Shown here: one piece after another, positions 1 through 64,000 of the stretch
How the letters are laid out: every line of letters begins with the position of its first letter
How positions within the stretch are numbered: position 1 is the stretch's first letter
Virus record (IMG/VR): IMGVR_UViG_2595698404_000001
Location: 8,962 to 72,961 of that record
Reading direction: 5' to 3' (one strand)
Source of the DNA: a virus
Lineage: Duplodnaviria; Caudoviricetes
DNA: 64,000 nucleotides
Translations under genes and position numbers: made by a program
The notes under the pieces: generated by a model
Told to the model about the DNA's origin: nothing
What the model saw: only the letters and a program-made list of their open reading frames with translations
Databases searched by the model: none

Positions 1-2003
1 CTTAATGTTTTGTCTGGTTTACTTACTACTAATCTGATTAATTGACTATCAGTTTTTGGTGTCTCGGTAACGCTCTCTGCGTTGTCTAAGAAAATAGGTC
101 CTTGTACTTTGTAGAACTTACATAGTGCATTGATTATTTCGGTACCGCAATGTATTTTTCCTGCGGAATTAAGGATGTTAAAATCAACTCCTAGATATGT
201 GGCCTTACAAGTTGGTACTTCAGAACCGTTTACCTGAGTTTCAAATAATTTGAATTTAGTTACCTCAAACAATGCGTTTACTTTGTCTTCTATTTGAGAT
301 ACTTTAGCGATTGTAAAACTCTGAGCAACAAACTCTTGTTTCTCAATATCTGCTATAAGTTGCGCTAATTTCGATTCCTCTTTAGATAGTTCCTCTACTC
401 TTTTTTCAATTTCTGCAATTTGATTTTTCTTTGAAAGTAAATCGTTTACTACTTGTAAATCATTTTGAATAGCTGTTTTTTGAACTTTCAAATCAGAAAT
501 ATCTACAGTTTTAGCTTCTTCTAGTGTAGATTCAAGAGTAGTAATAGTCTCAATGTTTGCTTGGTACTCTTTGTGAGTAGAAAGAATTTTTGCTGCATCC
601 GCTTCTGGATTTACAGGATCAACACTTTCTTTTCCACTCTCTTTTTTTAATTCCTCCTTAAGAGATTCTAATTCTTTTTTGGTCTCTGAAATAAGTTTTT
701 CTCCATCTAAAATTCTCTTTGAAGTTTCGGAAACCCTAGATTCTAAAGTTTCTTTTCTTAACTTATTAGCTTGTCCGTTTGTGTTTATGCTTAATAATGT
801 ATGGTTTTTTTCTTCCTTAAAATCAAGAAGCATCTTTTCTTTTTTAGACTCAGCATCAATTGAGTCTAAAGGCCTTTTACAGCTAGGGCAGTTAATGTTT
901 TCTTCGTCGAATTTAAGAGACTTAGCGTTTTCTATATCAAAATCTTTTCTTAATTTAGAAAGAGTGTTTTCTATTTCAATTATAGAGTTTAGGTCTTTTT
1001 GTTTTTCGTAAATATAATCAGAAACTCCTTTTGCATATTTTTCTAAAGTATTCTCCTTTGCTGAAATTTTTGCATTTAATAAAGAGATAGGATCCTCTAG
1101 TTGCCCTGCTAATGAATTAACCTTTTTCTTAACCTCGAACTCAATGTTCTGATTCTTAGTCTTTAAAGCGAATACTTCGTTAGATACTTCGTTTCTTTTT
1201 GCGTTGGCAATCTCTACAGTTTTGTTTTTGTCATCTATTTTAGAGTCTATTTCTGCAATTTTTGTTTCTAACTCAACTTTTTTGCCTTCTGCTTCTTTAA
1301 AATCAATTCCCTCTGGCTTACTTTTAATTTGCTCGTCAATCCTAGTTGGAATAGATTCTATAGATTTTTTGTGAAGTAAACGTGTTGCAGCAAGTTCTTT
1401 TTTATATTCGTCCAGGTCTTTACCTACTAATTTGGATAGTAAGGCCTCAAATTCTTTGTTTCCTGCAGCAATTTCTAAATTAGATACATTACCTGCAATT
1501 GAAATTAAAAGTTCTCTCTGCTTCTCCCAGTGAAGTGCATTAAAAGCTAAAGGATCTGAAATCATCTTGAAAATTAGTTCATCAAGTATGTTGCTTATTT
1601 TTTCTTCATACTCCTTTTTTGACTTCGGAACGTTGTTGTAGAAATACTTTGTAATATTTCCCTCAAAAACAGTTTCTAATGCACCCTTCTTTTTGGTCCA
1701 TTTCTCGGATAAAATTCTGGTAAGTGTAATCTCTTCTCCATCTACATCTAAAATAGCCTTAACGCTGTGATCTAATTTTGGAATAGCTACATTATTTTCG
1801 TCTAATGTTTTGATTGTAGATTTAGAGTCCGATTCTCCAATCATATTTTTACCAAAAAATAACCAAGAGAATGCGTCTCCAATGGTGGACTTTCCAGTAC
1901 CATTGTCACCAAAAATACTTGTGATGTGGTTGAAGTCGATATTAACTTCTTTTGCTCCTTTAAAGTAACGAAGTTCTAATCGCTTTAATTCAATGTGTTT
2001 CAT
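1..2003 (-). CDS. SMC/Rad50(SbcC)-like ATPase with long coiled coil (3' end runs off the window)
   Basis: Missing from the ORF track. Manual translation MKHIELKRLELRYFKGAKEVNIDF...GDNGTGKST (Walker A); central CPSC zinc-hook-like motif; C-terminal PIFLDNAESV (Walker B). Confidence 0.88.
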   Translation of the reverse strand, partial: MKHIELKRLELRYFKGAKEVNIDFNHITSIFGDNGTGKSTIGDAFSWLFFGKNMIGESDSKSTIKTLDENNVAIPKLDHSVKAILDVDGEEITLTRILSEKWTKKKGALETVFEGNITKYFYNNVPKSKKEYEEKISNILDELIFKMISDPLAFNALHWEKQRELLISIAGNVSNLEIAAGNKEFEALLSKLVGKDLDEYKKELAATRLLHKKSIESIPTRIDEQIKSKPEGIDFKEAEGKKVELETKIAEIDSKIDDKNKTVEIANAKRNEVSNEVFALKTKNQNIEFEVKKKVNSLAGQLEDPISLLNAKISAKENTLEKYAKGVSDYIYEKQKDLNSIIEIENTLSKLRKDFDIENAKSLKFDEENINCPSCKRPLDSIDAESKKEKMLLDFKEEKNHTLLSINTNGQANKLRKETLESRVSETSKRILDGEKLISETKKELESLKEELKKESGKESVDPVNPEADAAKILSTHKEYQANIETITTLESTLEEAKTVDISDLKVQKTAIQNDLQVVNDLLSKKNQIAEIEKRVEELSKEESKLAQLIADIEKQEFVAQSFTIAKVSQIEDKVNALFEVTKFKLFETQVNGSEVPTCKATYLGVDFNILNSAGKIHCGTEIINALCKFYKVQGPIFLDNAESVTETPKTDSQLIRLVVSKPDKTL

Positions 2004-2026
2004 TTTTCCCGATGTTTAATTATTGT

Positions 2027-2224
2027 TTAATCTACTATTTTGAATTTCCTGGTTTCGTCAATTAGCTTCTGGACGCTTTCTAGTGTGAATAAGTTTGTTT
2101 TAAGGTCCAATTTATGAACTTCTAATTTAGATTTAAAGTTCTTGTAGAAAGTTGTCCGGCTGCAATTAAGCATTTCACAGGCTTTTTTTGTTGTTACTGC
2201 TATTGGTTTTTCATCTGATTTCAT
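2027..2224 (-). CDS. Xis/AlpA-like helix-turn-helix protein
   Basis: TTKKACEMLNCSRTTFY is a typical HTH_17/excisionase motif; 65 aa. Confidence 0.75.
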   Translation of the reverse strand: MKSDEKPIAVTTKKACEMLNCSRTTFYKNFKSKLEVHKLDLKTNLFTLESVQKLIDETRKFKIVD

Positions 2225-2235
2225 AGTTTTGTTAT

Positions 2236-2265
2236 TATTTGTAAAGAAGTGTAAAAATATGTAAA
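2236..2265 (-). promoter_or_regulatory. Tandem TTTAC operator repeats with 10-bp period
   Basis: 2236-2255 is an exact reverse complement of 3446-3465 (TTTACACTTCTTTACAAATA); lies directly upstream of the HTH gene. Confidence 0.6.
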
Positions 2266-2289
2266 ATTATTGGTATTATGAAACTTTAA

Positions 2290-2958
2290 TTAGTTCTTTA
2301 TTGTGTAAATTATGTTTTGTTCTTTTGCTTGTATTACTGGCATTAAAATTAATTCTGAGGGGCCAATCTTAAATAATACAGGGCTAGATGGTTCTAATAT
2401 TTCTGAAACTTCAATTAAGTCAATGTTTAAAGAATCGCATATAGCTTTCAGTTCTAATATTCTGGAGAAACTTAACCTAGTTGATTTGATGTCTATATAA
2501 GAATTTTCGTCAAAAATTTTGCGTCCTGATTTTGTTCTTTTAGATTTAGGAATATTCCCTTCTCCTTCGCAAACAGGGCAATCAAAATCTCTACAGTGTC
2601 CTTTAAATTCCCATTCAACTTCTCCGCTGCCTTCACATTCTTTGCATTCTCCATCTGTATTTGTCTCTATATATTCATCTACAGTAGGTATCATCTTTTC
2701 TATGTCTGATAAAACACTGTACTTTATATTAAAAGAACTAATGAATTTTTCTTTAAAAAAAGATGGACACTTACGGATAAGAGAATCGTCTTCCTGAACT
2801 TTATACCCATCGACCATATACTTGGGAACTCTAAGCATTGCACATGCATTTGTTGAATAAATATAAAGACCTATAGCGAATGGTTTATGAAATAAAGGTC
2901 TATATAGATCTGTTCCAGACACACTTTCAAGCGCTTTTTTGATGTTTTCTGTTTTCAT
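2290..2958 (-). CDS. Protein with DnaJ-type zinc finger inserted in a possible beta-clamp-like fold
   Basis: CKECEGSG and CPVCEGEG motifs; C-terminal LILMPV resembles sliding-clamp C-termini. Confidence 0.6.
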   Translation of the reverse strand: MKTENIKKALESVSGTDLYRPLFHKPFAIGLYIYSTNACAMLRVPKYMVDGYKVQEDDSLIRKCPSFFKEKFISSFNIKYSVLSDIEKMIPTVDEYIETNTDGECKECEGSGEVEWEFKGHCRDFDCPVCEGEGNIPKSKRTKSGRKIFDENSYIDIKSTRLSFSRILELKAICDSLNIDLIEVSEILEPSSPVLFKIGPSELILMPVIQAKEQNIIYTIKN

Positions 2959-2968
2959 AATATTATTT

Positions 2969-3217
2969 TTATGCTGTTAGTTTAAAAAAGTCATTAAATT
3001 CAACTACTCTTATCCCGTTCTTTTCCTGCATTTCGGCACTACCTACTGTTCCTGTAGATAGAAATGTGTCATTGTCTGCGAAAATAACAATAGATGTTTT
3101 TGTTTCGGCCATTTGAGGGACAAAACTAATGTATAAGTTTTCTGCTCCTAAAAACTCCTTTATTAAATTAAACTCTAATTCGTTTTTTACTACAACTGAT
3201 AATCCTTTGTTTTTCAT
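2969..3217 (-). CDS. Hypothetical protein
   Basis: 82 aa ORF preceded by TATATTTG (minus strand, 3251-3258). Confidence 0.6.
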   Translation of the reverse strand: MKNKGLSVVVKNELEFNLIKEFLGAENLYISFVPQMAETKTSIVIFADNDTFLSTGTVGSAEMQEKNGIRVVEFNDFFKLTA

Positions 3218-3300
3218 AATACGTTTTTTAGATTAAATTATTATTGAGTTCAAATATATGTAAATATTTGTAAACTTGTGTATTTTATTATGAAAAAATA

Positions 3301-3470
3301 ATTGTTGTTCAATGGTTGTTCAAATTTCATTGGACCAATGACTGCAAGTGCCGCCAGTACTGCATTGACTTCTTTGGCTCCGTGCCCGGAGTTAGAATAC
3401 GTTTTTTAAAAGAAATACTTGCACAGTATGTTTTTTGGATATATATTTACACTTCTTTACAAATATTTAC
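3301..3470. other. Probable attP-like region (arm repeats plus core)
   Basis: Tandem TTGTTCAA repeats 3305-3323; GC-rich core CGTGCCCGGAGTTAGAATACG at 3381; flanking TTTAC repeats; intergenic between divergent genes near Xis and Int. Confidence 0.45.
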
Positions 3471-3490
3471 AGAAATTAAATAAATGAATT

Positions 3491-3682
3491 ATGAAAGTAG
3501 AAATTACAAAAAGACAATTAGAAGCTATACAAGAGGTTTGCATAACGATTGATGCTACAATAGGTTGTAGTGACACTGAATCATCGGATGACGCTCCGGA
3601 TTTTGATAAAAGCATGAATAGAGAATTGAAAATTATAAAAAGATTCTTTAATAAAAATGGTTATGAATTAGATATAAGTTAG
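3491..3682 (+). CDS. Hypothetical protein
   Basis: ORF with AT-rich leader; stop codon overlaps the array-start palindrome. Confidence 0.6.
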   Translation: MKVEITKRQLEAIQEVCITIDATIGCSDTESSDDAPDFDKSMNRELKIIKRFFNKNGYELDIS

Positions 3683-3749
3683 TATTAATACTAACGTATT
3701 GCTATATGAAAAGTACGATTGAATTATAAATTAACTTAATAAATAAACG

Positions 3750-4016
3750 ATGAATTTACAAGAATTAGAAAACAAGGTTTGGAAAGAAAATGTTAAACAA
3801 AAAACGATTGATTTAGTGCAAAATGCTGAATGTGATTTTGATGATGAACCCTATACCGAAGATGAAATAGGTGCATATATTTATGAGGTAGGAATTTGCC
3901 TTGAAGTTTATGATCCTTGTTTGCGTGTAGATGTGGAAATACTTACGGAATTAAAAACCATTTTAGAAAGTAAGCTAGAACGACTTAGAAGCTTTCCTAA
4001 AAAAGAAATGGCTTAG
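3750..4016 (+). CDS. Cassette-borne hypothetical protein
   Basis: Lies wholly inside the loop of unit B1. Confidence 0.7.
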   Translation: MNLQELENKVWKENVKQKTIDLVQNAECDFDDEPYTEDEIGAYIYEVGICLEVYDPCLRVDVEILTELKTILESKLERLRSFPKKEMA

Positions 4017-4166
4017 TATTTTTTATATAGCGTGTTGTAAACTGGCGCACCTATTTACAAAGATTGCGTAATGATTGTGCGCTTGTTTACAACTGACGCG
4101 TATAAGAATTGAAGCGGATGGTGACGACACGAATGTCGCTACCATAACAAACTAAAATAAATAATA

Positions 4167-4484
4167 ATGAACACCGATAAAGCAATAAACCGCTTTTGTT
4201 TTTATACGGTGTTATATACTGTTAAAATGGCAAAGACAAAACAAGATTATATAAACGAATTAGTAAGCATTGCATTTGATTTCGATAAAAAATACCAACT
4301 GCAAGATCAAAGAATGCAAGACCTTCAAGAAATGGCTTCACTTGCAAGACTAGGTAAAAAAGAAAGTCAAGAATTTAGACAATTAGAAATGAAACACAGA
4401 GCAACTGTAATTGACTTTGGTAATGAAGCAAATGCAATGCGTAGGGTAATCAAGAACCTTAAAAAATATGCGTGGAACTTTTAA
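4167..4484 (+). CDS. Cassette-borne hypothetical protein (alternative start at 4227)
   Basis: Spans the B2/A3 junction; stop codon in the right arm of A3. Confidence 0.7.
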   Translation: MNTDKAINRFCFYTVLYTVKMAKTKQDYINELVSIAFDFDKKYQLQDQRMQDLQEMASLARLGKKESQEFRQLEMKHRATVIDFGNEANAMRRVIKNLKKYAWNF

Positions 4485-4562
4485 TTGTTTATAACGAATA
4501 GTAATATGAAAAGTTGCTGAATTAAGCACGAAAATTAATAGATAAACCTAAAAATAAAAATT

Positions 4563-4703
4563 ATGTTAGATAGCGGAGACAATGAATTTGTTTACAAAGG
4601 ATGCAAAGAAGCAATAGAAAAAGGAATTGCAAAGTTTACATTAAAAGACTTACAAAAAGGATTTAGTAAAGAAGAAGTAAGTAAGTGGGAAAACGAAAAG
4701 TGA
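4563..4703 (+). CDS. Small cassette-borne protein (46 aa, MLDSGDNEFVYKG...)
   Basis: Manual translation; AAAATTATG start; inside the loop of B3. Confidence 0.5.
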   Translation: MLDSGDNEFVYKGCKEAIEKGIAKFTLKDLQKGFSKEEVSKWENEK

Positions 4704-4879
4704 TTTTTATTTTCTTCGATTGAGCAACGAACTTAATTAAAGAGAAACGACCTAAAGCAATTTTTTATATTACGTGTTAGCAAATGGGCGCAAGTTAACA
4801 CGTTTGAGTGAGTATAGAGTTTGCGCCTTTTTGCTAACGTAATTGTATAAGGCAAGTAAATATAAATAAACTGTAAATT

Positions 4880-5179
4880 ATGGAATTAAAAAATAAGATT
4901 GAAAAAGTGCTAAAAGACTACGGATGTTTGCAAAAACACAAAAACGAAGGAGTTGGGGAAGCTTATAACCAAATAAGAAACGAAGATTTAGTAAATGATT
5001 TATTTGCTTTATACGGTGTTATGTGTAGTTTGAACTTAGCTGAAATTGAGAACTTAGTTAGATTAAAACACTATGACGATAGCGACTTTGGTTGGGATAA
5101 AAAAGCGTGTGAGGAAATGCGAGAAGAAAGTAGAAAATCAGTAGGTTATACTAAAGCTGATTTAGAAAATTACACATAA
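4880..5179 (+). CDS. Cassette-borne hypothetical protein
   Basis: Spans the B4/A5 junction (LYGVMCS); stop TAA is part of the terminal TAAC. Confidence 0.7.
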   Translation: MELKNKIEKVLKDYGCLQKHKNEGVGEAYNQIRNEDLVNDLFALYGVMCSLNLAEIENLVRLKHYDDSDFGWDKKACEEMREESRKSVGYTKADLENYT

Positions 5180-5218
5180 CGGTTTGAATAAACGCAGTAA
5201 TTTAACAGAAAGATAGAT

Positions 5219-5527
5219 ATGAGAACGAAACTTAGATTATTATGGTATTGGTTTGAAACAAGGTACGCAAAATTATTGCGTTTATTTGGTGTTGTGCGTA
5301 GTACGGATTGTATTCCTGACGGAATGTATTGTTATGAGTATGATGAAGAACGCAACGCTAAAGAGCCTACTGATGGATATTGGATAAAAACTTGCAAGTA
5401 TTACAGAAGCACACCAAAAACAAAAGGCGTTGCTTGTACCTATGTAGGATATATTGGATTTGACCCTTGCTTATATGACCAATGTAAAATATGTGGTGTA
5501 AAAGATTCTTTTGAAAACGAGGATTAG
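5219..5527 (+). CDS. Cassette-borne Cys-rich protein
   Basis: Spans the B5/A6 junction (LFGVVRS); IPDGMYCY...CKYY...LYDQCKICG motif. Confidence 0.7.
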   Translation: MRTKLRLLWYWFETRYAKLLRLFGVVRSTDCIPDGMYCYEYDEERNAKEPTDGYWIKTCKYYRSTPKTKGVACTYVGYIGFDPCLYDQCKICGVKDSFENED

Positions 5528-5573
5528 TATTACGCACAACAATGTTATATAACTAATTCAAAAAACTGAATCT

Positions 5574-5810
5574 ATGGAAACTACTGCAAAACAAGTGACT
5601 TTAAATATAATAGATGGTAAATTTACATCTTTAGAATTGCAAAATTTACTTCAATTAATTGCACAAGAGTTGAAATTACAAACTACATCCAATTACGCTA
5701 AAGAAAACAAACTATCTTTTAATGGAGTTAAAAACTTTAGGCCTCATATTTTAATTGATGGAATCAAATTTCATTCAGACGGAATTATAGAAAATAGCTT
5801 ACCTTTTTAA
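5574..5810 (+). CDS. Hypothetical protein, possibly DNA-binding
   Basis: 78 aa ORF immediately upstream of the integrase. Confidence 0.6.
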   Translation: METTAKQVTLNIIDGKFTSLELQNLLQLIAQELKLQTTSNYAKENKLSFNGVKNFRPHILIDGIKFHSDGIIENSLPF

Positions 5811-5831
5811 TTTTTTAAATCAATCGGGAAA

Positions 5832-7118
5832 ATGGCAACAATAAGACTAGTAACAAGAAGCAAGAAAAACCCTTGCAATTTAAACATTCGATTTTCTGCA
5901 GGAAGGGAGAACAACTTCTACTTGCCTACAAAAGTCTTTGTTAATCCAAACCATTGGGATAATAAAAAATCGAACTACAAAAACTCTAGCGAAATAGAAG
6001 ATAGAATGATTAAAGCGGCTAAATTTGAACGCTTAAAATCTGATATTTTAAACGAGTATAACACTGCTTATATGAATGGCGAAGTTACCGATCCTCAATG
6101 GCTAGAAGAAGTTGTTAAGGACCTGTTTGATCGTCCAGAAAAAGAGAAAGGAAACAAAGTTCGTGAGCATTTTGTGTACTACTTAGATTTTTGTGAGTAT
6201 TGGTTGAAGGAAATTGCACCGACCTGGAAGACAGAAAAGAATAAATTCATGTCAAAAAGAGCAATTCAACAGTACGACACCTTCGTATTGGCCTTTAAAA
6301 ATTTTCAAAACAGTTCTACAAGAAAGAGATACCGTATAAAAGATGTAAATAGTGTTGTTTTAAACGATTTCTCGACTTATCTATGTGACGAAGCTAAGTT
6401 TGCCCCTACGACATCGAAACGTTTAGTAGGTCGCGTTAAATTCTTTTTAAACAGAGCAGAGAAGACCGGAATAAAAACAGATCCTAGTTTTAAAGAGCGT
6501 GTTTATGTGCAAAAAGAAGAGACAGATATTTTAGTTCCGTACTTAAACGAGGAAGAAATAGAAAGAATTTTTCGTCTGGATCTATCGAACGACCAAACAC
6601 TAGACAATATTAGAGATAGTTTTTTAATTAGTTTGTGGAGTGGCCTGAGAATTTCAGATTTCAATAAGAACTTAGATATTAGTAATATCGATGGGGAGTA
6701 TATCAAGATAATGACAACTAAAACTGGCAGTTGGGTTACAATTCCCTTGCATCCGCATGTAAAAGCGGTGTTAAACAAGAGATTTGGCGCTTTGCCAGTG
6801 AAGTATAGTGACAAACATTTTAACGAGCACGTAAAAACCGTGTGTATGCTTGCAGATATAGACGAAGAAATTAAAGGAAAGTTATTTGACAAGGATAAAA
6901 AGAGAAAATTGGTCGATGTTTACCCTAAATACAAGTTAATTAGTAGTCATTCTGGACGTAGAAGTTTTGCTACCAATTTGCACGGCAGTATTCCAGATCA
7001 TATTTTAGCAGATTTAGGCGGTTGGTCAGATATTAAAATGATGCTTCATTATGTGAAGCGTACAAAAAAAGAAAGTGCGGAAGTTTTAAAGAAAATTTGG
7101 GATGAAAAATATAAGTAA
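5832..7118 (+). CDS. int: Tyrosine recombinase / phage integrase (Bacteroidota type with N-terminal arm-binding domain)
   Basis: SGLRISD (R), KT, HSGRRSFATN (HxxR), GWSDIKMMLHY (catalytic Y); N-terminal PNHWD arm-binding motif. Confidence 0.95.
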   Translation: MATIRLVTRSKKNPCNLNIRFSAGRENNFYLPTKVFVNPNHWDNKKSNYKNSSEIEDRMIKAAKFERLKSDILNEYNTAYMNGEVTDPQWLEEVVKDLFDRPEKEKGNKVREHFVYYLDFCEYWLKEIAPTWKTEKNKFMSKRAIQQYDTFVLAFKNFQNSSTRKRYRIKDVNSVVLNDFSTYLCDEAKFAPTTSKRLVGRVKFFLNRAEKTGIKTDPSFKERVYVQKEETDILVPYLNEEEIERIFRLDLSNDQTLDNIRDSFLISLWSGLRISDFNKNLDISNIDGEYIKIMTTKTGSWVTIPLHPHVKAVLNKRFGALPVKYSDKHFNEHVKTVCMLADIDEEIKGKLFDKDKKRKLVDVYPKYKLISSHSGRRSFATNLHGSIPDHILADLGGWSDIKMMLHYVKRTKKESAEVLKKIWDEKYK

Positions 7119-7727
7119 CCATTACGTAGACAACAGGGATATTAGAGATAATAACTATCTAGGTCCTCTTGTTAATTTTTATGACGAGACTAATCCTAGA
7201 CATAGAAACGTTGTAGGGAAAATTAGCAAAAAAGAAGCTCTTGAAACTATCAAGAAAATATTAATATATGATTCCGAAGATTTAAAAGGGAAAATAAAAA
7301 GACAAAAAAATATTTAGAAGAAAAAAGTAAAGCAAACCCTGAGCTTACATTTAGTGAGTTTTACGAAAAAGATTTTTATATTTTGATAAACAAATTTATA
7401 GATAGTGGGTATAATTTCAAAAGACCAGGGTATAGTATTCCTTTGACTAAGGAAGATGTGAGGCATATTTATTTAATGCAATCAGATCAACTAAATGTTA
7501 GAAGGTCTGGGTTTGATAAATATAATGATGTATCTATTAGTGAGAATGAATTTAAGTTACTTTATGAAGAAAGTAAGAGTGAATTAAGTTGGTTCTGGGA
7601 TAAGGATCCAATAAAATACAACAAACGAAAAATAACTTCCTTCCCTTATTATGATTTGGCTCAGTTAGAGGAAGCATTAAGTAATTGCGAAAATAGAATT
7701 AAAGAAATAAACCAACATAAAAAATAA
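7102..7727 (+). CDS. Hypothetical protein, probably one gene split by a -1 shift at A7 (7304-7310)
   Basis: The frame of 7383..7727 is open back to 7305 (KKYLEEKSKANPEL...). Confidence 0.5.
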
Positions 7728-7732
7728 GTAGT

Positions 7733-8086
7733 ATGGAAAATAATATAATTTACTCAGAAAATTACGCTGTTCACTTTAAAATGAATGAAGGTTGGATCAG
7801 TTTTATTGCGTATTATGTAGTCAAAGGAAGTCAAGATCAAGTTGAGACTTTATGGTACTTAGATAAGGACGACGAGCAAAAAACACTAAAAGATTTTGAT
7901 GAAAATAAAGCATTCCATAAATTAAAAGGAAGTTATGTTTGGCGTGGAGTTTGGGAAGGAAGATTATACTTCACTGACGAAGAATATTGGAGTGAAGATT
8001 TAAAAGAATTGAGCGACTTATTTAGTGACACCATCGAGCCTTTTTGTAAAGAAAAAATTACAGAATATAACGATAAAAATAATTAG
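7733..8086 (+). CDS. Hypothetical protein
   Basis: 117 aa ORF in operon. Confidence 0.65.
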   Translation: MENNIIYSENYAVHFKMNEGWISFIAYYVVKGSQDQVETLWYLDKDDEQKTLKDFDENKAFHKLKGSYVWRGVWEGRLYFTDEEYWSEDLKELSDLFSDTIEPFCKEKITEYNDKNN

Positions 8087-8087
8087 T

Positions 8088-8570
8088 ATGAGAGATACAA
8101 GATTAGAAATTTCTATAGAATCTTTAATAGAGTACAAGTACCCTAACATTAAAGATTTGAATGTAGAATGTATTCAGGGTGGTAAGACTGTAATTAAATA
8201 CAGTAACAAAGATATTCCAAAACAAGATGTAATAGATTTTTTAGGGAGTGTTAAAAAAGAAATTGCTACTGAAGAATTTATGAAGGATTTAATTAGTGGC
8301 AGTGCCTTCGTATTCCATAACGGAAAACTTCTAGTTGAAAAAGGAAGTACCGAAGAATCGGTTTTGAAAAATAGTAACATAAATTTATCTTATCCAGATC
8401 CTTTAACAGATAAAGAGAAAGAATTATATTTTGATACCAAAATAGAGCACCTTACTTCAGAAGAAATTACTCAGAAGTATGGTGACAAACTTTCCGAAGA
8501 GCAAATTGGATTTTTAAAAAAATACTCAAAAATAAATACTAATGGATGCAATCCTGGCGAAGATCTTTAG
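8088..8570 (+). CDS. Hypothetical protein (start at MRDTRL)
   Basis: ATG directly after the previous stop codon. Confidence 0.6.
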   Translation: MRDTRLEISIESLIEYKYPNIKDLNVECIQGGKTVIKYSNKDIPKQDVIDFLGSVKKEIATEEFMKDLISGSAFVFHNGKLLVEKGSTEESVLKNSNINLSYPDPLTDKEKELYFDTKIEHLTSEEITQKYGDKLSEEQIGFLKKYSKINTNGCNPGEDL

Positions 8571-8628
8571 TACAATAATTAAACGATTTTAAAATTGTGG
8601 CATCGTAACTTTAAAAACAGGACACAAA

Positions 8629-8662
8629 AAAAACCCTTACTAGTAATATAGTAAGGGTTTTT
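8629..8662. terminator. Bidirectional intrinsic terminator
   Basis: AAAAACCCTTACTA/TAGTAAGGGTTTTT between convergent genes. Confidence 0.85.
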
Positions 8663-8673
8663 AATTTATGGTT

Positions 8674-8904
8674 CTATTTAAAAAATTTCTCTAACTTATC
8701 GGAGTTATTAAAACAAAATACTATAAACTCGGCATGTTTTAAGGCTTCGTATTTTTCTCTTGTGCTCTGGATCTCGCTTTGTTCATTAATATAATACGGA
8801 ATCCTAGCCACTTTATATTTTTGTCCAGGTGTTGTGCCTATTATATTCCATGCCGAATTTTTTTGACTATGTTGTATCTTTACTTTTATTTTTGGATTTT
8901 CCAT
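8674..8904 (-). CDS. Hypothetical protein
   Basis: 76 aa ORF in the leftward cluster. Confidence 0.6.
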   Translation of the reverse strand: MENPKIKVKIQHSQKNSAWNIIGTTPGQKYKVARIPYYINEQSEIQSTREKYEALKHAEFIVFCFNNSDKLEKFFK

Positions 8905-8907
8905 AAC

Positions 8908-9150
8908 CTATATTTTTGCGTTAAAATTAATTTCTGCGTTTATTGCTTTTAATATTCTTGATGCCGTAACGATAGAGGGCCTTTTTAGCCCTCTGATTAT
9001 CTTTGAAATATCGCCCTGACTTATACCCGTTTCTCGAGAAATAAAGCCCTGTGTAATTCCTAAATTCTGCATTCTTTCGCTTACGTAGTCCGCAAACTGC
9101 ATAATGATTTCCTGTTCTGTTTCCGTGTGATCGATATAAGTCTGAGCCAT
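8908..9150 (-). CDS. XRE-family HTH regulator
   Basis: GITQGFISRETGISQGDISKIIRGLKRPSI is an HTH_3 pattern. Confidence 0.85.
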   Translation of the reverse strand: MAQTYIDHTETEQEIIMQFADYVSERMQNLGITQGFISRETGISQGDISKIIRGLKRPSIVTASRILKAINAEINFNAKI

Positions 9151-9153
9151 AAG

Positions 9154-9318
9154 TTAAAAAGTTTTAATTCGTTCTACAAGTGCGCCCCTTTCATTTATTG
9201 AAAGCTCTTCAAAAGTTCTATTGTTCATGTGCCATCGTCCGTTTAAAACTTGATAGTTAGTATTCGGTCTTGGTATTTCTTCCTTTATTTCTCTGATTGT
9301 TTCTAATATTCCAAACAT
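9154..9318 (-). CDS. Hypothetical protein (start at MFGILE)
   Basis: AAAATACTATG start context. Confidence 0.5.
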   Translation of the reverse strand: MFGILETIREIKEEIPRPNTNYQVLNGRWHMNNRTFEELSINERGALVERIKTF

Positions 9319-9643
9319 AGTATTTTGTTTAATTTGTTTCTTTTTTAAACTGCTTCTTTTGATCTCTTTTTGGCGGCAAAGTTCCGCTAATAGTTCCACC
9401 AGTTATTAGGCACTTATTTTGTTCCCACCAGGCAGGAACTAATTTTTTTGTGTCGTTTCCATGTTATAACAATAATAAGATTGATATTGATAAAATTATA
9501 ATAATCGTCCAATAATAGACGTCTTTAAATGTCGGCTTTTTCATAATAGTAAACCGTAAATATTAATTAATATTCCTATTGCCCAAAGAATTAGCACGGT
9601 TAAAATTACCGTGCTATCTTTAATTTTTATGTCCTTCATACCT

Positions 9644-9937
9644 TTATTTTTTTGGTTCTTCAACATTAATATACTGCTTATACTCTTTTCCTGTTTTCTT
9701 ACTGGTCCGTAAAATGTACAAACTACCGCGCGAACTTTTAAAAACTGGGTAACTAGTTCCTTTAATATCGATAGTAAACTTAGTTTTTACCGCTTCGGTT
9801 GCTGTTTTGGCCGTTTCTACCTTAACGAGCTTGTCACCATCGACTATATATGTAGGTTTTTTCGATTGAGCGAAGCTACAAGACGATATAAGTAGTAAAA
9901 TTCCCGTAATTGTGCATAAAATGTTTCTTTTTTTCAT
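9644..9937 (-). CDS. Small secreted or membrane protein
   Basis: MKKRNILCTITGILLLISSCSFAQ signal peptide. Confidence 0.6.
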   Translation of the reverse strand: MKKRNILCTITGILLLISSCSFAQSKKPTYIVDGDKLVKVETAKTATEAVKTKFTIDIKGTSYPVFKSSRGSLYILRTSKKTGKEYKQYINVEEPKK

Positions 9938-10132
9938 GTTGTTTAATTTATTTGATTTTAAAAAAATGATTATACCTTCCTTTTGAGGTTTCAAACCTCG
10001 TTTTAATAAATCCGTTTACCTCTCCAGAATATGAAACCATATTTTTATATTCTCCAAGGTTAAACGCTTTGCAGATTTGCAAAACTTCTTCTTTTACTTC
10101 CTTCATATTGTTTATGATTAATATTAATTAGT

Positions 10133-10178
10133 TCCTTAGTTGGTAGCGAACCAATAAAATGCGCTTTGCATCTAAGGA
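10133..10178 (-). ncRNA. tRNA-like (7-bp stem plus T-arm) leader element, copy 1
   Basis: TCCTTAG..ATGC/GCAT..TTGG-TTCGCTA-CCAA-CTAAGGA on the minus strand. Confidence 0.5.
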
Positions 10179-10187
10179 TTGGGTTAG

Positions 10188-10481
10188 TTATTTGTTTTCA
10201 CTTTTCCAGTTTTCAAAATCATTTACATATAATTGACAAAATTCTTTTTGCTCTGTTGGATTTATGTTAAAGGATTTTAAAGTATTTATGTAATGTTTTC
10301 TTGCTACTCTTTCAAGTTGCGAAAATCTTTTCCATTTTGGACCAGTTCCAAACCATCCAGTTTTCAAAATATCTCTGTAAATAGAATCCCTTAAGGCTGC
10401 TAATTCTCTTGTGTTATCGGTATAAAGAATTAAATCGTTTACAGCGTGACTTGTTGCGCCTGTTTCGTATGTAGTTTCCAT
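10188..10481 (-). CDS. Hypothetical early protein
   Basis: 97 aa ORF. Confidence 0.6.
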   Translation of the reverse strand: METTYETGATSHAVNDLILYTDNTRELAALRDSIYRDILKTGWFGTGPKWKRFSQLERVARKHYINTLKSFNINPTEQKEFCQLYVNDFENWKSENK

Positions 10482-10715
10482 ATCTAATAAATTTTAATTG
10501 TTAACACCGCCCAATTAAGGGCGAACGCTTGCAGCCTAATAACCTATTTTATGCCGCTGCAACGGCTTCAATTTTCCATCCTTCGTACTTCATGGCCCAG
10601 TGTGCGCTTTGACCCTGTTTCCTTTGTAGCTGCATATAACACTCGTTTTCTGTTCCTGTGAATTTAATTTCTCCGTTTTGACTTAAATTATATTGTTTCA
10701 TGGCTTAAATGTTTT

Positions 10716-11243
10716 TTAGATATTATATAAATTGTTTAAATTTTCGTTGTTTAAAATACGCTTAACACAGTACTTTAAAATTTTTATTTCATTATTGGAT
10801 AGATCAGATTCTTTTATAGTTCTGTACCCTATACCATTAGTTAAGTATATTTTTTCTCCTACTAGAATAAACTCAATATTCTCTCTTCTTGATATTCTGT
10901 AATAATTACCATTAACCGACGAACAACTTAAAAATCTTTTGTTTTTTAAATGGTCCTTAAAATCTACCTTTTTAATTGTGTCTTTGCCATCTGGATGCTT
11001 TTTAAAAAACGCAGTATCTTCTGGTCTTTTATCGTCAATTATCTTATCAATCATTGTATCATATATTCTAAAACCTGACGTAGTATTATATTGATTGGAG
11101 AATAAAAATTTTGTATCTATATCAACCCATTTCCCTTGATTTTCTTTTACCCAATTAACAAAATTATCGTGTGCTTTTTTGTCGTTTCTAAATCCTGAAA
11201 AAGGTTGAATGTAAATGTAATTACTCGTTAATAATGCTTTCAT
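10716..11243 (-). CDS. Hypothetical early protein
   Basis: 175 aa ORF. Confidence 0.65.
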   Translation of the reverse strand: MKALLTSNYIYIQPFSGFRNDKKAHDNFVNWVKENQGKWVDIDTKFLFSNQYNTTSGFRIYDTMIDKIIDDKRPEDTAFFKKHPDGKDTIKKVDFKDHLKNKRFLSCSSVNGNYYRISRRENIEFILVGEKIYLTNGIGYRTIKESDLSNNEIKILKYCVKRILNNENLNNLYNI

Positions 11244-11289
11244 AATCGTATCTTTTAAAATGTTTATTAATTTGTTTTTTCTGGTGAGC

Positions 11290-11472
11290 TTATTTGGTTA
11301 GTTCCATGTCTTTTATGTAGCTATCCTTTAAAGAAACTGCTTCTTTCTTTGGGTACTTGTCGGACCATACTAAAAAGCGTTTAAATCCTTCTAGTGAGTA
11401 ACCAAGATATTCAAAATATAGTTTTGAATTTTTTATTGTTCTGGTGTAAGTGGTATTTATTTCTAATTCCAT
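11290..11472 (-). CDS. Hypothetical early protein
   Basis: 60 aa ORF. Confidence 0.55.
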   Translation of the reverse strand: MELEINTTYTRTIKNSKLYFEYLGYSLEGFKRFLVWSDKYPKKEAVSLKDSYIKDMELTK

Positions 11473-11625
11473 AACCTTATTTTTATTTGTTACCTAATAA
11501 ATACCTTATAACGGTATTAATTTTGTTCTTCTCGTTTAATTCTTTCAGCTCCTTAGCCGTATAAACGTTTACTCTTGCTCCTGCATGTATAATTGTCAGG
11601 CCTGTTTTGCTTTGCATGATGTTAT

Positions 11626-11847
11626 TTATTTTTTAATTGATTGGTTTATGTAGTTACACCTAGCAACTGCAATTGTTATATCTGAATAAGCACTATCGAC
11701 AATACAATAACACCCGTTAGGCTTCCATACATGGTAATTAGGTTTTTTATTAGTACCCTCATTACTTACATAGCAACTTCCGGAAGTATGTAAAATATTT
11801 AAGCTTATTTCCTCTTTAGTTCCGTTAGGGTTATATTTATCATTCAT
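11626..11847 (-). CDS. Hypothetical early protein
   Basis: 73 aa ORF. Confidence 0.55.
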   Translation of the reverse strand: MNDKYNPNGTKEEISLNILHTSGSCYVSNEGTNKKPNYHVWKPNGCYCIVDSAYSDITIAVARCNYINQSIKK

Positions 11848-12039
11848 AACTCTCTTATTTTAAATAATCCGTGTTTAAATCTCCGTTAATCAATCCTATT
11901 ACTAAACTCCCAATAGTTACCGCAATAACTCCAAGAAATAAAACCTTAATTAATAACTCTACTTTGTTCGTGTTCTCTAATACTCTGTTTAATGTCTTCA
12001 TAATATTTATGTTTTAAATGTTAATACTCTTTAATTAGC

Positions 12040-12107
12040 TAGGCAGTTAGTAGCGAGCTAAAACAATCTCTTTTTATACCTTATATATAGGTATTAGATT
12101 CTGCCTA
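12040..12107 (-). ncRNA. tRNA-like leader element, copy 2
   Basis: TAGGCAG..hairpin..TTAG-CTCGCTA-CTAA-CTGCCTA on the minus strand; covaries with copy 1. Confidence 0.5.
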
Positions 12108-13133
12108 ATTTTATGCTTACCAATATGTCAATGAACTTTGTGTCTCTCGCAACCCTTATAAACACTGAGGTTATTCCCTTACACATGGCTAAAGTACATA
12201 TTATATACAGTTCTCACAAATAAAAGAGAATAAATCGTTATCACTTGTTTTTATGGCTATTTTGATAACAATAGATATTTCTTATAAGTCAATGAATTAA
12301 GGCTATTACAAGGGTTCTTATTGTGGTTTACATGCACCTATATAATAGGACTATTTAAAGACCTGTATAAATAAGGGGTAATTGTCGTAGTTTTTAAGTA
12401 TTGTAGATGTGTGGGTTTTGTTTGTCACTAACACGTAAACACACGCAGAAATTAAAAAAGGTGTGAATATCCGGAGAACTAAGCGAGATCTGGACGTTTA
12501 TACCTTATTATAGTACGCCATTGCTAGGATATATTGCACGGTTGTACATTGGTTGTTCAAATATTGCACGTATGAAGCGTAACTTTCTGTAAATTAGTAG
12601 GTTAATTGCTAAAAGGCGTGCCCATAGTAGGAGTACGCACAATTAGTATGATTCAAAACTCACAAATTAGTAGCATGCAAAAAGTCAAAAATCTAAGAGG
12701 CGAAGAAATCAAAACGCACCCCGTGGGGTAAATATCTCGAGTTTTCCTTTCGCCAGGTATCGCTCGATACTAGTACTCCATCCCCACAACATTATCACGA
12801 GAGATTTTTTGGAATAAAAAAAGGCACCGACTATAAATCGATACCTTTTAGATGTGGGTCTCCTTTCTTTGGGTTAAACTTCCGTTATGTAAATATAGGT
12901 TAATTATTCTTAAAATCAGCAGTTTCTATCTATACTATATAAAGTAAGATAGGATTTCTCCTTTATATTACTGGTTATTAATAAGTTACGATATTTTCAT
13001 TGGGCTGAGGGTGTGTCTAACTTTCATTATCTGAGACGTTTAGACATTCTGTAAAATGCTAACTTTCATCCTGAGTGAAAGTTAGACATTGGAATTACAT
13101 ACGATTTTTATATTAGAATCAAAAGTTTTATTA

Positions 13134-13141
13134 TATATTTG
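13134..13141 (+). promoter_or_regulatory. Bacteroidota -7 promoter element
   Basis: TATATTTG matches TAnnTTTG, ahead of the rightward operon. Confidence 0.6.
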
Positions 13142-13382
13142 TCTGGCCGACCTTCACATTAAGGCGAAAGATATTCAAGGACCTATATAATTTGGAATCA
13201 GGGTGAAGGCTGAGGAAGGGTTGTACTAGGTCTTTTTTTAATTAAACTAGGGATTATGCATAAAGAAGATAATAATGATTTATTTGGAGAAGAGTTTGTT
13301 TATAGATTAAGGTTTTTTCTTACTGTATTAGTAATGGTGATTGCATTATCGGTATTTTTAATAATAGGTTAAACTAAGTATT

Positions 13383-13628
13383 ATGGGAAAAAGACAAACA
13401 TTAGATTATGAGTTTCCATTTATTTTTGGAGAGAAACCATTGACGGTTGATAGTGACTTTGGTCATATATTCCAGAATGAAAATAAGGATCAAATAGAGT
13501 TCAATATAGAATCTCTTAGGGATCATAAGGAAGCTATTATAAAGTTCCTTGAAGGAGAAGACTCAAGGCTTATAAAATCTATAGTGGGAATAGCTATAGC
13601 TGCTTCTGTGTTAAGAATTAAAAGATAA
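13383..13628 (+). CDS. Hypothetical protein
   Basis: 81 aa ORF. Confidence 0.55.
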   Translation: MGKRQTLDYEFPFIFGEKPLTVDSDFGHIFQNENKDQIEFNIESLRDHKEAIIKFLEGEDSRLIKSIVGIAIAASVLRIKR

Positions 13629-13652
13629 CAACTAAAAACTAAATTTAAAATT

Positions 13653-14164
13653 ATGAAACTAAGTATTGAAACAAGTGAATTACAAGGAGCATCAGAATAC
13701 AATTGGATAGCCAAGGTTGACAGCGTTAAATATGATGCCTTTAAGATGAACTATCCAGGATCGGTTGTATACGCAAAAACCGAAGAATCAGCATACAACC
13801 AACTAAAAGATAACTTAGAAAAAAGGGCCATACCGTTATAAAGGAAGAAAACAAAATTACTCCTAGAATAAAAACGGATGAATTAGGTTGGTCGGAGATA
13901 GTCAACTTAATAGGCAACGAAGATATTAGTCCGGCAGAAATACTAACGGAGATCGCGTTAGACAAACAGAGTGTTGAGAAGGACATATTGATTGCCGAGA
14001 CAAATCTACAGCGTTTAAAAGCTAAAGAATTACAGTTAAAAGCTTCAGCATTACATGTTATGAAGTATATAAAGAAGGAGTTTCCGTTGGTGGTAATTAA
14101 CGACGGATTTATTGTTGTTGTAACTAAGGACGAAATAACCATAGAAAGTAACGTAATAAAATAA
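13653..14164 (+). CDS. Hypothetical protein split by a -1 shift at A6 (13819-13824)
   Basis: A startless frame 13814-14164 (KKGHTVIKEENK...) continues 13653..13841. Confidence 0.5.
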
Positions 14165-14167
14165 GCA

Positions 14168-14335
14168 ATGGGATATAAAGACGAGAACATCAAGCACAGA
14201 ATGGGGTTTAATACTAGCAAGCCTAAATACAAATGCCCTTATTGCAAGGGCGGCATAGGCGTTAAGGCTTCTTTTGTAAGTTGCCCTACATGCAAGAAGG
14301 TAGTAGACGGAGACGATTTAATAACAAGTAAATAA
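14168..14335 (+). CDS. Small zinc-ribbon protein
   Basis: Manual translation: CPYC...CPTC, 55 aa. Confidence 0.6.
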   Translation: MGYKDENIKHRMGFNTSKPKYKCPYCKGGIGVKASFVSCPTCKKVVDGDDLITSK

Positions 14336-14343
14336 AGGGGATT

Positions 14344-14538
14344 ATGGAATACATAAGCGTAAAAGAAAGATTACCAAAAGATAATAGATTCAGACACGTT
14401 ATGTGTGTTGACGGAGTTAATATATGTTTTTATGAGGAGTTTGGTCAAGTATGGCTTTGCAGAGAACATAATTCCGTTTACAATGTCGTATCATGGCAAG
14501 AACTACCGGATGAAGTAGAAGTAAACATATCAATGTAA
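14344..14538 (+). CDS. DUF551-like phage protein
   Basis: ISVKERLP...VVSWQELP motif. Confidence 0.75.
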   Translation: MEYISVKERLPKDNRFRHVMCVDGVNICFYEEFGQVWLCREHNSVYNVVSWQELPDEVEVNISM

Positions 14539-14747
14539 TGAAACTACTATCTAACGGTAAAGTAATACTAGAACCACAAGAATACGCTAATGTATTAGAA
14601 ACCATTAAAAGCCAAAAGAAGCTATTGGCTAGTAATAACTTTTACATGGAGAAATGGACTAAAGAGATTAACGCTCTAAAGAAAGCATTAGAGATTAAAG
14701 AAGCTGAATTAAACGAAAGCCATTGCGGTGGATGTGTTAAAAATTAA
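14538..14747 (+). CDS. Hypothetical coiled-coil protein
   Basis: Translationally coupled ORF. Confidence 0.55.
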   Translation: MKLLSNGKVILEPQEYANVLETIKSQKKLLASNNFYMEKWTKEINALKKALEIKEAELNESHCGGCVKN

Positions 14748-14820
14748 GTAATGAAATACAAAATAAAAAGAATACTAGAGTGTTTTGAGCACTATCACAG
14801 ATAAAATAGAATAACCCTTA

Positions 14821-15291
14821 ATGGACGGAAGAAAACTGCTTGCGGAGATTGATGCGTACGCTTCCAAGTGTTGGAGGCGTATCAATACCCATTACGGTTA
14901 TTTTACGTATAGCTTTAGTTCATACCGGCATAAGGTTATGATTGACGATCTTAAAATGAAAGAGTTAATCAATGACTGCGAAGAAGGAAAAATAAGTTAT
15001 CAGGACATTGTATTTTTTATCAAAATAGTAACCATGCTAAAATTTAGCAGAGAGTTTCACGAAGCTGCAGTGGTCCGGATAACCAAAGAAGACATGAAAG
15101 GATTCTGTAATAACAACTCCTACAAGTCTAGTAAAGAAAAACTTATAGAGTATAAGCTATTGATACCTACCATTAGCCGTAACCATTTCATAATCAACCC
15201 AAGGTATATCAATAAGTTCTACAAAACTAAGGTCGATATGTCGCCAGAGGACTTCAAAGAGTATAAGGAAAAACGATTGAATAAAGAGTAA
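14821..15291 (+). CDS. Winged-helix / RepL-like protein
   Basis: KLIEYKLL...HFIINPRY resembles the RepL wHTH C-terminus. Confidence 0.45.
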   Translation: MDGRKLLAEIDAYASKCWRRINTHYGYFTYSFSSYRHKVMIDDLKMKELINDCEEGKISYQDIVFFIKIVTMLKFSREFHEAAVVRITKEDMKGFCNNNSYKSSKEKLIEYKLLIPTISRNHFIINPRYINKFYKTKVDMSPEDFKEYKEKRLNKE

Positions 15292-15398
15292 CTATAGAAT
15301 TTTCAAATAGTTACTCTTTTTTTTGTTCCAAATCCAGTATAAACCACTTTTTTGGTTATATTTGCTTTATACTTATTACAAATTAAACGGGAAACAGT

Positions 15399-15656
15399 AT
15401 GAATCACGAATTAAAAGTTCAACAAGTAGTATTAAGCGGAGACGATTACTTGAATCTACACAGAACTATAACGGCATTAGAAAAACAGAATGCAGATCAG
15501 ATTAAGATTATCAATAATTTGCAAGACCTACACATTAAAATGCGCGCGAATGGAATAGGTATTGATGATAGTGCGTATGGAGCAAAAAAAATAGTTGTCT
15601 TAAACCAATTTAACGACGAAGCTACTCTTAGTATTCGCGTTCAATCTAGAGATTAA
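15399..15656 (+). CDS. Hypothetical protein
   Basis: 85 aa; CGGGAAA leader. Confidence 0.6.
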   Translation: MNHELKVQQVVLSGDDYLNLHRTITALEKQNADQIKIINNLQDLHIKMRANGIGIDDSAYGAKKIVVLNQFNDEATLSIRVQSRD

Positions 15657-15674
15657 TCACAAACAATAAATAAA

Positions 15675-15959
15675 ATGGCAAGATCAAAAAAATCGACTCC
15701 GGCAAGCGGAGAGGAATTAGACTTAACAACAAGTGCTAAGGCTAAAGAAGAAGTTACTCCAACCAAAGAGATTGAGGTAAAGGAACCAGAAACAGTAGAA
15801 GCTCCCAAAGAAGAGGTTGTAGTTAAACCTGCAAAGATCGAATGGGACATTAAGAAGTTAGCTACTCAGAAAACAATAACAGTTATTACAAACTATATTA
15901 ACAAAGGAGCAGTAGACTCTACGGAGTTAGAAGCGTTGTTGGATAGCTGTGTAAAGTAA
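15675..15959 (+). CDS. Hypothetical Glu/Lys/Pro-rich protein
   Basis: Highly expressed-like codon use; followed by a terminator. Confidence 0.65.
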   Translation: MARSKKSTPASGEELDLTTSAKAKEEVTPTKEIEVKEPETVEAPKEEVVVKPAKIEWDIKKLATQKTITVITNYINKGAVDSTELEALLDSCVK

Positions 15960-15964
15960 GAATC

Positions 15965-15998
15965 AAAAGACCTCTTATGAAACCGTAGGAGGTCTTTT
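15965..15998 (+). terminator. Intrinsic terminator
   Basis: AAAAGACCTC..GAGGTCTTTT. Confidence 0.75.
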
Positions 15999-16021
15999 AA
16001 AAATTAATAAATCGGGAAAAG

Positions 16022-16378
16022 ATGACAAATAGATTTAAAGAGGCTAATTCAAGAGTTATACAGTGGGCGGCAGTAAAAGGAATTCTAGCTAAGGCAACTC
16101 CTTTAACTCAACACTCTAAAACAGAAGAAGAGGTTGCGGAACTTAAAGAGGCTTTATACTTCAAAAACAATGAAGTTGTTAGCTATAAAAACTCAAAAGG
16201 GAAAACGGTATTTACTGACGAAGAAGTTAAGGATGCTGTAGGGGATATATTAGTAACCATCCTTATCCAATGTGGACTTCAGTATTTAGATCCATTAGAT
16301 TGCCTAGAATCGGCTTTAGATGTAATCGAAAACCGTACAGGCAGAATGGTTAATGGTCAATTCGTTAAAGATGAATAA
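16022..16378 (+). CDS. MazG-like nucleotide pyrophosphohydrolase
   Basis: KTEEEVAEL...VKDAVGDILVT...RTGRMVNGQFVKD. Confidence 0.9.
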   Translation: MTNRFKEANSRVIQWAAVKGILAKATPLTQHSKTEEEVAELKEALYFKNNEVVSYKNSKGKTVFTDEEVKDAVGDILVTILIQCGLQYLDPLDCLESALDVIENRTGRMVNGQFVKDE

Positions 16379-16673
16379 ATCCAAAGAAAACTTTACCACT
16401 ATCATGTCATCTTTGCAGCAGCAGCATGACGCGGACATTCAGTTTGCAAAGGATGCAAGTATACTGCTTAAATCAGAAGTTAATCCTTACAATAACTCAC
16501 TACTTGTAAAACTATTGGTAGACGTTATGGCTTCTTGGTTTGGCGCAGAAGATTCTAAAGACCGCATAAACCACTTCATGTACGGAATGGATTTTGGAAG
16601 ATATAAAGAAAAAGAGGTCGTATCAATAAATGACCTATGGGATTCACTAGTAAAAAACAGCCAAAATGGATAA
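16371..16673 (+). CDS. Hypothetical protein
   Basis: Coupled ORF starting MNKSKE. Confidence 0.6.
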   Translation: MNKSKENFTTIMSSLQQQHDADIQFAKDASILLKSEVNPYNNSLLVKLLVDVMASWFGAEDSKDRINHFMYGMDFGRYKEKEVVSINDLWDSLVKNSQNG

Positions 16674-16905
16674 GATAGAATGGATTCCTGTAAAGAGCTC
16701 ACAGATTAAAGAGATAGGCCACGATGGAGACTTAACACTTTACATTAAGTTTAAAAGAAAAGATACGGTTTATTCATACTGGCCGATAGAAAATATACAG
16801 TTCATTGAGTTTAAGGATGCGGAAAGCATTGGAAGCTATTTCCATCAAAACTTAAAAATGAACAAGACTCTTGTTATCACCAACGAGATTAAGAAAAATA
16901 CGTAG
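16666..16905 (+). CDS. KTSC domain protein
   Basis: PVKSSQIKEIGHD...LYIKF...AESIGSYFHQNLK. Confidence 0.9.
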   Translation: MDKIEWIPVKSSQIKEIGHDGDLTLYIKFKRKDTVYSYWPIENIQFIEFKDAESIGSYFHQNLKMNKTLVITNEIKKNT

Positions 16906-17081
16906 CCTAATTGGAGATTTAAAATTTACCTGTCTGTAGATTGGATTGTCGGTATGGTTGTTTCATAAGTTCGGAGCTAATTAGGTGATATATTCATAAA
17001 CTCCTACAAATATCGATTTGACTGGCTTACCAGTGAAAAGTAACTGGTTTTTTAATTTCAAACAATATTAAAACAAACATA

Positions 17082-17444
17082 ATGAGCAAAGAAGAAAACG
17101 AAACAGTATTCTACGAAATAGAAACAAAGTCATCGAATTTGGTAGAAGCAATTTTAGAAGTAGCAAGCGAGCTAGATAGGGGTGATGTAGATTTCGAAAA
17201 AGCGAATGTAAAAATATCCTCTTTAATAGAAGAATATCGAGAAGAGAAAGAAATATTAGACTTAGTAGCTAATGGATTAAATGCCGTGAAATTTGCTAAG
17301 TACTATGAATCATTGACTTCTGTAAATAAAATAAGCTTACATCCAAGTCCAAGAAACCTAAGTATGGAAGAGATTTATGACAAATACACAAGAAACAAGG
17401 ATAAAGATTCTAAAGATTTTTGGAAAAAACAAGAAGTAATATAA
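17082..17444 (+). CDS. Hypothetical protein
   Basis: 120 aa ORF. Confidence 0.6.
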   Translation: MSKEENETVFYEIETKSSNLVEAILEVASELDRGDVDFEKANVKISSLIEEYREEKEILDLVANGLNAVKFAKYYESLTSVNKISLHPSPRNLSMEEIYDKYTRNKDKDSKDFWKKQEVI

Positions 17445-17561
17445 ATGAATTGTACATATTGCGATAAACCAATACCACCTGACCAAGAAAGATACTTAGG
17501 TGAAAGCGAATTGGCATTTTGCGAAGAGTGCTTTAAAATAATAAATTAAACTAAGGGAAAA

Positions 17562-18143
17562 ATGCAAAAAGAATTTACAACAGAAGAATTATTAGATCAA
17601 CACATCAAGAATAAAAACGGTGTAATTTTCAATGTGTTCTTGCACGAGACTAGAAACGATATTTGCTACCTAAGAAGAGCTAATAAATACACTAGGAAAA
17701 ACATAAGAGAAATTAAGCAAGGAATTGTTGACGGTACCTGGATTAGAATCAATGAACACGAATTAAAAAAGTTCATGGAAGAGGATAACGATAAAATGAT
17801 TAGCCTTACTAGAAAAATGGTAAAGAGAACTATCATTACTCAACTTCTATTAGAGGGAGACGACGAACTTAAAGTGGATTACGAAGGCGATAAGTACTTT
17901 AAGAGCACACTAGAGAAGAGTAATCGAGAATGTGAGCGCATAGCATCAAGACAATTCGATAAGGTGTATGACGCGGATAATGTGACTTCCCAAAACCTAA
18001 TGAATGCCGTTGATCGAGTTACAACAAAACTAGCAAGCCTAGATATTTCAGATTACCCATTCTTTGAGAACTTAATTGACGATTATTTCGCCAATAGAGA
18101 AGAGCACTTAAAAAGAGAAACATTTTTTACTAAAGTGGATTAA
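17562..18143 (+). CDS. Hypothetical protein
   Basis: 193 aa ORF; GGGAAAAATG start. Confidence 0.65.
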   Translation: MQKEFTTEELLDQHIKNKNGVIFNVFLHETRNDICYLRRANKYTRKNIREIKQGIVDGTWIRINEHELKKFMEEDNDKMISLTRKMVKRTIITQLLLEGDDELKVDYEGDKYFKSTLEKSNRECERIASRQFDKVYDADNVTSQNLMNAVDRVTTKLASLDISDYPFFENLIDDYFANREEHLKRETFFTKVD

Positions 18144-18304
18144 TTGTGGAGATTAATAAAAATAAATCTAGAATATCTGAGCTAGAATCTTTGCAGTCTA
18201 GGTATGAGAAAAAAATAAAGGAATATGATTCTTTAGGATTAGACTCTAGTTACGCTAAAAATGTCAAGAAGTGTATAGATAACAGGATAAAAAAATTAAC
18301 ATAA

Positions 18305-18739
18305 ATGCTAACACTAATAATATTAGGGACGCCAACGCCAAAACAATCTGCTAGATTCAGAATAATTAAAGGGAAAAAAGGTAACTTCGTTTCATCTTAC
18401 CAAAAGAAATCCGTTAAAGATGCGGCCAAAAGTATAGCCGACCAGATAAGAGAGCAATTGCCAAAAGGATTTGAAATAATTGACAGTCCTATTCAAATGG
18501 ATATTCTGTTTGTGTTTCCTCCATTAAAATCTTGGAGTAAGAAAAAACTAAAACAACTAGAAGACGGAGAAACTATATATAAAGACACTAAACCAGATAT
18601 AGATAACACTACTAAAAATTTATTAGATGCAATGGAGAAATTAGTTTTTGCTAATGATTCTAGGATTTGCAGAATAAGGATTCAAAAGATATATGGATTT
18701 AAACCAAGAACCGAAGTTAACTTAAAAGAAATTAAATAG
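18305..18739 (+). CDS. rusA: RusA Holliday junction resolvase
   Basis: KPDIDNTTKNLLDAM...NDSRI motif. Confidence 0.92.
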   Translation: MLTLIILGTPTPKQSARFRIIKGKKGNFVSSYQKKSVKDAAKSIADQIREQLPKGFEIIDSPIQMDILFVFPPLKSWSKKKLKQLEDGETIYKDTKPDIDNTTKNLLDAMEKLVFANDSRICRIRIQKIYGFKPRTEVNLKEIK

Positions 18740-18741
18740 AT

Positions 18742-19602
18742 ATGAATTACTTCCTAGATACAGAGTTCCTTGAGGGGCCACAAAAGAAAAGAATATTTGG
18801 AATACCTTATGGAGAAACACCAAATACTATAGACTTAATTTCTATTGGAATTGTTTCAGAGGACGGAAGAGAATATTACGCTATATCCAAAGACTTCAAC
18901 CTCAAAGAAGCTTGGAACAGGTATCAGTTAAAAGATTTGCGAGGACTAAACTTTTCTTACGATATTTTTGGAGTTCCTAATGGTGTTTATAAGTATAAAA
19001 AAGAATACTGGATTAGAGAAAATGTGCTTAGACCTATATTTGATGAATTATTGAAAAGGTTTGATGCAGAATCATCTAAATCATTAAGGATGGGTATCTA
19101 TATAGGCACTATTGTAGAAAAAGGTTTTTCTTATAAAGTTATGAAATATCTAATCAATAGATACGGCAAAACAAATAAGGAAATATCTAATGAGGTGGTA
19201 AAATTCACCTACGATGATGTACCAGTACAAACTATTGGGACTACTACTATTAGAATGAGTGAGGAATCACAATTAGATTTAAGAAGAGGGTATCCCACTC
19301 CTGTATTCTACGCATACTACGCTGATTATGATTGGGTGGTTTTCTGTTGGTTATTTGGCAAGATGATTGACTTACCAAAAGGATTTCCTATGTATTGCAA
19401 TGACCTGAAGCAATGTTTAGATGAATATTGTGATTCAGTAAACGTTGTAGCTAAAACAATCCCTGGATGTCCTTTAGTAACAGCTAAGTCAGTTAAAGAA
19501 AACAATCCAAAATTTCCAAAACAAGACAAATCAAAACAGCACAACGCAATTGAAGATGCAAGATGGAATAAAGAACTTTTTAACTTTTTGAATAAGATAT
19601 GA
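18742..19602 (+). CDS. DEDDh 3'-5' exo(ribo)nuclease (DUF5051-like)
   Basis: YFLDTEF, YADYDWV and HNAIEDARW motifs. Confidence 0.88.
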   Translation: MNYFLDTEFLEGPQKKRIFGIPYGETPNTIDLISIGIVSEDGREYYAISKDFNLKEAWNRYQLKDLRGLNFSYDIFGVPNGVYKYKKEYWIRENVLRPIFDELLKRFDAESSKSLRMGIYIGTIVEKGFSYKVMKYLINRYGKTNKEISNEVVKFTYDDVPVQTIGTTTIRMSEESQLDLRRGYPTPVFYAYYADYDWVVFCWLFGKMIDLPKGFPMYCNDLKQCLDEYCDSVNVVAKTIPGCPLVTAKSVKENNPKFPKQDKSKQHNAIEDARWNKELFNFLNKI

Positions 19603-19853
19603 ATCCAAAACCAATTAAAAAACAAATATTTGCTGAGATAGTAGATAACGAGACTACACAATCTGGAATAATCATTGTTGGCGAATCTTCTGTTAAAAGA
19701 AATATTGCCAAGGTTATAGCTATCGGATCGCAGGTAGAAAATGTAAAAGTTGGTGATACTATCGACTACAACAAATTTGAAGCTACAGAATACACACACG
19801 AAGGTAAAAAGTGTATCTTTGTTAAAGAAGTAGGAACGCTATTTATACACTAA
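19599..19853 (+). CDS. groES: GroES-like co-chaperonin
   Basis: TTQSGIII...KVIAIGSQVENVKVGD motif. Confidence 0.85.
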   Translation: MNPKPIKKQIFAEIVDNETTQSGIIIVGESSVKRNIAKVIAIGSQVENVKVGDTIDYNKFEATEYTHEGKKCIFVKEVGTLFIH

Positions 19854-19856
19854 TGC

Positions 19857-20105
19857 ATGATTACACTAAATGTTTTTATTTATCCGGAAGATGATATAAC
19901 TAGAATAGAAAACGACATTGATCCAATAACTCCAATGGACCAATGTGAATACTTAGAGTGCACGTTTTACCAAATAGCATACGTTAGGAGGTATGATGAT
20001 AATTTTGCAGAAGTTGGAAGCAACGGAGAATCATTTGTTGTCGCGCACTCTATGGAAGAAGTAAATATGAAAATACAATTAGACGGTGCAATATACCTAA
20101 ACTAA
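19857..20105 (+). CDS. Hypothetical protein
   Basis: 82 aa ORF. Confidence 0.6.
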   Translation: MITLNVFIYPEDDITRIENDIDPITPMDQCEYLECTFYQIAYVRRYDDNFAEVGSNGESFVVAHSMEEVNMKIQLDGAIYLN

Positions 20106-20728
20106 TAAAGTTTTTCCCTGAACTTATCTGGACTACGTTTAGATTCTGTTTTTAATTTAAGCATAAGTTTTTCTCTAATTCTATCAATCCTAGAAACCTT
20201 ACTACTTCTAAAAGGGTTTAAATCAGATTTGATAGTTATTGTTTTTTCTCCAGAAAGATACTTGTAGAAATCCATTACCGCATTCAAAGACCTTTCGGTT
20301 AGCTTATAGATATTACCTGCGCTATCCACCTTCTTAACACACAGCTCGATATATCCTAAATCTTCCATAGTTTTTATATGGAGGTTGTGTTGTTTTAGTC
20401 CTAGTTGCCTAAAATCATCTAATGTAAAAAACTGAATAGGGAACAAATAAAGCAATGCTTCTAGTTCCGAATAATGTTTGATGTTATATAGTTTGCATAT
20501 AAACGGCCTTACAACAATCAAATGCTGCAGCAGATTATACCCTTCCACAAAATTATAGAGAACAGTCTTATCTTCTCGATTGTATTTCCTCTTCAGTTTT
20601 GGATTAGAACTACTGTTTGAAATTTTAGCCTTGTTTGCTATAATAGTTTTTCTGGTACTTTCACTTAAATTCGCAAGTGCTTCTTTATCAGATAATTCTC
20701 CTTTCTTCAATTTTAAATCTTTTTTCAT
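20102..20728 (-). CDS. Winged-helix (MarR-like) protein, possible late regulator
   Basis: ELEALLYL...MEDLGYI...YKLTERS; divergent from the structural operon. Confidence 0.55.
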   Translation of the reverse strand: MKKDLKLKKGELSDKEALANLSESTRKTIIANKAKISNSSSNPKLKRKYNREDKTVLYNFVEGYNLLQHLIVVRPFICKLYNIKHYSELEALLYLFPIQFFTLDDFRQLGLKQHNLHIKTMEDLGYIELCVKKVDSAGNIYKLTERSLNAVMDFYKYLSGEKTITIKSDLNPFRSSKVSRIDRIREKLMLKLKTESKRSPDKFREKLY

Positions 20729-20826
20729 GAAATTTATGATATAATAGTTTTATATTACAAAAATACACTTATTAATATAAATATATTTTATACTTTTGTA
20801 GTATTCAATAGAAAAAACCTATAGCA

Positions 20827-21159
20827 ATGTCATTAATCAACGATGAAGCAATTTACGCTTTAACACAAATGGTCGAAGGAGGCACTGTTTTAGGCTCTTT
20901 ACCAAAAACACATCCTACTAATCCAGGAGGTACCGTTCAATATTCTGTTTCAGGAATATTAGACTTCATAACAGGAAAATTAGATTTCGTACACTACAAT
21001 AACGCAACAAGAGTAGGACAGACTGTTTTAATAAACGATCCAGATTTACCAGAAACTTACTTGGCCGCAATAAACGATGGAGCAAAATGTATTTGCACAC
21101 TTAAGGTTTATCCACCTACTTCAGATTCAGATGTTTCATTCATTGTAAAACTTAGGTAG
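20827..21159 (+). CDS. Hypothetical virion-region protein
   Basis: Preceded by TACTTTTG (about 20791). Confidence 0.6.
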   Translation: MSLINDEAIYALTQMVEGGTVLGSLPKTHPTNPGGTVQYSVSGILDFITGKLDFVHYNNATRVGQTVLINDPDLPETYLAAINDGAKCICTLKVYPPTSDSDVSFIVKLR

Positions 21160-21161
21160 GT

Positions 21162-21374
21162 ATGTCAACAACAGTATTAATAATTTCTTCTGCAGCATTA
21201 GCAATAAGTATATACTCAGCATTCTTTAAAAAACCTCACACAAAAATAGATGGTAAAAGAATACTTACAATTTTAGATTCAGAAATGAATGTATCAACTA
21301 AGATTGTTGGAGACAAAAGAGTATTGGTTGACGAGCAAGGAGAAGTTTTAGATAAAAAACGAATCAACATATAA
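21162..21374 (+). CDS. Small membrane-anchored protein
   Basis: N-terminal hydrophobic helix. Confidence 0.55.
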   Translation: MSTTVLIISSAALAISIYSAFFKKPHTKIDGKRILTILDSEMNVSTKIVGDKRVLVDEQGEVLDKKRINI

Positions 21375-21381
21375 CGCAACA

Positions 21382-23013
21382 ATGAAAAATAAAATAACCA
21401 TAATAATGATTTTGATGTCTATATCTTTCGGATATTCTCAGGTATTGGTACCAGAGAATACAGGTTACGGATATGACAACTTAACCACAGTGCAATTAAA
21501 TGCTCTTACCAAAAAGAAGGTAGGAGACATTTATTACAATGCAGATTTAGGGTATCACGTAAAATGGAACGGAGTAATCTTTGAAAGTTTAGCTAGCGGT
21601 ATTTCAGGAATAGATCCTGCGGACCAGGATAAGCTTAATAATATTTCAATTACTCAGCCGGTTAATTTAGATACTGTAGAATCTTTAGCTAATTCAGCAT
21701 TACAAACAGAAACCGATCCAACAACTACTCCGGCCAACATAAAAGCAAAATTAGAATCACTTACCGGAACAAACAGATTAGATGCTTTTGCTATAAAGAA
21801 CTTATCAGCACAAGAAACAGATCCGAACCTAACTAAATCTAACGTAGAAGGTTTAGGAATTAGCTATACAAGCCTAAGTGATGTTCCTTCTGTTAGTCCG
21901 CCTTTAACTTTTGGACCAGGGTTTACAAGGACTGGAGACAACATTGTTTTAGATAACCCGTTTACAACGGCAAACGAAACAACATTAAACAGTGCTTTAC
22001 AATCAGAAACAGACCCTTTATATTCTGCATGGGATAAGGATTACAACGACTTAATTAATAGACCTGTGAATCTAGTTACTTATGACCCATTAACCGCACA
22101 AGATGTACAAATCAGCGTTTTAGGTGGCAGCGATTCAGAAAGTTATATTTTAGAGTTTGACCCTGACGGATATGATTATAGCGGAGAACCAAGCGGAACT
22201 GGAACAGTATCACAAACTATTATAGATGGAGATACTAACGCTGTAAGCGGTAATGCTGTTTTTGATGGGTTGGCTACTAAGCTTCAAGCAGGAAGCAATG
22301 ACTTAGGTTCTAGTAATTTCTATGTTAATAGTGATGGCATATTAGCTTTAGCTAACTCTAATACTCAATCAACCGTTTTCGTCAACCCTTATGGATCTGG
22401 ATTAATAGCAGGAAATTCAGACGATAGTGAAATAATGAAGCTAACATTAAGCCCTTCAAGTATAACCGCTGATTTATCAAATTCACAAATAACATCAACA
22501 GGAGCTGAATCATTAATTACCAAAGGATATGCGGATGCTACTTACGCTGCTATTGGTTCGGGTGGTAGTGGTGACAACTTGGGGGATCACTTAGCTACAG
22601 AGGATATACAAATGGATGGAAATTGGATAAAGGACGCTGGAAATGTAGTTAGTCAATATGCAGAATTATCAATAGCAGATATAACTGGATTAAATGTTAT
22701 AGACTTTGCTAATATTTCAGCGGATGCTTCTTTTAGTAAGTTATTTAGATTAACTCCTAGATTAACTTCTGCCGATGGAGGTGTTCCTGCTGAGGGTCAA
22801 ATTTATTGGAACAGTACAGAAAACAGACCAAAGGCGTATGATGGAACAAGTCATAAGAGTTTTTTACTAGACGGAGACGAAAGAACAAGCGGAACAACCG
22901 CAAATAGACCAAGTTCACCAGCTACAGGAAAATTTTACTTAGATACTACTCTTAATTTACCAATATGGTATAACGGCACAAACTGGATAGACGCAACAGG
23001 AACAACAAGATAA
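21382..23013 (+). CDS. Fibre-like protein with signal peptide
   Basis: Sec signal ending in SQ; three ETDP repeats; C-terminal GTTANRP..FYLDTTLNLPIWYNG fibre motif. Confidence 0.7.
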   Translation: MKNKITIIMILMSISFGYSQVLVPENTGYGYDNLTTVQLNALTKKKVGDIYYNADLGYHVKWNGVIFESLASGISGIDPADQDKLNNISITQPVNLDTVESLANSALQTETDPTTTPANIKAKLESLTGTNRLDAFAIKNLSAQETDPNLTKSNVEGLGISYTSLSDVPSVSPPLTFGPGFTRTGDNIVLDNPFTTANETTLNSALQSETDPLYSAWDKDYNDLINRPVNLVTYDPLTAQDVQISVLGGSDSESYILEFDPDGYDYSGEPSGTGTVSQTIIDGDTNAVSGNAVFDGLATKLQAGSNDLGSSNFYVNSDGILALANSNTQSTVFVNPYGSGLIAGNSDDSEIMKLTLSPSSITADLSNSQITSTGAESLITKGYADATYAAIGSGGSGDNLGDHLATEDIQMDGNWIKDAGNVVSQYAELSIADITGLNVIDFANISADASFSKLFRLTPRLTSADGGVPAEGQIYWNSTENRPKAYDGTSHKSFLLDGDERTSGTTANRPSSPATGKFYLDTTLNLPIWYNGTNWIDATGTTR

Positions 23014-23017
23014 GAAA

Positions 23018-25549
23018 ATGAAAAAAACAATTTACATATTATCGATTTTATTACTTACTATTTCAGGAGTAAGCGCACAGACTGTTATTAAAATAAAACA
23101 GCCTAATCCACAACAGATAACAATAGCGGACGATTCAATAAAACTGAATGGTTCAACTTCTGTTCCTTTGTCTGATATAATTAAACCTATAACATTAGCG
23201 GAGTACAACGCAATGGATGCGTCTACTAAATTAAAGAATGCAGGGCGTCAAATTATAGACCCTACAGGAGTTCCTACTAGTATAAGTGTTGTAGACGGAA
23301 GTATAACAGTATCTAAACTTTCTTCTGATGTAGATTTAAAGTATTCAAAAGGAACAGCGTTATTATCTGAAGTAGAAAATTTAACAGATGCAGAAAGGGT
23401 AGCTCAAGGATATGTAGGTAAAGGAATTATAAATCCAATTTCTCCAATAGCTGAACTACCTATAGTAGATGGTAGTGTTACTGAATCTAAATTATCTACT
23501 TTAGTTAATGAGAAAATAAATAAAATTGATGATGTTGTAGGTGCTGAATCTGTGATAAAAAACTACATATATACAGAAGATGCAAACGATTTGTTTGTAG
23601 ACAGATATACAAATGGTTATGATTTCGGAACAGGATTTAATGATGATGTATCAACTATAGACGCCAAGACAACAGAGTTTATTTCTGATCCTGACCTGTA
23701 TAGACCTGTTTTTGGTTCTTTCACAGCTGTGGAACAAGGAGTTGTAGGTGAATATGTTGTGCCAAATGATAGACATAGTTTGCATTTAGCAGCGTTAAAG
23801 GCTGAAACAATTAATGATGTATCAATAGCTAATGCTGTTGCTTCTGAATTATTAGCAACAGTTAATGCAAATCCATTAAATACCACTTTTTGGACTGACT
23901 ATGTAGCTACACCTGAAAGAGTAGATAGTAATCATCAAGGATGGATTCAATGTATTGAAGCTAAGAAGATGTTAAACTCTTTAAATAGAATAGAAGATGT
24001 TCAAACTGTTTTAACAGAAGCAAACGAAACAACCATAAAAGATTGGATTTATGAGTTAGGAGAAATAATGTACAACACATTAAGTCCAAGAATAGATTTT
24101 TATATTGGTGAAAATTGGGAAAATGTAGGTTTATCCTATTTCAACAACAGTTCACTTCAACCAGTTATGTTATATGATTCTAATGGAGATGTTATACATT
24201 CATTTACGGTAACGCAAGATATTTTCAACAACAGAAACTTTGATGCTATTTCATTCATACATGCTGTAGCGGTTGAGACAAATGATTTAGAAAAAGAACA
24301 TTGGGCTAGACAGTATGTAAAAACAGCTTTACAGTATGGATTGTATTCTGATGGCACATGGTGGGAATTAATAAGAGGCACAGACACAAACCCTTTAACT
24401 GGTGTTAGTTATGGATGGACTAGTTTAGGTTCTATGGTTGAAATAGCGCATTTAGATGCTATGACAAATCATTTTCCTAATGATAAACTTTACAACTACT
24501 CAACAGTAATAGGATTCACGCAAGGTCAAACAAAATTCATGAATGGCTCTGCTATTTACGAAGGGACAAGTACTACTGACGGTAAAACTGAAAAAAGTAT
24601 ATTTTCATTTTTAAAAGGTCAAACCAACTACTATAGAAATGAGTCTAACGGTGGATGGACTGATACAAGATTTTATAAAAATGCAAGCGATGTTTTAATT
24701 CCTTTAGATTCAGAAGATTATAAAGAAATGTCAGTTGTAGCTGCGGCTGCAAACTTATACTATAAAAACCAAGATATATATGATTTTTATATGTTTGATA
24801 CTTCTAAAGGGTATTACGCTAAGTCATTGACTACTAGTGGATATTTGTCTGGATATGGATATGACGATATGGGCCCGTGGGGAAATTTCATTATAGGTTC
24901 TTTGTGGATTCAACAAGAAGATAATTTCTTTAAAAATCCAGTTAAATTAAGTCTAAGCGGATTCACAACCGATGATATTCCAGAAGGATTAAATAATAAA
25001 TATGGAAAAGTAAAAAGTTTAGCAGACTTCACTACAACTGAACTAGAGGAAGGAGATAATAGATACTATCCTTATGAAATTATAGCGGATGATGAGGATA
25101 GATTAACGGGTGCAACAGGATCGTACATAAACAATCAAGTTAGAACTGATAATCCAAATATTAGGATGGAGTCAATAACAACAGGAGAACCGTCTTTAAA
25201 CCTTAAAAACACAACGGTGGATTGGGAAATAAAGAACCAAACTAACGGAAGATTTAGGTTATATAGTTTGACTAACTCAAAAACCGCAATAAGAATAGAG
25301 GCTAGTCCGCTAGACAATGCTTTAATGATAAATTATTTAGGTGTTTCTATTGGCAAAACATCAGCAACGCAAGCATTAGATGTGAACGGAAGGGTTCAAG
25401 CTACTTCATTTATCACAACAACGGCAGCGCCAACAACTTCTACTTCTTTTGGAGTTGTAGGGGAAATAAGATACGACGAAAATTATATTTATAGATGTAC
25501 AGCAGCTAGTACATGGGTAAGAACTCCAGTAACATACGCAACTTGGTAA
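23018..25549 (+). CDS. Fibre/spike protein with signal peptide and possible alginate-lyase-like helical domain
   Basis: Signal ending in AQ; DGSxTxSKL fibre repeats; FNNRNFD motif; C-terminal GEIRYDENYIYRC. Confidence 0.6.
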   Translation: MKKTIYILSILLLTISGVSAQTVIKIKQPNPQQITIADDSIKLNGSTSVPLSDIIKPITLAEYNAMDASTKLKNAGRQIIDPTGVPTSISVVDGSITVSKLSSDVDLKYSKGTALLSEVENLTDAERVAQGYVGKGIINPISPIAELPIVDGSVTESKLSTLVNEKINKIDDVVGAESVIKNYIYTEDANDLFVDRYTNGYDFGTGFNDDVSTIDAKTTEFISDPDLYRPVFGSFTAVEQGVVGEYVVPNDRHSLHLAALKAETINDVSIANAVASELLATVNANPLNTTFWTDYVATPERVDSNHQGWIQCIEAKKMLNSLNRIEDVQTVLTEANETTIKDWIYELGEIMYNTLSPRIDFYIGENWENVGLSYFNNSSLQPVMLYDSNGDVIHSFTVTQDIFNNRNFDAISFIHAVAVETNDLEKEHWARQYVKTALQYGLYSDGTWWELIRGTDTNPLTGVSYGWTSLGSMVEIAHLDAMTNHFPNDKLYNYSTVIGFTQGQTKFMNGSAIYEGTSTTDGKTEKSIFSFLKGQTNYYRNESNGGWTDTRFYKNASDVLIPLDSEDYKEMSVVAAAANLYYKNQDIYDFYMFDTSKGYYAKSLTTSGYLSGYGYDDMGPWGNFIIGSLWIQQEDNFFKNPVKLSLSGFTTDDIPEGLNNKYGKVKSLADFTTTELEEGDNRYYPYEIIADDEDRLTGATGSYINNQVRTDNPNIRMESITTGEPSLNLKNTTVDWEIKNQTNGRFRLYSLTNSKTAIRIEASPLDNALMINYLGVSIGKTSATQALDVNGRVQATSFITTTAAPTTSTSFGVVGEIRYDENYIYRCTAASTWVRTPVTYATW

Positions 25550-25610
25550 TTATGAAACACACATTTAACATAGTATTATTTTTCATCCTTTCGTTAGGAT
25601 TAAACGCTCA
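25548..25610 (+). repeat. 63-bp exact direct repeat, copy 1 (start plus signal peptide)
   Basis: Identical to 27787-27849. Confidence 0.95.
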
Positions 25611-27786
25611 GACCACAGAGGAAAAGGTCGAGTACATTGTAAGCTCTACAGGTAAGCTAGTTCCTACGGGGCGAACTTATACCGTAACCAATACAGTTCC
25701 AGTAGATGGTAGTGTCAGTACTGATAAGATTGCTAATAGTGCTGTAAGCGAAGCTAAATTAGATGCGGCTGTAGTGTCTAAACTAGATAAAGCAGAAACC
25801 GCATTACAAGAGGTTGCTGACGCAAGTATAACTGACGCAAAAATAAACGCTGATACATATAAGAAATTATACTACGCTGTTCCTGATGACTACATTTCGC
25901 CAAGAGATTACGGAGCAGTAATGGATGGAGTAACCGATGACCGTGCGTCTTTTGTTGCTACATTAGCGGCTGCTAATACTTTAGGCAAGAGAATTTGGAT
26001 TGATTCAGATATTAATTTAGATGTAGAGGAAACAGGAACTAAATCAATTTTTATACCATCAAACACTTGGATAGAAGGAAGAGATAAAGATGTTAGGGTT
26101 TTAATAAACAACTTACTTAGTCCTGCATTTTACATTGCGCTCCAAGAAAATGTTACGTTTAAGAACATTACTTTCTCATACAACAACACTTATGACGCAA
26201 CAATAAGATATACAGACGCTTCTACATTAGCAAATGACAATCAAATAAAAAACTATCTAACAGCTAATAAAAGTATTAATTTCAACGGATTAGAACCTAT
26301 AAAGCTATCACCAGTTAACTATAGATATGGATTTAGGTTAGATGGAGCTAAGAATGTAGTGTTTGAAAATGTAGTTTTTGATGCAGAGGGAAATTTAGCT
26401 AACACATATCCACTAGGATGGATTAAATTAATTGAACAATATTCAGAATCAACATCAGTTGTATCTGGCGGCGCAACAACGGTTTGTGAAAATATAACAT
26501 TTAAAAACATAGACTTCAACAAGTCTATAATGGGGATTCAGGGACTTGTTCAGGGTTTTTACATGAGTGATGTAAAGTCATACTACTTCACTGATTGCCA
26601 AGATGGAGACGGGTCAAATCTAGGAGGTGAACACGCAGGATCAACAGCTTATTGGATGCCGCCACCACATTTAATTTATTTGAACAATGACGGTTCAGTA
26701 AATCATCAATCAAAAGATATACACATTAACAATGTTATTGATTATGGTTTTTTGGTTGGAACAACAGATGTAAGGGCAGATGGTAGAGATAATCAAGGCT
26801 ACTTAACATCTTTGAAAACTGTAAATAACATGAGCAACGTTTATGTTGATGGATATAAGTCATATAGAAGAGATGGATTAGCGGACATTGGAGACATTAC
26901 AAACGGAGTTTATAAAAATATGTACAGTGAAAGTACTACTGATATTTTTGAGAGTTCAAGACAATTTACGCCTCTTAGGTTTGTTGGTATAATGGATAAT
27001 GTTTTGTTTGATAATATAGTTATAAAAGATTTATCAGATATAGCTTCTACATATCCAATTAGCAGATCTTACGGAGACAACGTAACCATGAATAATATTC
27101 AGTTATTTAGCAATACATTAAGCACTACATACACTGGCGTAATTGGTGTTTCAGGAAGTAATAACACTATAAAAAACCTGACATATACAATAGAAAACCA
27201 CACAGATGCAGCTTCTAATTATCAAGGGTTGATATTTCACGACAATACAACTATGGATAGTGGGTCTAATAATAATTATGAAGTAACTATTAATGGCTGG
27301 AGAAATATAAATAGCGATCCAATAGCGCTTAAGCCTAGAATGTTGTTTTCAAAAGCCATAAATCCAAACAATAACTATGCTAGATTGTATGATTCGTCAA
27401 ATAACAATATAATAGAGCAAATAAACGAATTTCAAACAGATACATGGATTAAAACAGAGGTTGTAACGCTAGGTACTGGAGTTCAACAAACACTGACAAT
27501 GAATATTCCTAGTGGTTACGCAATAAATAAAGTAATTGCGGTAACTCAAACATCTTTAGACGCAGGAACTACAGTTTCTATAGGCACGGTTTCCGGAACT
27601 GCAAACAATTTAATCCCTTTAGTTGTTCAAGCTTCTGGAACAGGTGCAATAGCTATAAATAATATAAACGAAACATCCCTTTCAACAAGCGCAAGAAGTA
27701 TTTATATAAGAACAAGTACTGGAGACTTTAACTCTACTGGTAAAGTTAAAGTTACAGTTGAATTAAAAAGATGGAGGTTAAACTAA
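25552..27786 (+). CDS. Pectate-lyase-3-type beta-helix depolymerase/tailspike with signal peptide
   Basis: SPRDYGAVMDGVTDDRASF motif; Asn-rich beta-helix repeats; the repeat supports a start at 25552. Confidence 0.75.
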   Translation: MKHTFNIVLFFILSLGLNAQTTEEKVEYIVSSTGKLVPTGRTYTVTNTVPVDGSVSTDKIANSAVSEAKLDAAVVSKLDKAETALQEVADASITDAKINADTYKKLYYAVPDDYISPRDYGAVMDGVTDDRASFVATLAAANTLGKRIWIDSDINLDVEETGTKSIFIPSNTWIEGRDKDVRVLINNLLSPAFYIALQENVTFKNITFSYNNTYDATIRYTDASTLANDNQIKNYLTANKSINFNGLEPIKLSPVNYRYGFRLDGAKNVVFENVVFDAEGNLANTYPLGWIKLIEQYSESTSVVSGGATTVCENITFKNIDFNKSIMGIQGLVQGFYMSDVKSYYFTDCQDGDGSNLGGEHAGSTAYWMPPPHLIYLNNDGSVNHQSKDIHINNVIDYGFLVGTTDVRADGRDNQGYLTSLKTVNNMSNVYVDGYKSYRRDGLADIGDITNGVYKNMYSESTTDIFESSRQFTPLRFVGIMDNVLFDNIVIKDLSDIASTYPISRSYGDNVTMNNIQLFSNTLSTTYTGVIGVSGSNNTIKNLTYTIENHTDAASNYQGLIFHDNTTMDSGSNNNYEVTINGWRNINSDPIALKPRMLFSKAINPNNNYARLYDSSNNNIIEQINEFQTDTWIKTEVVTLGTGVQQTLTMNIPSGYAINKVIAVTQTSLDAGTTVSIGTVSGTANNLIPLVVQASGTGAIAINNINETSLSTSARSIYIRTSTGDFNSTGKVKVTVELKRWRLN

Positions 27787-27849
27787 AATTATGAAACACA
27801 CATTTAACATAGTATTATTTTTCATCCTTTCGTTAGGATTAAACGCTCA
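27787..27849 (+). repeat. 63-bp exact direct repeat, copy 2
   Basis: Identical to 25548-25610. Confidence 0.95.
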
Positions 27850-28729
27850 AACGGTTGAGGGTACAGTAGGTAGTGATGGTAGTTTAATTCCTTACAACGT
27901 TTCTGGAGGATTAGACGAAACGGCTGTAGACGCTAAAATAGAAACAGCTAACGCATTAAATATATCTAGCCTAACATCAGATAGAACGATTGCTAAAACT
28001 GATTTTGGCGGCATTATAAAGCATACTACTACAGGAACTAAGAGAATTAACATACCTACGGAAGCAATAGGAGTTTTTGAAGAAGATGGTGTTGTTTCTA
28101 TTTTGGCTAATGGTGGCGGTAAAACTATTGTAAATCATTCAAACGGATTGACTATAGATAGACTGCAATTAGAAGGAAAAGGTAAAATGGGAACTATAGC
28201 TAGAAATGGTTCTGATAATTGGTTGTATTGGGGTGCTTTTGAACCTTATGTAAATGATAACCCAGAATTATATTTAACTGCTAACGCTTTATCTAATGTA
28301 AACAACACGGATGCAACAATAGGAACAATAGGGAGTAGTGCAGATGTAGCTTCTGTTTCTGTTACTATAGATGGAGTTTCTTATTTTGCATTGCAATCGA
28401 CCTCTACAACTTTAAATAATTTAGCACGTGGCTTAGGGAATTTTCAGTTAACAGGTGGTGAGACTTATGAAGTTCAGTTTATAGCTAGAATATCAATAGG
28501 TTCAGAAGGTTCTAAACTAGTAACTATAAAAGGGGGTATTGTTGGTGGTTCTCAGGAGTATGTATTGACGAATGATTGGGAAACTTACAGCACAGAGATT
28601 ACTATGGAAGGAACTAATAGATTAGACTTTGAATTTAACACAAATAGATTACCTATATCTGGAGTGGTAGGTGGTGATTTAGGCGACCAAGTACAAGTAA
28701 CTAATTTTTCTGTAAAACTAAAAGAGTAA
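27791..28729 (+). CDS. Fibre-like protein with C-terminal CBM4/9-like domain and signal peptide
   Basis: LTGGETYEVQFIAR...LTNDWETYSTE...VTNFSVK galactose-binding-like pattern. Confidence 0.6.
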   Translation: MKHTFNIVLFFILSLGLNAQTVEGTVGSDGSLIPYNVSGGLDETAVDAKIETANALNISSLTSDRTIAKTDFGGIIKHTTTGTKRINIPTEAIGVFEEDGVVSILANGGGKTIVNHSNGLTIDRLQLEGKGKMGTIARNGSDNWLYWGAFEPYVNDNPELYLTANALSNVNNTDATIGTIGSSADVASVSVTIDGVSYFALQSTSTTLNNLARGLGNFQLTGGETYEVQFIARISIGSEGSKLVTIKGGIVGGSQEYVLTNDWETYSTEITMEGTNRLDFEFNTNRLPISGVVGGDLGDQVQVTNFSVKLKE

Positions 28730-28733
28730 TAAA

Positions 28734-29984
28734 ATGAAATATTTATTTATTTTACTTTTTCCGTTATTTTTAAATAGTCAAATACCAGGAACTGATGGTA
28801 CAGGCTCAGTTGATGACACATCAGCGCTACAATCATGGATAGATAGTGGTAGTTTAACTAAGCCTTTAGGTAATGAAATATATTTAGTTTCAGAAACTTT
28901 AGATATAGACCAAATTGGAGCGCAAGAAGTAGATTTCAATGGAGCTACAATAACAGTAAATAGTGTAGCAGATAGATACGCAATTTTAATAGATAAACCA
29001 GATAGAAGTTTATCTACACTTAAGAATCTAACTATAGATGGAAATGATTTTCAAAGAAATGGTATTAAGGTCGAGTCTCCTGTTTTTGCGGATAATGTAG
29101 ATATATTAGATTTTTATTCCAGTACAGTCAGTATTATTGGCTGGGCTATAAATATTAACTTAACAAATTACGGTGATTTCACTTTTACTAATTGCGATGT
29201 CACAAAAATGTATAGCGAATATAATAGTATTATAGGTGATGTCCTTGGATCAGCTAGAGCTTATGACATTCAAGTTAGCGCTATGCCTCCTAATACTTTT
29301 ACCGTATTGATAGAGGATTTTGTGTGGAATGGATTTTATGGTGATGATGGAGGGCCTATTAGAGTAGACGATAATACAAGCGAGAATATGTCTATTACAA
29401 ATAACTCAGTTACTTTAAAAAATGGAAGTGTAACAGCTTTTACTAGAAGAGGTATTAAAATGGCTATGGATAATATAACTATTGATAATGTTTTTTACAA
29501 ATCAATAACAACATCCAATCCATTTTATCAATATGCAGAGCCAGCAGGGTTGATAGGGGCTAGACCACTTGACACTGATCCAAATGGACTCCTTGATAAT
29601 ATAGTTATTAAAAACTGTACATTTGATGGAAGTGGAAATTATCCTTGGGCTTTAATTGATAAAGCAAATGCTAAATGGAGTAATAACACTTTTGTAAATG
29701 GCGCAGGTATTAGAATAGGGAATATAGGCAATTCTGAAATTGGCGACGTGGTTATATGCGGAAGTAATTTTGGCTCAGGTAGTAAAATACATCAACAATT
29801 AACAACTGTATCAAATAAAGCAGGTACTAATATAATTATTGACAGTAATAATATTGCGGACTCAAATTATCTAGAGTTCACTACTCTTAATTATATTGAA
29901 CAAGTTGTTTCGGATTGTATCACTTACGAACCAGAACCAAGCACATCAACAAGAAACCAAAAATTAATTTATTGGAGATATTAA
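28734..29984 (+). CDS. Beta-helix (pectin-lyase fold) protein with signal peptide
   Basis: GSVDDTSALQSWID; LKNLTIDGN; NIVIKNCTFDG. Confidence 0.7.
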   Translation: MKYLFILLFPLFLNSQIPGTDGTGSVDDTSALQSWIDSGSLTKPLGNEIYLVSETLDIDQIGAQEVDFNGATITVNSVADRYAILIDKPDRSLSTLKNLTIDGNDFQRNGIKVESPVFADNVDILDFYSSTVSIIGWAININLTNYGDFTFTNCDVTKMYSEYNSIIGDVLGSARAYDIQVSAMPPNTFTVLIEDFVWNGFYGDDGGPIRVDDNTSENMSITNNSVTLKNGSVTAFTRRGIKMAMDNITIDNVFYKSITTSNPFYQYAEPAGLIGARPLDTDPNGLLDNIVIKNCTFDGSGNYPWALIDKANAKWSNNTFVNGAGIRIGNIGNSEIGDVVICGSNFGSGSKIHQQLTTVSNKAGTNIIIDSNNIADSNYLEFTTLNYIEQVVSDCITYEPEPSTSTRNQKLIYWRY

Positions 29985-29995
29985 ATATAGAAATT

Positions 29996-30271
29996 ATGAC
30001 AAAATTAATAGAAAAAACACAATCAAAAGCAGAGAACTATTGGATATTATTCTTTAGAATACCTGGACTATTTTTATTCTTTCTTCCGTTTATTCCTGTA
30101 ACTATGGGGTATATTAATTCTAACGTTGATAAGGTTAGATTAGACGGTGGAGATTGGCAATTACTTGGATTAGGATTTTTCCTAGTTTGGGGAAGCTCTT
30201 ATTTTGGTATTTTAGGAAACAAATTAGGAATGTTCTTATCTAGCAAGTTTGGATTAAACAATAAAGAGTAA
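29996..30271 (+). CDS. Holin-like membrane protein
   Basis: Two hydrophobic helices; upstream of the endolysin. Confidence 0.5.
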   Translation: MTKLIEKTQSKAENYWILFFRIPGLFLFFLPFIPVTMGYINSNVDKVRLDGGDWQLLGLGFFLVWGSSYFGILGNKLGMFLSSKFGLNNKE

Positions 30272-30378
30272 GGATATGAAAACATTAATAGCAATATCTA
30301 TTATATGCTTGATTATTCAATACTTCCTAGAAGACACTAAATCAAGCAGAGATAATACACCGAAAACAGATCCATAGA

Positions 30379-31025
30379 ATGTACAATAAAATCCCCCCTT
30401 TTTTTTGGGAACAACAAAATTTGTAAGTAGATACAACTATAAAAGGAGGATTTTAGCTTTCAGGTTGCGTTGCGCAAAAAAAAGATTGAGACAGAAAGCT
30501 TGGGTAAGAAGAATAATACGTAGCAAAGTATTGGTTTATGTTCCTGTAGCCATGCTTTCTATTAAGCTTTACATAGAGAGAGAGGCTAGAGTTACTGCAG
30601 AAGTAAAGGCGGCACTATACGAAAGCCAGGCAAAGAGCACAATTAAAACCTTTGATGATATGAAGGTTAGTTATTTCGAGAAGCTTTTAAGAAAGAACTA
30701 CTTCATAATGCTAGGCACTAATGATTATTATGACAAACAGTTTACAAGTAGACTTGGTTTTGAAGGAATAGATTATTTAGGAAAAAAAGATTCAGATTTA
30801 CAAGACACTACAAGCGCGTATGGATATTCTAAAAGCGATATGAAGGTTGTATACTCTTTAGATCGAGAATGGTTCCGAGAATACTTTATAGTAAAGAAAG
30901 ATACTCAGGAGTTAGCTGTATTCAAATTTTGTAGAATAGAACTAAATAAAGATACAGTGGTAGGAGGACTTCCTTTTGATATGGAAAAACTAAAAAAAGA
31001 ATTAAAACTTAAAGACATAGAATGA
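30379..31025 (+). CDS. Membrane protein with PAS-like domain (frameshift at C6T8, 30393-30406)
   Basis: TM segment, then NDYY...DYLGKKDSDL...YSKSDMKV PAS_4-like pattern; ATG at 30379 is out of frame by -1. Confidence 0.5.
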
Positions 31026-31528
31026 AAGTTTCAGGAATAATTGCATTTATCTTAGCTATAGTGATGACCATTATAAGCAAGGCCCCTAGTTTTTCACAAC
31101 TAGCGTTAACATTATACACACCATTATTGGACGGTTTTTTGTTTTGTATTGCATTAGCGTTTTTAATACGCTCTAAGGATGCTTTAAATAGAAACGATGT
31201 GATACTATGGAAGTGCGAAACTAAGTACTTTGACATACTTAGCTGCGTGTTTTTTGGACTTATATTGATTACTCCGGTAACACATACAGAAGAGTTTATT
31301 CAAATAGCGCACATGATAGCTACCGGAATGGCAATATTAATAAGCTACACAGCTTTAGTTGCTCAACAAATTGATAGGATGATGAAAGCCGGAAGTATTA
31401 TAGGTGTTGTTGTTGGAGGTGTTGGATTTTTGATTGGGTTCTTAACTCCATATTACAGCACAGGAGAAGGCGAATTAATAGCTTCATTGCCATTGGCAGT
31501 TCACATGTTCTTTACCAAAACAAAATAG
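31022..31528 (+). CDS. Multi-pass membrane protein
   Basis: 5-6 hydrophobic segments. Confidence 0.7.
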   Translation: MKVSGIIAFILAIVMTIISKAPSFSQLALTLYTPLLDGFLFCIALAFLIRSKDALNRNDVILWKCETKYFDILSCVFFGLILITPVTHTEEFIQIAHMIATGMAILISYTALVAQQIDRMMKAGSIIGVVVGGVGFLIGFLTPYYSTGEGELIASLPLAVHMFFTKTK

Positions 31529-31573
31529 TATACATAAAGCTATATTTTAAAATATAAAAACATACATATTATT

Positions 31574-32119
31574 ATGAACTTAGATTATTATAAAAATATA
31601 GTAAGAAATCACCCAGAGGAATTTGAGCTATTCAAGAATAAGTTCTTTCCTATTGTGATGAAGTGGGAAGGTGGGGGCGAACTTCACAACGTTAAAGGTG
31701 ATTCTGGAGGATGGACTGTTTGGGGAATAGCATACAACTATAACAAAGCTCTATTCGATGATTTTAATGACTTTAAAGACACAACATTAGAAGAAGCTGC
31801 GTATATTGCATTTGTAAAGTATTACTTGGCGGCCAACGCAGAATTGGTACCAATGGATTCGAAGCTATACTATTTTGATATGTGCTATAACATGGGCGTA
31901 TCAAGAGGTATTAAGATACTTCAAAAATGTATAGGTGTTAATGCCGATGGTAGAATTGGAAACATTACCAAGTCAAAAATACACAATGTAACAGAGTGCT
32001 GTTTGATGATCGAAAGAAATAAGTTCTATAATAGGCTAGTTGAAAACAACTATAAAATGGGGAAATTCATTAAAGGTTGGTTAAATAGAAGTAAGGGAAT
32101 ATTTGATTTTAAATACTAA
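31574..32119 (+). CDS. Endolysin, glycoside hydrolase family 108
   Basis: WEGG...DSGGWTVWGI; C-terminal KFIKGWLNR PG-binding motif. Confidence 0.92.
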   Translation: MNLDYYKNIVRNHPEEFELFKNKFFPIVMKWEGGGELHNVKGDSGGWTVWGIAYNYNKALFDDFNDFKDTTLEEAAYIAFVKYYLAANAELVPMDSKLYYFDMCYNMGVSRGIKILQKCIGVNADGRIGNITKSKIHNVTECCLMIERNKFYNRLVENNYKMGKFIKGWLNRSKGIFDFKY

Positions 32120-32284
32120 TGCTATGACAGACGATGAATGGTATGGTGAAGTATTCAAAACAGGAACAATGCAAGATGTGATGGACTTGAAAAGCATCCT
32201 AATAAAAGAAGGAGACTTTTTATTGGCCGCAGCTTGTGATGGAAGATTAAAAGAATTACGAATTAAAAATTCAGACTGTTAGTT

Positions 32285-32566
32285 ATGACAAAAACGATAG
32301 CAATAATAGCAATTACAATACTAATTACATCCTTAATTTGGTGGTTTGGAATAAATCCAGTATCAGATAAATCGTACATTAATGTAATAAAAGAGAAAGA
32401 TAGTATAATTTTGGTGCAAAAAAATATTATCTTAGACGCGTATAAGGATATTAACGACTCAATACAATATGGAAAAGACATCCAACACATCAAAAAACTT
32501 CATGATCGTTATCCTGATGATGCTATTCTCGATAGCTTGCTTCGCGCAGGACAAGAATTACGTTAG
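32285..32566 (+). CDS. Spanin-like inner-membrane protein
   Basis: N-terminal TM; follows the endolysin; overlaps the next ORF. Confidence 0.5.
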   Translation: MTKTIAIIAITILITSLIWWFGINPVSDKSYINVIKEKDSIILVQKNIILDAYKDINDSIQYGKDIQHIKKLHDRYPDDAILDSLLRAGQELR

Positions 32567-32837
32567 TGTTCATAGAGATAGTTTGTATAACGCTTTACTT
32601 AATATTTCTGAACTAAAGGTTGAGAATGCATTTTTAAGGAAAAAGAACGATAATCAAAAAGTAATCATAACTGCTCAAGAAATAATCATTTCCGAAACAG
32701 AATTTAAAACTGAAATACTGACTAAGCAAATAAGCATAGAACAAAGTACCGGCACTAAAAAATGGTGGAATGGTTTTGGTAAAGGAGTTGCTACGGGAGG
32801 TGTAATAGTTTTAGGGTTATTCTTAGGGTTAAAATAA
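32502..32837 (+). CDS. Spanin-like partner (signal, coiled coil, C-terminal TM)
   Basis: MIVILMMLFSIACFAQ...GVIVLGLFLGLK. Confidence 0.5.
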   Translation: MIVILMMLFSIACFAQDKNYVSVHRDSLYNALLNISELKVENAFLRKKNDNQKVIITAQEIIISETEFKTEILTKQISIEQSTGTKKWWNGFGKGVATGGVIVLGLFLGLK

Positions 32838-32842
32838 GTTTT

Positions 32843-33445
32843 ATGAAGGGATTAAATCATTTTATAGTACACATACCAGAGAAGTGGAGTCAAACATATA
32901 AGACTGAAAGCGGACTCGAATTGCATGCAGATAGAAGGTTTTCTTTAAGACAAGTAGGTAATACCATTGTGAAGGTAATTGAAACTCCATACAACTACTA
33001 TGGCCCCGTTAAGATTGGAGACACACTATTTATCGATGTAAATGCATTGTCTCAACAATCGTATGTTATTGGAGGTGAATTAGAAAACCAACATCTAATT
33101 GATAGGGAGAAAAAATTATACAAAATTGATTCTTCTTTGATATTCGCGTATAAAGAAACTGATGATTCTGAATGGATAGGTTTTGAAGAGAGTATTTTAT
33201 GTAAAAGCATAAAGGAGGTTAAGGCAGAAAAAAAACCTAGCCTTATATATATCCCAGAAGATAACAAGGAGAAAACTATTGAAGGTAAATACATTGTAGA
33301 TGTTTTAAATCCTATAGCGGAATCAATGGGAATAAAAAAAGGAGATACTATTTATGTTGAGAAACATTTATTTTTAGATGTTAGGTTAGAAGATAAAGAG
33401 TATGTAAGAATTAGAGTTAGAGATATTTTGGGATTAGCAATTTAA
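32843..33445 (+). CDS. Tandem GroES-like protein
   Basis: TESGLEL..VKIGDTL and SLIYIP..GIKKGDTI..RVRDILG. Confidence 0.7.
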   Translation: MKGLNHFIVHIPEKWSQTYKTESGLELHADRRFSLRQVGNTIVKVIETPYNYYGPVKIGDTLFIDVNALSQQSYVIGGELENQHLIDREKKLYKIDSSLIFAYKETDDSEWIGFEESILCKSIKEVKAEKKPSLIYIPEDNKEKTIEGKYIVDVLNPIAESMGIKKGDTIYVEKHLFLDVRLEDKEYVRIRVRDILGLAI

Positions 33446-33455
33446 AACACAGAAA

Positions 33456-33755
33456 ATGAGTACGGAAAAGGGATTATCAAAATACTACAAAGAAAATATT
33501 CCTGATTTAATATTAGATTTGAAGGTAGCGGTTAGAAACAATAGAAGTGTTATTACACAATCTGTAGATAGCGATTTAAGTGAGGACAAGTATGTAAATG
33601 TGCTTAAGGCAAGAAGAATGGCGGCTGATGATACTATACACTTTTTAAAAGAAATAGATCGTCTTGAAAACGAATTAAACGAAGTAGAAGAAGTGGGTGT
33701 TTCTACTAAAAAGAAAATTACAAACCCTGCTAAAAAATACGCAAGTAAAGAATGA
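33456..33755 (+). CDS. Probable terminase small subunit
   Basis: Helical 99 aa protein overlapping the terL start. Confidence 0.55.
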   Translation: MSTEKGLSKYYKENIPDLILDLKVAVRNNRSVITQSVDSDLSEDKYVNVLKARRMAADDTIHFLKEIDRLENELNEVEEVGVSTKKKITNPAKKYASKE

Positions 33756-36079
33756 TATTTTATCTAGGAGAAAAAGTTAAGGGTGTTGTCGATAATAAGA
33801 CAAGATTAACCAAGAACAAATTACGTTCTTGGGAGTACGGCTATAATCCTGATTTAGACATTGTTATAATTTCAAGAGACGGAACATTAGGAGAAGTATT
33901 CAATATCCAAGGACTAAAAATTGGACTACCTCAACAGCCTGATTCTGAAGAAATAATCAACCACGGCAAAAACACATTCAGCCAAAAATGGAAACGAATA
34001 GATTTACCAACGGCATTAACCGATAAATCTATAGATAAAAAAGTTTCTGAAATATATTCTAGCGGTATTCCTAAAGATAAGGCCGAAGAAGAGGTTAACG
34101 AATACATGATAAATCTATTCGACGAACACGAAGATTTTATTGCTACTGAATACAAAAAAAGACACGAAGGCATTTGGATATACGTAAACGGGAATCCTGT
34201 TTATGTTCCAGGAACCTATTACTTCGGAGTTCAATGGGTTAAGGAAACAACTGATTTTCCTAACTTTAGAATAATACAAAACGAGTTAATGATATTTTGG
34301 GAGGCTTGTAAAGCCGATTCAAGATGTTATGGAATGCAGTACGTTAAGAATAGACGTATGGGAGCAACGCTACTTGGGATATTTGAGTTCTTAGAATCAG
34401 GAACTATTACCGAAGACAAGATTTTAGGTATGATTTCTAAAAAAGGGGATGATGCAAAGAAGATATTTAGAAGACTTGTAACCGCTTTTAAGAGATTGCC
34501 GGCATTCTTTAAACCTGTTACCGATGGCACCAACACTCCGAAGAAAGAACTAGTCTTTGAAGAACCAACGAAAAGAAGAGGCCGCGGAGACGTAAGTACT
34601 AACGAAGGTTTAAGCACTTATATTTCTTGGCACAATACCGATATGAACTCGATGGATGGGGATGCGATATTCAGATCCATACTAGATGAAAGCGGTAAGT
34701 ACCCACCAGATGTAAAATTTAGCGAATATTGGTCAATTGTAAAAACTTCTCACCGTAAAGGAGTTAAGATTACTGGAAAATCTATGGTAGTTTCTACTGT
34801 AAACTCACTAAAAAAAGGTGGTGGAGAATACAAAAAAGTATGGGACACTAGCGATTTACTTGATAGAAACCCTAACGGACAAACAAAATCTGGACTATAC
34901 AGAATATTTATACCTGCAAAATTCTGTTTAGAAGGAATGTTTGACGAGTATGGATTTAGTATTATTAAAGATCCAGAGAAGCCAATTAAAACAGACGAAG
35001 GAACCATTGTATCTATTGGTTCAGAATCTTGGTTAAGAAACGAAGAAGAAGCATTAAAAGGTGATCCTGAAAAGTATAACGAACAAAGAAGACAGTTTCC
35101 CGACACTATAAAGGATGCGTTCAGGGATGCAAGTAACGATTGTGAATTTAATCTACCTAAGATTTTAGAGCAAATGGAACACTGTGAATTTGAGTTAAAT
35201 GACAGATGGACTATTGAAAGAGATTTTTTAGGTAACGATGACTTAGAGCGCGGAAACTTTACATGGAAAGACGGTATTAAAGATACAGAAGTTGTATGGA
35301 GGCCAGATCCAGAAAATGGAAGATTCTTTATAAAAAAAGGATGTCACCCACCAATAGAGTATAGAAACAAGCATGAAGAAAAGTATAAAAACGGATCCCT
35401 TGGCAAAGCTCCTTTAGCAGAACATATAGGAGGTTTCGGAGTCGATCCGTATAACAGAAGTATTAATGCCGATGGTAGAGGTTCTAAGGGTAGTATTATT
35501 GGTACCACTAAAACAAATACAGCAGATAACTTCCCTAACGACTTAATGTTTTTAGAATACATAGACAGACCAAAGAAAGTTAAGCTATTCTTTGAGGACG
35601 TAATTATGTGCTCCGTTTATTTCTCAATGCCATTTTTAGCAGAGCAATCTAACGACCAGTTTTTGGCATACGTAAAAGACCGAGGGTATAGACATTATAG
35701 TGCGAACAATCCATTTAAAGTTTATAATGATTTAACTCCACAAGAAAAAGAATTTGGTGGAGCTCCGCAACAAGATTCTAAAATTGGAGAAGGACAGTTT
35801 TATGCCACGGAAGCATTTGTAGAAGACCAACTAGGAGTTGCTAGGGACGCAAGCAATAGAGCTGTAGGGAAGATAGGAGATATGCCGTTCACTAGGACAC
35901 TTATTCAAATAAAAGACGTAGAAACATCAAACAGAACGAAATACGATGCATATATCGCATTCTCACTTTCAAGGTTGCTTAACCAAAAAAGAGTAAAAAA
36001 AGAAACAACAAAACCTCAACCAGTATTTATTCCATTCCAGAAATATGACAATTCAGGTGGAATGTCAAAAAGATTATAA
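33752..36079 (+). CDS. terL: Terminase large subunit
   Basis: KNRRMGAT (Walker A), ILDESGK (Walker B), VSTVN (motif III), GVDPY nuclease motif. Confidence 0.92.
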   Translation: MIFYLGEKVKGVVDNKTRLTKNKLRSWEYGYNPDLDIVIISRDGTLGEVFNIQGLKIGLPQQPDSEEIINHGKNTFSQKWKRIDLPTALTDKSIDKKVSEIYSSGIPKDKAEEEVNEYMINLFDEHEDFIATEYKKRHEGIWIYVNGNPVYVPGTYYFGVQWVKETTDFPNFRIIQNELMIFWEACKADSRCYGMQYVKNRRMGATLLGIFEFLESGTITEDKILGMISKKGDDAKKIFRRLVTAFKRLPAFFKPVTDGTNTPKKELVFEEPTKRRGRGDVSTNEGLSTYISWHNTDMNSMDGDAIFRSILDESGKYPPDVKFSEYWSIVKTSHRKGVKITGKSMVVSTVNSLKKGGGEYKKVWDTSDLLDRNPNGQTKSGLYRIFIPAKFCLEGMFDEYGFSIIKDPEKPIKTDEGTIVSIGSESWLRNEEEALKGDPEKYNEQRRQFPDTIKDAFRDASNDCEFNLPKILEQMEHCEFELNDRWTIERDFLGNDDLERGNFTWKDGIKDTEVVWRPDPENGRFFIKKGCHPPIEYRNKHEEKYKNGSLGKAPLAEHIGGFGVDPYNRSINADGRGSKGSIIGTTKTNTADNFPNDLMFLEYIDRPKKVKLFFEDVIMCSVYFSMPFLAEQSNDQFLAYVKDRGYRHYSANNPFKVYNDLTPQEKEFGGAPQQDSKIGEGQFYATEAFVEDQLGVARDASNRAVGKIGDMPFTRTLIQIKDVETSNRTKYDAYIAFSLSRLLNQKRVKKETTKPQPVFIPFQKYDNSGGMSKRL

Positions 36080-36082
36080 GCC

Positions 36083-38521
36083 ATGAACACAACAGAAAGA
36101 AAATTTAGCCTTGCTTCTGGAATTACTCCGGATCCGTTAGCCTCTTATGCCGAAAAACTAGATCCTCAATACGGATTAAAATACGCCATGACTATTCAAC
36201 AAGAATGGTTTAATGGAGGTATGATTACTAAAGACTGCGATTTTATGTCTAGGCATAATTGGGTTAGAGAAATGCGTCTTTACAATAGAGGTGAACAAGG
36301 AATACAACCATACAAGGATATTGCCGCAAGACAGAATGAAGACCTGGAATGGATGAACATGGATTGGACTATCATAAATGTTCTGAACAAGTTCAACAAT
36401 GTTGTTCGCAATGGTATTTCTGATGAAAACTACAACCTAGACATTCGTTCTGCAGATAGATTTTCTTTATTACAAAGAGAAAAGAACATTTTACGCCACA
36501 AAAAAAACATGGCTAACAAGGAAATGTTTGAAAAAGCGAAAGCAATGGGACTTCCTGACCTTATGCCACAAGGATTTATACCAGAAGACGAGGAAGAAAT
36601 GACTCTTTATTCTGAAATAAAAGAACGTCCAAAGCAAGAAATAGCAGAAGAAATACTAATTAAGTTCGTTAAAAATGTAAGCGGATGGAACCATATCAAA
36701 AAAGAAACTGATAAGGATGCTGTATTGGTTGATTTACAAGTAGCAAGAGTTTACACTGACCCTAACAACGGTGTTATGACAACTTATGTTGATCCAGAAA
36801 ACTTCGTACATAGCTATACTGAAAAGAATGATTTTTCTGATACATACTATTTCGGTGTTGTAGATACTATAACTATCAACGATATACGAAGAGAAAGCGG
36901 ATATTCTGATACGGTATGTAGAGAAATTGCTAAAACTTACTCCGGTGATAATTCTCAAAGTGGAATAGCAAATTTTGATGAATGCGATATGGACCAATTA
37001 CTTGATTTTAAAATTCAAGTTCTACGATTCACTTTCAAATCTGACAAAAAACAAGTATACAAAGCATACTACGATAGAAAAGGAAAACTTAAAAAAGTAT
37101 CTAAAAGAGATGAGAACTATGAAGTTCCTGAAGGATCTGAAAAAAGTAAACTAGAACAAGGATTAGATACTTGGTACGAAGGAAACTATATAGTTGGAAG
37201 TGATAAGTATGTTTATGGATATAAAGAGTCTGAAAACACTACATTCGATGCTATGGATCGCGTATTACCTCCATTCATAGCACAAGCTTCTGAATTATAT
37301 AAGAACAAATTAAGGTCATTCCAGAGTAACGTTATTCCTATAGCTAATCAAATGCAATATGTGCACTTGAAAATGCAACATTTAATGTCTGAGTTAAAGC
37401 CCGACTTGATTGAATTAGATATTGACCAACTAGCACAGTTAACTACTGACATGAAAGATGGTGATTCTAAACAAGAGAATTGGAAAATGGCTTTATCCAT
37501 ATTAAACGCTAAGGGTGTTGTTCTTAAGAAAAGAATACAGATGGGTGACGAAGGCATCAAAGACGGTGCTAGCGCAAGGCCAATGGGTAACCAACAAGGT
37601 TCTGCATTAACTATCCTATTAAATCTTTGGGCACACTACTACAATTTAATCAGAGAGACAACAGGAATTAACCCTGCTATGGACGGTTCTTTATCTGAGG
37701 ATGCTCTTGTAGGTGTAAACCAATTAATGAAGTTAGCAGGTAACTCCGCAACAAAACACATAGCAGATGCAGCCGTTTCATTCGATAAAAGAGTATCAGA
37801 AACTATAAGTTCTAGGCTTAAATCTATATTCACTTTAAAGAAGGAAGCATCCCATTTAATTAAGATGTATGAGCAAGCTGTAGGTAAGCATAATGTGGAC
37901 GCATTAGAAACTTTGAAAAATAGAAGCAATTTTGAGTTCGGATTTACCGTAGAATTAGTACCTTCGAAAGAAGAACTAGCAGAACTTAGAGAAGATTTAG
38001 GAATTGCACTAAACGAAGGGACTATAGATGTGTCTGAAAAATCTGATATTATGCGCATTGCCAGAGGTAATATGAAGCAAGCTGTAGAGTATATGAGGTT
38101 TGTAAGGACTCGTAAGATTAAAGAGAGAATGAAAGAAAATGCATACAATCAAAAATTGCAATCTCAATCTAATGCGGAAGCAGCACAGGTTAAAATGCAG
38201 GGAGATTTACAATTATTGCAAATGAAAGCTCAAATAGAACTTCAAAAAGAAGGAAACTTATCAACATTAAGAGTAAAAGAGCATTTCCAAAAACTACAAG
38301 TTGAAGCACCTGTAAGACAAGAATCTTTCCAACAAGACGTTTATATAGAGCAAATCAAGAATTTACAAACAATAAACTTAACAAAATACAAAGAAGACGC
38401 TAAATCGGATAGAGAAATCGAGAATAGTACTCGACAAAGTAAAATGATAGACCAAAGATTAAAAGATAAAGGTCCTATCGATTTTTCTAAAAAATTCAGC
38501 CTAGAAAGTTTAATCGGTTAA
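36083..38521 (+). CDS. Portal protein
   Basis: 812 aa directly after terL; IRETTGINPAMDG motif; long C-terminal coiled coil. Confidence 0.85.
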   Translation: MNTTERKFSLASGITPDPLASYAEKLDPQYGLKYAMTIQQEWFNGGMITKDCDFMSRHNWVREMRLYNRGEQGIQPYKDIAARQNEDLEWMNMDWTIINVLNKFNNVVRNGISDENYNLDIRSADRFSLLQREKNILRHKKNMANKEMFEKAKAMGLPDLMPQGFIPEDEEEMTLYSEIKERPKQEIAEEILIKFVKNVSGWNHIKKETDKDAVLVDLQVARVYTDPNNGVMTTYVDPENFVHSYTEKNDFSDTYYFGVVDTITINDIRRESGYSDTVCREIAKTYSGDNSQSGIANFDECDMDQLLDFKIQVLRFTFKSDKKQVYKAYYDRKGKLKKVSKRDENYEVPEGSEKSKLEQGLDTWYEGNYIVGSDKYVYGYKESENTTFDAMDRVLPPFIAQASELYKNKLRSFQSNVIPIANQMQYVHLKMQHLMSELKPDLIELDIDQLAQLTTDMKDGDSKQENWKMALSILNAKGVVLKKRIQMGDEGIKDGASARPMGNQQGSALTILLNLWAHYYNLIRETTGINPAMDGSLSEDALVGVNQLMKLAGNSATKHIADAAVSFDKRVSETISSRLKSIFTLKKEASHLIKMYEQAVGKHNVDALETLKNRSNFEFGFTVELVPSKEELAELREDLGIALNEGTIDVSEKSDIMRIARGNMKQAVEYMRFVRTRKIKERMKENAYNQKLQSQSNAEAAQVKMQGDLQLLQMKAQIELQKEGNLSTLRVKEHFQKLQVEAPVRQESFQQDVYIEQIKNLQTINLTKYKEDAKSDREIENSTRQSKMIDQRLKDKGPIDFSKKFSLESLIG

Positions 38522-38543
38522 AACAAAAACTAAACATTACATT

Positions 38544-39800
38544 ATGAAGATTCGGAAAAAGCTGTACAAGGAAGAGGCGGAACTATTGGGGTTTCCGCCA
38601 AAACCAAACATGAAAGGTAGAAACCAAGCAGAATACTACATCGAGGAAGAGGATTGGGAAGATATAAAGAAAGAAAGAGAAAAACCAGGGGAAAGGGAAC
38701 TAGTAGAAACAATAAGAAAGCTAGATAAGAACGGAGATTTAATATCAAGTGTCGAAAAACTTCAAAGCGAACCTATAGAGGTTCCTGATAATTTCGAGTT
38801 AGTAAAAGTATCAACTAGCAAAACTACAGGACAACAATGGTTGCAGTATCTACCTAAAAAAGAAGAGGTAAAAATATCAGAAATTGATTTTGATAAAATT
38901 ATCTCAAAGTATGCGAAGCCTTTAAAAATAAATCCAATTGTAATAAATTCTGGATCATTCACTTTCGATAGGCTTGTTTATTCTGATGTTCATATAGGAA
39001 TGGAAACTAATCAAAATGGATATTCTTTATATGGAGGCGTGTGGAATGAAGATGAAATCAATAGAAGATTAGATATTATGATTTCATATGTGCTAGAAAA
39101 TAAGAAATCTAACACCCTAATCATTGACGACTTAGGAGATTTTATGGATGGATGGGACGGAGAGACCGTAAGAAAAGGACATTCATTACCTCAAAATATG
39201 GATAATGAAAAAGCTTCAGACGTAGGTTTTGAATTTAAAACAAAATTAATAGACTGTTTAGCTATTCATTACCAAAAAATTATCTGCAACAACATATGTA
39301 ATGACAATCATTCGGGAAGTTTTTCATATGTAATAAACAATCCATTTAAGAAGTTTATGGAATTTAGGTACAATAATGTTATCGTAAATAACGTTAGAAA
39401 ATTCATAGACCATTATGTTTACGGTAAAAATTGCTTCATAATATCTCATGGTAAAGATGGTAAAAATTTAAAGTTTGGTTTTAAGCCAATTTTAGATGCA
39501 AAGCAAATAGAAAAAATATCAAACTACATCAAAGAACATAAGCTACACGACTATATTATAGAGTTTAGCAAAGGAGATAGTCATCAAAAAATATTCGACG
39601 AAAGCACAAGTGATGAATTTGATTACTACAACTATCCTGCATTTAGTCCAAGTTCTGAATGGGTGCAAACAAATTTCAAGAAAGGTTTTTCTGGATTTGA
39701 GTTTTTCAATTTCAAAAAAGATGGCCAAAAAATACATGTTCCATATAAGTTTATATGGAATGTAGGTAGAGAAGAAGAGACTGTAGATTATTCTAAATAA
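38544..39800 (+). CDS. Calcineurin-like metallophosphoesterase
   Basis: SDVHIG, LGDFMDG, NDNH, SHG and GDSHQ motifs. Confidence 0.85.
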   Translation: MKIRKKLYKEEAELLGFPPKPNMKGRNQAEYYIEEEDWEDIKKEREKPGERELVETIRKLDKNGDLISSVEKLQSEPIEVPDNFELVKVSTSKTTGQQWLQYLPKKEEVKISEIDFDKIISKYAKPLKINPIVINSGSFTFDRLVYSDVHIGMETNQNGYSLYGGVWNEDEINRRLDIMISYVLENKKSNTLIIDDLGDFMDGWDGETVRKGHSLPQNMDNEKASDVGFEFKTKLIDCLAIHYQKIICNNICNDNHSGSFSYVINNPFKKFMEFRYNNVIVNNVRKFIDHYVYGKNCFIISHGKDGKNLKFGFKPILDAKQIEKISNYIKEHKLHDYIIEFSKGDSHQKIFDESTSDEFDYYNYPAFSPSSEWVQTNFKKGFSGFEFFNFKKDGQKIHVPYKFIWNVGREEETVDYSK

Positions 39801-39858
39801 GCAAATCAGCTTATTTCAAATAAAATTACTTTTTTAGCTTATATAACGGATATTTATA

Positions 39859-39938
39859 TTATCTTTGGTACTAGCTTTTTTAGTCCAACATAACCCCCCG
39901 TAATGTTTAAAACCCTTCCTAATCTGGAAGGGTTTTTT
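39859..39938 (+). ncRNA. Candidate small RNA (own promoter and terminator)
   Basis: TATCTTTG at about 39859; about 70 nt with no ORF; ends in AAACCCTTCC/GGAAGGGTTTTTT terminator. Confidence 0.4.
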
Positions 39939-39949
39939 GTTTACAGAGA

Positions 39950-40246
39950 TTATTCATTCAAAAGATATTTTAATCTTGATTCTGTTTTAGAGTATTCTGT
40001 TTTTAATAACATGATGTTTTCTATAAGGTCTGCTTTTTTAATTTGCACTATAATATTATAAGCCTTTTCAAAATTAGACATTCGCATATCTATCAAATGG
40101 TATAGATTGTCTTTTCTTTCTTCAAGCCAATTATCTGTTTTTTCTAAATCATTTTCTTTAGAATAAATAGAATGCTTTAATTGATTAAGCATATGTATGC
40201 ATTGCTCTTTATTTAATGAATTGTAGTAAGAATCAGAGTTATCCAT
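39950..40246 (-). CDS. Hypothetical coiled-coil protein (antisense island)
   Basis: 98 aa ORF. Confidence 0.6.
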   Translation of the reverse strand: MDNSDSYYNSLNKEQCIHMLNQLKHSIYSKENDLEKTDNWLEERKDNLYHLIDMRMSNFEKAYNIIVQIKKADLIENIMLLKTEYSKTESRLKYLLNE

Positions 40247-40386
40247 GTGTGTTTATTTATTAATTACAAGCAAATTAAGCAATAATTTACGACAAAACAC
40301 ATACTTAATATAAAAATATTGATATTTTATATCTACTATAAGGAAAATTTATATAACTTTGTATTCATATAAGAAAAATTTATAGT

Positions 40387-41598
40387 ATGGAATCTATCGG
40401 GAAAAACTTTTTAAATGACTTTGATTTTACAGATGACAACGCGGCAACCCAACCAGAGGCGGCAGTTCATGAAGTAAAAGCTGAGGAAGAAACTACAGGA
40501 GAGGTAGTTGAAACACCAGAAGTTGTTACAGAAGAAGTAGTTGAAGAAACTACTACAGAAGTAAAAGCTGATACTGAGGTTAAAGAAAAACCAGAAGTAG
40601 AAGTTAAGAAGGAAGAAAAAGTTGTAGAAGAGGTTAAGCCTATTGAATTAGACGACGATGCTATAAAAGCTTATTTTAAGGAGAAAAAAGGAAAAGACAT
40701 TGAATCAATAGATGATTTGTTTAAAACTCCTGAAAAAGCAATAGATCCATTAGAGGGATTATCTGATGAAGCTATTCAATTCATAAACTACTCAAAGGAA
40801 ACCGGTAGAGGTTTTAGTGATTTTGCAGAATTGAATAAAGACTTTACTAAAATGACTCCGCTAGAAATAGCACAGAAGAAAGCAATAGATTTTTCTGATG
40901 GTGAGTTTACATCTAGTGAAGCAATAGAGTTCATTGAAAAAGAATTGAATATCGATTTATCTGAGGATTTAGATAAGTTTGATTTAATAAAATTAAAAGG
41001 TTATGGTAAAGATTGGTTAAACAATAAAATCCAAGACCAACAAAAATACAAGCAACCTATTGAGAGATCAGCTTCGCAACAAGGACCAGAAATGGTAACA
41101 CTTGAAAACGGAGTTACTATCCCAAAAGAGCAATACGAAAATTGGACTCGTCAAAAAGAACAATACTTAGAAGGACTACAGAAGTCGCAGGATAATATCA
41201 CGGCATCTACTTTCCAAGTTACAATTGACGAGAACGGAGAAGAAATTAAGATGGATATATCTTATGACTTTAGCCAAAAAGATAAGCATAATATGTTATC
41301 AGCAGCTTCAGACACGGATAAGTTTATTCAAGAATCATTCTCAAAAGACGGTGTAGTAGACTACGCTAAACTTCAAAAGGCAATGTTCTTTGCTCAAGAA
41401 GAAAACATGGGAAAAGTAATCAGTTCCGCAGTGAATAAGGCTAGGGCAGAATGGATTGAAGAATCTGTGAAGAACAAAACCAATGCGAACTTTAGTACAA
41501 AATCTAAAATGCCTTCCGAACAACAGAAAGGTAGAATTGTTCCAATACCAGGAACATCTTCAACAAGTGCGATACCATTTTCAGTTAACGATTTTTAA
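40387..41598 (+). CDS. Probable scaffolding protein
   Basis: Acidic low-complexity N-terminus; directly precedes the capsid gene; TAACTTTG promoter at about 40355. Confidence 0.7.
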   Translation: MESIGKNFLNDFDFTDDNAATQPEAAVHEVKAEEETTGEVVETPEVVTEEVVEETTTEVKADTEVKEKPEVEVKKEEKVVEEVKPIELDDDAIKAYFKEKKGKDIESIDDLFKTPEKAIDPLEGLSDEAIQFINYSKETGRGFSDFAELNKDFTKMTPLEIAQKKAIDFSDGEFTSSEAIEFIEKELNIDLSEDLDKFDLIKLKGYGKDWLNNKIQDQQKYKQPIERSASQQGPEMVTLENGVTIPKEQYENWTRQKEQYLEGLQKSQDNITASTFQVTIDENGEEIKMDISYDFSQKDKHNMLSAASDTDKFIQESFSKDGVVDYAKLQKAMFFAQEENMGKVISSAVNKARAEWIEESVKNKTNANFSTKSKMPSEQQKGRIVPIPGTSSTSAIPFSVNDF

Positions 41599-41607
41599 TA
41601 GACAATC

Positions 41608-42939
41608 ATGGCATTCGATTTACAAGACAATAACCTTAGCGGAATTTCCGTTATCGACAAACCTGCAGGAGCAATTGCAGATGCTTCAACATTCATTACT
41701 TTAAGCTCTTATGCTGATAAGTATGTACCAAAGTTGAAGCCAAAATTACACATGGCTAATGGCCGTGGAAAGATCACTAAGCTTATTAGCTTAATGGGTC
41801 AAGAAGAACTTTACGCAAATGATCGCGTACAATGGGCTGAGGAAGGTCAGTTAAACACTATCATTAAAGGCGTAACTTATGCGCTTGCTTCTGGATTTAC
41901 TTCAACTTCAGATCACAATTTAAGAGTTGGTGATATTGTTTTGATTTCTGACGGTGAAATCAACAAGCAAGCTACAGTTACCGTTATCACTTCTTCTAAA
42001 ATATTTGTTGCCACTCCGGATGACGGTGTTGCTTTTTCTTTCGCAGGTACCGTTTCTGTTATTTGTGATTTCTCTAACTCTTTTGCTAAAGGGACAGGAA
42101 ACTTTGAAAAAGGTAAAAGATGGAATCCAGATGTTAAGGAGAACTTTTCTCACATTATCAAAGAAACTTATTCTATCGAAGGATCAGATATGTTTCACGA
42201 TACTTGGATTGATACTCCTGATGGACCAAAATGGTACAACCATGAAGTAGAAAACACTGGTATCTTATTTGATAACAAGGTTGAAATGACTTTCACATTA
42301 TTTGAAAGAAAAGCTTCTGGTGACGCAGCAGGTATGAAAGGTTTTGTTCCTCAAATCGAACAAGGCGGTAACATTGCTAACGAGTATATCACTGATATCG
42401 AAGAGTTATCTAAGGTAGCTTTAAGAATCAAGCAACAAGGAACTGGATGTACTGAGTACACTATCTGGCATAACCACGAACAAGGAGCTTACCTAAGACA
42501 AATGATGTCAGGTTTAAATGCGCATTACGCGTCAGGAAGCAACTACGGTATGTTCAACAACAGCAAAGACATGGCTATTAAATTAGGTTTTGCTTCTGTT
42601 TACATCGATGGTATCACTTTCCACTTTACTCCTTGGGATTTATTGGATAAACCAACATTACTTGGTAACCTTCAATTTAAAGCTTCAGGTATTGCTTGTT
42701 TAATCATTCCTTCTGGAACGACTTCAGTAATGCGTGACGGTAACACAGTAAGCAAGCCTTACTTATCTATCCTTTACAGAAACGCTGCTCGTAAGAGAGA
42801 AGTTAAAGTATTTGGACCAGGTGGAACTCAGCACAGAACCGATAATCAAATTACTGATTTTATGTCAGAATGTACTAACATGTTAGTTGGTGCCAATGCA
42901 TATTTCGTAGTTAGAACAGGCGCAGATTACTACGCATAA
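41608..42939 (+). CDS. Major capsid protein
   Basis: 443 aa; VQWAEEG motif; strongly biased codons; followed by a terminator. Confidence 0.85.
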   Translation: MAFDLQDNNLSGISVIDKPAGAIADASTFITLSSYADKYVPKLKPKLHMANGRGKITKLISLMGQEELYANDRVQWAEEGQLNTIIKGVTYALASGFTSTSDHNLRVGDIVLISDGEINKQATVTVITSSKIFVATPDDGVAFSFAGTVSVICDFSNSFAKGTGNFEKGKRWNPDVKENFSHIIKETYSIEGSDMFHDTWIDTPDGPKWYNHEVENTGILFDNKVEMTFTLFERKASGDAAGMKGFVPQIEQGGNIANEYITDIEELSKVALRIKQQGTGCTEYTIWHNHEQGAYLRQMMSGLNAHYASGSNYGMFNNSKDMAIKLGFASVYIDGITFHFTPWDLLDKPTLLGNLQFKASGIACLIIPSGTTSVMRDGNTVSKPYLSILYRNAARKREVKVFGPGGTQHRTDNQITDFMSECTNMLVGANAYFVVRTGADYYA

Positions 42940-42955
42940 TCAAATAGTAACATAT

Positions 42956-42986
42956 AGGCAGGAGATTAATTTCTCCTGCTTTTTTT
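42956..42986 (+). terminator. Intrinsic terminator
   Basis: GCAGGAGA-TTAATT-TCTCCTGC followed by a T run. Confidence 0.85.
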
Positions 42987-43002
42987 AATACAAAGAGGAA
43001 AA

Positions 43003-43935
43003 ATGGCAAACAAAAACATCGTAACATTCAGGTTAACTAAAGGGAGATCTCCAGTGAGTTTTTCCATTCCAACAAAAACAATGATGTTGGAAAAAAAGAA
43101 TGAATCAGGTTTAAAAACCTTAAAGAGAGTTCATTATATTAAAGGAGTAGATAGTATTTGGGTAGAAGACTACAAAGGAGATCAAAAACCTAACCCAATT
43201 GTATTTGAAGATGGTATTTTAGAGGTTGAAGCACATAACAGACCTTTACTAGAATTACTTAAGAAGCACAAGTGGTATAATAAAGAGTATGAAGTAATCG
43301 ACGAAGACCTTCAAGCGATTAAAGAACTAGAGCAATTTGAGTTAGAGGAAGCCGCTTTATCTCGCATCAATATTTCTGGTGAAGACGAATTAATGGCCAA
43401 TGCTTTAATTTTGATTGGTGAACACGCTATTTCAATGTCGGAAGCTAAAGTTAAATTAGAACTTAAGAGAAAGGCTAAGGCAACTCCACAAGCTTTAATT
43501 GACGAAATGAATAGTAGTGATTACAAAGTTAAGTATGTTGGTGCACTTGGTATTCAAAAAGGAGTGTTGAAGATTGATCCATCAAGGACACAGGTTCAAT
43601 GGGCAGACGGTAAAACGATTATCACTGTTCCAGTAGGTCAAAGTCCTATCAAAAAATTAAGTGATTTCTTAAGCGAGAACACTGAAGCTTCGCAAATTAC
43701 ACTTCAAGAAATTGGAATACAAAACACTAGGATGTACAATAAAAAGAAGGAAGCTGATTTAAGCGCAGCAGTAAACGAAGTAATTGCTTCAAAAGATGTA
43801 ACTTTGTCAGACGAAGAGAAACATCAAAACGATCTTGAAGAGGCAAGACAAATGTATAAAGAACTAAATAATGGGAAAGAAGTTCCTAATGTAAAGAAAA
43901 ACGATTTAGATTGGATTATGTCTAAGCTAGATTAA
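43003..43935 (+). CDS. Conserved post-capsid protein
   Basis: Position; IVFEDGILEV motif. Confidence 0.6.
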   Translation: MANKNIVTFRLTKGRSPVSFSIPTKTMMLEKKNESGLKTLKRVHYIKGVDSIWVEDYKGDQKPNPIVFEDGILEVEAHNRPLLELLKKHKWYNKEYEVIDEDLQAIKELEQFELEEAALSRINISGEDELMANALILIGEHAISMSEAKVKLELKRKAKATPQALIDEMNSSDYKVKYVGALGIQKGVLKIDPSRTQVQWADGKTIITVPVGQSPIKKLSDFLSENTEASQITLQEIGIQNTRMYNKKKEADLSAAVNEVIASKDVTLSDEEKHQNDLEEARQMYKELNNGKEVPNVKKNDLDWIMSKLD

Positions 43936-43985
43936 CAATAAACCGCATAGTTTTTTAGATGTGTGTTTGCTTTTTCCCGAAAGCG

Positions 43986-44016
43986 CAAAGCCCCTTAGTT
44001 GGGGCTTTGTTTTTTT
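43986..44016. terminator. Intrinsic terminator between convergent genes
   Basis: CAAAGCCCC-TTAGTT-GGGGCTTTG followed by a T run. Confidence 0.85.
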
Positions 44017-44205
44017 ATACCATCCAATCATCTTCCTCTACTTTGTCGCTATAGTCTGGAGACTTTACGAGTTTAGACTTACCGCATAATATTACCGCTA
44101 ATATCAATCCTATCCAAAATAATGTTGTTGTCATAATCTTTAATTATTTAGTTCGTTACTATTCAATGTTTCGGTTAGTTTACAGGCACTAACCATAGAA
44201 TTTTC

Positions 44206-44558
44206 GTTAGGATGCATTAAGAGCAACTAATACAATGTCTCCAATTGTATGTATTCCTTGTGCAGAATTATCCATTGGTATAACTTTTAAATTATGTGGT
44301 AATAGTTCGGCTATTGGTTCTGTAAACCATACAGCAACTTTTCCATTACCTATTCCTTTTCTTCTTGCTATTGGCGTAACTTCTCCAGTAGAAGGTATTT
44401 TAATTCCAAATGTTGTACTCATAAAAAACGGTGCCTAACACAATATAAAAACAAAAGCTATTATTAGGCTAAATTTTAAGGCTTCTGCTTGTTTATTAAT
44501 ATTATTTTTAACTCAATCTTTGTGCTTATTTACGGCTTCAATTTTTATACTCACCGTT
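44206..44558 (-). repeat. Solitary integron-like cassette (B+A unit)
   Basis: Minus strand AAC-GGTGA-GTATAAAAATTGAAGC...GCTTTTGTTTTTATATTGT-GTT-AGG...CCTAAC; arms nearly identical to unit B2 of the array. Confidence 0.8.
44207..44422 (-). CDS. Cassette-borne hypothetical protein
   Basis: Inside the A unit; stop codon within the terminal TAAC. Confidence 0.65.
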   Translation of the reverse strand: MSTTFGIKIPSTGEVTPIARRKGIGNGKVAVWFTEPIAELLPHNLKVIPMDNSAQGIHTIGDIVLVALNAS

Positions 44559-44949
44559 AAAAACAAATAACAGCAACTCCAACACCTATTTTAGTATACC
44601 TTAATACCCTCATTGGATTTCTTTCGTTAATCAAATCAAATCGGTATCTATCCATATATCCTACAGCGGTGTAAAGTTCTGTTCCTTGTTCGTCTATTAA
44701 TACTAGTTTTGTTATTGTACTTTTTCCCTCTTCCACTAATATACCCTCCATTTTCCAACCTCCAGCTATTACATTTAATTTAGATTGATGCAATACACCG
44801 TTAATAACTAATATCGCTTCTGTAGGCTCTCCGCACTTATCTAAGAACGTAGGAACTGTAAAAGACATGTTTAGTTCTTCGTATTGTGTTTCATGCTTAC
44901 CGCAGGATAGTAGGGTTAAAATGGCTAGTATGGTTATTAGTTTTTTCAT
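44557..44949 (-). CDS. Lipoprotein
   Basis: MKKLITILAILTLLSC lipobox. Confidence 0.75.
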   Translation of the reverse strand: MKKLITILAILTLLSCGKHETQYEELNMSFTVPTFLDKCGEPTEAILVINGVLHQSKLNVIAGGWKMEGILVEEGKSTITKLVLIDEQGTELYTAVGYMDRYRFDLINERNPMRVLRYTKIGVGVAVICF

Positions 44950-44952
44950 TTT

Positions 44953-45129
44953 CTATGTGTAAATTAATTCCCAAGAATCACACACAAAATCATTTAGTTT
45001 TATTATTGATGTGTGTTTTTCTGAATTTTCATTTAAACAAGTATGTTTTTTTAATTTTCCATCGTAAAAACTTTTACAAAATTTACAATCCTTGCATTTA
45101 GCAGGTCTTGTATGTGTTGTTGTAACCAT
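44953..45129 (-). CDS. Small Cys-rich protein (CKDCKFC)
   Basis: Manual translation, 58 aa. Confidence 0.55.
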   Translation of the reverse strand: MVTTTHTRPAKCKDCKFCKSFYDGKLKKHTCLNENSEKHTSIIKLNDFVCDSWELIYT

Positions 45130-45131
45130 AA

Positions 45132-45542
45132 TTATATCTCTTTAGTTAGTTTTAATTTGTAAGGTATTAAGTCCTCTATTGTCTTTATTTCATTAAATCT
45201 AATTATTTTATCTTCTTTACTTTTGTCGATTAAGTATGTTATCCAATGATATCTATCATCGCGCTCAAATTCCCAATCACCCTCAAACAAAACCTTTTCT
45301 TTTGCTTCTTGGTATTCATCCATTAAGCTTCCAAAGTATTGGTCTCCATTGTACATATCCGTAGGTTCACTCAAAGGAACTCCATCTTTACAAGGCACAA
45401 ACATTTCTAGTTTTATTTCTTGTGATAGGAACTTAGCGTATTTGGCTAAACTCATAAAGTCCACTTCGCTTTTCATTACACCATCAAGATTATTATCTAA
45501 TTCTAAGGTATACTCAACCATTGTTTTATCTAGTACTTTCAT
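45132..45542 (-). CDS. Hypothetical protein
   Basis: 136 aa ORF. Confidence 0.65.
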   Translation of the reverse strand: MKVLDKTMVEYTLELDNNLDGVMKSEVDFMSLAKYAKFLSQEIKLEMFVPCKDGVPLSEPTDMYNGDQYFGSLMDEYQEAKEKVLFEGDWEFERDDRYHWITYLIDKSKEDKIIRFNEIKTIEDLIPYKLKLTKEI

Positions 45543-45767
45543 AATTTATTTGTGATATTTAGAACCTTGTTTTTCAAAGTATTTTGTTTCCTCTGGTAAA
45601 ATAAATTGTTCAGATATTAATTTTATTTTTTTCTCTTTAACCTCATGCTCAACACCTATTACAATAGAGTTAATATTTACATCGCTTAACTCACTAGCAA
45701 TCTTATTCGCTAAAGTGCTATCTCCTAATACACGGTAACCGATTATACCTATATTTTTTTCATAGTT

Positions 45768-45989
45768 TTATATTACAAAGCAATTAGCATCCATAAAGTA
45801 GTCATACCAAGTATAGCCTTTTTCATCTTTATACCTCACAATACATTTATCAAAGTTCACTTCGGTTATTGTTACTGTTTTTTTATTATAATTAAAATAC
45901 TCTACAACAGCACCTTTAATTATCGATTTATTTTTCAGTATATTATTTTTGCTTTTTGATAAAAAAACGTCATATCTTCTAGATTCCAT
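45768..45989 (-). CDS. Hypothetical protein
   Basis: 73 aa ORF; GGGGAGTTATG start. Confidence 0.55.
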   Translation of the reverse strand: MESRRYDVFLSKSKNNILKNKSIIKGAVVEYFNYNKKTVTITEVNFDKCIVRYKDEKGYTWYDYFMDANCFVI

Positions 45990-46004
45990 AACTCCCCTTA
46001 TTGT

Positions 46005-46205
46005 TTATTGATTATTAATTTCTTCTACTATATTTCTAACTAAATCTCTTGGACTGCAGGTTTTTATCCAGAAGTCGAACGATTTTAATTTTGACATTGT
46101 ACAACCTAGTCTAATTTCTTCTACAGGACCTTTTTTTAAGGTCATAGTTTGCTGCATTTTATTTAGCAGATTGAATGTTTTTGTTTCTTTTATTTGTTTT
46201 GTCAT
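46005..46205 (-). CDS. Hypothetical protein
   Basis: 66 aa ORF. Confidence 0.55.
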   Translation of the reverse strand: MTKQIKETKTFNLLNKMQQTMTLKKGPVEEIRLGCTMSKLKSFDFWIKTCSPRDLVRNIVEEINNQ

Positions 46206-46411
46206 GGCTTGAATAATAAATAACTGTTATTTCCTTCTCTTACTTTAATCAATTTATTTTCGTATAAATGATTCAATATGTCACGTAAAGAAGAAAAATC
46301 AATGTTCAACTGCATAGAAACTTGAACCGGAGTAATACCTGATTTGCCACCTGACTTTTCGTGGTTAGCACCTATAGATTCTAATACCTTAGCAATTAAT
46401 TCTTTATCCAT
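46202..46411 (-). CDS. Small winged-helix protein
   Basis: ITPVQVSMQLNIDFSSLRDILNHLYENKLIKVREG. Confidence 0.6.
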   Translation of the reverse strand: MDKELIAKVLESIGANHEKSGGKSGITPVQVSMQLNIDFSSLRDILNHLYENKLIKVREGNNSYLLFKP

Positions 46412-46517
46412 AATACATATTAACAAACTTATACTAAAATTTGATACAATATAGTAAAAATGTATTGATTGTTTTTATTAACTTTGTTTTTAATATAAGT
46501 TTTATCTATACTACAAC

Positions 46518-47222
46518 ATGGCCTATTTAATTGACAGGATATATTCCACAGTAAAATTCTTTGTAAACACTGATGTTAGGGGCAATGTGAAGCCTTCTGA
46601 TTTCGATAAAGCATTATTTGATGCCATACAAGGACGAAATGAAGAGTACTTTTCTGACATAAGTAGATTCATAAATAAGCAGAATAGAGGTTTAATGCCT
46701 AACTTTTTAGAGAATCTAGCAGATAGATTTAGAGAAAAAGTAAACCATTACCTGGTTGACGAGGAAGATTTAGTGCTTGTATCAGATTTTACGAACCAAT
46801 ATGTGCTACCTGAAAACTATAGATACATAGACGAAATTTCCATTGCCGGCACAACTTCTTTTGAAGAATGCAAGAGCTCAAAGGAATTTAATATTGTAAA
46901 AACATTAGCAACAACACAATATCCTGCATTGCTTAAAGTAGGTAACACAATTAAAATTTATCCAGAAACAACGGAAACCGTATCGATAACATACCTAAGA
47001 ACAGTAAACTATCCTAAATGGACTAACGTTGTTGTTAATGGAACCGCATTGTTCAACCCTTCTGCTTCGGATTTTTCGGATGCAGACATACATCCAAGCG
47101 AAGAATTTGAAATTACAAGAAGAGTTTTGTTGTCGTTTGGAATAAACCTTAAAGAGCAAGATATTCAACAAGTAGCAATGGCTCAGGAAAATACAGATTT
47201 CAATCAAGATAACGCTTCATAA
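46518..47222 (+). CDS. Tail adaptor/ring protein
   Basis: IKIYP...ITYLR..YPKW motif of podovirus tail tubular proteins; position. Confidence 0.65.
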   Translation: MAYLIDRIYSTVKFFVNTDVRGNVKPSDFDKALFDAIQGRNEEYFSDISRFINKQNRGLMPNFLENLADRFREKVNHYLVDEEDLVLVSDFTNQYVLPENYRYIDEISIAGTTSFEECKSSKEFNIVKTLATTQYPALLKVGNTIKIYPETTETVSITYLRTVNYPKWTNVVVNGTALFNPSASDFSDADIHPSEEFEITRRVLLSFGINLKEQDIQQVAMAQENTDFNQDNAS

Positions 47223-47224
47223 TT

Positions 47225-48034
47225 ATGCCGATCCAAACAGCACAAACATATCACGAAAACGAAGACCTTCATGGAGGCTACCAATTTATAACGCTAAAAA
47301 GTGTTGTGGATCAAATGCTATTAAGAACTACAGACTCAGAAAACTACTTAGCGAACACTAAACGAAGTCTAATCGTAATGCAACTTAAGGATGTTCTGCA
47401 AGAGCTAACTCATGAAGTACAGAAAAACATAAAAGCTGTAGAAAGAACCGTTGGCCCTTCTTTGAGATTTCCTTTAGAACAAGATTATGTTGATTGGGTT
47501 TCGGTTTCATTGGTTGGAGAGGATTTCAAATTATATCCTTTAAATATAAACAACGATATACCGACAGCTATAAGCCACTTACAAGACAGTAACTACAACT
47601 TACTATTCGATAGCGAAGGAAACGCGCTTAACGCTAACGGTATAAACGCATACGGCAAACCTTATAAGAAGTATTCTTTTTGTTTCCATGGAAGCCAAGG
47701 AAACTTAGACACTTCTAAGTTATCAATGTATGGTGAATTTGTAATAGACAAAAAGAACATACTTTTTTCTTCGGACTTACTAGATAAAGAGGTTGTTATT
47801 CATTATTTATCTGATGGATTAGAATTGCATAATTTAAAAGAAGAGGAAATTGAGATTCCAAAAATGCTTAAAACAGTATTAACTCAATGGGCTTACTTCA
47901 ATATTATATCTGAAAGGAGAACTGTTCCTGCTAATGAAAAAGAAAGGGCAAAAAAAGCATACCAATCATCATTACATAAAGCTAAAATACAGAAATCTAA
48001 TTTCAGCTTAAGAGAAATATTTAGACTAGCGTAG
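47225..48034 (+). CDS. Tail ring/tubular protein
   Basis: PLEQDYVDWVSVS; VVIHYLSDG; position. Confidence 0.65.
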   Translation: MPIQTAQTYHENEDLHGGYQFITLKSVVDQMLLRTTDSENYLANTKRSLIVMQLKDVLQELTHEVQKNIKAVERTVGPSLRFPLEQDYVDWVSVSLVGEDFKLYPLNINNDIPTAISHLQDSNYNLLFDSEGNALNANGINAYGKPYKKYSFCFHGSQGNLDTSKLSMYGEFVIDKKNILFSSDLLDKEVVIHYLSDGLELHNLKEEEIEIPKMLKTVLTQWAYFNIISERRTVPANEKERAKKAYQSSLHKAKIQKSNFSLREIFRLA

Positions 48035-48053
48035 TCAACCAAAATTATATAAA

Positions 48054-51000
48054 ATGAAGAAGTCTTTCGTAAATGGTAGAATGAATTTAGACATCGACAA
48101 CAGATTGTTGGAGGATGGAGACTACCGCGAAGCAACCAATATAGAAGTTGTCAACTCCGAGGGGTCGGATGTTGGGGCTATAGAAAACTCTTTGTCTAAC
48201 AAAAAGCTGACTTCTATTGATTTTGGTACCAATCCTATTGAGATAGGCAAATACGAAGATGAATTTAGAGACAATCTGTATTGGTTCGTAAAATCTGATA
48301 CAGGAACATTTTTAATTGAATGGGATGAAACCAACAAAGTTTCGAGTACTGTACTTAAAGACACTAGAACAGAAGATGTTGATAGGGTTTTAAATATAAA
48401 AGAAGATTTTTTAATAACCGGCATTGTTAAAGTACTAAGCGAAGATCCAGAAAAGGATTTATTGATGTGGACTGACAACAATATGAATATTTGTTGCATT
48501 AATATTGCCAGAGCAAAAACATGGGGCGAGAACAATTTTGAAGAAGAGGATATTTTCTTAATCAAAAAGCAACCAAAATTCGCCCCAAAAATTACACCTA
48601 CATACTCTTCTGAGGAAAGCAACTACTTAGAAGAGATATTTATGTCTTTTGGTTACAGATACAAATACCTAGACGGTGAAAGAAGTGCTGTTTCCACATA
48701 CTCCAACTATAACTTTAATCCAGGTAAATTCAAAATGGATTATCAGTCTATGGAAAACATAGGCATGGTGAACGCTTTTAACGCGGCTAGAATCACTTTT
48801 GATACGGGACCAAAACAAGTTACTGATATTGAGATTATATCAAAGCAGAGCAACTCTAATAACCTTTACCTTATAACTTCATTCAATAAAGAAGAAGAGG
48901 GATGGGCTGACGACGTAGATAAGAATTATGTATTCTCTAACAATAAAATCTACCAAATTTTGGCAGAGAAAGAGCTATACAGAACTTTTGACAATGTGCC
49001 TAGAAAAGCTAAGGCATTAACCTTAACGGAAAACATACCGACAATAGGAAACTACGTAGAAGGATATGATGTTGTAGACGAAGACGATAACTCAATTAAA
49101 ATGGACTACACTATAGATGTGAAGTCAAATGATGTAAGCGGTGAGGAATTATCAAACTCTATAGGAGCAACGGAAACTACTTTTACATTTACAATACCAC
49201 CAACAATAGAATTAAACCAAAATACGCGTCTTATTTTTAACTTAGACCTTGGCAATTCATTATACGATGGTGAATACTTAGACACACTAGAGTATATTCT
49301 TACAGAAGATTTTGATAACGCAGCAGGATTGGCCGCTAATGATGATTTTAAGTTTTTTATAGGAACTATATTGACCGCTAAATTCATAACTGAATACGAT
49401 ATTGATGTTGATGATGCATGGACTTTATCTAGTAACATTCCTTTTTCTGTATCTGGAAGCACAACAACTACAATAACTATAAAGGCGATAACCTTAGTTT
49501 ATACCGTAGATGATACCCCTAATGATCCTGGAGACAATCCTACTAATACACATACAGAAAACCTATTGTTTAAATTCAATAGCGGATCAAGTGCATTTTT
49601 TAGCAATGTAGAGACAGTATCAAGTTGTAAAACGAATAGAGAATATGAAGTAGGTATAATTTACCAAGATAAATGGACTCGTAAATCTACAGTTCTAACG
49701 TCTTTGAATAATACTATTTATATTCCTCAAGAATTAAGCACTTTACAAAACAAGCTGCTAATAAACATAAACCACAATGCTCCTTATTGGGCAGACTCTT
49801 ATAAATTAGTAGTAAAATCAGATGCATTACAGTATCAGACTATCTATGCTACAGTTTATTATCCAGATGGTGTTTATAGATGGGTTAAGCTAGAAGGAGC
49901 CAACAGAGACAAGGTTAACGAAGGAGATACCTTAATTGTTAAATCTGATCTTAATGGACCTATAACCTCTTTACTTAAAACAAGAGTGTTAGAAGTTGTA
50001 AATAAGGATAAAGATTTTATAGAAGGAAATACTGATTCCGAAGACAACGATATTATTGAAGAATCTGGACTTTATATGAAGATAAAGCCTAGTGGATATG
50101 ATATGTCTTATTCTGAAAATGCTATTATAAATATTGACCAAGTAAGATCCGCAGGGAAAAACAGGCAAGAAAAATTTATTAACGAAAACATACTAGAAGC
50201 ATTTTTCGGTGACGAAGCAAAAAGAACAGCTTGGAAAAACTCTACCGATAATAACGATTTAAAGAAACCTGCAGTAGTAATAAAAGACTTCAATAGCTAT
50301 AGCGAAGACGGTACTTTTGAAAATGCTATTGAAATTGTGGCAGGAAGTAAAATAAACATATTCCTTAAAGTAGCAGAAGACGGTAATGGTCCAGACTTCA
50401 ATAAAGAATACATTGTTGCGTCTACTTATGACAACATAAAAGATTGGTGGGAAGAGGAAGTTGTAGACTTAGGATCTGTAGATGATGAATTTGACATTAA
50501 TTTTGAGGAAGTAGGAGGTGAAGTAAGAATACTTATTCAAGGAGATAATACCGGAAGTCCTGCAAGCAAAAAACAATCCGTATTAACTGTAGTTATAGAT
50601 GCGATACTAGTTGAAGGACTTGTTGTTTTTGAAACAGAAACAAAACAATCAGAAGACTTTAAGTTTTACGAGACCGAACAAACTTTTGAAATAATAGACG
50701 GTAAGCATCAAGGTAATTCTCAAAACCAAACTAGCTCGCTACCTGCGATTATAGACTTAGATTTCTTTAATTGTTATGTGCAAGGAAATGGCGTTGAAAG
50801 TTTCAGGATTAAAGATGCAGCAAACTCAAACTTCCTAAACATTGATTTAAAGCCTACTGCAACATCTATAGAAAAATATAAAGAAACTAGAAGGTTCGCG
50901 GATTTAACATACGGAGAAGGATATGTTGAAGAAACTAATATGAATGGATTGAATGTATTTAATACCTCCCAATTAAACTTTAAATTATTAGAAAAACAGA

Positions 51001-52892
51001 ACGGACCTATACAATTCTTATTCACAAGAGATAGAAATATAGTTGTTTGGCAGGGAGATAAAGCTGGATATGTTTTATTTGGAAGAGATTTGCTTACAAT
51101 GGCTAACGGAGATACTGTTCTTTCTGGAACCCCTGAAATATTAGGTGAATATGTTCCATACCAAGGCGAAAACGGATGTGGAGAAAATCCAGAAAGTATT
51201 GCATGGGATTCTTATAGATTCTACTATGTAAATCCCAAAATGGGAACACCAATTAGACTATCTATTGACGGTACCAGTGAGATAAACTATGGAATGGTAA
51301 ATTTCTTTAGAGAGTTATTCATTAATAACCCTAGTTCTAAAAAATTAGGTGGATATGATCCATACCACAAAAAATATGTTTTATCAACAGAAGATGAAGA
51401 CTTAACAGTATTCAACGCTTATTGCGGAAACACAATAACAAAAGACATTACTGAGGCTTTTACGTATATCTTAAATCTAAACAATTTATCAGGAGAAGTT
51501 TCCTTAAACTACAATATTACTTCGGGCAACGCTACAATACAAGCTGTGTTTGATAATAACATATCAGTATTAAGTAATGTAACTGGCTCCGGAGTATTAA
51601 CGTTCGATAGAGATAACCTAAATGTAGATACAGCAACAATCACAGTTACTCCAATAACGGATAGCGCGACTATACAATTAACAAACAATTGTCCGGTTGG
51701 CTCCGCTATGAAATTAATAACAATTGTTACTAATGATGAAGGAGATATTGGAGATACGATAATAAACAGATTCAAAAAAGCTTCTGGAACATACTATGGA
51801 GGTACACATTATTTTGAATTAGCTCCGGTTAGCGAGTTTACGGTAGAATCAGGAACAGAAGGAGTTGGAAAATTCCCTTCAAGTGGTGAGACAATAACAT
51901 TACAATCATTTAAAGATACCCTAAGTACTGCATTTTTTAACGAAGCACAATTAAATAGACTTGGATATTTAGTATCTAGCACACTTTATACTCAAGCTCA
52001 AATAAATACTATTTTAGCGGCAGCAAACTACTTATCAATAACCAAAAACATTGTATCTGCTAATTCAGAAACCAACACAGGAAGTTTTGTTTTTAATAGA
52101 CCTAATTCAAACGAAAACCTTTATTTGATATTTGATTATGAAGATAAAAATGAAGCTCCAATAGCGGTTGCTGATTCAGTTGGTGTAAACAAAGGAGATT
52201 CTGTTATAATTAATGTACTAGATAATGATTCAGATCCAGATGGAGACGATTTAACAGTAATAATTGTTACACAACCTTTATACGGAACGGCAGTTTTGAA
52301 TGCTAATGGGACCATAACATATAGTCACAACGGAAGTGACAACCTAACTGACCTTATTACATACAAAATAAACGATGGTAACGAAGATAGTAACACCGTT
52401 TCAGTAGATATATCGGTAGGAGTTGATTGTAGCGCAGGAATAATAGCTAATGGAAGTGAGGGTATTTACGAAGCTATAATCGTTCTAGGAACTGGTCTTG
52501 GATATGCAGGAATAACATATAATGCATTAAATATTCCAGATAGATTCCAAATAGAATATGATGGAGTTATTGTAGCGGACTCTAAATATGTCGGAGGCCA
52601 GTTGGACCCAAACGAACCTGCTTATATCCCAGGCAAAAGGACTGACATAATAGGCACGTATAGTAATTTACCTATATTCTCGTATAATGGATCTACATTT
52701 AACAATACAGGCAACACATCTAATGCGGTTATTGATTCTTCAAATGTAGCTTTAGAAACCAACGCCCAAAAACAAGGAACGCTTACCTTTAATAAAACAA
52801 CAGCAACTCCTACCACTATGAAGATCATAGTTACTGCTCCATTAGGTAGTACAGCTTGGAACTTATCAGGAATTTGCCCATCAAACGTATAA
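48054..52892 (+). CDS. Tail stabilisation/nozzle (muzzle-like) protein with C-terminal Ig-like domain
   Basis: GRMNLDIDNRLLEDGDYREATNI N-terminus; FGYRYKYLDGE; LGGYDPY; APIAVAD..VLDNDSDPDGD (Big_9-like). Confidence 0.75.
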   Translation: MKKSFVNGRMNLDIDNRLLEDGDYREATNIEVVNSEGSDVGAIENSLSNKKLTSIDFGTNPIEIGKYEDEFRDNLYWFVKSDTGTFLIEWDETNKVSSTVLKDTRTEDVDRVLNIKEDFLITGIVKVLSEDPEKDLLMWTDNNMNICCINIARAKTWGENNFEEEDIFLIKKQPKFAPKITPTYSSEESNYLEEIFMSFGYRYKYLDGERSAVSTYSNYNFNPGKFKMDYQSMENIGMVNAFNAARITFDTGPKQVTDIEIISKQSNSNNLYLITSFNKEEEGWADDVDKNYVFSNNKIYQILAEKELYRTFDNVPRKAKALTLTENIPTIGNYVEGYDVVDEDDNSIKMDYTIDVKSNDVSGEELSNSIGATETTFTFTIPPTIELNQNTRLIFNLDLGNSLYDGEYLDTLEYILTEDFDNAAGLAANDDFKFFIGTILTAKFITEYDIDVDDAWTLSSNIPFSVSGSTTTTITIKAITLVYTVDDTPNDPGDNPTNTHTENLLFKFNSGSSAFFSNVETVSSCKTNREYEVGIIYQDKWTRKSTVLTSLNNTIYIPQELSTLQNKLLININHNAPYWADSYKLVVKSDALQYQTIYATVYYPDGVYRWVKLEGANRDKVNEGDTLIVKSDLNGPITSLLKTRVLEVVNKDKDFIEGNTDSEDNDIIEESGLYMKIKPSGYDMSYSENAIINIDQVRSAGKNRQEKFINENILEAFFGDEAKRTAWKNSTDNNDLKKPAVVIKDFNSYSEDGTFENAIEIVAGSKINIFLKVAEDGNGPDFNKEYIVASTYDNIKDWWEEEVVDLGSVDDEFDINFEEVGGEVRILIQGDNTGSPASKKQSVLTVVIDAILVEGLVVFETETKQSEDFKFYETEQTFEIIDGKHQGNSQNQTSSLPAIIDLDFFNCYVQGNGVESFRIKDAANSNFLNIDLKPTATSIEKYKETRRFADLTYGEGYVEETNMNGLNVFNTSQLNFKLLEKQNGPIQFLFTRDRNIVVWQGDKAGYVLFGRDLLTMANGDTVLSGTPEILGEYVPYQGENGCGENPESIAWDSYRFYYVNPKMGTPIRLSIDGTSEINYGMVNFFRELFINNPSSKKLGGYDPYHKKYVLSTEDEDLTVFNAYCGNTITKDITEAFTYILNLNNLSGEVSLNYNITSGNATIQAVFDNNISVLSNVTGSGVLTFDRDNLNVDTATITVTPITDSATIQLTNNCPVGSAMKLITIVTNDEGDIGDTIINRFKKASGTYYGGTHYFELAPVSEFTVESGTEGVGKFPSSGETITLQSFKDTLSTAFFNEAQLNRLGYLVSSTLYTQAQINTILAAANYLSITKNIVSANSETNTGSFVFNRPNSNENLYLIFDYEDKNEAPIAVADSVGVNKGDSVIINVLDNDSDPDGDDLTVIIVTQPLYGTAVLNANGTITYSHNGSDNLTDLITYKINDGNEDSNTVSVDISVGVDCSAGIIANGSEGIYEAIIVLGTGLGYAGITYNALNIPDRFQIEYDGVIVADSKYVGGQLDPNEPAYIPGKRTDIIGTYSNLPIFSYNGSTFNNTGNTSNAVIDSSNVALETNAQKQGTLTFNKTTATPTTMKIIVTAPLGSTAWNLSGICPSNV

Positions 52893-52895
52893 ACC

Positions 52896-53621
52896 ATGCC
52901 AAAGACAATAACATATTCAGAAAAAAATAAAGGATGGACTAGTTTCTTTGACTTCTATCCCGGTTTGTTGTGCAATCTAAACAACCGATTCTTTAGCGTA
53001 AAGGATGGCCAACTTTATTTACACAACGACAAGGATAATTCTACTAGAAACAATTTCTATGGGGAGCAATTTAATTCCAAGATAAAAACTGTTTTAAACG
53101 AGGCTCCAAGTCAAGATAAGGTTTTTAAAAACTTAATACTAGAAGGAGATCATTCATGGAGCGCGGATTTAAAAACTAATTATTCAGAATCAACAATTGA
53201 GAAGTCGGAGTTTAACGCAATAGAATCAAGACACTTTGCTTATTTACGAAAAAACGAAGACGAAACCGATTTAAACGGAGGTTCTGCGGTTGGCGTAGGT
53301 GTTATACAAAGTGTAACAGGAAACAATATAACTTTCACAGGAATATCTAACGCTATAAACATAGGAGACAACTTATATCAGATAAATGGCAGTGAAAACG
53401 AACTGATTGGTGAAATAATAGATAATGTAAACGGAATATTAACAATAGACACATTTACCACTACACCTGTTAACGGATATTTTTGTTTCGCTAAAAAAGA
53501 TTCAAGAATTGAAGGAGGTGAAATACGCGGTTACTACATGGAAGTTGAATTAGAAAACACAGATACCGAAGCTGTAGAGTTATTCGCGATTGAAAGTACT
53601 GCAATTAAAAGCTATGTGTAA
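52896..53621 (+). CDS. Tail structural protein
   Basis: GWTSFFDFYP...IRGYYMEVEL; position. Confidence 0.6.
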   Translation: MPKTITYSEKNKGWTSFFDFYPGLLCNLNNRFFSVKDGQLYLHNDKDNSTRNNFYGEQFNSKIKTVLNEAPSQDKVFKNLILEGDHSWSADLKTNYSESTIEKSEFNAIESRHFAYLRKNEDETDLNGGSAVGVGVIQSVTGNNITFTGISNAINIGDNLYQINGSENELIGEIIDNVNGILTIDTFTTTPVNGYFCFAKKDSRIEGGEIRGYYMEVELENTDTEAVELFAIESTAIKSYV

Positions 53622-54031
53622 TGAAAACAAGATTATTAGAAAATTCGGATTACAAAACTTTAGTTACTTGGTGGGGTCAAAATAGATTTCCTTCCCCTAA
53701 CTTTGATGATTTACCTACAGTAAATGGAGAACTTCAAGGAGTAATGGTTTACTTTGAAGATGTTGAAATATGCGCAGGATTTATAATTGACACAACTATT
53801 AAAAATGGCGCAATGATTGAATATATTGTAGCAAATTTTGATATAAAAGACAGGATAATCCGAAAGGATGCCCTTGTTATGTTAATTAATAAGCTTTCTG
53901 AATTAGGTAAATTGATAGGTAAGAAATATGTGTTTACTAGCGTTAAAAATCAAAACCTAATAAAATCATTTGAAGATTCTGGTTTTAATGTAGGTAGCTC
54001 AAATACTATGGAGATGATTAAGATTGTTTAG
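53621..54031 (+). CDS. GNAT-fold acetyltransferase-like protein
   Basis: ICAGF...LIKSFEDSGF; typical position before ejection genes. Confidence 0.6.
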   Translation: MKTRLLENSDYKTLVTWWGQNRFPSPNFDDLPTVNGELQGVMVYFEDVEICAGFIIDTTIKNGAMIEYIVANFDIKDRIIRKDALVMLINKLSELGKLIGKKYVFTSVKNQNLIKSFEDSGFNVGSSNTMEMIKIV

Positions 54032-54034
54032 TTT

Positions 54035-54283
54035 TTATGATATTGATTTAAATTGCTCTATAGCGTGGTCTAAGCAAAGCCATCCTCCCTCTTCAAAAGA
54101 AACATTACATATATCCATAAACCAACCAATATCGCTAATTGTCACTTTATGTTTTGGATTCTTTCTATCTTGAAGTTTTAATCCAACTAAATCATCCAAT
54201 ACGACATACTCTTTGTTCCAACCATCTTTTACAGCTTGAATAATACTGAATTGCCTATTTTTGTTATATTTAACAATACCCAT
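54035..54283 (-). CDS. Hypothetical protein
   Basis: Antisense island ORF. Confidence 0.55.
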   Translation of the reverse strand: MGIVKYNKNRQFSIIQAVKDGWNKEYVVLDDLVGLKLQDRKNPKHKVTISDIGWFMDICNVSFEEGGWLCLDHAIEQFKSIS

Positions 54284-54353
54284 CTTCCCCTTATTTTTAT
54301 TACTCGTGTTTACTATTAACTAATTCGTTAGCTTTTTCTATTGCTTCTTGTTG

Positions 54354-54536
54354 TTATGTGTAGTTATAGATAGTATCTGCTAATCCTCTAAAGTAACCTC
54401 TATCCATTATCCAAGCTTCATTATATTCAGATGTTGTTGATTTACTGTTAAGCTCTGACACATGCTGACATTCTATACCAGTTACTGAGTATAAATTTTT
54501 AGCTAATTCTAAAACTTCTTTCTTTGTTAGTTTCAT
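54354..54536 (-). CDS. Hypothetical protein
   Basis: Ends in ACTACACATAAC, resembling a cassette arm. Confidence 0.55.
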   Translation of the reverse strand: MKLTKKEVLELAKNLYSVTGIECQHVSELNSKSTTSEYNEAWIMDRGYFRGLADTIYNYT

Positions 54537-54594
54537 AATTTATTTTTATAAAATTTAAAAGCTAGTCTAAATTAATAGACTAGCTTTTTTATTT

Positions 54595-54798
54595 TTAATA
54601 CTCCGGATTAGTAATTTGATGAGAACATCTAGTCTCATAACTAGTATAAGAAAATACATATAAAAAGGTTTTCTCTACTTTGTAAACTTTACAAACTCTA
54701 TTTGTGTCTGGATCCTTCATTTGAGCATCTACGCTTGTAGGTGTTACTGTAAATAACAAGACGAACAAAGCTCCTAATAATAAAATTGATTTCTTCAT
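54595..54798 (-). CDS. Small secreted protein
   Basis: Signal peptide ending in DAQ; TAGGTTTG promoter upstream; hairpin 54557-54590 downstream. Confidence 0.65.
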   Translation of the reverse strand: MKKSILLLGALFVLLFTVTPTSVDAQMKDPDTNRVCKVYKVEKTFLYVFSYTSYETRCSHQITNPEY

Positions 54799-54939
54799 GA
54801 TAACTGATTGTTTTTAGTTTGACACAAACCTACAATATTAAAATTAATATAACAATACTAAATATCTATTACATAATACATTAGTATAATTAAAATTTAT
54901 ACTTAACTTTGTACTAAGTACATTTAAAATACAAAAATC

Positions 54940-55626
54940 ATGGCCGTAGGTACCGCAGCTTTGATTGCCGGAGGAATAGGAGCAGCACAAGGAGGCTTCC
55001 AATTATTTCAAGGAATCAAACAAACTAAAGAAGCAAAAGAAGCAGAAGCTAATTTTGAAAGACAAGAATTAGAAAACGTATATGAAGACCAAGGAATTTC
55101 TACCATTGGATCTAATTTAATGCGCGAAGAATCTGGAAGAACTTCCGCTTCATTAGTCGATGCTTCAAGAAACGCAGGAATAAGAGGTGTTTTCGGAGCG
55201 ATTCCAAAGATAGCCTCACAAACAAATTCTCAAAATAGAGAATCACAATTATACCTAGACAACCAAGTTCAAAACAGAAACAGATTAGTCGCTCAGGATA
55301 ATCAACGTATTCAGGGAATGCAAGAAGCTAGAGATAATCAAGAACTTCAGGGCATAGGTCAACTTAGACAAACTGGTCAAGAAAACACATTTAGCGGAAT
55401 CAGAGGTATTGGAAATTCTGCAATGTCTATTACCAACGGATTAAGTGAAATAACACCTAAAATTGACTCGGCTGTAGTTTCAGATACGGCACAAGCACAA
55501 TCTAATACATTAGCTCCTACTGGAAACATAAATATCACAGGTAACTTATCTGGTCTTCAAAGGTACCAACAAATGAAGCAGGAAGAAGAACTTTACAAAT
55601 CATACTTAACAAGAGGCATAGTTTAA
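54940..55626 (+). CDS. Internal virion/ejection protein
   Basis: Gly/Ala-rich N-terminus, Gln-rich coil. Confidence 0.7.
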   Translation: MAVGTAALIAGGIGAAQGGFQLFQGIKQTKEAKEAEANFERQELENVYEDQGISTIGSNLMREESGRTSASLVDASRNAGIRGVFGAIPKIASQTNSQNRESQLYLDNQVQNRNRLVAQDNQRIQGMQEARDNQELQGIGQLRQTGQENTFSGIRGIGNSAMSITNGLSEITPKIDSAVVSDTAQAQSNTLAPTGNINITGNLSGLQRYQQMKQEEELYKSYLTRGIV

Positions 55627-55627
55627 A

Positions 55628-57151
55628 ATGGCAGCACAAGGAAATAACGCAGCGCACATTCAGTCAAGAGGTCTTGGTGACGGAGTTTCCGAAGACATTA
55701 AGTATTGGAACCAAGATGCAGCACGCAGAAGAGAAGAAGGTCGTTTGAAAGATAACGAGGCTTATAAGCGTGAGCAAGATAAAAACAAAGAAAAAATAGC
55801 TAGGTATGATAAATACATCAAACCTTTAAATAATTGGGAAACTGGATCTCAGAGTTTAACAGAATTTCAAGCTAGAACAATACAGAAAGCAGCGGATTTA
55901 AGATTCGATGCAATGCAAGAACTAGATAAAACTCCACCTGGAAGTGAAAACTACATAAAACTAGTAGATAGAATTAACAACTTAAATTCTACGGTAGATA
56001 ATATAAAGCCTTTTTCTGATGCAATATCAGCTAGAAACCAAGAAGTATCTAAGCAACTAGAGTCGGGGAACATTAAAAACAATGATAAAGTAAAAGCGTT
56101 TCAAAAAGCATTTCAAAACGGGTATTCTTCAATGCAGTCTGGTTTTGATGACAATGGAAGGTTAATGCTTGCTTATGTAGATAAAGACGGTGATGGTAAA
56201 AACGATTTACTTGGAATGGAAAGTTTCGATGAAATAACCAAAGGAATAAGTGGATTTACATTCGACCCTAACTTTGACATTGATGCATTAGCAAAAGGAG
56301 CAGCAGGAGAATTAGGCGAAAGCACTGAAGTTAACGAATCTAGATATGTAACAGACACTACAATAGGGCCATTGGAAGGAACAATTAGCGAAAAAGCAAA
56401 ATCAATTATGGTTTCTCCAGATGGAGTATTAACAAGTGAAGGAAAATCTTTTGCGCAAGATTTAGGATTAGATCCGGATAAAGAAGAAACTATTACTGCG
56501 GTATTAGATGGTTTCAAACAAAAAATGGAAACATACGTAGACCGAACTAAGAAAAAAGAGGTAGACTATAACGCGATAAATTCAGCAGAAAGATTAAATT
56601 TAGCAAAACAGAAAGTGCAAGCTAAAGTGGTTAACCTTACAGAACCAGTAACTCCTTCGGACGAAACATGGGATTTTAAGAATAACAACATCGACCCTAA
56701 TAAGTCAAATAGTATTGGAGTTACAGGAGAATTAGTTTTAGGCGCAGTAAAAGATACCAAATCAGGAGACACTTATTCTAATGCTAAGGTTAAAAACTAC
56801 ACCTATAACGAAGATAAAAAGATGGTATTGAATGTTGAAGTTCCAATAACAAAAACTATATCTAAAGAGGATTATTCCGATTTACAATCAGAAGTAGACA
56901 GCGCAGAAACTCCAGAGGCTAGAGAAGCAGCACAAGAAATTTTAGATACAGCTATAATCTTAAAGACAGGTGGAGCAAAAATAACTCAGCCTGGCCAAAA
57001 TGAAATGAGAACAGTAATTGTCGCTAAAGAAAACGAAGCAGAAGTAGCAAGACAACTTCCTACAAAAACAATAGAAGAAGCTAAGAAACTAGCCATTAAA
57101 GAGGGTTCTGTAAATAGCCCTACAAACAAAAAAACAATTAACGGATTTTAA
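55628..57151 (+). CDS. Internal virion/ejection protein
   Basis: 507 aa helical protein; position. Confidence 0.65.
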   Translation: MAAQGNNAAHIQSRGLGDGVSEDIKYWNQDAARRREEGRLKDNEAYKREQDKNKEKIARYDKYIKPLNNWETGSQSLTEFQARTIQKAADLRFDAMQELDKTPPGSENYIKLVDRINNLNSTVDNIKPFSDAISARNQEVSKQLESGNIKNNDKVKAFQKAFQNGYSSMQSGFDDNGRLMLAYVDKDGDGKNDLLGMESFDEITKGISGFTFDPNFDIDALAKGAAGELGESTEVNESRYVTDTTIGPLEGTISEKAKSIMVSPDGVLTSEGKSFAQDLGLDPDKEETITAVLDGFKQKMETYVDRTKKKEVDYNAINSAERLNLAKQKVQAKVVNLTEPVTPSDETWDFKNNNIDPNKSNSIGVTGELVLGAVKDTKSGDTYSNAKVKNYTYNEDKKMVLNVEVPITKTISKEDYSDLQSEVDSAETPEAREAAQEILDTAIILKTGGAKITQPGQNEMRTVIVAKENEAEVARQLPTKTIEEAKKLAIKEGSVNSPTNKKTINGF

Positions 57152-57153
57152 TT

Positions 57154-60100
57154 ATGTTGCAACCAACACCTCCAAATAAATCAAAAGTTTTATACGATGC
57201 AGTTTCTAAGGATTATGATTTAGGAACGTATGAAGAGTTTGAGACTAAACTTCAAGATCCGAGTAAAAGAAAAGCTTTTTACGAAGGTGTTGGATCAGAA
57301 TATTCTTTAGGTTCTTACGACGAGTTTGAGACTAAAATAACCTCTTCATTAAAAAAAAAGACGTTTCAGAATCTACTTCTCAAAATCAGCAATCGGTTTC
57401 GGGACCAGTTCCAGAAGTTGGTTCTTCGGATGGTGCACAAAGTAATGATCCATTTGAGTTATTAAAAACAGAGCCATTGAATCCTGAGAAACAGGAAAAA
57501 AATGACTTGTACGATAGATACACCAAAGCGTCTGAATTAAGAGACGACCAATTATCTGAAATAGAAAACTCTTTAAAAACACAAGAACGAACTGATAAGT
57601 TTAAAAATTCTTTTGCCGCAAAACTATTTGGTATTAGCGGCTCTTCTGCATTTGAAACAGGTAAATCAAAAGAAGACTTAGAAAAAGAAGCTATAAACAG
57701 AAATAAAGAAGAGTTTTTTGAAACATTATCAAAAGAAGAACTTACTGATTTACAAAGACAAGAATACAGTAAGATAGAAAAATTAAATACTGAAAACAAG
57801 TCCAGAATATGGGACAATAATAAATACGAAGAGCAACGTAATGCTATTGACCAAGAAATGAACGCTATTTCTCAAGGAATATGGTCGGCATTAGAAAAAG
57901 GAGAGCAGCCAAATGTTCAGGCTTACGCAAAATTAGACGAACTAAAGTATCAAAAAGATAGTCTAGGAGCTAAGATGAATCTAAATATTTCTGATTATGA
58001 AAAATCACAAGAAGACTTACAAGGATTCAACGAAGAATTGGATTTATTCAAAACTAATTGGGGGCTATGGGAGAGCACTAAAAAATCAATAGGGCTTCAG
58101 GGAACTAAAGGACTTTTAGGCGTAACCAAAACAGCAACAAACTTATTTCCGGACGCACTTAAGCCGGTAGCTCAAACAATAGACGATAAAATTAATGAAA
58201 CTCTTGATATTGTAGACGAAGAGCAATCTGGTATTAGAAAATCTAAATCAATAAACGATGTAAAGTCTTATGAGGATTTTGGAGAATTTTTCGTGGAGAC
58301 ATTAGGAGAACAATCTATACCATTGGTTGCGGCAGCAAGTGGAACAGGTGGTATTATGTATTTAGGATCGTCTTCTTTTGGAGGTAAGCAATCAGAACTA
58401 GAGCGAGAGATAACTAAAGACGGTAAAAACTACTCACAAACTCAAATACTAGCTGCTAGTGCTTCAAGTGCTTTATTCGATACCGCAGGAGCTTTAGTAG
58501 ATAGATATGCCATGATGAAGGGAGCTAGAGCATTGAAGTCTGGAATAAGTTCAGGAGGAAGGAAAGCAATTGAAAGCGGAGTTTCAAAATATTTAAAACC
58601 GGTAGCAGCAGAGTTAACGGAAGAAACTAGCGCGTTATTAGGTAGTCAAATAGTAGATTATTACGGATTAGATAAAAAAGACACAAAAATTGGTGCAGAT
58701 TTAGCAAACACGATAGCTAAAACGGGTATAACTGTGGGATTAATGAATACAATTCCTACAGTTATTGGAGACGCAATGGGCGCATATCATACAAGACAAA
58801 AAAAGTCAAGGATAAAAGAGAACTTAGAAACTATATCTAAAATGCAAAAGCAATTAGATAGCGGTAGTGATTTCACTGAGTTGGAAAAAAACTCTATCTT
58901 GGCTGCGATAGATAAAGCTACAAAAGAAAATTTTGAGCTACTTAAGAATACTTCTGAAGCTGTAGTTAAATTATCTGATAAGGATAGGGAAAAAGTTTCT
59001 GCACTAGATGGTGAAATAAATGATTCAAAAAAATCTATTGTAGAGATAAATGAATCTGAAAAGATAGACGCAGAAGCTAAAGAAAAACTTATTGAAGATT
59101 TTACAGAAAAAATTGAGGTTAAAGAAACTCAAAAAGAAGAAATACTAAATAAAGATACGGATGCCGAAACAGAGACGAACGCCACAGAAACAGAAAAGCC
59201 AACGGTGGAAGAAACAACACCTGAAAGTAAAAAACAAAAGAAAGGAGTATTAAAAGACGACGTATTTACAGATAATTCAGGAAGTAAATTTAAAATAGAG
59301 ATTTACGATGGAATGAATGGTAAAGTAAACAAATTATCTGACAGAAAAAACACAGATAAAGTTGGAGGCAACATCACCAATGAAAATGGTGATGTTGTTG
59401 GTAGATTTGGATTTATAGAGCAGAAGGATGGTTCATTCGTAGCTAATATCATAAATATAAACGAAGATTATAGAAGAAAAGGATTAGCATCTTCTGTGTA
59501 TGAATTTATGGATAATGCAGGATTAAAAACTAAAGATTCTGGTATTCAAACTGAAATGGGAGTTAAATTAAAAAACTCTATAAATCCTAACGGAGAAAAA
59601 AACACAAGTACTCCAAAAGGAGAAATGATTGATTTTGAAACAGGAAAATCAAATAAAAATGAAACAACACAGGAACAAAATACTGCTACTGATGGAGATA
59701 TTCAGCCTGGAACTAATACAAACACACAACAAGGGCAAGAAAGTTCAGCACAACCCACCGTTAAACCTACAGCAAGTGAAACAGAGGTTAATCAACCAAC
59801 AATAAAAAGAGTAAACCCTAAAGGAGTAAAGGGTGAATTTGATGTTGAATTAGACGCAAATGGAACAGTTACAAGTATAAAAACAAACGACGGAAGAGAG
59901 GTTCCTAAATTTGTAAATAGAAAGGTTAAGGTATCTAAACAAAATCCAAAAGGATTAAAGCCAGTTAAGAATGCAAACTATTCCAGAATAGAAGCAGAAG
60001 CTATTGGTTCTAAAACTGAAAACGCCATAAGAGACGAAAACAATGCTGCAACAAACGAAGCAGTTTCTACATTTGAACCTACAACTCCTTATGAAGCGGC

Positions 60101-63100
60101 ATTAAAATACATGGCCGACGGAGGAAGAGTTAAATTAAATGACGCTAAATCACAAGGACAAGGATCTAGAGGAGGTAAATGGGCAGCAGGATTTAATAAA
60201 GAATCAGATTTACCAACTATTGAACGAGCTTCAGAAATAATTGCCGAAAGTTCTGGATTAAGCGATATAGACCAACAAGAAATAAGAGACGAATTAGAAT
60301 CTATTGTTAGAGAAAACGGTAGTATTGACGATGTGCGTCAAAAAATAGTTGAATTAAGAAATGAAAAAGAAGTAGAAGCGCAACAAGCGGAGTTGGACGC
60401 ATTTAAAAACTCACTTAGTCAAGAAGATTTCGCTGTTTTAGAATCTATTGAAGCTGAGGACAATTTTTTAAGTGAACTATCAGATAAAGAAGCAATTGAA
60501 TATTTAGAAGAGCAATATGGAAAACAAGAAGGACAACAAGATGTCGAGATCAGAGAGGCTGAGGCTGCAAGCGTTCAAGAACTTTCAGGAAAAAAAGAAA
60601 CAGAATCAAAGCCAACCAAAGAAGAGCAATCAAAAATAGATAAATTTGAAGAATTTCTTAAGCAAGCAGATGCAGATTTAAAGAAATTCGGAGACGAAAC
60701 ATTAGGTATTAACTTACCTATAGCTATTGCAAGAACAGCAGTTAAAGCTATGTTGTTATCTGTTAAAACAGCTAAAACAACTGCTCAAATAATTAAAGTA
60801 GGAGTTGATGCTGTTAAGGAAACTTCATGGTACAAAAAACTTAGCGAAGCAGATAAAGCAGATATTAACGAATCCACAATAGAAGGTTTAATTAAATCAT
60901 CTGTAGACGAGACAAATCAAATGTCTAATGAAGATGCTAAAAAACTATACGAAGAAACTGTAGATAAAGCAGATAAAGCATTAGAAGGAGATAAGAGCTA
61001 TAAAAAGAAAATACGAAAAGCTGTTCGATCTGTAATTCAAGCTTATTCTGACAGGCAATTTGTTCCTAAAAAATTAATGGATGAAATTGGAGCTCAATCT
61101 GTAAAAGATTTAATGATAAATTCTAATGGCGCATCCGGTAAAGCGAAAAGGTTTTTTGAAGACTCTTATTCTAAAATATATGAAAAATTAAATTCTAAAG
61201 ACAGAGAGTTATTAGATAAATTCATTCAATTAAGAAGAATTATTGCTATTGACGAAAACAGAGTAACTAAGAAACTTCCAGAAATTCTGCATCCTGACGG
61301 AATGGATATGGTAAAAGCTAAAAAAGTATTAGAGCAATATAAATCAGAAATAGGAGATAAGAAATTTAATGATCTAAATAAAAGGTCTGATGAATATTTT
61401 AAAACATATTCTAAATTACTTGATGATACTTTTAAAAATGGATTGATTTCAGAAGAAACTTATAATAGCCTAAATGGGTTAGACTATCAACCAAGGCTTT
61501 TTATAGAGCATATTACTGATTTTGAAGGCAATGTATCGCTAGGAGGTAAAAGTACCGACAAAGGCGACACAGGAGGTCTTAGCGGTGGAGATATAATAAA
61601 AACATTAAAGGAAGGTAGTGAAGGTGCATTAATTAGAAATTCTGAATGGCTTTTATCAACAAGTATTGTTGCTAGAGCAAGAGCAATTGCTATGAATAAC
61701 ACTAACAAGCAATTTATAACCAAGGAATACCCTAAATCTAAAAAGAAATTTGATGACTTAAATAAAGATAATAAAAAACAAGAAAGATTGGACTAAAGAA
61801 GATAAAAGGTTTTTTGAGTACTTTACAGAGTTAGATTCAAAGGTTAAAATAAATGAAATTGTAGGTAAGAAGAAAATAAAGGTAAAAAAAGATAGTAATA
61901 CAGATCCAAATACATTAATAGGAGATCCTGGAAATAATATTGCTACAGATCAGGATATTAAGAACGGAGAATTTTCAGAAATAGAAGTCCCTGTTTTTAA
62001 ATACGACAAAACGCCTAAAAACTTCAAAAAAGCATATTGGTATGAGAATGGAGTTAGAAATGAATTTTTCCTAGAAGAAGGATTTCACGACCAATGGTTT
62101 GATAATTTCAAAAAGATGCCAGGAACATACAAAGAAGTACTATCCTATGGTTCTGGCAGTGCTTTAATAAAAGCTATTGCAACAGGAAATAATCCTGCAT
62201 TCGCTATTGTTAACACTCCAAGGGATTTTATGTATACAGCAGTATTTAGTGACCAATACAGTTCTTTTGTTCCTAAAGCTATGTTACAAGTAGCTAAAGA
62301 CACATTTAAGTCTATAAAAGAAATTAAAAAATCAGGAAAAAGTAATAATCCTAATAACTTATTTGAAAAATACATCGAGTATGGTGGGGATATGGCATTC
62401 TTAAGTACACAAGGTCGATTAAAAAAGAATACTGAAATAGGTAAGATATTAGAAAAATCTATAAGTAAAAAAACTAGAGATACAGGCAAGAGTATTTTTG
62501 ATGCAATTACATTAAATAAAATGGGTAACTATAGTGAGATAATGTTTAGAATGGCATTGTTTGGAAGAACTATAGATAACCAATTGAAAAGCAGAGGGTT
62601 TAAATCTATTGAAGATGTTCAAGATAGTTCTATGAAAGATGAAATTTACAATAGAGCAGTAGCAGAGGCAAGGTCTTTATTAGATTTCAACCAAGGAGGA
62701 ACAGTTGTTAAAGATTTAGAAGCTGTTATACCTTATTTAAATACCGCAGTTCAAGGAACTAGGGTTGCCGCAGATGCATTTGCTAAAAATCCTGCAATGA
62801 TAACAGCTAAGGTTTTACAGACAGGGGCAATAGCGAGTACTGCAATAGCAGGAATATCACTTTCTTTAATTGCTTCGCTTAAATCAGATGACGACGAAGA
62901 AAAAACTAATTGGGAAATATATTTAGATGCTCAAGATGGAATAAGTCAATATCAAAAACTACAGTATTTCAATATTGTAACAGGTCAAAAAGACGAAAAA
63001 GGCGAGTACAAAATAATAAAGATTGCAAAAAACCAAACAATGGCCCCGATTTTTGCCTTTAGTGATAACATTATTAACCATAAAATATCAGATATTATAG

Positions 63101-63996
63101 GTAGAGAAAGAAAATCCACAAAATTGGTTTACGATGACATAAAAATGGCATTTAGAAACAATATAATGCCGGTAGATGTTAGTTCTCCTGCTGGAGTAGT
63201 TACAAGAAACCCTGTCATGAAGTCTATACTTACATACACTACTGGATATGATTTCTATAGAGACGAACCATTGAGTAATGATATTGGAAGAGTGGAACAG
63301 GGTGCCGAAGGACAAACTTCTAGCAATGTTGATGATTTTTATAAGCAGATAGCTAGAGATCATGGTATTTCAGCAGCAAGAATGAAGGGGGCTACAGAAT
63401 CTTTAATAACAACTCCTAACACCAATCCATTTATAGGATTATTGTATAGCGGTGCAGAATATGCAACAACTGACAAAGACTTGAGTAGTTCTACTAAAGA
63501 TTTTGCAAAAAACTTTGGTAAATCTTTTCTAAAAAGAATGGTTAGCCAAACAAGTGAGTTTAATAGAACATTTAATAGAAACAAAGAATACGCAGAAGAG
63601 GAAGCTAAACTTAGATTAGAAGGTGATTTCAGAAATATCGATATAAAAATAGTAGCGGACCAGAAAAATGACAAGGAAATTTCTTCTGAAGAATTTAACG
63701 AAAGAACTAAAGATTTTACTCCAAAAGAAAAAGAAAAATTATTCAGAAGGGTTCAGGATTTAAAAAGATTAGATAAAGTTGTAGATAGAAGTGTTATAGA
63801 TATAAAATACGAAGATAATTCAAAAGTTCGCGCTTTAATGATTTGGAATAGATATGGTGATGTTTTTGATGGATCTAAAGATAGTCAAACGATAATACGT
63901 CAAATGGCTTTAGCTAAAGGTGTTCTTACTCCAGAAGTAATGATAGAGTATAATAAAATAAAAAAAGAACTTAAAGAAAAAACCAACCCTAAATAA
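57154..63996 (+). CDS. Giant ejection / large polyvalent protein (three ORF pieces joined by shifts at 57354-57360 and about 61773)
   Basis: Frames overlap and are open across both junctions; internal GNAT motif YRRKGLAS; C-terminal LDFNQGG..IPYLNTAVQG region resembles large-polyvalent-protein domains. Confidence 0.7.
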
Positions 63997-64000
63997 CGGG

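Follow-up and report, generated by a model that had tools for sequence, protein, structure and literature searches.

The window analysed here is a 64,000-nt stretch of DNA from a Cellulophaga Baltivirus. Positions 3678-5541 carry ten long-range stems placed end to end, of an A type (GTT..AAC) and a B type (AAC-N5..GT-GTT), with a gap of -1 to +5 nt between neighbouring stems. A B unit and the A unit that follows it are treated as one cassette, and the features from the probable promoter to the recombinase gene are as follows.

3439..3474, + strand: probable early promoter/operator segment, with a 36-nt inverted copy at 2227-2262 (stem score 41.0)
3491..3682, + strand: first variable ORF, 63 aa; similarity to relatives ends at about its ATG
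3678..3695, + strand: A1, a perfect 18-nt GTT..AAC palindrome and thus a minimal A unit, containing the stop codon of the first ORF
3693..4093, + strand: cassette 1, B1 (3693-4036) and an empty A2 hairpin (4034-4093); from inverted pairs and a stem scan
4091..4495, + strand: cassette 2, an empty B2 hairpin (4091-4213) and A3 (4211-4495); from inverted pairs
4493..4838, + strand: cassette 3, B3 (4493-4778) and an empty A4 (4776-4838); from inverted pairs
4836..5180, + strand: cassette 4, B4 (4836-5020) and A5 (5018-5180); from inverted pairs and stem scans
5178..5540, + strand: cassette 5, B5 (5178-5293) and A6 (5291-5540); from inverted pairs
5538..5553, + strand: right end of the array, which is constant: AAC, then 3 nt and the 10-nt palindrome GTTATATAAC; similarity to relatives resumes here
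5574..5810, + strand: ORF of 78 aa that separates the array from the recombinase gene (phrog_18952, function unknown), kept in three relatives
5832..7118, + strand: tyrosine recombinase of 428 aa, in the same orientation as the array (Pfam PF00589 and PF13102; phrog_1 integrase)

The inverted copy of the promoter/operator segment precedes leftward genes, and the segment itself is kept in relatives as far as the first ATG. In cassette 1, an ORF of 88 aa (3750-4016) sits in the B1 loop, and the A2 hairpin, which is shared with Polaribacter phage Freya, folds as RNA at -24.8 kcal/mol (z -4.9). The B2 hairpin of cassette 2 is a conserved non-coding element whose family occurs in 25 of the 35 pattern hits from IMG/VR; the ORF within A3 probably spans 4227-4484, an in-frame ATG further upstream at 4167 not being kept in homologues. 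B3 encloses an ORF of 46 aa (4563-4703), and the leader (4490-4559) and trailer (4704-4838) of cassette 3 are kept in Ingeline, and partly in Nekkels, around an unrelated ORF. The 99-aa ORF of cassette 4 (4880-5179) crosses the B-to-A junction and has an in-frame ATG at 5021, while that of cassette 5 (5219-5527) encodes 102 aa with a Cys-rich C-terminal half. Neither Pfam (6/6 tested) nor PHROGs (7/7 tested) gave a match for the cassette and first ORFs. A search of Rfam 15 gave no match at E<=1 within 3678-5553; its sole match above the gathering score in positions 1-12000 was a Pistol ribozyme elsewhere.

Two perfect palindromes (3678-3695 and 5544-5553) flank the array. Similarity of phi19:3 and phi18:3 to the window restarts exactly at the AAC at 5538, and the right end is a candidate entry (attI-like) site. 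DNA and RNA contigs from sequencing runs also begin at 5538, and these ends are not independent because the contigs appear phi18:3-like.

The ten units were found at the coordinates first described for them, through an inverted-repeat search and stem scans. The arms of B1, B2, B3, B4, B5, A2, A3, A4 and A6 are among the 25 longest of 85 inverted pairs, and those of A5 (5017-5031/5167-5181) were recovered by the separate stem scans; the weakest unit is A3, with arms of 17 nt that are 82% complementary. Their end-to-end tiling far exceeds chance. The best end-to-end chain in 3600-5650 scored 247 and comprised ten stems, nine of them scoring at least 22, whereas 243 dinucleotide-preserving shuffles of the same segment gave a mean chain score of 25.1 and a maximum of 62, with a longest chain of three stems. 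Stems scoring at least 22 numbered 0.31 per shuffle on average, with a maximum of two. Short junction patterns within the window were rejected as evidence by themselves, being weakly enriched (7 against 2.4 expected, and 10 against 5.7).

The AAC and GTT are invariant in both stem types, and beyond them only GTT-R / Y-AAC is conserved. In A stems, six freely covarying base pairs follow the GTT, after which position 10 is A-T or T.T and position 11 is G.T in 25 of 30 A stems from many phages; most of the five exceptions were aligned out of register by 3 nt at GTTGTT. In the window itself, the position-11 G.T pair is present in A2, A4, A5 and A6, and in A3 by direct reading, as was originally proposed for every A unit. 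B stems have two G.T wobbles 5 bp apart and asymmetric spacers, mostly 3-6 nt against 1-3 nt, and the 5-nt spacer after AAC varies more than the adjoining B unit. Arms are unit-specific and yet covary, both within units and between homologues: 13 B2-like homologues show compensatory changes at 6 of 16 pairs. B units measure 84-1131 nt and A stems 14-34 bp, and loop length ranges between 26 nt and over 1000 nt. The distance from the 5′ arm to the start codon is 10-45 nt, stop codons fall at or within the 3′ arm, and the hairpin frames persist while the enclosed ORF is swapped. The covarying, unit-specific arms and the fixed pair positions support the view that the units are defined by structure, not sequence.

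Folding is strand-specific, with better folding of the sense (coding) strand, as the preliminary description had proposed. When both strands of the whole window were scored identically, A or B units made up 9 of the 29 stems scoring at least 23 on the + strand and none of the 16 on the - strand, one of which places a single arm within the B1 loop. With symmetric scoring, 62 distinct stems held 190 G.T pairs against 25 A.C pairs. Fold polarity tracks gene orientation, including in the minus-strand units of phi18:3 and in the solitary cassette described below. As RNA, B5 folds at -22.4 kcal/mol on the + strand and at -12.5 on the - strand, and the B2 hairpin is the minimum-energy fold (-33.0 kcal/mol, z -4.9), which it is not with DNA energy parameters. 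B hairpins are in fact the minimum-energy fold with RNA parameters only and on the sense strand only, and the selected fold may therefore be in the transcript. For the short A hairpins, the two strands differ little in folding.

An isolated unit lies outside the array.

44174..44558, - strand: solitary cassette, consisting of AAC, an empty B2-like hairpin, an A unit and a mini hairpin

Its AAC overlaps the stop codon of an ORF at 44557-44949, its A unit holds an ORF of 71 aa (44422-44207), and the mini hairpin lies at 44193-44174. Relatives carry different content at this site, and similarity breaks at TAA|C.

Relatives were gathered via DNA similarity and a junction pattern, and the same grammar was found in phi13:2, phi18:3, phi19:3, Ingeline, and the Polaribacter phages Freya and Danklef. 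In all four Baltiviruses the variable region ends at AAC. A B+A block that is 99.2% identical in phi19:3 and phi13:2 occupies a different array position with different neighbours, and is bounded by AACG..AACGG. B units alone are exchangeable at GTT, and one B unit, ending in AACGnnn and TGTT, is common to phi13:2 and Freya. Several mosaic blocks end at conserved start-codon leaders, not at AAC. The grammar was present in 25 of 35 IMG/VR pattern hits as against 4 of 120 bacterial-genome matches among the matches listed, where the other 116 had no 5′ arm and were chance matches; on these counts the element would be essentially phage-specific. Sequencing runs all matched at most 17% of sampled words, and the contigs placed on the window span conserved flanks only and show no joints. 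Literature searches found no description of such an array, and the terms 'hairpin', 'inverted repeat', 'cassette' and 'variable region' are absent from the main text of PMC8776804.

The closest comparisons come from Freya and Danklef isolates. Seven Freya isolates were compared over their arrays (99.8-100% identity), and whole genomes were compared for Freya_5 and Freya_6 only. The seven isolates have seven distinct arrays, mostly nested prefixes of one another, and array lengths are exact sums throughout. The arrays of Freya_1, 2, 5 and 9 match that of Freya_10 from its first nucleotide up to position 879, 1721, 2623 and 5514, respectively, each shortened array joining straight onto constant integrase-proximal sequence, and Freya_8 is the Freya_10 array minus exactly 1722-2623. 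Each breakpoint falls right after an AAC that closes an A hairpin; this holds for 5/5 breakpoints in the Freya_10 array, which has 153 AAC trinucleotides. Freya_5 and Freya_6, 99.989% identical over 45,279 nt, are one 472-nt B+A unit apart, located directly upstream of the integrase gene, and their joint has a 7-nt identity. The variation in Freya is thus concentrated at the array end adjoining the tyrosine recombinase gene, while the promoter-proximal part is shared. Among the Danklef isolates, a B+A methylase cassette of 781 nt with AAC at its bounds distinguishes Danklef_1 from Danklef_2 and Danklef_4; Danklef_1 is identical to Danklef_5 over 13.8 kb. A 1169-nt block common to Freya_10 and Danklef_1 (99.6% identical) has AAC at both ends. 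Joints in the Freya and Danklef comparisons share only 3-7 nt. The precise gain and loss at AAC/GTT that the preliminary description had anticipated in related phages is therefore found, in that whole B+A units differ and their ends are the hairpin-closing AAC.

In three phage families a tyrosine recombinase gene follows the array directly and in the same orientation, and the recombinases that adjoin arrays fall into two unrelated classes. That of the window is of the Bacteroidota arm-binding type, not IntI, and has no match to the integron-integrase models NCBIfam TIGR02249 and NF011946. Against integron-integrase models the recombinases of Freya (271 aa) and Ingeline reach 96.5 and 91.9 bits, each in two stretches and under a cut-off of 265; their best match is to a Xer-type model, also under its cut-off. 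Among IMG/VR records, relatives of the window recombinase came from phi13:2 only. A PF00589 gene was present in only one of five IMG/VR records with arrays, 31 kb from the array, and two of three complete phage records with arrays (both rated 100% complete) had no tyrosine recombinase. A tblastn search with three recombinases found no recombinase in the flanks, which are short, of 25 IMG/VR loci. The Danklef integrase lacks residues 1-95, and yet Danklef arrays vary. Danklef was considered as a broken-integrase control for enzyme dependence and rejected: Danklef_2 and Danklef_4 lack one cassette, and the control therefore gives no support for integrase dependence.

Because the Freya arrays and the Danklef cassette break exactly at the hairpin-closing AAC, we read the B+A units as mobile DNA cassettes that recombine at AAC, integron-like in working but not an integron. 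Comparison of these genomes shows cassettes to be gained, lost, swapped and reordered as DNA, with the crossover at the AAC that closes the A hairpin. We consider it probable that the window holds an array of five mobile cassettes after a first ORF, recognised by shape and exchanged by a tyrosine recombinase. The array would occupy an early operon of the Baltivirus, each cassette comprising one B hairpin and then one A hairpin, with a small gene in one loop or across both. Sites would be recognised by shape, not sequence: the coding strand would fold as single-stranded DNA, with GTT/AAC forming the base of the helix and the fixed G.T wobble one helical turn further in. Strand exchange at AAC would be carried out by a tyrosine recombinase, the phage's own or one supplied in trans, much as IntI acts on attC. 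Accessory genes would then be stored and reshuffled in the array, with a single upstream promoter expressing them; cassette genes of relatives include DNA methylases. We count against this reading the arrays without a recombinase, the two recombinase classes, the mosaic boundaries away from AAC and the variation in Danklef, along with the B2 fold that is favoured with RNA but not DNA parameters, the similar folding of short A hairpins on either strand and the variability of the 5-nt spacer. Loops reach about 1.1 kb, whose closure in single-stranded DNA would be hard, and this too counts against it.

The structure under selection could instead lie in the mRNA, an explanation that we regard as unlikely. 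Helices would bracket cistrons as RNase III-type processing sites, stabilisers that keep 5′ and 3′ ends paired up, or folding insulators, and DNA breaks would fall at unit borders through survival of whole RNA modules and microhomology at the junctions. The RNase III helices of T7 early genes and of rRNA are likewise sense-strand structures that punctuate a polycistronic transcript, their central mismatch or wobble being set in from the end by about one helical turn, and long-range stems of the rRNA type bracket a functional unit, as the array stems do. With a central mismatch or wobble between a lower and an upper stem, A2 and A4 presumably resemble T7 RNase III sites, which we count in favour of the mRNA explanation. 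It would also account for a fold polarity that always matches gene orientation, for frequent G.U pairs at fixed positions, for the B hairpins being minimum-energy folds with RNA parameters and on the sense strand only, for arms that hug the ORFs, and for frames kept while the ORF is replaced. Arrays in complete phages without a tyrosine recombinase, and an RNA contig of a relative that crosses the last junction, are consistent with it as well. Against these stand at least seven independent events, seen where genomes or arrays are 99.6-100% identical; every one lies exactly at AAC with only 3-7 nt shared, a precision and recency that random breaks sorted by selection would not give. Nor does it explain why empty hairpins without a gene are kept in every cassette or why change occurs at the recombinase-proximal end, and processing would cut the ORFs at 4880-5179 and 5219-5527 across their B-to-A junctions. 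We know of no link between the RNase III helices of T7 or rRNA and precise gain or loss of the bracketed unit at the DNA level.

Site-specific recombination of duplex DNA at a short core (AAC, 4-7 nt, TATAA), by the neighbouring recombinase or another nuclease such as an HNH enzyme, with the long-range complementarity serving otherwise, seems to us rather improbable. The core does occur at all junctions, its orientation alternating from one to the next, as well as at the constant end of the array: the constant ends (AAC, 5 nt, TATAAC in Freya; AAC, 5 nt, TATATAAC in Baltivirus) resemble the A-to-B junction, and the reverse complement of the B-to-A junction gives the same motif. An HNH gene lies beside the Freya integrase. 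The 7-nt identity at the Freya_5/6 joint counts in its favour, 7 nt being a typical tyrosine-recombinase overlap, and the variable 5-nt spacer after AAC recalls Bacteroides IntDOT-type integrases, whose overlap tolerates heterology. However, the core has only some eight specified bases, and pattern scans show that such short motifs arise by chance. Covarying unit-specific arms, fixed wobbles and strand bias would go unexplained, and no inversions between oppositely oriented junctions were seen in the arrays compared (Baltiviruses, Freya and Danklef).

We hold it very improbable that the cassettes move in the manner of the PeSL cassettes of T4-type phages, by homologous recombination at recurring regulatory motifs. 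A hyperplastic region of small ORFs of unknown function, some block ends in conserved leaders of 15-20 nt and RecT-type genes in Baltivirus and Freya would fit such movement, but no repeated motif long enough to be useful exists in the array, its arms are unit-specific and joint identity is only 3-7 nt. Hairpin-telomere sites were considered and dropped, as were MITE-like transposons (no target duplications) and mimicry of host CRISPR repeats, where the likeness is limited to the ends and the arms are too variable.

Integrons are, to our knowledge, the only well-understood platform that captures single genes via structure-defined sites, and are viewed as bacterial. If the cassette reading is true, a phage analogue with another site architecture and other recombinases would explain the gene-by-gene turnover of hypervariable early and accessory regions, and would supply new sites and enzymes for work on recombination. 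Exchange of single ORFan and counter-defence genes among phages becomes directly testable, and the ten Freya isolates form a tractable natural series for cassette gain and loss. If the mRNA explanation is true, this would be an unusual operon in which every cistron is closed by its own long-range helix.

Several known systems share features with the array. The attP of CTX phage is a hairpin in single-stranded phage DNA that acts as a tyrosine recombinase substrate, the enzyme possibly being host-supplied (Xer). It integrates a whole filamentous-phage genome at dif, whereas the array would move single genes within double-stranded tailed-phage genomes. PeSLs are described as repeated promoter-plus-stem-loop motifs of T4-type phages that recombine by homology (PMC2839356, PMC4122927). 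They are like the array in flanking small variable ORFs in hyperplastic phage regions and in modular insertion, deletion and replacement between close relatives; they are unlike it in that the arms of the phage array are unit-specific, its hairpins are long-range around a gene and its joints share 3-7 nt. The array contains no repeated conserved motif that would give homology in the manner of a PeSL.

The nearest parallel is the integron. The attC site is described as an imperfect hairpin, 57-141 bp long, that comprises an R box (RYYYAAC/GTTRRRY), an unpaired central spacer of 5-6 nt per arm and an L box, as well as extrahelical bases and a variable terminal structure; AAC is its sole conserved stretch, the crossover falls within AAC, and recognition is by hairpin shape (PMC5027507). 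The phage array resembles an integron in being a one-directional array of small, mostly promoterless genes, with GTT..AAC inverted ends on each cassette and variation beside a tyrosine recombinase gene, and, as attC is described there, in its hairpin-shaped sites with AAC/GTT as the only invariant letters and strand-specific folding. Breakpoints between near-identical arrays fall at the AAC that closes the A hairpin, matching the integron crossover triplet, and are compatible with AA|C or AAC|. CALINs are integron arrays without a recombinase, and phage arrays too occur without one.

Unlike integrons, the phage arrays reside in virulent or temperate Flavobacteriia phages, not in chromosomes or plasmids, their cassettes have two hairpins each with genes within the hairpin loops, their coding strand folds better and their recombinases are not IntI. 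Relative to attC as described there, phage A stems of 14-34 bp stand against a 7-bp R box, and fixed G.T wobbles against extrahelical bases. In place of an attI/Pc layout with a divergent intI, where new cassettes come in at the promoter-proximal end, the phage recombinase gene is downstream and co-oriented, and the apparent entry point is therefore promoter-distal. The integron-like reading of the preliminary description thus holds for mobile B+A units, AAC ends and coding-strand folding. A literal integron is argued against by the non-IntI enzymes, by the lack of extrahelical bases and of a 7-bp R-box consensus, by B hairpins that are minimum-energy folds with RNA parameters only, by the exchange of B units alone at GTT, by block ends at start-codon leaders and by complete phages with arrays but no tyrosine recombinase. 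The chances seem to us evenly balanced that marine Flavobacteriia tailed phages possess a second, independently evolved integron-type system, with two-hairpin packaging, an invariant AAC and a non-IntI or host enzyme, whose arrays grow and shrink next to the recombinase gene within one bloom season and whose cassettes, anti-restriction methylases among them, cross phage families and host genera.

The alternation of A units (GTT..AAC hairpins) and B units (AAC-N5..GT-GTT hairpins) reported in the preliminary description is plain in the sequence of 3400-5800. Of the ten arm pairs, nine ranked within the 25 longest repeats of an inverted-repeat search, and a gapless stem scan recovered all ten stems, abutting end to end over 3700-5541. 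The best end-to-end chain in 3600-5650 comprised 10 stems with a total of 247; in 243 dinucleotide-preserving shuffles of this region, the best chain never exceeded three stems or a total of 62. When one scoring scheme was applied to both strands of the whole window, 29 stems scored at least 23 on the plus strand (nine being array units) and 16 on the minus strand (none being array units). By these results the tiling is real, non-random and coding-strand specific. Cut after each AAC, the array resolves into ORF1 and a palindrome, then five B+A units (cassettes) of 342-402 nt, each with one compact hairpin and another that holds the gene, except for cassettes 4 and 5, where a single gene spans both. 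ORFs at 4880-5179 and 5219-5527, and at 5582-5887 in the relative phi19:3, start in the B loop and cross the 3′ arm and the junction into the A unit; two of these have an in-frame ATG directly at GTT-ATG; either a long or a short form may be made.

The window is part of a 73-kb virus record whose relatives are the Cellulophaga phages phi19:3, phi13:2 and phi18:3 (Pachyviridae, Baltivirus). On one side of the array lies a conserved divergent promoter/operator region, and on the other a conserved 78-aa ORF, which in the window is followed by the gene for a 428-aa tyrosine recombinase; the array takes up the whole space between them. The same position in the three relatives holds 8, 15 and 9 different small ORFs, including two DNA methylases, within stems tiled as in the window, and no homologues of the window's array content were found in these phages. 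Homology to them ends at the first ATG and restarts at AAC 5538 (5525 in phi13:2). The divergent control region is framed by a 36-nt inverted repeat (2227-2262/3439-3474, score 41) and an inner inverted pair (3259-3274/3456-3471), which are probably duplicated promoter/operator sites of the two early operons, one leftward and one rightward. Within the cluster of leftward early genes lies a full-length match to the Pistol ribozyme (RF02679; 10500-10567, minus strand; 46.5 bits vs. gathering threshold 34.5; E 4.7e-06). A 969-nt RNA-library contig from an apparently phi18:3-like phage leads from that phage's last cassette over the AAC junction and on into the conserved 78-aa ORF (window 5538-6000), so the array end is present in RNA libraries, contigs being unable to show transcript ends. 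The window has a second site:

44174-44558, minus strand, solitary B+A unit

The motifs of this unit are oriented as its gene is, and in relatives the position is occupied by other content, homology breaking off at TAA|C. Directly adjoining it is an ORF of 130 aa that encodes a lipoprotein-like signal sequence (44557-44949, minus strand), 90-94% identical in DNA to genes of the unrelated Cellulophaga phages phi4:1, phi17:2, phiST, phi13:1, phi19:1 and phi19:2, and is apparently a further gene that moves horizontally.

Precise gain and loss of cassettes, which had been proposed as a test of the array, is borne out by natural variants that differ by whole B+A units ending at AAC. Over 45,279 nt the Polaribacter phages Freya_5 and Freya_6 have 99.989% identity, and what distinguishes them is one 472-nt insert, exactly a B unit (with a 71-aa ORF) and an A unit, which lies immediately 5′ of the integrase gene and is flanked by a 7-nt repeat with AAC at its end. 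With the array taken as the stretch between a conserved 1050-nt ORF and the integrase gene, those of seven Freya isolates are 965, 1807, 2709, 3181, 5005, 5600 and 5907 nt long. Those of Freya_1, 2, 5 and 9 are the first 879, 1721, 2623 and 5514 nt of the Freya_10 array at 100% identity, each joined straight to one common 86-nt constant end; Freya_8 is Freya_10 minus 1722-2623, Freya_6 is Freya_5 plus one more cassette, and the lengths sum exactly. Every breakpoint in this nested series is an AAC that closes an A hairpin, among 153 AAC trinucleotides in the Freya_10 array, and the partners at the joints have 3-4 nt in common. Similarly, Danklef_1 and Danklef_5 carry a 781-nt unit that Danklef_2 and Danklef_4 lack, an empty B unit and an A unit (31-bp stem) enclosing an adenine methylase gene, AAC-bounded with 4 nt in common. 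A 1169-nt block with AAC at both ends is 99.6% identical between Freya_10 and Danklef_1, whose common left flank ends exactly at GTGTT, and within the window's own genus a B+A block running from AACG to AACGG is shared by phi19:3 and phi13:2 (99.2% identical), in which its position and its neighbours differ. However, a B unit common to phi13:2 and Freya (91%) ends in the post-AAC spacer on the left and TGTT on the right, and several blocks in Baltivirus stop within conserved leaders of start codons.

Units also recur in unrelated phages. A2 is found in Freya, which is unrelated to the window phage and carries a full array. The hairpin frame of cassette 3 occurs in the Cellulophaga phages Ingeline and Nekkels around a different ORF, and sequence comparison indicates that genes are replaced inside this conserved frame. 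The frame, a leader up to the ATG (4490-4559) and a trailer from the stop codon (4704-4838), is 79-92% identical in Ingeline (6001-6427) and Nekkels (568-833); the ORFs within it (46 aa in the window, 71 and 46 aa in Ingeline and Nekkels) are unrelated to each other. A units behind the short B2 form at IMG/VR loci likewise show gene replacement within a conserved frame. A search of IMG/VR with a degenerate 22-nt pattern modelled on the 3′ arm of empty B2 gave 35 stretches, 25 with the whole 84-nt or ~122-nt hairpin, preceded by Y-AAC and a spacer, followed by GTGTT-R and in many cases within longer chains. In bacterial and archaeal genomes there were at least 120 matches, and four of the 120 listed were real, suggesting that the B2-type element belongs essentially to phages.

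Among 13 long-form B2 homologues, pairing is kept through two-sided changes at six of 16 predicted pairs; eight short-form copies have further compensated positions relative to the long form and are invariant among themselves. Symmetric scoring of 62 distinct stems (30 A, 32 B) gave 190 G.T vs. 25 A.C pairs; as these stems had originally been chosen by a G.T-friendly score, the two-strand whole-window scan is the unbiased test. The A stem reads GTT, six covarying pairs, A-T or T.T at position 10, G.T at 11 (25/30) and T-A; the B stem reads TAT(A/T)G, four covarying pairs, G and (T/A)A(G)C, both G's being paired to T. Both share the 11-position distance to the wobble and an AGTA/TATT core. Short A hairpins folded alone are stable on either strand. 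As RNA, B2 folds at -33.0 kcal/mol on the sense vs. -25.5 on the other strand, and B5 at -22.4 vs. -12.5; under DNA parameters the fold of lowest energy is not the B2 hairpin. This stability of B hairpins with RNA parameters only, and the tight bracketing of ORFs by hairpins, would fit a function at the RNA level with an unrelated DNA rearrangement, which we regard as unlikely; the hairpins may nevertheless act in the transcript, alone or in addition to a DNA mechanism.

Among the isolates of one sampling campaign, B+A units have been gained and lost as DNA many times at an invariant site of 3 nt. This is not homologous recombination, and the precision exceeds what random breakage followed by selection would give; these repeated events point to site-specific recombination at AAC. 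The site would be recognised by the shape of a folded single strand, because the arms are unit-specific yet covarying and the wobbles are fixed on one strand only; a mechanism acting on a duplex core is improbable. PeSL-type homology is very improbable.

The catalyst may act in trans or differ from the neighbouring gene, since among five IMG/VR records that carry arrays a PF00589 gene is present in a single one, at a great distance from the array (two array-bearing records rated 100% complete have none), and the Danklef array varies although the Danklef integrase lacks its first 95 residues. In Danklef_1, where residues 1-95 of the integrase homologue (7584-8096) are missing, the array enters the truncated gene via a 79-nt segment 96% identical to a B-unit start 1.8 kb upstream (5783-5861), and a rearrangement of the cassette type may have caused the truncation. 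HNH endonuclease genes (1805-2428 in a Freya isolate, 2024-2410 in Danklef_1, 2809-3384 in phi19:3) adjoin the integrase in Freya and Danklef, being the first array gene in the latter, and are found close to the array in phi19:3; their products might serve as alternative nucleases in the movement of cassettes.

The window's cassette ORFs matched no Pfam or PHROG family. Cargo in the relatives includes an N6/N4 and a C5 methylase, and in Danklef an adenine methylase and an HNH gene, which would fit an accessory or counter-defence role. Full-text literature searches found no description of such an array. The paper on Freya, Danklef, Ingeline and Nekkels gives genome-size ranges and one integrase per genome, and its main text is silent on hairpins, inverted repeats, cassettes and any variable region (PMC8776804).

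An integron-like DNA mechanism, by which the array would work as an integron does, is the reading we consider probable. In the attC sites of integrons, AAC is the only conserved stretch, crossover falls within this triplet and the hairpin is recognised by its structure (PMC5027507). The phage AAC-spacer-stem..stem-spacer-GTT unit resembles attC, and the GTT..AAC ends around each phage gene resemble a cassette's own core and inverse-core sites. However, the array-adjacent recombinases, judged by sequence, are not IntI: that of the window has an N-terminal SAM_5 domain, and those of Freya and Ingeline (271 and 263 aa, Xer-like, 40% identical to one another) fall below integron-integrase cut-offs. 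Also unlike integrons, the recombinase genes are downstream and co-oriented with variation at the promoter-distal end, the hairpins lack extrahelical bases, genes sit in hairpin loops and the better-folding strand is the sense strand. The phage array would thus function in an integron-like manner but is outside the integron family.
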